From: Holosporales bacterium
Lineage (GTDB): Bacteria > Pseudomonadota > Alphaproteobacteria > BNTO01
Direction of reading: 5' to 3'
DNA length: 41,215 nt
Assembly: GCA_031265645.1 (NCBI GenBank)
Contig: JAISCJ010000144.1
Coordinates: forward strand, 1-41,215
The translations under genes and the position numbers were made by a program. The notes under the pieces were generated by a model, which was not told the DNA's origin, searched no databases, and worked only from the letters and a program-made list of their open reading frames with translations. Below are positions 1-41,215 of the stretch, in pieces. Each line of letters opens with the position of its first letter. Within the stretch, counting starts at the first letter, position 1.

Positions 1-86
1 TTATTGTCCTCAATGCGCTAGGATAAACACATTTGTGTGGCGTGTAGTCCCCGAATCCTAGCGAATAAGGATATGTTGAAATCATC

Positions 87-1424
87 ATGGAAAAAATTGT
101 TATTTCAGGTGGCAAACCACTTTGCGGGCGTGTAAAAGTTAGTGGAGCTAAAAATGCTAGCTTGCCATTAATGGCGGCGTCAATTTTATCCGATGAGCCA
201 CTAGTGCTGCATAACATACCAAAGCTCAGCGACATAACGTTAATGGCAGAGCTGTTAACTCATCATGGCGTGCATATTTCATATGATGCAGCAACACAAG
301 CATACACATTTGCCGCGCTCTCAATTATAGACACAACCGCGCCGTACGAAATTGTGAGCAAAATGCGCGCGTCCATTGTTGTCCTCGGTCCAATGTTGGC
401 GCGATGCGGTGAAGCAACGGTGTCGTTGCCTGGTGGTTGCGCGATTGGGACGCGCCCGGTAAACATGCACATTGACGGCTTGAGGGCGCTTGGCGCAACG
501 GTGTCGATTGAAAATGGGTACATTCATGCAAAAGCACCAAAAGAGGGCCTTGTTGGAACCACAATTATTTTGCCATTTGCGACCGTGACTGGCACAGAAA
601 ACATCCTTATGGCAGCCGTGTTGGCTCGAGGGCAAACCATCATCAAAAATGCCGCCAAAGAGCCTGAGGTGTGTGACCTAGCGAAATGCCTGGTTAAAAT
701 GGGAGCACACGTTGAAGGCATTGGAACCGACACGTTAGTAATTAGCGGACGGACGCACTTAAACGGGGCGACGCACCACGTTATTCCTGACAGAATAGAA
801 GCTGCAACATATGCAATTGCCGGAGCAATTACTTATGGCGACATTATTCTGGAAGGCGTTGTTTTCGACGATTTGCTAGCATTTTGGGATTCACTATTGA
901 AAGCTGGAGTAACTGTCGAAAAAGTAGAATCTGAAAATGCCGCAATATCTAGTGTTACTGCTCATGCTGAGCATCGACGCGACGAAGCAACAAACTTTTT
1001 ACAATTTGGTGTAGGAATACGAGTTCCAGCAGAAATAAAAGGCGTTGACATAATGACAGAGCCATATCCTGGCTTTCCAACTGATGCACAAGCACAATTC
1101 ATGGCCTTAATGACACGATGCGACGGAGCTGCAATGATTACAGAAACAGTCTTTGAAAATCGCTTTATGCATGTATCCGAGCTGTGCCGAATGTGCGCAA
1201 ACATTACCATACATAATACGTCTGCACTTGTCCGCGGCGTTGATCAACTGGTTGGTGCAACTGTAATGGCTACGGACCTTAGGGCATCTGTATCATTGGT
1301 GTTGGCGGGATTGGCGGCGAAGGGAGAAACGACGATACAGCGGGTGTACCACATCGATCGTGGATATGAACGAATCGAACAAAAGCTGCAGACCTGTGGA
1401 GCAATGATTGAACGAGTGAGATAG
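87..1424 (+). CDS. murA: UDP-N-acetylglucosamine 1-carboxyvinyltransferase (MurA)
   Basis: 445-aa ORF with an ATG at 87. MurA signatures are VSGAKNASLPLMAA at the N-terminus, the active-site loop LPGGCAIGTRPV (Cys retained), PGFPTDAQAQF, ETVFENRFMHV, and MATDLRASVSLVLAGL...YHIDRGYERIE. Confidence 0.95.
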   Translation: MEKIVISGGKPLCGRVKVSGAKNASLPLMAASILSDEPLVLHNIPKLSDITLMAELLTHHGVHISYDAATQAYTFAALSIIDTTAPYEIVSKMRASIVVLGPMLARCGEATVSLPGGCAIGTRPVNMHIDGLRALGATVSIENGYIHAKAPKEGLVGTTIILPFATVTGTENILMAAVLARGQTIIKNAAKEPEVCDLAKCLVKMGAHVEGIGTDTLVISGRTHLNGATHHVIPDRIEAATYAIAGAITYGDIILEGVVFDDLLAFWDSLLKAGVTVEKVESENAAISSVTAHAEHRRDEATNFLQFGVGIRVPAEIKGVDIMTEPYPGFPTDAQAQFMALMTRCDGAAMITETVFENRFMHVSELCRMCANITIHNTSALVRGVDQLVGATVMATDLRASVSLVLAGLAAKGETTIQRVYHIDRGYERIEQKLQTCGAMIERVR

Positions 1425-1607
1425 CGCAAAATATAGGGCGCCATCCAATCGTCCATAATATTAATTTTCAAATCCCGACTAAAAATGTCATTTTTTCATT
1501 GTAAGCTCATCTATACCCAACCGTTAAAAGAATTACCAACAGGAGTCCTTCCTATTCAGCTAGTTGATGGGTACCCATCGACAAGTGGGAATCTTTTTGC
1601 ACTTGGG

Positions 1608-1613
1608 TATAAT
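1608..1613 (+). promoter_or_regulatory. Candidate -10 box (perfect TATAAT) upstream of tRNA-Leu
   Basis: A perfect TATAAT lies 37 nt upstream of the tRNA 5' end. No convincing -35 hexamer was found at 17-bp spacing. A 14-bp palindrome lies about 30 bp further upstream. Confidence 0.25.
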
Positions 1614-1650
1614 TGACAGAGATAGCATTTTTTGCCAAAGTAACCAGTGT

Positions 1651-1736
1651 GCCCCTGTGGCGGAACTGGTAGACGCGATAGACTCAAAATCTATTACCTT
1701 TCAGGTGTGGGAGTTCAAGTCTCCCCGGGGGTACCA
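1651..1736 (+). tRNA. tRNA-Leu (anticodon CAA), class II with a long variable arm and encoded CCA
   Basis: Cloverleaf folded by hand. The acceptor stem is GCCCCTG/CGGGGGT. The anticodon stem ATAGA/TCTAT carries loop CTCAAAA, giving anticodon CAA. There is a long variable arm. The T arm is GGGAG-TTCAAGT-CTCCC, followed by the discriminator A and CCA. Confidence 0.9.
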
Positions 1737-1898
1737 AAAAATTTTTTCTGGTGATTGATTGCTGTATGGTTTGCCATTGTGGCAAAGAAATCAATAGAGC
1801 ACTCCGCCTCCTGGCAATCTTAGGAATAAACCGAAACACGGTTTCAGTAACCTAGGCTTCGTTGGACAGTATGTTTAGTCGAGCGGGCAGTGTGCACG

Positions 1899-1997
1899 TT
1901 ATCAACCTTCTACTAATGTATGTATCAGCCAGCTTAGGAATTTAACATAATTTAAAAGCGAAAATCGACAGACATGAGTAGAAGCCTAATAGTATCA
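1899..1997 (+). repeat. Interspersed intergenic repeat, family 1, copy A
   Basis: Shares ...ctaatgtatgtatcagccagctt..aacataatttaaaagc..aatcgacagacat.. with the copies at 11985-12193 (reverse), 21976-22074 and 40056-40170. Confidence 0.75.
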
Positions 1998-2077
1998 ACG
2001 CGCAAAAAGCAAGAGGATAATTTTTGAGAGTTTAACTCTTTTTTAATGTTTTTGTGCTATATAAATCCATCCCTAAC

Positions 2078-2100
2078 CCCCACCCACCCTGGGGTTTTTT
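2078..2100 (+). terminator. Intrinsic-terminator-like hairpin with a T6 tail and no annotated upstream gene
   Basis: The stem CCCCA (2078-2082) pairs with TGGGG (2090-2094) around a 7-nt loop, followed by TTTTTT (2095-2100). It lies about 340 nt downstream of tRNA-Leu on the same strand. Confidence 0.4.
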
Positions 2101-2285
2101 AGCGGTGGGCGCGACACATCTATCACAATCATCCCCCACAAAAAGTAAACAATGCAACCTACTCACCACATTTTTCCGCATACTATTTTTTATTATGTTG
2201 CACAAAAACATCATTGATTTCATCTCTTTTCTTCTTGGTCTTTTTTAGAAAATTTTCCTAACGAGCCCTAGTGAATCTTGAACAG

Positions 2286-2378
2286 ATATTAACACCATAT
2301 GTACATATTCCATCTGGAACACACAGGATCAGACCCTTTGCTTGCAGGGTTTTTGTCCTTAAATAATCCTGTGTTTCA
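2286..2378 (+). repeat. Structured intergenic repeat, family 2, copy 1 (nested hairpin with T-run)
   Basis: The outer stem is ACACAGGAT (2321-2329) / ATCCTGTGT (2366-2374). The inner stem is ACCCT (2333-2337) / AGGGT (2346-2350), followed by TTTT. In a hand alignment the core matches the reverse complement of 32735-32793 at 37 of 45 positions. Confidence 0.6.
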
Positions 2379-2540
2379 TATAGGAGCCATAGATTAGCGA
2401 GCGTCAACAAAATATTAATATTCAGATACTTTCCAGAAATTCGAGTTAGATTTGGTTAGATACAGTATAACTAGAATAGTACAATACTATTTGTTACTGT
2501 TATTTACATTGGGGGTTAGAACTGAAGGAAAGTGCTAAAA

Positions 2541-5500
2541 ATGTCAGATATTTTTTGTAACGTCAATAGAAGGAATTTTAGAAAAATCGTACGGAGCCGT
2601 TTTTCAGCGTGGACTTGTATTCCAGAGCGTGCTAGGTGGCAAGTGCCGCATATACAATCATCTGAATTTATTGCGAAACGCCGGCGTCTGCTGACAACGT
2701 CATTAAAAGGCGCTCTGTTTGTTGTGTGTGCAACAGTAATTTCAGATCGCGCGTTTTCCAGTCGTCCTACAGCAATATCGGCTGCTGTAAACACCGTGTC
2801 TGCGGATCTTTTATATTTATCAGATGTGACCGAAGTATTAACAGAACCAACGGCAAAATTAATCATAGCAAAAGCTTGGAACTCACCATTTTATGCAGAT
2901 CAGTTCAATTCTTATAGTGAGGAAAAGCGAAGGTTGCTACTGTTTTTGTTAACGGCCATGCCTTCAGATCCCAAACAAGTTAACACAGATTTGGCTGATT
3001 TCCTGAAGATGTGTGACGATGCGAAAACCCTCAGTCCTAATCTGATAGATGGAAGTTTCGTGCCAACAGATCGGCAAAGTTTTACGCGTGCTGGACTCGC
3101 GTATTTGCTTGGATATACCGAACCTAATGTTTGCGACTTCAGGCAAGCGGCTGAGTTGTTTGGCAAAGCCAGAGATCCTAATGAACTTCGATTATCACGA
3201 CGCGAATCTTTGTTACAGATGTACTCTGCAATAGGTGCGTTGCAGCCTCTTTCTTCGGCGGATATACTCGATTTGCCGGCAAATATGGCGGATTTGCAAA
3301 GTTGGTCCTATCAAGTTGCAAGTAGTCGCGATATGATTCTTTCAGACAATTTTGCCTACTGGTTAAAATTATTACAGCATATGCAGGGAGTCGGAATAAC
3401 AAGAGGTGATGCCTATGATCTGCATTTTGCAGCACGAATACAACGTGCAGCGATGGAGCTTGACTATTTGTTTATTCAGCGACATATGAACCTTGCGCTG
3501 AGACTTGGTTCATTGCCTTTGATTACGCTTTGTAAGGATGTGTCGCAACAAGCGGCAAGCTTTATAAGAAGGCGAGAACATCTGATAGCGCCCGTTCCGA
3601 TAGAAGGACGCGAATTCAAATTTATAGATCGACGACCAATGGAAATATTACTTGGGGATGATCGTATGCGGCGTGAATGGCCAATGCGTGCTGATCTTCA
3701 GGTTGTAGACACTCCCTTTTTGAAGGCGTTCTTATTACAAAAACTGGACACAAGCCGCAGCGTAACATGTACTGCACAAGGGTTAAATGATCTTATCGCA
3801 TTAATCGATTTGCCGTTGTCTCGTTTCCGAGATTATGGCGTGATTTCTTCGGATGTGTGGAGCGGAGCAACAATACCATTAAAAGATGACATACCTGGGC
3901 TAACAGCTGGCGACGCAATCTACCTACAAGATTTGTCTACACAGTTCTTAAGATTTCTTAGTGAACGAATCGTAACACTGGAATTTGCTGATACAGAATA
4001 CGCGTTAGATGCTATGAAAAATTCACTACAGGCGCTGCTACGAAGAAATTTCGAAGCATTAGCTGTTCGGTATCCTTCTGAGGCAGAGCTTGCTAATTAT
4101 CGTCAAAGTGTACGTTTTTCGGAATTCTGTAAAGGCTTCGTTAGGTTTGATGTCCGCGAAGGTGATGACACTTACGTAAAAAAACTAAGCCTAGAAATAC
4201 CCGAAGGGAAAGGATACAGCAAGTGGGGTGATACGCCAGTTCAACGGCTTGAAGAACTAGCACTATGCATTGAATCAGTACGTTCTTCTGATAAGAGATT
4301 GGAATACACTTACGGAACATTAGGACATACATTATTTTTGGCCGCCAGAACAGTATTGCTTGAATTTTTTACGCCACAATCTATGGCCGTTTCTGACATT
4401 GCAGAGATACAAAATATGTCGCCACTCGCGCGCAGCACATTAGCTATGTTTTATTACTGGTTTAATTTAGATCGTCTGGGTTTTTTTATGAAAACCTCCT
4501 TCTGTGATTCGCCGTATCCACTTCACAAAGAATTAACACTAAGTGTGCTTCCAAACTTTGATTCAGTAACGCTCCCCCCATATTTCGAGGTACTAAGCGA
4601 GTGCATGATTGGTGCTTTGCCACGCTTGTACCTTAGAGATACTGCGTGGAGAGAATTTTTTGAACAGTATATGGAAGCAGCCCCTTTTGCAATATTTGCC
4701 CGTTGGAAAGCGGATATTTTAGGTCATGCCATTGACGGGTATAATTATAACCCCAATTATAAATGTAGTATCGATTCGGAAATACATAAACGTATCGACA
4801 GAGCATTTAATGCCGTTTTTACCGGAGAAGTTTTCAACGATGAAATAACGTGTACTTTTTGGGACAGAAGTGTAGCGACATTTGCAAGCGGGAGTCAAAT
4901 CCCTAGTTTAAACAAAGAGGGCAGCCCTCCAAGGTTTTTAGAAATACAAGGTCGAGCCAAGTATGAGTGCGATTCTCCTTATTTACGAGGCGTAACATTA
5001 TGGGACGCTAAATATTCTCCGAATTTACCAATCGTAGATCCTGACGAGTTCCCGAGCTTCGATATTGATCTTACTGCAGTCAATAGCCCGTCGTTGGCCA
5101 GTTGGGGAATGCTGATATCAATGGCAAGGACGGATCCAATTTATCGAACTTTTCTTCCGCGGGATTTTATGTTACGTGCCGGAGCACGTCAAAATGCAAA
5201 TCTGATGACTTCTTTGTTCGCGGAAAGGGAAAGTACATTCTGCCTACCTAGCGATGATTACACGGGTCGTGTCGTCGATGTGTTGCCGGAATCGTTCTTC
5301 GAAATCGCGCCACGTCTTAGACAATTCGGGACATTATACGGTGAAAATCCATTCTCAATGGACGCCGAGACATGTCAGCCTGGCTGGGAGAAGAGCATTC
5401 AATCATCCGTGCTTTTCAATCAGAACTGGTGTAGGCTGCTAGGCTCGTGGAATTGCAAACCGGACAGTTATTCCACTACGTTTGGTGCGCTGTGTCATCG

Positions 5501-6089
5501 TACAGCTGATGCGACAAAATGGAGCGACGTTCCTGTGTTTGTGGAAAAAATTCCGTACGATTCTCCATTTATGCTGGACAATACAATTGTTTCAATAGCA
5601 GATAAGCCGCTCTATGAAGTTGCACTTACTTGCGCTAGGCAGTACTACAGGAGACAAATAAACCCATCGGGGACTGCACTATTATTGGAACATGGACGGT
5701 TTTTAGAACTAAGTGGCTTAACTATGCGCAGCTCGCAAGCGCTAATTACACCGCAGATAGCAAAAAGCAGACAAATTTCTGAACTGACGTTTGCTAAACA
5801 AATGTTGCACAGCAAGCTTGTGCGAGATTTGCATAATGATATTGAGATTCTGGCAGGAGGGTACGTAAACTTTTTAGTAGGATCGCCTGATGCTGACGAG
5901 ATAAGGCAATCGTTTTCGTTCGATGTGTTTAACTTAGTGCTAAACAAAGTCGCCTCTAGTCTGAAAACAGTCAATCTATGGCAAACATATAATTTTTTGA
6001 AAGAAACCGTGCTCGGCGAAGTTGCTAACGCCGTTGGGAACTCGTTGTTACGTAGTGATTTGAAACTTCCATATGTTGACCTAATGTAG
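2541..6089 (+). CDS. Large hypothetical protein (about 1150-1185 aa), possibly exported; no recognisable family
   Basis: Uninterrupted 3.56-kb ORF. The start is uncertain. Candidates are GTG 2532, ATG 2541 (AAGGAA 10 nt upstream), and GTG 2643 (preceded by AGGTGG). The last would give an N-terminus of KRRRLLTTSLKGALFVVCATVISDRAFS, resembling a Tat/Sec signal. I recognise no conserved catalytic motifs. Confidence 0.7.
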   Translation: MSDIFCNVNRRNFRKIVRSRFSAWTCIPERARWQVPHIQSSEFIAKRRRLLTTSLKGALFVVCATVISDRAFSSRPTAISAAVNTVSADLLYLSDVTEVLTEPTAKLIIAKAWNSPFYADQFNSYSEEKRRLLLFLLTAMPSDPKQVNTDLADFLKMCDDAKTLSPNLIDGSFVPTDRQSFTRAGLAYLLGYTEPNVCDFRQAAELFGKARDPNELRLSRRESLLQMYSAIGALQPLSSADILDLPANMADLQSWSYQVASSRDMILSDNFAYWLKLLQHMQGVGITRGDAYDLHFAARIQRAAMELDYLFIQRHMNLALRLGSLPLITLCKDVSQQAASFIRRREHLIAPVPIEGREFKFIDRRPMEILLGDDRMRREWPMRADLQVVDTPFLKAFLLQKLDTSRSVTCTAQGLNDLIALIDLPLSRFRDYGVISSDVWSGATIPLKDDIPGLTAGDAIYLQDLSTQFLRFLSERIVTLEFADTEYALDAMKNSLQALLRRNFEALAVRYPSEAELANYRQSVRFSEFCKGFVRFDVREGDDTYVKKLSLEIPEGKGYSKWGDTPVQRLEELALCIESVRSSDKRLEYTYGTLGHTLFLAARTVLLEFFTPQSMAVSDIAEIQNMSPLARSTLAMFYYWFNLDRLGFFMKTSFCDSPYPLHKELTLSVLPNFDSVTLPPYFEVLSECMIGALPRLYLRDTAWREFFEQYMEAAPFAIFARWKADILGHAIDGYNYNPNYKCSIDSEIHKRIDRAFNAVFTGEVFNDEITCTFWDRSVATFASGSQIPSLNKEGSPPRFLEIQGRAKYECDSPYLRGVTLWDAKYSPNLPIVDPDEFPSFDIDLTAVNSPSLASWGMLISMARTDPIYRTFLPRDFMLRAGARQNANLMTSLFAERESTFCLPSDDYTGRVVDVLPESFFEIAPRLRQFGTLYGENPFSMDAETCQPGWEKSIQSSVLFNQNWCRLLGSWNCKPDSYSTTFGALCHRTADATKWSDVPVFVEKIPYDSPFMLDNTIVSIADKPLYEVALTCARQYYRRQINPSGTALLLEHGRFLELSGLTMRSSQALITPQIAKSRQISELTFAKQMLHSKLVRDLHNDIEILAGGYVNFLVGSPDADEIRQSFSFDVFNLVLNKVASSLKTVNLWQTYNFLKETVLGEVANAVGNSLLRSDLKLPYVDLM

Positions 6090-6299
6090 ATTTGAAGAAT
6101 TGTAACGAAAGTCAATTCAAGGCATATGTAACATCAAATCGCATATGTAAGGTGACAGATCAATCTCAAGATGCGCATACAAAGTAACGCGTTGCGGGAT
6201 ATGATCTGTCAATGATTTCTCGTTTTTGGATGAGGTCCCGACGACGAATTGTGGATCTTTTTGCGGATGGGTCTACAGGTTCTAAAAACTGGGAGCAGT

Positions 6300-8069
6300 T
6301 TATACCGGTGCGGCATCCTCAATTATCATCTGTACCATTCCAGGATTAAATGAGTCTTCCTTTATCGTAACAACAATTGACATTGTTTTCGCGCTTAGCA
6401 ACGCTTCTCCTAGTGCCGTGCCAACTGCCCGAAATGCAATTGCGCGCAGCTTGTCTCCAGCTTCATTCTTAAAAACGCATTGCAAATGACAGCCAGAAAG
6501 AGATTTAGTGAATGTAGGAGTGACTCTGCGAATGCAGAACTTGGGCGCAGGATTGCCAACTCCGAAGGGCTCAAGTCGCTCTAATTCGTCCAATAAATCA
6601 AACGTTGGGCACAATATTTCTGCATCAATGTGTAGTGTTGGGACATACGCTTTTACAAAATCTTCCGTTTCTGCGTTTAAAAAATCGTAAAAAGCCTCAA
6701 ATTTTTCGCGTTGGAGCGAAAAACCTCCTGCCATTGAGTGACCTCCGCCGCCAACCAGCAGTTCAAGCCTAACGGCCTTGTGAATGAGCTCTCCAACATT
6801 TATTCCCGGAATCGAACGCGCAGATCCCTTGCAAACATCGTCATCAATTGATACGACGAACGAAGGCCTATTGTATCTGTCCTTTAGCCTACTTGCTAAA
6901 ATCCCAATGAGCCCCGCGTGCCAAGATGGCTGGCCGATTAGTATGGTTGGATTTTTCGCTAATTCACGAGCTTCAATTTCGTCGAGCGATTCCTGAAGCA
7001 TTTTTTTTTCCATGCGCTGACGTTCCTCGTTAAGAGAATTCAACTCCAGCGCAATTTCCTTTGCGGCAATATCGTCGTGAGTTGTCAACAATTTTGTGCC
7101 CAGCGATGACGAGCCAATCCTTCCGCTAGCGTTAATCCGCGGGCCGATCGCAAATCCCAAATGTCCTGCAGAAACTTTGTCCTTGATGCATGCAACGTCT
7201 ATCAATGCGCGAATTCCTATGTTGTTGCGCATTAATTTTAGCCCGTGCCGTACAAATGCGCGGTTTAACCCTAATATCGGCATCACGTCGCAAACTGTTC
7301 CAAGCGCAACAAGATTGCAATATTCAAGTAGGTTTGGAGGCGTAATCCCGTGGTTTTCAAAAAAATTAATCTCGTTGAGCCGACGCTGAAGCGCGACAAT
7401 GAAGAGGAACACCACACCAGCGGCACACAAATCTTGAGTGTGAGGTACGCAAGATTGATCTACTCGGTGAGGATTTATTACAGCAATTGCTTTAGGAAGC
7501 TCCACATTTGCGGCGTGATGATCCAATACGATTGAATCCAGACCAATAGAGTTCGCTAGTTCAATTTCCTTTACGGATGTTGTTCCACAGTCCGCCATTA
7601 TTACTAATGTTGTTCCTTGGTCCTTTATTTTGCAGACCGAATCCATGTGGACACCGTATCCCTCGGACAATCGATCAGGAATATAGTAATCAACATTTAT
7701 GCCAAGCTGTTCAAAATATTGAACCAGCAAAGACACGGATGTTGCGCCATCAACATCGTAATCGCCGTATATGGTTATCTTTTCGCATGTACATTCTGAG
7801 TTGTTTGCTTTGATGCTTTCTATTGCACGAACAACCCGCTCCACCCCCTCGTCCATTCCAAGCAATAGCGAAGGGTTTGGAAGTAAGTCTTTTAACAATG
7901 GTGTTAAAAATTCAGAAACGTTTGATGTTGTAACATTTCTTGCGGACAATATTCGCGCAACAACATCGCTAACTCCGCACTGCTGTTGAATGGCAAGTAC
8001 ATTGCGCTCGTCGCATTGTGGGAATGCCCAGTGTTTGCCTGTGTGCGATGTCTTTGAACTTGTAATCAT
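6300..8069 (-). CDS. recJ: Single-stranded-DNA-specific exonuclease RecJ
   Basis: 589 aa with DHH-family motifs IYGDYDVDGATS, ADCGT and VLDHHA, plus a DHHA1-like GGGGHSMAGG. The length and order fit RecJ. It starts 3 nt after the aspS stop, so the two are probably co-transcribed. Confidence 0.92.
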   Translation of the reverse strand: MITSSKTSHTGKHWAFPQCDERNVLAIQQQCGVSDVVARILSARNVTTSNVSEFLTPLLKDLLPNPSLLLGMDEGVERVVRAIESIKANNSECTCEKITIYGDYDVDGATSVSLLVQYFEQLGINVDYYIPDRLSEGYGVHMDSVCKIKDQGTTLVIMADCGTTSVKEIELANSIGLDSIVLDHHAANVELPKAIAVINPHRVDQSCVPHTQDLCAAGVVFLFIVALQRRLNEINFFENHGITPPNLLEYCNLVALGTVCDVMPILGLNRAFVRHGLKLMRNNIGIRALIDVACIKDKVSAGHLGFAIGPRINASGRIGSSSLGTKLLTTHDDIAAKEIALELNSLNEERQRMEKKMLQESLDEIEARELAKNPTILIGQPSWHAGLIGILASRLKDRYNRPSFVVSIDDDVCKGSARSIPGINVGELIHKAVRLELLVGGGGHSMAGGFSLQREKFEAFYDFLNAETEDFVKAYVPTLHIDAEILCPTFDLLDELERLEPFGVGNPAPKFCIRRVTPTFTKSLSGCHLQCVFKNEAGDKLRAIAFRAVGTALGEALLSAKTMSIVVTIKEDSFNPGMVQMIIEDAAPV

Positions 8070-8072
8070 GTA

Positions 8073-9881
8073 CTACTTCGTCAATTTCTTCAAAAGTATA
8101 TGAACTTCCCGCAATTGCTGTTCTGATACGCTACTTGGAGCCTTCATCATCAGATCTTCTGCTTGCTGATTGAACGGAAACGCAATTACTTCACGAATGC
8201 TTGGTTCATCCGCTAGCAACATCACAATGCGGTCAATTCCTGGAGCACAGCCGCCATGTGGAGGCACACCAAATTTAAAAGCGTTGATCATGCCTGAAAA
8301 TCTTTCATCCACACTAGAACGCTCATATCCTGCAATTTCGAATGCTCTGTATAGTGTTTCGGGATCATGATTGCGAACTGCACCGCTTGATAGTTCAATT
8401 CCATTGCACACGACGTCATATTGAAACGCCTTGATTGCGAGCGGATCACTATTATTTAGCGCATCGAGCCCACCCTGAGGCATCGAAAACGGATTATGAG
8501 AGAACTGAATAAATCCAGTATGATGATCTTTTTCATACATTGGAAAATCGGTGATCCAGCAAAATTCGAAACGATCCTCTGCAATCAAGTTAAGTGTTTT
8601 TGCAATTTGCGTCCGAAGCATTCCGGCGTATTTTGCAGCAGTGTCAATGTTCGCATCTGCCACAAAAAACACGGCATCCGTTTCGTTTGTGTTCGCCAGC
8701 GAATATAACTGCTGCAGTCGTCCTTCTGTCAAAAACTTTACGATTGGTCCCTTCGCCCCACTGCTTTCTCTGACGATGTATCCCAGCCCAGGCATCCCAT
8801 TTTCCTTTGCCCAACTGTCCAACTTTTCAAAAAAGCTTCGTGGCTGCGAACTCGCATTTTGCACGTTAATGGCACGTACCGCGCCCCCTTTCTTCAAAAT
8901 ATTGTCAAACGCTTGGAACGCACTATCTGCGAACGCTTCGTTTACATCGGCAATTATTAATGGATTCCTCAAGTCGGGCTTATCCGTGCCGTACTTTAAC
9001 ATTGCATCGCTGTACGAGATCTGAGGGAATGGCATTTGCGAAACAGAACGTCCACGTGCGAATTCGGTAAACACACCATGCAGCACAGGCTCTATTGCAG
9101 CAAACACGTCAGCTTGGGAAGCAAATGCCATTTCGAAATCGAGCTGATAAAACTCTCCAGGAGAGCGGTCTGCGCGCGCATCCTCATCTCGGAAGCAAGG
9201 CGCAATTTGAAAATATTTATCAAAACCCGCAACCATCAGCAACTGTTTAAACTGTTGAGGCGCTTGCGGTAGTGCATAGAATTTTCCTGGATGAATGCGA
9301 CTTGGTACAATATAGTCCCTAGCGCCTTCTGGAGACGACGCTGTTAAAATTGGCGTTTGGATTTCCATAAAACCACGATCGATCATGTGTCGACGCAGAT
9401 ATGAAATGACCTCTGATCGCAAAATAATGTTTGAATGGACCTTTTCTCTGCGTAAATCCAAAAACCTATACGTTAAACGCAAGTCTTCTGCGCAGTCTAA
9501 ATCCTGGTTTATCGGGAAAGGAAGGGGACTCGTACCAGCTAGCAAAACAACTGACTGCGCAACGACTTCAATTTCTCCCGTTGCAATCGACGCGTTAATC
9601 GTTTCTTTTGATCTACGCACTACTATGCCCTGAACCTGTATTATCGACTCACTTGGCAAGCGTTCTACTATCGAAAAACATTCGCTTTCTGGTTCAAATA
9701 CACATTGGGTAATTCCGTAGTGATCCCGCAAATCCACAAACATTAGTTTGCCGTGGTCTCGTTTCCGATGCACCCACCCTGCTAATGTTACCTGGTCGCC
9801 TTCATTTCCTGCAGTTAACCCTCCGCACGAATGGGTTCGAAACGATGTTTTTAACGATCTCTCGCGCATACAGCCCGCCAT
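8073..9881 (-). CDS. aspS: Aspartate--tRNA ligase (AspRS)
   Basis: 602 aa. The N-terminal OB-fold region reads RTHSCGGL...[29 protein letters not shown]. Class II motifs are FYQLD and [14 protein letters not shown]. The ATG at 9881 is preceded by AGGA. Confidence 0.95.
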
Positions 9882-10010
9882 AATCTTTTTCCTGGGCAGA
9901 TTATAACGCAGACGCCAAACATCGCCAAACCTTAGTCGTAATATGAGAGATACAAAATTGAAATATTTTACGTGAATTTTATTCGCTAATGAGAGATAAT
10001 CCCGGATTTG

Positions 10011-10041
10011 CTCCTGAGCAGCTTATCCACTCAGGAGTTTT
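10011..10041 (-). terminator. Hairpin immediately downstream of tlc (possible terminator)
   Basis: An 8-bp perfect stem CTCCTGAG (10011-10018) / CTCAGGAG (10030-10037) with an 11-nt loop sits 10 nt past the tlc stop. The T-run is on the + strand side only, so terminator function for the minus-strand gene is uncertain. Confidence 0.35.
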
Positions 10042-10050
10042 GATCTCTAG

Positions 10051-26266: not shown

Positions 26267-27250
26267 ATGCAAATTGGCAATGTTAAGTTACCAATTCCGG
26301 TTATATTGGCTCCCATGGCCGGAGTTACAGATTATCCATTTAGGAAAATCGTGAATCATTTCGGTGCTGGACTAGTCTATTCAGAAATGGTGGCTAGCCG
26401 CGCAATAATGGAGGCGCTGAAAAACACTAAAGTGCGAAAGCGCTTGCATTTCTTTGATGCGTCGATTGAACCGTATCTGGTATCCATGCAGATTGTTGGA
26501 AACGATCCAGAAATAATGGCGGATGCAGCCCGCTTTAGTGAGCAACTTGGCGCAACATGCGTTGATATAAACATGGGGTGCCCCGTCAAAAAAGTCGTAA
26601 ACATAGATTGCGGTGCAGCGTTAATGAAAGACGAAGCGTTAGCGGCAAAAATATTACGTGCGGTTGTTGCAGCCGTGCGAATACCAGTTACGGTGAAAAT
26701 GCGATTAGGCTGGGACTTTCAGCACATAAATGTCATTGAGCTTGCAAAAATGGCAGAAAATGAAGGAGTATGCGCCGTTGCAGTACACGGGCGCACGCGA
26801 TCGCAATTTTACGAAGGAACTGCGAATTGGCAAATTATCAGTGAAGTAAAGCAGTCTCTAAAAATTCCCGTGATTGGTAACGGTGACGTAAAGGATATTT
26901 TTGGCGCCAGTGAATTGTTAAAGAGTTGCAATGCTGTAATGATTGGGCGAGGCGCGTGTGGACGTCCATGGCTGCTTCGTCAGGTTGCAGCACATTTGGA
27001 CAATGCGCAGATACCCAAGCAATGTAACATACAGGTGCTAGATACAATCCATTCACATTTGGCTCTGATCTTAGAAACCTATGGCGAGGACAAAGGGACA
27101 AGGCTTGCGCGCAAACACTTAGATTGGTACAGCAAGGGTTACCCTGGAGCAGCAGCATTTCGATCTACTGTAAACTCCGAAGTGACTGCAAGTGGAATGT
27201 ACGCACTCGTGGATGAGTTTTTCTCTGGATTGGTGGCACATGAAAGCTAG
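26267..27250 (+). CDS. dusB: tRNA-dihydrouridine synthase (DusB-like)
   Basis: From ATG 26267 the product reads MQIGNVKLPIPVILAPMAGVTDYPFRKI. It also has DINMGCPVKKV and the TIM-barrel flavoenzyme pattern VAVHGRTR..IPVIGNGD. Confidence 0.88.
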   Translation: MQIGNVKLPIPVILAPMAGVTDYPFRKIVNHFGAGLVYSEMVASRAIMEALKNTKVRKRLHFFDASIEPYLVSMQIVGNDPEIMADAARFSEQLGATCVDINMGCPVKKVVNIDCGAALMKDEALAAKILRAVVAAVRIPVTVKMRLGWDFQHINVIELAKMAENEGVCAVAVHGRTRSQFYEGTANWQIISEVKQSLKIPVIGNGDVKDIFGASELLKSCNAVMIGRGACGRPWLLRQVAAHLDNAQIPKQCNIQVLDTIHSHLALILETYGEDKGTRLARKHLDWYSKGYPGAAAFRSTVNSEVTASGMYALVDEFFSGLVAHES

Positions 27251-28502
27251 CAACCAACTGTTTGACCGCGAAGAGCGAGGACAGACTCGACAGATTCCGC
27301 TGGCAGAAGCGTTGCGTCCCAAAGATTTTAGTGAGTTAGTTGGCAATATAGATTTTTCCAGCGGCAATTTGGGTAGTCTGCAATCGTTAATTCTCTGGGG
27401 GCCTCCTGGTTGTGGAAAAACAACGCTTGCGAGAATTATTGCATCCAAAAGCGAATTAACAAGCGTTTCGCTGTCTGCCGTCACTTCTGGAACAGCGGAT
27501 TTTCGTGATGTGTTTGATATTGCCAACCGCGGGACAAAGATTGTGCTGATGATTGACGAAATTCATCATTTAAACAAATCGCAGCAAGATATTTTTCTGC
27601 CACATATTGAAAATGGTAACATTATTCTGATCGGAACAACAACAGAAAATCCATCGTTTGAGCTAAGGCAAGCACTGCTATCCAGGTGCAAAGTCATTGT
27701 GTTCTCACGTTTATCAACCGATGACCTCCTTCAAATTATTTTGCGAGTAGAGAATCATATTGGCAAGCCCCTGATATTGACAGAAGAAGCGAAGCATTGT
27801 TTGTGTGACCTTGCAGACGGTGATGCGCGTTATTTGTTGAACAGAATTGAAGAAATTTTACACGTAAATTCGGACCATTTACTGACGGCTGAAGACCTAG
27901 GTGCGCTGTTTCAAAAAAAGCTCAAAAGGTACGACAAGAACGCAGATGAGCATTACAACCTTATTAGCGCTTTTCATAAATCCATTCGCGGCTCCGATGT
28001 AAATGCGGCGCTGTACTGGTTTGCTCGAATGCTGCGTGGTGGCGAGGATCCGTTATACATTGCAAGGCGGCTTGTGCGTGCTGCGGCGGAGGATGTAGGA
28101 ACGGCAGATCCGCAAGCAATACAGGTTGCAATTGCTGCTGTAGAGGCGTTTCGATTCTTGGGTTCACCTGAAGGAGAACTGGTCATTGCCGAAGCAGTTG
28201 CCTATGTTGCTACTGCCCCAAAGTCGAATGCTGTGTATCGTGCGTACAATACAGCAGTCGCGTTCGTGGACAAGACAGATGCAATCCCTCCTCCGATGCA
28301 CGCAATTAATGCACCGACTACGCTAGCAAAAGAGCTAGGATACGGACAGGGGTATTTGTATGACCACGACTCTCTTAACGCATTCTCGGGACAGAACTAT
28401 TTTCCAGGTGAACGGCAAGATTTTTATAAACCAAATGAGCGTGGATTTGAGCGAGAAATAAAAAAGAGAATGGATTGGTGGGAGAAAAATCGACGGGGTT
28501 AA
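27240..28502 (+). CDS. rarA: Replication-associated recombination protein A (RarA/MgsA AAA+ ATPase)
   Basis: LAEALRPKDFSELVGN, Walker A LWGPPGCGKTTLARIIA, Walker B VLMIDEIHHLNKSQQD, ENPSFEL..ALLSRC, C-terminal HYNLISAFHKSIRGSD, and PPMHAINAPT. The ATG at 27240 overlaps the dusB end by 11 nt. Confidence 0.92.
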   Translation: MKASNQLFDREERGQTRQIPLAEALRPKDFSELVGNIDFSSGNLGSLQSLILWGPPGCGKTTLARIIASKSELTSVSLSAVTSGTADFRDVFDIANRGTKIVLMIDEIHHLNKSQQDIFLPHIENGNIILIGTTTENPSFELRQALLSRCKVIVFSRLSTDDLLQIILRVENHIGKPLILTEEAKHCLCDLADGDARYLLNRIEEILHVNSDHLLTAEDLGALFQKKLKRYDKNADEHYNLISAFHKSIRGSDVNAALYWFARMLRGGEDPLYIARRLVRAAAEDVGTADPQAIQVAIAAVEAFRFLGSPEGELVIAEAVAYVATAPKSNAVYRAYNTAVAFVDKTDAIPPPMHAINAPTTLAKELGYGQGYLYDHDSLNAFSGQNYFPGERQDFYKPNERGFEREIKKRMDWWEKNRRG

Positions 28503-28560
28503 AACGCGAAAAAAGACCCCCATCAAGATCGGAGTTTGCTTTGATGAACTCCCATATATT

Positions 28561-28598
28561 AAGCTTACTCTAATATCATTCACATTGCCCTTTGAATG
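28561..28598 (+). repeat. Short repeat module shared with 40056-40093 (5' module of family-1 copy D)
   Basis: aagcttactctaatatcattcacattgccctttgaa compared with aagcatacactaatatctgtccacattgccctttgga. The block cacattgccctttg is identical in both. Confidence 0.6.
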
Positions 28599-28678
28599 GT
28601 GTTACACCAAAACTCTTTTTACGATTGGGTATAATTGGTTCAGCAGAGAGACAGATATCAGTGGAACATTAATATCAA

Positions 28679-31600
28679 CTAATTTCGTAAATGTCTCAGC
28701 ATGAGAGGATAGAGTTGCTTTATCAAGATAGAAAACCAACTATTTGCTTTCCCTTTCTGGGCTACAAAATTTTTGACAAAACCATGATCCGCGCCATAGA
28801 TTGCGGTAAAAATTTTCAAGGCATTCTCAAAGCAGGTCCCTATCTTGGTGGGGTCCTTTATGATTTCAAACGCATTCGCTTTATTCAATTCGTCATATTT
28901 TTCTTTCTCAAAAAAATTTCGACAGAATTCGTTCATATTCTGAAAGAACGTTGCAAAATGCTTTATTGATGCGGCCTGATTACCCTGGCGAAATTTAAAA
29001 ACAGCCGCATGATACTCAATTTTGTTACGTCTAATGACGTAATCGTTGCTCTTTCCGTAGTTTCCAAAATTCAAAAACTGCAAGCAATCTTCGTACCCTT
29101 CAACTGATTTATTCAAATAACCCCTCGCATAAATCCTGTATTCTAAGGCGAACATGGCATAGCGATTCATTCCCATGCGTCGAAAGTTATCGATCACATA
29201 TGACAGCTTTTTTTCAGCTATGCGAAATTTCCCTAACCCTATCAAATTTCCGCTTTCTTCTCTTAAAACCCACAATTTGGGAACTAAATAATCTCCATCC
29301 TTTTCATAGTGTTTCAATATGTAGGCAGCTTCATTGATTTCTTCTAACCCCTGCCTATGAAGACCTGCAACCCCGTAAAAATTGGATAAACCTCTTCTAA
29401 TAAAAAACGCCATTGATGGAAACTTATCGGGAAGCTTTTTTTCCCGCTTACTAAAAGGAGGGTCTGCGTTGTGTAGCTTCAAAATTTTACTGGCATAATC
29501 CAGCCCTATTTTGCATTCAGGTTTTGTAACGTAGTAATGCTCAAGGTAGGCAACAAATAAGATATGGTATGCTTCCGTTAAAATCTGATGAGCCCAACGC
29601 TCTGGACAACTCTCTACAATATCTATAGATCTTTGAGCCAACCTTAAACATTCGTCAAAATTCCCGTCATTATTGTAAAGTGTTGCTAATTTAACAGCCC
29701 CCATAGACAATAATGCCTCATTGTCGGTTGATGATTCTGCTAATTCTAGACCTTTTTTCAGGTGCTGCTTGGCTTGTACTGTATCTCCCAAGAGAACAGA
29801 GTCATATCCTAAATTAAGAAAAAGAGCAGACAAATCGCGCGCACTAATATATTTTTCCAAGTTTTCTATCGAAAGTACGCTCTTGTAGCACTCTACCGCT
29901 TCCGAAATTTTATTCCGATTGGAATGCAGTAAGTGTCCTAATGCCAGCAAAATTCGAGTACTACATTGCTGAATATTGCATGCAATGTTTTTAATCTTGT
30001 GCTCTATACTTTTTAAGTGCAACAACAGGTGAGCAGAACTGCCCACGTTTTCAAGCTCACCTTTGTATAATGGCCAACAAATTTGTTCGAATGGAGTCAA
30101 CATTTTGACGATATGGTCTATCTTTTCTCTTTTTTCTGTATCACTTAATAATGAAAGAATGCACGAAAGGCCTATTTTTTGAGCACTTCTGTGCATGGAT
30201 AAACAAGCGCCATTATCAAAGATGAGGGAATATTGTTTTAATTGATAAATAAAGTCGTCTACAAGTGTTTCGCTTTGCACTTGGCTGTTTAGTAGACGAA
30301 CGCACTTATGCAATAACTCTTTTGAAATATTTTGCGAATCTACTAAACAGACGAGCAGCAATAATTCTTTAAATTCCAATCTTTTTTCGAGAATTTTTTG
30401 AAAACTCGAAAAAATAATTCTATATCGTGTTTTGTTATAAGCTAACTCTTCGCCCAACAGATCACTTTGCATACTTTCAAATGCTTGGTCCCCGCGCACG
30501 ATCATATTAGCATACGCATCAAATGATTCTTCTGTGTTTTTTATGTAATGAGCTGCAGCAGAAATATCTAACGGAAATGAAGGAATTTTTACTAGAAAAT
30601 CTTGTATTTCGCGCTCTTTTTCGACAGACCAATTTGATTCTTCATCGCTTCGAAAAATTTGTTTAAAAAGCGTATTTTTTTCTTTTTCATCCAATTTTTC
30701 GATATGCAAAACCATTGAGGGAGTGAGATGTCCAACATTTTGAATGTTACTGTTCTGAGTCGTCAAAATAACAATACCATGGCCCCATTTTTTCTCATCG
30801 TATGGAAAATTATCACGAATGCCTTGAAATGACTTTACATTATCAAAAATAAGCCCCCATCTTTTGACAGTGCTTAACCTTTTTTGAATAAAAACTATCC
30901 GTTGCTTACTCTGTTCGAGCTGATCTGTAATTGCTAGGATAAATTGGAGTTCCTGTCTTAACGCATGCGTATTTGCTAAAAGATAGGCTAAATTTGTTAA
31001 AGAACTGGATAAAGATATATCTGTCTCTGCATTGATTTCAAATATGAACGTGTTTCTTAAATTTTTAGCATATTGGCGAGCAATCGTTGTTTTACCTGCG
31101 CCACCAGGGCCAACAATTACGAGAACTGGCACACCCGTTTGTTTCTTTAGAAGCTTACCCATTTCACGTATTAACCGGCTTCTCTCTAATAAGTGCTCCT
31201 TTTTGATAAACGGAATGTCTGGCGATACTAACGGGGCAGTTCTTTGCGATAGAAATAGAACGATCGAACCAAAAATCAGGATGAAGACCCCTACTGATAA
31301 AAAATTTATTTTGTATGGTGCTATTTTTCCACGGCTGCGTCTGAATGACATAGGGAAATTTTTATCTTGATTGCTTACGATAAGCAAACCCTTGTCTTGT
31401 TTAGAAACTTTATAGTGATAGAAATGCTGTATTACTTCCAGCACTGCTGCAGCATAACGCTCATGATAATAGATACACCGCGCTTGGACTACGACAGGAG
31501 TGGCATTGGGAACAAGAATTAAGTAGGATCTCCAATTTTTGCAGGGAATACTACTTTCTTCACCCAAAAAGTCAGATGTAGGAATAAAAACAGTGTTTAC

Positions 31601-32044
31601 GGTGTTCCCTATTCGCTGCTTTGTTTCGATCGGAATTCCAGCTAATTGTAAGTGTCTTGCCAATCGGCAATTTTTTTTGTTTTTACACTCTCGCTGACAC
31701 AACACGTAACACGGTTCAGTTGCCTCCGACTTATTTTTTGATGCAACGTTTTTTAGCACTTTCTTCAAAGAATTCTCTGCTAGGATATTTTCGTAACGCT
31801 CCTTAAAGTATTGTCTGAGGTCGAATTTATCTACTATGTCTAATATTTGTTCTTTTGAATTGCATACCATTTTGATTGCGATATTGTGAACGTGTGCTTC
31901 CATCGTTTTTGGTGAAATTTCAATCAGGTTCGCAAAAAATTTCGCGGAATGACCGCTTGCTAATCCGGAAATGACGTCAAGCTCTCTTGGCGTCAACTGA
32001 AACGAGCCAATCTCAATATCGGGAAAGCTCCCACAAAGTTCCAT
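28679..32044 (-). CDS. STAND-class NTPase with an N-terminal LuxR/GerE HTH, a predicted transmembrane helix, an NB-ARC-like P-loop domain and C-terminal TPR-like repeats
   Basis: Starts at ATG 32044 (TTG at 32050 is possible). Domains in order:
- HTH: LTPRELDVISGLASGHSAKFFANLIEISPKTMEAHVHNIAIKM.
- Basic stretch plus hydrophobic helix: FRRSRGKIAPYK-INFLSVGVFILIFGSIVLFLS.
- Walker A: VLVIVGPGGAGKTTIARQYA.
- Walker B-like: WGLIFDNV.
- GIVILTTQN and LDEKEKNTLFKQIF.
- About 600 aa of helical TPR-like repeats. Confidence 0.8.
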   Translation of the reverse strand: MELCGSFPDIEIGSFQLTPRELDVISGLASGHSAKFFANLIEISPKTMEAHVHNIAIKMVCNSKEQILDIVDKFDLRQYFKERYENILAENSLKKVLKNVASKNKSEATEPCYVLCQRECKNKKNCRLARHLQLAGIPIETKQRIGNTVNTVFIPTSDFLGEESSIPCKNWRSYLILVPNATPVVVQARCIYYHERYAAAVLEVIQHFYHYKVSKQDKGLLIVSNQDKNFPMSFRRSRGKIAPYKINFLSVGVFILIFGSIVLFLSQRTAPLVSPDIPFIKKEHLLERSRLIREMGKLLKKQTGVPVLVIVGPGGAGKTTIARQYAKNLRNTFIFEINAETDISLSSSLTNLAYLLANTHALRQELQFILAITDQLEQSKQRIVFIQKRLSTVKRWGLIFDNVKSFQGIRDNFPYDEKKWGHGIVILTTQNSNIQNVGHLTPSMVLHIEKLDEKEKNTLFKQIFRSDEESNWSVEKEREIQDFLVKIPSFPLDISAAAHYIKNTEESFDAYANMIVRGDQAFESMQSDLLGEELAYNKTRYRIIFSSFQKILEKRLEFKELLLLVCLVDSQNISKELLHKCVRLLNSQVQSETLVDDFIYQLKQYSLIFDNGACLSMHRSAQKIGLSCILSLLSDTEKREKIDHIVKMLTPFEQICWPLYKGELENVGSSAHLLLHLKSIEHKIKNIACNIQQCSTRILLALGHLLHSNRNKISEAVECYKSVLSIENLEKYISARDLSALFLNLGYDSVLLGDTVQAKQHLKKGLELAESSTDNEALLSMGAVKLATLYNNDGNFDECLRLAQRSIDIVESCPERWAHQILTEAYHILFVAYLEHYYVTKPECKIGLDYASKILKLHNADPPFSKREKKLPDKFPSMAFFIRRGLSNFYGVAGLHRQGLEEINEAAYILKHYEKDGDYLVPKLWVLREESGNLIGLGKFRIAEKKLSYVIDNFRRMGMNRYAMFALEYRIYARGYLNKSVEGYEDCLQFLNFGNYGKSNDYVIRRNKIEYHAAVFKFRQGNQAASIKHFATFFQNMNEFCRNFFEKEKYDELNKANAFEIIKDPTKIGTCFENALKIFTAIYGADHGFVKNFVAQKGKANSWFSILIKQLYPLMLRHLRN

Positions 32045-32117
32045 TGACAAACTGCTCGCATATTAACGCGGACTGCCGCGATTCTAACCCAATTAGTCCA
32101 AAAATTCACGTATTACT

Positions 32118-32144
32118 AAAAATAAGGGTGTTCCCCTTATTTTT
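32118..32144. promoter_or_regulatory. Perfect 11-bp inverted repeat in the divergent intergenic region (candidate operator or bidirectional hairpin)
   Basis: AAAAATAAGGG (32118-32128), spacer tgttc, then CCCTTATTTTT (32134-32144). It lies between the STAND gene start (32044) and the small ORF start (32233). Confidence 0.4.
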
Positions 32145-32194
32145 CAAAAATTGGTGATTTACCAGGATTACACCATATCATGACTTGCGCAATA

Positions 32195-32206
32195 ACCCAA
32201 TTGGGT
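32195..32206. promoter_or_regulatory. Perfect 12-bp palindrome ACCCAATTGGGT just upstream of the small ORF
   Basis: ACCCAATTGGGT lies 27 nt upstream of ATG 32233. A half-site copy, TAACCCAATT, also occurs at about 32085-32094. Confidence 0.35.
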
Positions 32207-32232
32207 CTGGGCTTTTTTTGGGAGAGTTTCTC

Positions 32233-32634
32233 ATGAATGGAAAATTTTGTAAGGGAATCTTGATAGCGAAAGTGATCACTGATAGCTTGGGAATTGCTTG
32301 TCCATGTTATGCAACAAGCAGTGCAACAAATTTTAAATCTGTTAAACTACTATGCGATGATGTGCAGTGTTTGCCGTTAGTATTAACTGATATCGCGTTG
32401 GGACATGTTGAGCTGCAAACTAAGTGTGCAGAACTGGATACAAGGGGGCAATTCATTGAGGAAGGATGTTGTAAATTGCAACATCAATTTGAAGAACTGC
32501 AACGTGATTACGGGAACTCGACGCAACAGAATAAAGTACTAATTCAATTAGCAAACGAAATTGATGACAATTTTGGTGGTTTTGATGCTATTGAGGAAGC
32601 GTGTAATCATTTGCTGCATGCAATCAATTTCTAG
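32233..32634 (+). CDS. Small Cys-rich hypothetical protein (133 aa)
   Basis: The ATG at 32233 is preceded by GGGAGAG. The product has 9 Cys, including a CC pair. The C-terminal half looks coiled-coil-like (KLQHQFEELQRDYG). I recognise no family. It is divergent from the STAND gene. Confidence 0.5.
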   Translation: MNGKFCKGILIAKVITDSLGIACPCYATSSATNFKSVKLLCDDVQCLPLVLTDIALGHVELQTKCAELDTRGQFIEEGCCKLQHQFEELQRDYGNSTQQNKVLIQLANEIDDNFGGFDAIEEACNHLLHAINF

Positions 32635-32734
32635 TAAATATTTTAGCCAACCCCCCGATTTACCGTCAGGGGGCTTGCAATAATTGCCCCCCCTCAGACC
32701 TATGATGCGTGCTTATATTCTCGGAATGTTAATT

Positions 32735-32815
32735 AAACACAGTGTGTCAGGCCAAAATCCCTGCAGCGCAAAGGATTTTATCCTGTGTGTTTCGAATGGT
32801 ATATGTTAATCCGTT
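32735..32815 (-). repeat. Structured intergenic repeat, family 2, copy 2 (inverted relative to copy 1)
   Basis: The reverse complement gaaacacacaggataaaatcctttgcgctgcagggattttggcct matches 2317-2359 at 37 of 45 hand-aligned positions. It has the same nested-hairpin layout. The flanking attaaca motif is also shared. Confidence 0.6.
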
Positions 32816-32911
32816 GATTTTTTATTGAGAAGAGTTGGACTTTTCTGTTACAAAAGCCTGAACGGCGTTATCTGGATGTGTGCTTACGTGAAACTAATTG
32901 ATGAAAAAATA

Positions 32912-33613
32912 ATGGACCACTCCATGCACAAAAAGGCTTTGTTCAAAAATTCGTCAAAATACCGCGCGTTTGCGCTTCTCATGTCCCTTGCAATTTTGCT
33001 CAGCGGATGCGCAATTAGGCGAAGCCATGTTCAGGGATTGTCACGTTCATCTGCAGGATATTGCGTCAAGGGCGTTTGGTATTATCCACAAAATTTTTAC
33101 GACTACGATGACACCGGGCTCGCATCTTGGTATGGGCCTGGCTTTCATGATCACGCGAAAGCTCAGGGTGAAAAATATGATCAATACGCAATGACAGCCG
33201 CTCACAAAACACTGCCACTGCCAACCATTGTAAAAGTTACGAACGTGGAAAACGGCAAATCCATTGTTGTGCTGGTTGATGATAGAGGACCATATAAAAA
33301 CAAACGCATTCTCGACCTATCAGCATCTGCAGCGAAGGAGCTTGGAACGTACAACAGGGGAGTCGCAAAAGTACGGGTACAGTCGCTATGTAAGGAAAGC
33401 AATGCGCTGTCCATATACTTGAAACACTACAACAAGGGAAAATTCAACAGAACGTGGGAAGATATATATCGCCAAGAAATTGGGTGCCGCCCCGGTTACC
33501 GTCAACTTACAGTTGTATCAAAAAAAGTGCATCGCTCTAATTTGGAAGAAATAAATAAATCGAAAAACGCTCAAGCTGTAGCCAGCTTAATTGGGCGCAA
33601 AAAAAATCGCTAG
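32912..33613 (+). CDS. rlpA: Septal ring lytic transglycosylase RlpA (rare lipoprotein A, DPBB domain)
   Basis: Lipoprotein signal with the lipobox LLSGC. DPBB core: GLASWYGPGFHDHAKAQGEKYDQYAMTAAHKTLPLPTIVKVTNVENGKSIVVLVDDRGPY. The start is ATG 32912 or 32924, and the longest ORF begins at 32825. Confidence 0.88.
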   Translation: MDHSMHKKALFKNSSKYRAFALLMSLAILLSGCAIRRSHVQGLSRSSAGYCVKGVWYYPQNFYDYDDTGLASWYGPGFHDHAKAQGEKYDQYAMTAAHKTLPLPTIVKVTNVENGKSIVVLVDDRGPYKNKRILDLSASAAKELGTYNRGVAKVRVQSLCKESNALSIYLKHYNKGKFNRTWEDIYRQEIGCRPGYRQLTVVSKKVHRSNLEEINKSKNAQAVASLIGRKKNR

Positions 33614-33711
33614 CGGAAGGACTCATTTTTTTGAATGAAATTTAGATGTCGTTCTCGTGACTCGGATATTAGAGTTTTTACCCTAACGGGAACACGATTC
33701 ACTAAATAATA

Positions 33712-33741
33712 GCATTCTATATGACTCCAGTGATAGAATGC
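33712..33741. promoter_or_regulatory. 9-bp inverted repeat upstream of the amino-acid permease gene
   Basis: GCATTCTAT (33712-33720) pairs with ATAGAATGC (33733-33741) across a 12-nt spacer, ending 25 nt before ATG 33767. Confidence 0.3.
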
Positions 33742-33766
33742 GCGCAGGTCTCGCTGTATATGACAC

Positions 33767-34909
33767 ATGGATATGGTATCGGTGAATAGGTTTTTGAGTA
33801 CCGTGTTTTTAATATCTGGCACGGCAATCGGAGCTGGAGTGATTGCGCTACCGCTAGCAGCGGCTAATTTAAACTTCATTCAAGTCGCAGTATTTATAGT
33901 TATTGGTTTTTTCGTTGCATATTACTCGTCGTGCATGGCCGTTAGGCTAAGCCAACATGTAGGCAAGGGAACGGGAATAGCTGAACTTAGCAAGCAGTTG
34001 GGGGGGAAGTTTACTTTTACACTGTCGATTGTAACCTTTTATATTTTATCCCTTGCCTTGTTATCGGCCTATTTTGCCGGATTGACAGACACTCTGGGCT
34101 CGTTTTTCAACATTCCAAGTACATATGTAACACTGCTTTGTGGTGTTGGATTGATGCTTATGCTCTTGTTGAATGTAAGGCTATTTGACCGTTTAAATGC
34201 GATTTTATTTTTAATATTAATTGCATCATTGGTGTTTATTACCTTTAGCGTATCTAAATTCAATGCCAATTATTTTGATATGTCACTTAAAAATCGTGGA
34301 TTAGCTTGCTTTCTGCCAATCGTTTTTACATCGTTTGGGGTCCAAAATGTATGTGCGCACGTTTGTAATTACTTAGAACTAGATATCAAAAAAATTCAAA
34401 GTGCATTTAAAATAGGAATTATTATTCCCGCACTAATATATTTTGCGTGGATTGTTACCGTGATCGTCTCTATCCAAAGCTCAGATGTTGAATTTTTTGA
34501 AAGGATGAAAAATCAGCAAGTCGGCGTAGGAGAGTTGGTAAGTTTTTTGTGTGGAAATACCACGTATCCAATCACAGGCACGATCTTTAAATTGTTAACG
34601 TTTTCTGCAATGGCGACTTCTGCGATTGGAATTGGGATTGGATTGCTTGATTCGATTCGAGAAACGTACATTCCTGAAAAAAGGTTAGCATTATCTCTCG
34701 TGGTGCTGATTCCTGTCATTGTCGCGATCTTTTATCCAAGCACGTTTGTTCAAATTTTATCGTTCGGTGCAATGATCGCAACTTTTTGGGTGATATTCAT
34801 CCCGTACTACCTGCTGCAAAAAATCGACAAAAAGAGTGCCTATTCACTGAAGCACATCCTCTGCCTGTTGTTTGGAATTGCCGTCTTCGTTTGTGAGTTT
34901 TTGGGATAG
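33767..34909 (+). CDS. Hydroxy/aromatic amino acid permease family (HAAAP; TyrP/Mtr/TnaB-like) transporter
   Basis: 380-aa polytopic membrane protein with the family-typical N-terminal motif FLISGTAIGAGVIALPLAAA. Confidence 0.75.
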   Translation: MDMVSVNRFLSTVFLISGTAIGAGVIALPLAAANLNFIQVAVFIVIGFFVAYYSSCMAVRLSQHVGKGTGIAELSKQLGGKFTFTLSIVTFYILSLALLSAYFAGLTDTLGSFFNIPSTYVTLLCGVGLMLMLLLNVRLFDRLNAILFLILIASLVFITFSVSKFNANYFDMSLKNRGLACFLPIVFTSFGVQNVCAHVCNYLELDIKKIQSAFKIGIIIPALIYFAWIVTVIVSIQSSDVEFFERMKNQQVGVGELVSFLCGNTTYPITGTIFKLLTFSAMATSAIGIGIGLLDSIRETYIPEKRLALSLVVLIPVIVAIFYPSTFVQILSFGAMIATFWVIFIPYYLLQKIDKKSAYSLKHILCLLFGIAVFVCEFLG

Positions 34910-34913
34910 GAAG

Positions 34914-35219
34914 CTAGTCATCTTCGTCTTGTCCCTGCTCAGAAGCTTCGGCTTGCAACAGACCTTTCTTCACTTTTTTTGTGAGCTCATTCTCTATTCG
35001 CTCTCTCATTTGTTGCTCCATGGTCTTTGTCAGAGGGATGGTTACGCATCCCTTAATTCCTATAACTTTTAATGCATCTTCTTGGTGGTCAAAAGCAATG
35101 CAAACATCTCCTTTCACTAAAAATTCATACCGTTTGTAGTTTTTCAACCACTCTAATGTGAAAAAGCCAATTACCAAGGCTGTAAAGCAAAGAGCCAGTA
35201 CGGATCGAAATGTTGCCAT
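34914..35219 (-). CDS. Small hypothetical membrane-anchored protein with an acidic tail (101 aa)
   Basis: N-terminal TM helix SVLALCFTALVIGFFTL and a charged C-terminus ending EASEQGQDEDD. No Shine-Dalgarno sequence was seen. It ends 4 nt from the convergent permease stop. I recognise no family. Confidence 0.4.
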   Translation of the reverse strand: MATFRSVLALCFTALVIGFFTLEWLKNYKRYEFLVKGDVCIAFDHQEDALKVIGIKGCVTIPLTKTMEQQMRERIENELTKKVKKGLLQAEASEQGQDEDD

Positions 35220-35539
35220 AAGGACAAGAGAAAGAACAATTGTAGGTCATCAATATTATTAAGACAATAAAGGTAACTTTTGTCAAATGAGAATAGATTT
35301 CCAGTAGAGATTCATCGTAGTTATAACTAAATGATATGGGAACAATAACGGCATCAATATACACATATTCCATATGAAAAACACATAATAAAACCCATTA
35401 GTTGCAGAGAGTTTGGGCACTGAAACATACGCAATAGCAAAACGCGGGAAACACACAAATTTCTTAATGGATGGCTTTTTTTCGTCAAAAATGTTAAAAA
35501 TGCAAGAACATCCGTGATGCATTCGAACAGTTTTAGCTG

Positions 35540-38239
35540 ATGTCTGAAAAGGATTTAGATTTGTTCTCCTCAGATAGCGACGTAAAGGTCGTATCTTTAG
35601 AGGAGGAAATGAAGGGCGCGTACCTCGACTACGCCATGAGCGTTATTGTATCAAGAGCGCTCCCAGATGTGCGTGATGGGCTAAAGCCCGTGCAACGACG
35701 CATCCTGTATGTCATGGATGAAAATGGACATGACTATAATAAGCCGCGCCGCAAGTCCGCAGCCGTGGTTGGTGCCGTCCAAGGAAACTACCACCCACAT
35801 GGAAACGACGCGATATATGGCGCGATGGTTCGGATGGCCCAAGATTTCAATATGGGCATAACTTTAGTAGACGGGCAAGGAAACTTTGGATCTATGGATG
35901 GCGACCCTCCTGCAGCGTTCCGTTATACAGAGGTCCGGTTAAGCAAAATTTCACGAGCGCTGTTGGATGATATCCATTGCGAGACCGTGGACTATCGCCC
36001 GAACTACGATAACTCGCTACAAGAGCCTACCGTTCTACCCGCACAATTTCCAAACTTGCTTGTAAATGGATCAAACGGAATCGCTGTTGGAATGGCAACA
36101 TACGTACCTACGCACAACTTGGGCGAAGTAATAGATGCGTGCTGTGCTTTGATCGACGACCCGGATTTAACCGTAGACGACCTGATAAAGTACATCCCGG
36201 GGCCAGATTTCCCTACCGGGGCGACGATCATGGGACGAGGAGGAATATATCAGGCTTATAGAACAGGACGAGGCGCCGCAATCGTACGTAGCAAGTCGCA
36301 CATTGAAGAAATCCGTGGGGGCCGCGAAGCGATTGTCATTACGGAAGTTCCTTTCCAGGTTAATAAAGCCAGTATGGTGGAACGGATTGCAGAGCTTGTA
36401 AAGGAAAAGACCATAACCGACATAAGCAACCTCCGAGATGAATCGGATAAAGACGGCGTACGCGTGGTCATTGAGCTTCGGAAAGATGCCGTTGCGGACG
36501 TTGTGCTGAACCAGCTATATCGGTTTACCCCCGTGCAAACAAATATAAATTTCAATATGTTGGCATTAGTATATGGCCGGCCAGAGCAGTTGTCGCTAAA
36601 GAGCATTCTCAGCGCGTTCTTGATGTTCAGAGAAGACGTTGTCCGGCGCCGCACAAGGTTTGAATGGGGCAAGGCCAGAGAACGAGTTCACGTATTAGTT
36701 GGTTTTGCTGTTGCTTTAGCAAATTTAGATGAAGTTATATTGCTGATTCGAAATGCTCAAGATCGTGAAACGGCCAAAAATCAGCTATTGGAACGCAAGT
36801 GGAAGGCGGACGACATCGTTCCTTTGCTCGAGCTTGTTGAAGATATTGACGCACACGAACAAGATACTTATTCGCTAAGCATTGCACAAGCGGATGCCAT
36901 ATTAGACTTGCGCTTACACCGATTGACCGGACTTGAACGCCAGAAGATCCACAATGAATTGTCTGAACTTGCTGCGACGATCAAGAGACTACTCGAACTG
37001 TTACAATCTAGGGAAAAAATTCTTGATTTGATTAAATCCGACTTGCGCGAACTTAAGAATAAATACGCAACGCCTCGTAAAACGGTAATTGAAGACGCGT
37101 CAGGTGCATACGAAGATGAAGACCTAATTCAGCGCGAAGAGATGGTTGTTACGGTCAGCCTAGAAGGTTTCATAAAGCGCGTGCCACTAGATACATACCG
37201 TTCTCAGAAAAGAGGCGGGCGCGGGCGTTCGGGGATGAGCACTAAAAGCGAAGATGTTGTAAATGATGTCATAGTCGCCAACACCCATGATAATATTCTG
37301 TTTTTCTCCACATTGGGACGCGTTTACTCTCTAAAGGTATACCAGCTGCCGTTGGGAACGCCGCAAGCGAAAGGCAGAGCAATGGTGAATCTGTTCCCTG
37401 TCGGGGAAAAAGAGAAAATTTCAACAGTGTTGATTGTTCCAGAAAGCGAAAGCCATGATGAAAAGTGCTTGATTTTTGCGACATCACTTGGAAATATTCG
37501 CCGAAACAAAATCTCAGATTTTGCGCGGATCGCCAGCAATGGAAAGAAGGCGATGAATTTGGATGAGAACGAGCTATTAATTGGCGTTGTTCTTGCGTGT
37601 GAGACGGATGATGTATTTATTTGCACAACCAAAGGCATGGCAAATCGTTTCCCTGTGTCTGGCGTGCGCATCTTTGCTGGACGTGATTCGAATGGCGTTA
37701 GAGCAATTCGGCTTGATGAAGGCGACACCGTTACGAACGTGAGTATTATAAGTTCGAACAATATCTCTTCGGAAGAGCGCGAGGCGTATTATCGGCTTTC
37801 ATCTAAGCTGAAGGACGAAGGGAATCCTGATTTGGATCCGGATTTGTTCTCTGCCGGCGTAACAGCAGACGTATCAATCTCCGACGCTCGGTACCGAGAA
37901 TTAGCAAAAAACGAGCAATTTGTTCTTACGGTGACGGAGAATGGATTTGGAAAAAGAACATCAGCGTACGCATATCGGACGACCAACCGCGGAACGAAAG
38001 GCGTTGCAAACATAACGATGAACGCACGAAATGGAGACGTCGTATCGTCTTTTCCTGTACAGGAAGATGATGACGTCGTGTTGGTTACGAACCTTGGGCA
38101 ATTGATTCGTTGTCCCGTAAAAGACATTCGCATAACAAGGCGTATTGCTCAGGGCGTGATAATATTCAAGGTTGGAGATGATGAAAAGGTTGTTGCGGTC
38201 AGTCGAGTTCCTAATGATGCAAATGACTTACAGGATTAA
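35540..38239 (+). CDS. gyrA: DNA gyrase subunit A
   Basis: [27 protein letters not shown], the catalytic Tyr context [11 protein letters not shown], the GyrA-box-like [10 protein letters not shown], and C-terminal beta-pinwheel repeats. 899 aa. Confidence 0.95.
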
Positions 38240-38318
38240 GTATTGAATGACCTTATTGCTGGGGTTGGTTTTATTAGAGTCGGTTCGCCGAGGTTAAAAC
38301 GGCTGAATTTTAAACATA

Positions 38319-39485
38319 ATGGCGGGGTGTAATATGTTTTTCGGACACAGAATATTAGAACTTGGAGCGAGTGTCGCACCTTTTTTGATTGTATTGTTAA
38401 TCATTGTGTTTGTACACGAAATGGGACACTTCCTGATCGCAAGATACAACGGTATACAAGTTTCCACCTTTTCTGTTGGATATGGGCCTGAGCTTTGCGG
38501 ATTTACGGATAAAAAAGGCACACGTTGGAGAATTAGCGCAATTCCAGTTGGTGGATACGTCATGATGCTGGGAGACGCAGATGCGACGAGTGTAAAGTCA
38601 AACATCAAGGATGTTGATGAAAGCAATAAAGACAAGACATTGCAATCCAAATCCCCGTTACAACGAATCATGGTCTCGTTCGGTGGGCCATTGTTTAACT
38701 TTTTATTCACGATGATTATAATCGCAGGAATTAGCGCCTGGAAAGGGATTCCTGATGTTAGAACTTGCGTGCAAGCTGTAAACGTCGGGTCTGTCGCCGA
38801 AAAGTGTGGCATTCAACCAGGAGACGTCATCACAGGGATTGGAGGCACAGCCGTGTCAAAAGTGTCTGAAATGCTGAAATGCTTGAAAACGTTGGCAGGA
38901 ACGGATACAAAGATTCATTTCTTGCGAGGAGCTGAGGAGCATGTTGTGCCGGCATGTCTTTACAACGTCAATGAAAATGGGAAGAAAATCGCAGTGCATC
39001 TTCTAGGAATCGCACTTTCAGGAGAAATGGTATTTGAGCGTGCATCTATTGCGAGATCGATGTCATATGCTGTCGAATATTGTTATGTTTCCGTAAAGTC
39101 AATTACAGCTGGACTAGCGAGAGCCATAATGGGGCAAAAGGACGGAGCGAAGCTAGGGAGTGTTTTTTCGATTGGAAAGGATTTAAACAAATCTTTACAG
39201 CAAGGGATAATCCCATCCTTGTCCTTCATGGCGATGATATCGTTGAGCTTGGGCTTCTTTAACATGCTTCCAATTCCTGTACTTGATGGCGGAAGCATAT
39301 TCTTAAATTCGATAGAACTGATTATTCGTCGTCCACTGTCAGCAGCTGTGATTAATGTCGTTTACACTATTGGTTTAGTGATTGTCGCATCTCTAATGCT
39401 TCTCTCACTTTGGAACGACTTTGAGAGGTTTGGATTTATCAAAAAGATATTAGATTTTGCAAAAAATCTTTGTGGAAAGCTATGA
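38319..39485 (+). CDS. rseP: RIP metalloprotease RseP (M50 site-2 protease)
   Basis: HEMGHFLIARYNG (HExxH) in the first TM region, a central PDZ-like segment (GIQPGDVITGIGG), and C-terminal FFNMLPIPVLDGG. The start is ATG 38319 or ATG 38334. Confidence 0.9.
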   Translation: MAGCNMFFGHRILELGASVAPFLIVLLIIVFVHEMGHFLIARYNGIQVSTFSVGYGPELCGFTDKKGTRWRISAIPVGGYVMMLGDADATSVKSNIKDVDESNKDKTLQSKSPLQRIMVSFGGPLFNFLFTMIIIAGISAWKGIPDVRTCVQAVNVGSVAEKCGIQPGDVITGIGGTAVSKVSEMLKCLKTLAGTDTKIHFLRGAEEHVVPACLYNVNENGKKIAVHLLGIALSGEMVFERASIARSMSYAVEYCYVSVKSITAGLARAIMGQKDGAKLGSVFSIGKDLNKSLQQGIIPSLSFMAMISLSLGFFNMLPIPVLDGGSIFLNSIELIIRRPLSAAVINVVYTIGLVIVASLMLLSLWNDFERFGFIKKILDFAKNLCGKL

Positions 39486-39489
39486 CACG

Positions 39490-40044
39490 ATGTTCATAAC
39501 CATAGACGAGCTATTTCAAATTTGGAAAATAAACCCCAAGGAGCGGCGGCTGATTGGGATAGATTGGGGAGAAAAGCACATTGGAATTGCCGTATCTGAT
39601 CGTTCAGGAATAATTGCATCCCCTTTGACAACAGTGATGTTTCGGCATAATAAAAAAGTGCGACGCGTTGTCGGCTCTTCGAGCAAAAATGTAGAACCAC
39701 AACAGAAAACAAGCAAGCAGTTGTTGATTGAAACAGTTAAGGACGTGGCAAGTATTATTAAGAGTGAACACCCGATTGCAATCAGCTTTGGCATTCCAAT
39801 AAGCATGAACGGAACGGATGGCCCGCAGGTGCTGAAAGCTTTGATTTTTGCGAATCAGCTGTTGAATGTGGTGGACACTCCTATCATCCTTGCTGACGAA
39901 CGGCTGTCTAGCGCGGCTGTAGAGAAGGTAATGATTCAAGCAGATTTGACTCGTGCAAAGCGCGCAAAATGTATAGACCAAGCATCCGCCGCATATGTGC
40001 TACAGGGAATTGTGGATCAGCTGAATTTAAAGGAGATGAACTAA
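39490..40044 (+). CDS. ruvX: Putative pre-16S rRNA nuclease / Holliday junction resolvase-like YqgF (RuvX)
   Basis: From ATG 39490: RLIGIDWGEKHIGIAVSD..IASPL, then DERLSSAAVEK and AAYVLQG. It carries an insertion of about 30 aa of basic sequence (RHNKKVRRVVGSSSKNVEPQQKTSK) relative to typical proteins of about 150 aa. Confidence 0.85.
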   Translation: MFITIDELFQIWKINPKERRLIGIDWGEKHIGIAVSDRSGIIASPLTTVMFRHNKKVRRVVGSSSKNVEPQQKTSKQLLIETVKDVASIIKSEHPIAISFGIPISMNGTDGPQVLKALIFANQLLNVVDTPIILADERLSSAAVEKVMIQADLTRAKRAKCIDQASAAYVLQGIVDQLNLKEMN

Positions 40045-40055
40045 TAGGAAATACT

Positions 40056-40170
40056 AAGCATACACTAATATCTGTCCACATTGCCCTTTGGAGATATTAA
40101 CATTTTACCAATGTATGTATCCGCCAGCTTTAAAAATTAACATAATTTAAAAGCAAATATTGACTAACTT
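40056..40170 (+). repeat. Interspersed intergenic repeat, family 1, copy D (with 5' module shared with 28561-28598)
   Basis: ...gatattaacattttaccaatgtatgtatccgccagctttaaaaattaacataatttaaaagcaaatattgac... The 28-nt block at 40124-40151 is identical to 22008-22035. Confidence 0.75.
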
Positions 40171-40216
40171 ATACCTACCCCAGACCTTAATACAACCCTA
40201 AACACATCGTACCAAC

Positions 40217-41101
40217 CTAACCCTTCAACTTATCAACATCCTCAACAGATAACCCTGTACACTGACTCACAATATCCACCTCAAGCCCCCTTGCTAGCAT
40301 TGCAATCGCAGTTTCCCGAGCTTTTTCCGCCTTACCCTTAGCCTCCCCTTCCGCCTTACCCTTAGCCTCCCCTTCAACCAAACCTTCAGCCTTAGCATTT
40401 GCCTCACGATTTATCCGATCGTTCTCCGCTCTAATATGGTTTTCATACTCTTGTCTCATCCTTTCATCCGCGCTCATCACCTTCAGCTCTTCCAGCGCCT
40501 CATTCACTTCAGGAACCTTCTCCAAAAACTCAAACGGAATCAATTCCGGCTTTTTCAAAAAATACATCCACACCAAAAACACGTCATTAACTGACGCCTC
40601 CTTTAGATCAATTTTCGGCAACTCTATAATAAAAGTACGCATCTTCTCACTAGCAACTTCAACATCATCAAACGGATTCGCCTTAAACATATACACTGCT
40701 TCATGCGTATGATATTTTCTGTTTGTTTCAGGATAATTTGTCAGCCAAATCGAAATGATGTCTGGACACGAATCATAAGTATCCCCTTCGCTAAGCTCAC
40801 TTTTAATAATACGCGACTTATGATTAAACGCTCGATTTACAAGATTTCCATCACGTTTACACTGAATTTCTATATCCACAATACTTCCATCATCAGTTCT
40901 CGCCTTAACATCAAGTGTCGTAGACTTTCCATTCTTCCATTGCTTTTTATGTTGCGGATTAAGCAGCGTAATACTTTTAATCGTTGGCTTCCCTTTCAAT
41001 ATGGAATTCAGCAAGCATATAAGCACCCTCTTGTGCTTTTCTTCACCAAACAGATTCGAAAAAACAAAATCCGAACTAGGTTTTAATAGTCCACATTCCA
41101 T
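40217..41101 (-). CDS. Rpn-family recombination-promoting nuclease / putative transposase (PD-(D/E)XK, YhgA/Transposase_31-like)
   Basis: From ATG 41101: MECGLLKPSSDFVFSNLFGEEKHKRVLICLLNSIL...TLDVKARTDDGSIVDIEIQ (the D...D/E-x-K core context). The C-terminus is a helical Lys/Glu/Ala repeat, EGEAKGKAEGEAKGKAEKARE. The longest ORF extends to 41170. Confidence 0.75.
   Translation of the reverse strand: MECGLLKPSSDFVFSNLFGEEKHKRVLICLLNSILKGKPTIKSITLLNPQHKKQWKNGKSTTLDVKARTDDGSIVDIEIQCKRDGNLVNRAFNHKSRIIKSELSEGDTYDSCPDIISIWLTNYPETNRKYHTHEAVYMFKANPFDDVEVASEKMRTFIIELPKIDLKEASVNDVFLVWMYFLKKPELIPFEFLEKVPEVNEALEELKVMSADERMRQEYENHIRAENDRINREANAKAEGLVEGEAKGKAEGEAKGKAEKARETAIAMLARGLEVDIVSQCTGLSVEDVDKLKG
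40327..40374. repeat. Perfect 24-bp tandem duplication inside the Rpn-family gene
   Basis: CCGCCTTACCCTTAGCCTCCCCTT occurs at 40327-40350 and again at 40351-40374. It encodes the duplicated KGKAEGEA unit. Confidence 0.85.
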
Positions 41102-41215
41102 ATTCGAGTCACCATTCACACCACCATCAACAACCATTATACAACGACTTTGCTGATAAAACGCAAGCATTTTGCATGTCGATCAGAACGCCATGCGTCT
41201 AATTTCGCATGGAAA

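Follow-up and report, generated by a model that had tools for sequence, protein, structure and literature searches.

A conserved bacterial regulator family that combines a GerE helix-turn-helix, a single predicted transmembrane helix, and an NB-ARC–TPR module

The window, a 41,215-nucleotide stretch of DNA assigned to a Holosporales bacterium, carries on its reverse strand an open reading frame at 28679–32050, as the first-pass annotation had claimed. Read from a TTG at 32050, it encodes 1123 residues; the gene caller placed the start at the ATG at 32044, which gives 1121. From the N terminus, the product contains a GerE-type helix-turn-helix (HTH), an α/β linker, a basic patch, one predicted transmembrane (TM) helix, a complete NB-ARC module, and a TPR solenoid. 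Its AlphaFold2 model has a pLDDT of 84 and a pTM of 0.71. The features of the gene, of the region upstream of it, and of a transporter gene elsewhere in the window are the following.

28679–32050 (−), whole open reading frame, 1123 aa from the TTG at 32050; stop codon at 28679–28681
31838–31999 (−), GerE/LuxR-type HTH, aa 18–71; Pfam GerE, 36.7 bits against a threshold of 23.5
31406–31816 (−), long helix and small α/β domain, aa about 79–215; AlphaFold2 secondary structure, moderate pLDDT
31310–31345 (−), basic patch FRRSRGKIAPYK on the N-terminal side of the hydrophobic helix, read from the translation
31247–31303 (−), single predicted TM helix FLSVGVFILIFGSIVLFLS, 19 aa; Kyte-Doolittle 19-mer mean of 2.59
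30095–31195 (−), NB-ARC STAND NTPase module, aa about 286–652
31088–31111 (−), Walker A GPGGAGKT, read from the translation
30836–30853 (−), Walker B LIFDNV, read from the translation
30752–30769 (−), ILTTQN, read from the translation
30185–30199 (−), MHD-like SMHRS, read from the translation
28682–30082 (−), TPR-like α-solenoid, aa about 657–1123; TPR_12, TPR_NPHP3, and TPR_MalT matches
32118–32144 (no strand), perfect inverted repeat AAAAATAAGGG-N5-CCCTTATTTTT, centered ∼87 bp upstream of the ATG
32195–32206 (no strand), 12-bp palindrome ACCCAATTGGGT in the same intergenic region as the inverted repeat
10051–11808, TLC ATP/ADP transporter gene, 563 bits

Domain calls were judged by Pfam gathering thresholds. 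GerE, NB-ARC (residues 297–475, 35.1 bits against 23.5), and TPR_12 (36.5 against 30.1) all scored above theirs, which bears out the original description: a LuxR-type HTH at the N terminus, a STAND (NB-ARC) NTPase, and TPR repeats at the C terminus. Homologues with identical architecture were found down to E = 1e-130. The HTH adopts the canonical four-helix GerE fold; Foldseek aligned it with the DNA-binding domains of LiaR, VraR, NarL, and GerE at ∼1 Å rmsd over ∼60 residues (TM-score of 0.8–0.86 relative to the target). It lies at the N terminus (residues 18–71 of 1123), contrary to the usual LuxR/GerE layout, in which the HTH is C-terminal behind a regulatory domain. The next 170 residues had been described as unknown sequence. 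This holds insofar as the region has no Pfam or Foldseek match, but the AlphaFold2 model resolves the linker into a long helix (77–103) and a small α/β domain (112–213), ∼140 residues together. The helix and α/β domain together are predicted to be cytoplasmic; this part is kept in most family members and is missing from the five closest homologues.

The NB-ARC motifs G-GG-GKT, W...FDNV, TT(R/Q), FPLD, and (I/M)HR are invariant or nearly so among 77 family members. No variation was seen at the Walker A residues G314, G315, G317, and K318, at P491, L492, and D493 of the GLPL-like FPLD motif, or at H618 within (I/M)HR, and the Walker B residues are nearly as constant (D401, 76 of 77; N402, 76 of 77). 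Sensor-1 (RNBS-B) reads TTR in 60 of 77 members. The window protein is one of the 11 of 77 with TTQ, Gln replacing the sensor-1 Arg, a point that we counted against the interpretation preferred below. Foldseek matches to the NB-ARC and TPR parts include the PH0952 STAND protein, CED-4, and plant NLRs, and homology to the NCBIfam FxSxx_TPR model spans residues 286–646. The sequence points to a STAND NTPase of the NB-ARC (AP-ATPase) clade, with nucleotide binding predicted. As for the C-terminal repeats, a TPR-like solenoid is present as annotated (all-helical, pLDDT mostly above 90) but measures ∼470 residues (about 657–1123) and not 600; residues 476–652 belong to the NB-ARC module, as its helical and winged-helix part, and not to the TPR. 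The family profile matches the TPR domains of kinesin light chain, LGN, and AfsR, and the solenoid is presumed to be the sensor.

The single predicted TM helix between HTH and NTPase, already recognized from the one sequence, is kept across the family. It is predicted at the pre-Walker-A position in 72/77, 83/88, and 84/89 members of three separate sets, and 93–94% of members have exactly one TM helix, ∼53 residues before Walker A; its position is conserved, and its sequence is not. As a chance control, we counted 19-mers with a Kyte-Doolittle mean of at least 1.6 in the C-terminal parts of ∼800 residues. Such a 19-mer was found in only 1 of 72 C-terminal parts, compared with 72 of 77 members at the fixed pre-Walker-A position; the helix is, therefore, not a product of chance. 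Hydrophobic segments in the family span 19–28 residues (median of 20.5, too short for a hairpin), have Kyte-Doolittle means of 2–3.2, and are not amphipathic. Essentially no members have a second one (1/72; 2/89). In the AlphaFold2 model, residues 249–266 form a lone helix between linkers of pLDDT <50 and so do not look like part of a domain core.

In 66 of 72 members, a Lys or Arg stands one or two residues before the helix (position −1 or −2). Within the flanking 15 residues, the family averages 3.9 Lys/Arg on the N side and 2.4 on the C side, with the N flank richer in 58 members and the C flank richer in 10, in agreement with the earlier argument that the positive-inside rule gives the NTPase an extracytoplasmic location. 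Hydrophobicity, flanking charge, and the large folded N-terminal domain favor a predicted N-in/C-out orientation; the Lys/Arg that the C flank still carries (mean of 2.4) count against it.

The N-terminal module (HTH, linker, and TM helix) defines about 970 clusters at 50% identity, and the domain order with its single TM helix is kept across a family of ∼1000 clusters. Judged from these sequences, the arrangement is no one-gene peculiarity but marks a large, lineage-restricted family in which it is conserved. Named members come from Holosporales and Rickettsiales-like endosymbionts. Many genomes have tandem paralogues, with at least 13 copies in one metagenome-assembled genome (MAG). The top 78 genomic loci are mostly labeled Holosporales, Holosporaceae, Paracaedibacter, Caedibacter, Odyssella, or Rickettsiales/Rickettsiaceae or only “Alphaproteobacteria”; four bins carry other labels (Lactobacillales, Parachlamydiaceae, Hyphomicrobiales, and “Rickettsia typhi”). 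The family is apparently confined to intracellular, host-ATP-importing Holosporales-like bacteria. GyrA from the window shares 90% identity with its counterpart in a Holosporales MAG and 60–62% with those of Odyssella and Paracaedibacter. The best homologue of the window protein is only 33% identical, with a relative whose GyrA is 95% identical present in the database. The gene’s neighbors are Dus, MgsA, RlpA, a permease, and GyrA. No conserved neighbors of family genes were found in related loci, and the small divergent ORF of 149 residues, once put forward as a candidate neighbor, occurs in 0 of 78. An adjacent NB-ARC family in related loci has signal-peptide-like N-termini.

Upstream of many family genes, at ∼100 bp, lies the palindrome TCTACGTAGA, often doubled. 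At least 12 different genomes carry the motif, frequently as a pair of copies spaced 11 bp apart. In 925 kb of related loci, we counted 33 exact matches to the 8-mer TACGTAGA, of which 19 fall within the −200 to −40 windows of family genes, which make up 1.3% of the sequence (binomial p = 1.5e-27). Such a conserved upstream palindrome argues for a cytoplasmic, autoregulating HTH, and given its operator-like form, the HTH very probably works on bacterial DNA. The TCTACGTAGA motif is absent from the upstream region of the window gene, whose recognition helix also differs, and thus, the operator of this gene is only a guess. The candidate is the inverted repeat at 32118–32144, which is placed much as the palindromes of other family genes are (roughly −100); because it lies between divergent genes, a terminator role is unlikely.

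We compared the protein with known systems. AfsR, the Streptomyces SARP–NB-ARC–TPR protein (PDB ID codes 8K60 and 8JKE), likewise has an N-terminal DNA-binding domain, an NB-ARC switch, and a C-terminal TPR domain; a conserved His serves as the switch at the MHD position in both, and the TPR domains are related (E = 6.6e-17). However, AfsR has an OmpR-type winged helix with BTAD in place of GerE and a histidine–aspartate switch in place of (I/M)HR, and it is soluble, actinobacterial, and without a TM helix. In AfsR, an NLR-type switch gates promoter binding, so that a DNA-binding domain can evidently be gated by an NB-ARC–TPR module fused to it (bioRxiv 10.64898/2026.09.02.748808). Membership in the AfsR/SARP class was rejected, as Pfam gave no Trans_reg_C or BTAD match and a TM helix is predicted. 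ToxR, CadC, and TcpP share the cytoplasmic N-terminal DNA-binding domain, the single TM helix, and a large C-terminal extracytoplasmic sensor (predicted here). Regulators of this type are activated by sensor clustering, which would be a further likeness. They differ in having an OmpR-type Trans_reg_C domain where GerE stands here, and the sensor here is predicted to be a nucleotide-dependent STAND module; with GerE as its DNA-binding domain and no Pfam match to Trans_reg_C, the protein was not assigned to the ToxR/CadC family proper. It nevertheless unites in one chain the two defining elements of a transmembrane regulator, a DNA-binding domain (GerE) and a predicted TM segment. Regulators that cross the membrane once and keep their DNA-binding domain in the cytoplasm are common, with GerE ranking third in frequency among those domains; NB-ARC appears in only 8 of 50,302 entries of a transmembrane-regulator census (PMC10269533).

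MalT/LAL proteins also combine a STAND NTPase, a TPR-like sensor, and a LuxR-type HTH, but their HTH is C-terminal, their NTPase belongs to the MalT clade, and they are soluble. In these regulators, ligand and ATP cause oligomerization, which activates transcription. The MalT/LAL assignment was rejected on the NF003420 score (25.8 bits against a cut-off of 537) and on the N-terminal HTH. The best NCBIfam match, the FxSxx-COOH system TPR protein (NF040586, residues 286–646), reached 80.7 bits against a curated cut-off of 300 and was likewise rejected; the match is limited to the NB-ARC region, and nothing in the model corresponds to the HTH or the TM helix. The best structural match to NB-ARC and TPR was the archaeal STAND–TPR protein PH0952 (PDB ID code 6MFV; Foldseek E = 2.8e-13; TM-score of 0.61 relative to the target), at 15% sequence identity. 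The protein is archaeal, unlike ours. To our knowledge, PH0952 has neither an HTH nor a TM helix.

The reading that we prefer, at a probability of roughly 0.55, is a single-pass transmembrane transcription regulator of ToxR/CadC-like topology, in which the STAND (NB-ARC) switch and the TPR solenoid form a signaling module predicted to be periplasmic. The helix would insert N-in/C-out as in ToxR or CadC, the HTH would remain in the cytoplasm and bind palindromic operators, including one at its own promoter, and NB-ARC and TPR would then lie at the inner membrane on its periplasmic side. NB-ARC would oligomerize when the TPR binds its ligand and ADP is exchanged for ATP, and the TM helices would relay this through the membrane, drawing the HTH domains together; the paired domains would bind tandem operator sites with higher cooperative affinity. 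The periplasm lacks its own ATP supply. On the evidence of the TLC gene, however, the window organism imports host ATP, which suggests a possible way out of this topological paradox: the nucleotide could be host ATP, which must already be in the periplasm because it is imported through the TLC ATP/ADP translocase. The tandem paralogues, whose TPR arrays have diverged, would each sense a different host-derived cue.

We know of no characterized STAND NTPase that is not cytoplasmic, and the protein might be tethered to the membrane yet lie wholly in the cytoplasm, an AfsR-like regulator that uses bacterial ATP and has the helix as a monotopic or re-entrant anchor or as an oligomerization element. 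The strict conservation of the nucleotide-binding motifs fits this picture. The cysteines of the C-terminal part (even-numbered in 35 members and odd-numbered in 37) show no even-number bias, which counts against a periplasmic location, and a few full-length members lack the helix (the L029 copy, P0227, P0292, and P0315), so that the module can apparently work in the cytoplasm too. We, nevertheless, consider this arrangement unlikely: the segment is uniformly hydrophobic, non-amphipathic, and too short for a hairpin, no second hydrophobic segment would return the chain, and signal anchors classically have a Lys/Arg pair immediately ahead of the helix, as here. Proteolytic release of an HTH fragment from an inactive membrane form appears improbable. 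TcpP, ToxR, and CadC are transmembrane regulators that undergo such intramembrane proteolysis, the helix here contains Gly and Ser residues, and the window encodes an M50/PDZ site-2 protease, RseP, at 38319–39485. However, rseP is a universal housekeeping gene that merely follows gyrA, as it does in a relative with no STAND gene nearby, and the link speculatively drawn between the two genes is not supported; moreover, family genes lack conserved neighbors, and a free monomeric GerE domain would lose the oligomerization supplied by NB-ARC.

The first-pass annotation had also raised a defense role. An anti-phage or conflict sensor of the Avs or bacterial NLR type, with HTH and TM helix as effector, would agree with the order effector–STAND–TPR and with lineage-specific expansion, tandem paralogues, and fast divergence (33% identity to the best homologue despite the relative with 95% identical GyrA). 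We find it very improbable and rejected the class, since no PADLOC model matched beyond the P-loop (best E = 0.0013), the neighbors are housekeeping genes and not a defense island, the N-terminal HTH is no killing effector, and the operator conserved upstream of family genes points to transcription control. Equally improbable is a eukaryote-like effector that would wait in the bacterial inner membrane before being secreted into the host, where it would act on host proteins. NB-ARC and the kinesin-light-chain-like TPR do resemble eukaryotic domains, the bacteria that carry the family are intracellular, and the neighboring NB-ARC family of related loci has signal-peptide-like N-termini, but the bacterial inner membrane retains helices so hydrophobic, and neither the bacterial GerE HTH nor the conserved bacterial palindrome upstream suits an effector directed at the host.

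We put at somewhat below even odds that NB-ARC and TPR are truly periplasmic, which would make them the first STAND/NLR-type nucleotide switch known outside the cytoplasm. Such a switch would be possible because host ATP crosses the periplasm of energy-parasitic endosymbionts to reach the TLC translocase. If so, the family would be an outward-facing bacterial “NLR” that reads host-cytosol cues, host ATP/ADP itself might signal residence inside a host cell, and the signal would pass straight to transcription through a single helix. The family is a previously undescribed type of bacterial regulator, a variant combining known parts. Our literature search found no paper describing it and no characterized family with the HTH–TM–NB-ARC–TPR arrangement, and the earlier statement that no such family had been described stands to that extent; by architecture alone, however, Rickettsia bellii RBE_0418 (GerE, 1 TM, 983 aa) is an apparent member, and it is listed without comment in the transmembrane-regulator census (PMC10269533).

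The ORF and domain layout that the first-pass annotation had read from the sequence are both real. The gene is:

28679..32050, minus strand: STAND ORF of 1123 aa from a TTG start; the public gene call begins at an ATG at 32044, two codons later

The annotated GerE helix-turn-helix (HTH), NB-ARC, and TPR regions all scored above curated Pfam thresholds: GerE at aa 18-71 (36.7 bits vs. 23.5), NB-ARC at aa 297-475 (35.1 bits vs. 23.5), and TPR_12 (36.5 bits vs. 30.1). In the translation, every motif was found where it had been placed, namely the basic patch FRRSRGKIAPYK, the hydrophobic helix FLSVGVFILIFGSIVLFLS, Walker A (GPGGAGKT), Walker B (LIFDNV), and ILTTQN; the protein also has an MHD-like SMHRS. 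An AlphaFold2 model of the window protein, computed with an alignment of 77 family sequences as input, was confident (pLDDT 84, pTM 0.71). The N terminus begins with a four-helix HTH, after which come a long helix spanning 77-103 and a small alpha/beta domain at 112-213. A disordered segment then leads to an isolated helix (249-266) and a short linker. The nucleotide-binding, helical, and winged-helix domains of the NB-ARC module extend to ~650, from where an all-helical solenoid runs to the C terminus. The TPR-like repeats are thereby upheld, but in the model they span ~470 aa and not the ~600 aa first estimated. The 170 aa described as unknown are structured, yet they indeed lack a match to any known domain: the alpha/beta linker domain had zero Pfam matches, and a Foldseek search with a separate AlphaFold2 model of the N-terminal part matched the HTH and nothing for the linker. 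The HTH lies at ~1 Å rmsd from the DNA-binding domains of LiaR, VraR, NarL, and GerE.

This architecture is conserved. Searching 5.8 billion proteins, we obtained 77 homologues with identities of 25-39%, the best homologue of the window protein being 33% identical, and the order GerE, NB-ARC, TPR is the same in all but a few. When a profile restricted to the N-terminal module was run against 1.84 billion representatives, it retrieved 974 clusters (50% identity) at E values of 1e-30 or better. The NB-ARC domain is under strong constraint across the family: among the 77 members, the Walker A glycines and lysine, FPLD, and the His at the MHD position are invariant, FDNV occurs in 76, and TT(R/Q) is conserved.

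The hydrophobic helix, which lies between the effector (HTH) and the nucleotide switch, is a hallmark of the whole family. In 72/77 homologues, a segment of 19-28 aa (median 20.5; Kyte-Doolittle mean 1.6-3.2) stands 38-69 aa (median 53) ahead of Walker A, and the helix recurs in 83/88 copies encoded in genome loci and in 84/89 full-length representatives found with the N-terminal profile. Its sequence is not conserved among homologues. Since a second hydrophobic segment is nearly absent (1/72 and 2/89), a single membrane crossing is predicted. In 66/72 members, the helix is preceded by Lys or Arg at position -1 or -2; the 15 residues on its N-terminal side average 3.9 K/R and 1.0 D/E, and the 15 on its C-terminal side 2.4 K/R and 1.5 D/E. 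K/R are richer in the N flank for 58 members and poorer for 10. These charges favor a predicted topology with the N terminus inside. Cysteine parity was uninformative as a clue to localization (35 even vs. 37 odd).

N-in/C-out insertion, the arrangement of ToxR and CadC, is in our view the most likely prediction: DNA binding requires a cytoplasmic HTH, the N-terminal part folds into a domain of 90-430 aa without a signal peptide, and the helix is a textbook signal-anchor. Such insertion would put NB-ARC and TPR on the periplasmic side. The topological paradox raised in the first-pass annotation is genuine and family-wide. The periplasm is normally without ATP, and to our knowledge, the characterized STAND proteins are all cytoplasmic. 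Against a periplasmic NB-ARC stand a few full-length members without the helix and the occurrence of HTH-less copies that start at it. Those placed on loci or contigs of relatives (L numbers) are:

L029 129-3353, plus strand: full-length member without a TM helix
L047 9415-11736, plus strand: HTH-less paralogue starting at the TM helix, then NB-ARC and TPR
L052 9460-11724, plus strand: HTH-less paralogue starting at the TM helix, then NB-ARC and TPR

The L029 protein and three N-terminal-profile representatives (P0227, P0292, P0315), all full-length and with Kyte-Doolittle 19-mer maxima of 0.55-1.05, are probably soluble variants. The L047 and L052 paralogues are embedded in tandem arrays of full-length copies, with which they could co-oligomerize. 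In the main rival reading, the segment is a monotopic or re-entrant anchor and the whole protein stays cytoplasmic; we regard this as unlikely, since a short segment of such uniform hydrophobicity speaks against it. A minor possibility is a secreted effector, for which a second NB-ARC family with a signal-peptide-like N terminus, seen in three related loci, can be cited:

L025 3903-7433, plus strand: second NB-ARC family member, adjoining an HTH-TM-NB-ARC gene
L034 5578-9990, plus strand: second NB-ARC family member, adjoining an HTH-TM-NB-ARC gene
L072 9348-14471, plus strand: second NB-ARC family member, adjoining an HTH-TM-NB-ARC gene

In these proteins, the signal-peptide-like N terminus (e.g., WIILMVSGLLFIQTNPLNA|ME) precedes a kinase-like region with HGD, NB-ARC, DUF7779, and Sel1 repeats, and bacteria bearing HTH-TM-NB-ARC genes may export NB-ARC proteins. 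Two earlier suggestions were rejected. Release by RseP, offered as speculation from the presence of rseP in the window, is explained away by gyrA-rseP adjacency: rseP merely follows gyrA, and a relative has the same pair with no STAND gene nearby. An Avs-type defense sensor finds no support: the neighbors are housekeeping genes, and PADLOC's defense-system models matched nothing past the P-loop of the window protein.

With N-in/C-out insertion, the protein would run the usual STAND cycle, as in MalT, Apaf-1, and AfsR. A ligand would bind the TPR, ADP would be swapped for ATP at NB-ARC, and the NB-ARC domains would oligomerize; the TM helices would then be drawn together, joining the HTH domains on tandem operators and carrying output across the membrane. 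We infer that the nucleotide could be host ATP, which in this lineage has to cross the periplasm on its way to the TLC translocase. The window encodes such a translocase:

10051-11808, minus strand: TLC ATP/ADP transporter (PF03219, 563 bits)

TLC transporters mark obligate intracellular energy parasites; by this gene, the organism counts as an intracellular energy parasite. Its GyrA is 95% and 90% identical to metagenome proteins, the 90% match being named "Holosporales bacterium"; its identity to the GyrA proteins of Candidatus Odyssella and Paracaedibacter is 60-62%. When one genome was scanned for each species, 196 relatives turned up. The best 78 of these loci are mostly labeled Holosporales, Holosporaceae, Paracaedibacteraceae, Caedibacter, Odyssella, Rickettsiales/Rickettsiaceae, or plain "Alphaproteobacteria"; four bins among them carry other labels (Lactobacillales, Parachlamydiaceae, Hyphomicrobiales, and "Rickettsia typhi"), some of which lie on short contigs and could be binning errors. 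The window has one family copy and the Alphaproteobacteria bacterium 41-28 MAG at least 13. In 14 loci there are two or three ORFs with Walker A, for the most part family copies in tandem. Obligate endosymbionts are usually poor in transcription factors, so a regulator family this large would be a prime candidate for host sensing in Holosporales.

We searched the 300 bp upstream of 73 family genes and found the palindrome ATCTACGTAGAT. The palindrome TCTACGTAGA is conserved ~85-140 bp 5′ of family genes, often doubled with copies 11 bp apart, at loci L009, L013, L014, L016, L022, L025, L028, L029, L034, L056, L067, L070, L073, and others. In 925 kb of loci there are 33 exact matches to the 8-mer TACGTAGA, 19 of them in the -200..-40 windows of family genes, which cover 1.3% of that sequence (binomial p = 1.5e-27). 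When up to two mismatches are allowed, the palindrome precedes 24/77 genes, mostly by ~85-140 bp, with a few occurrences farther out, to ~-240. It is spread over at least 12 different genomes, and the doubled copies have unrelated flanks. Tandem palindromes one helical turn apart suit an oligomerizing LuxR-type regulator, and we therefore infer that the HTH may autoregulate family genes through this candidate operator. Motif-carrying genes have a common recognition helix, PRTVETHIRNIM; the window protein instead has PKTMEAHVHNIAIKM. A shared operator for the window gene was rejected, as TCTACGTAGA is absent from it and its closest relatives and no inverted repeat common to them was found. The window promoter region and the divergent ORF beside it hold:

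32118-32144, unstranded: perfect inverted repeat AAAAATAAGGG-N5-CCCTTATTTTT, centered ~87 bp upstream
32195-32206, unstranded: 12-bp palindrome ACCCAATTGGGT, overlapping the start of the 149-aa ORF
32185-32634, plus strand: divergent 149-aa ORF with zero Pfam matches

Lying between divergent genes, the 32118-32144 repeat is more likely a candidate operator than a terminator.

By its domain matches, the window protein is assigned to the NB-ARC clade and the GerE superfamily; its closest structural relative is PH0952, an archaeal STAND-TPR protein. As in AfsR, an NB-ARC-TPR module would gate a fused DNA-binding domain (bioRxiv 10.64898/2026.09.02.748808), and mutating the His switch of AfsR gives a constitutively active protein; unlike AfsR/SARP proteins, the window protein has no Trans_reg_C or BTAD. 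Its layout resembles that of ToxR and CadC, but the defining test of the ToxR family proper excluded it, as did that for Avs. It differs from MalT/LAL regulators (25.8 bits vs. 537 with the MalT model; HTH at the opposite end) and from FxSxx-TPR proteins (80.7 bits vs. a cut-off of 300). In a census of 50,302 transmembrane regulators, 56% of them single-pass, GerE ranks third in frequency among DNA-binding domains, with 4943 proteins; NB-ARC is present in just 8 and NACHT in 134 (PMC10269533). Its table lists, without comment, Rickettsia bellii RBE_0418 (GerE, one TM, 983 aa; PMC10269533), which by architecture alone fits the family. The initial impression that no such family had been described holds for the literature searched, as full-text searches and papers, including one paper's supplements, yielded no description; it is softened by that table entry. 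STAND/NLR switches and single-pass TM regulators are each well known; their fusion is undescribed, and the architecture is a real and conserved new variant uniting these two kinds of signaling protein. If the predicted topology is true, NLR-type ATP switches could no longer be assumed to be strictly cytoplasmic, and intracellular bacteria would be able to exploit host ATP in the periplasm for signaling. A periplasmic NB-ARC would be of high interest, and the puzzle is testable by experiment, with the invariant His switch and the conserved candidate-operator motif as immediate handles. If the topology is false, there is still a large, expanded, unstudied set of regulators with named members from obligate endosymbionts.

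The flanks of the ORF are housekeeping genes (Dus, MgsA/RarA, RlpA, an aromatic amino-acid permease, and GyrA), as are the unrelated neighbors of its closest homologues. Neither tblastn in 78 related loci nor the neighborhoods of the closest homologues revealed a conserved neighbor, and no operon partner of the STAND gene was found. The 149-aa divergent ORF, floated as such a neighbor, had no tblastn match in the 78 related loci and so would be either an orphan gene or no gene at all. On contigs L082 and L083, whose GyrA proteins are 95% and 82% identical to that of the window, no close orthologue lies near gyrA and the gene order around it is wholly unlike the window's, which suggests heavy rearrangement between close relatives; gyrA-rseP adjacency is retained in L083. 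Other window ORFs are:

2532-6089, plus strand: long ORF of 1185 aa, no Pfam match at 1e-3; N-terminal, weakly hydrophobic segment at aa 53 (Kyte-Doolittle 19-mer mean 1.75)
22668-24953, minus strand: long ORF of 761 aa, no Pfam match at 1e-3; hydrophobic segment near aa 105 (mean 2.11)
26228-27250, plus strand: Dus ORF
27192-28502, plus strand: MgsA/RarA ORF
40217-41170, minus strand: PD-(D/E)XK (PDDEXK_2) transposase-like gene at the contig end

The transposase-like gene coincides with a sharp GC skew shift (-0.40), and the related contig L082 has a similar gene at its edge. The 59-nt overlap of the Dus and MgsA/RarA ORFs as listed is probably an artifact of choosing the longest start for MgsA.
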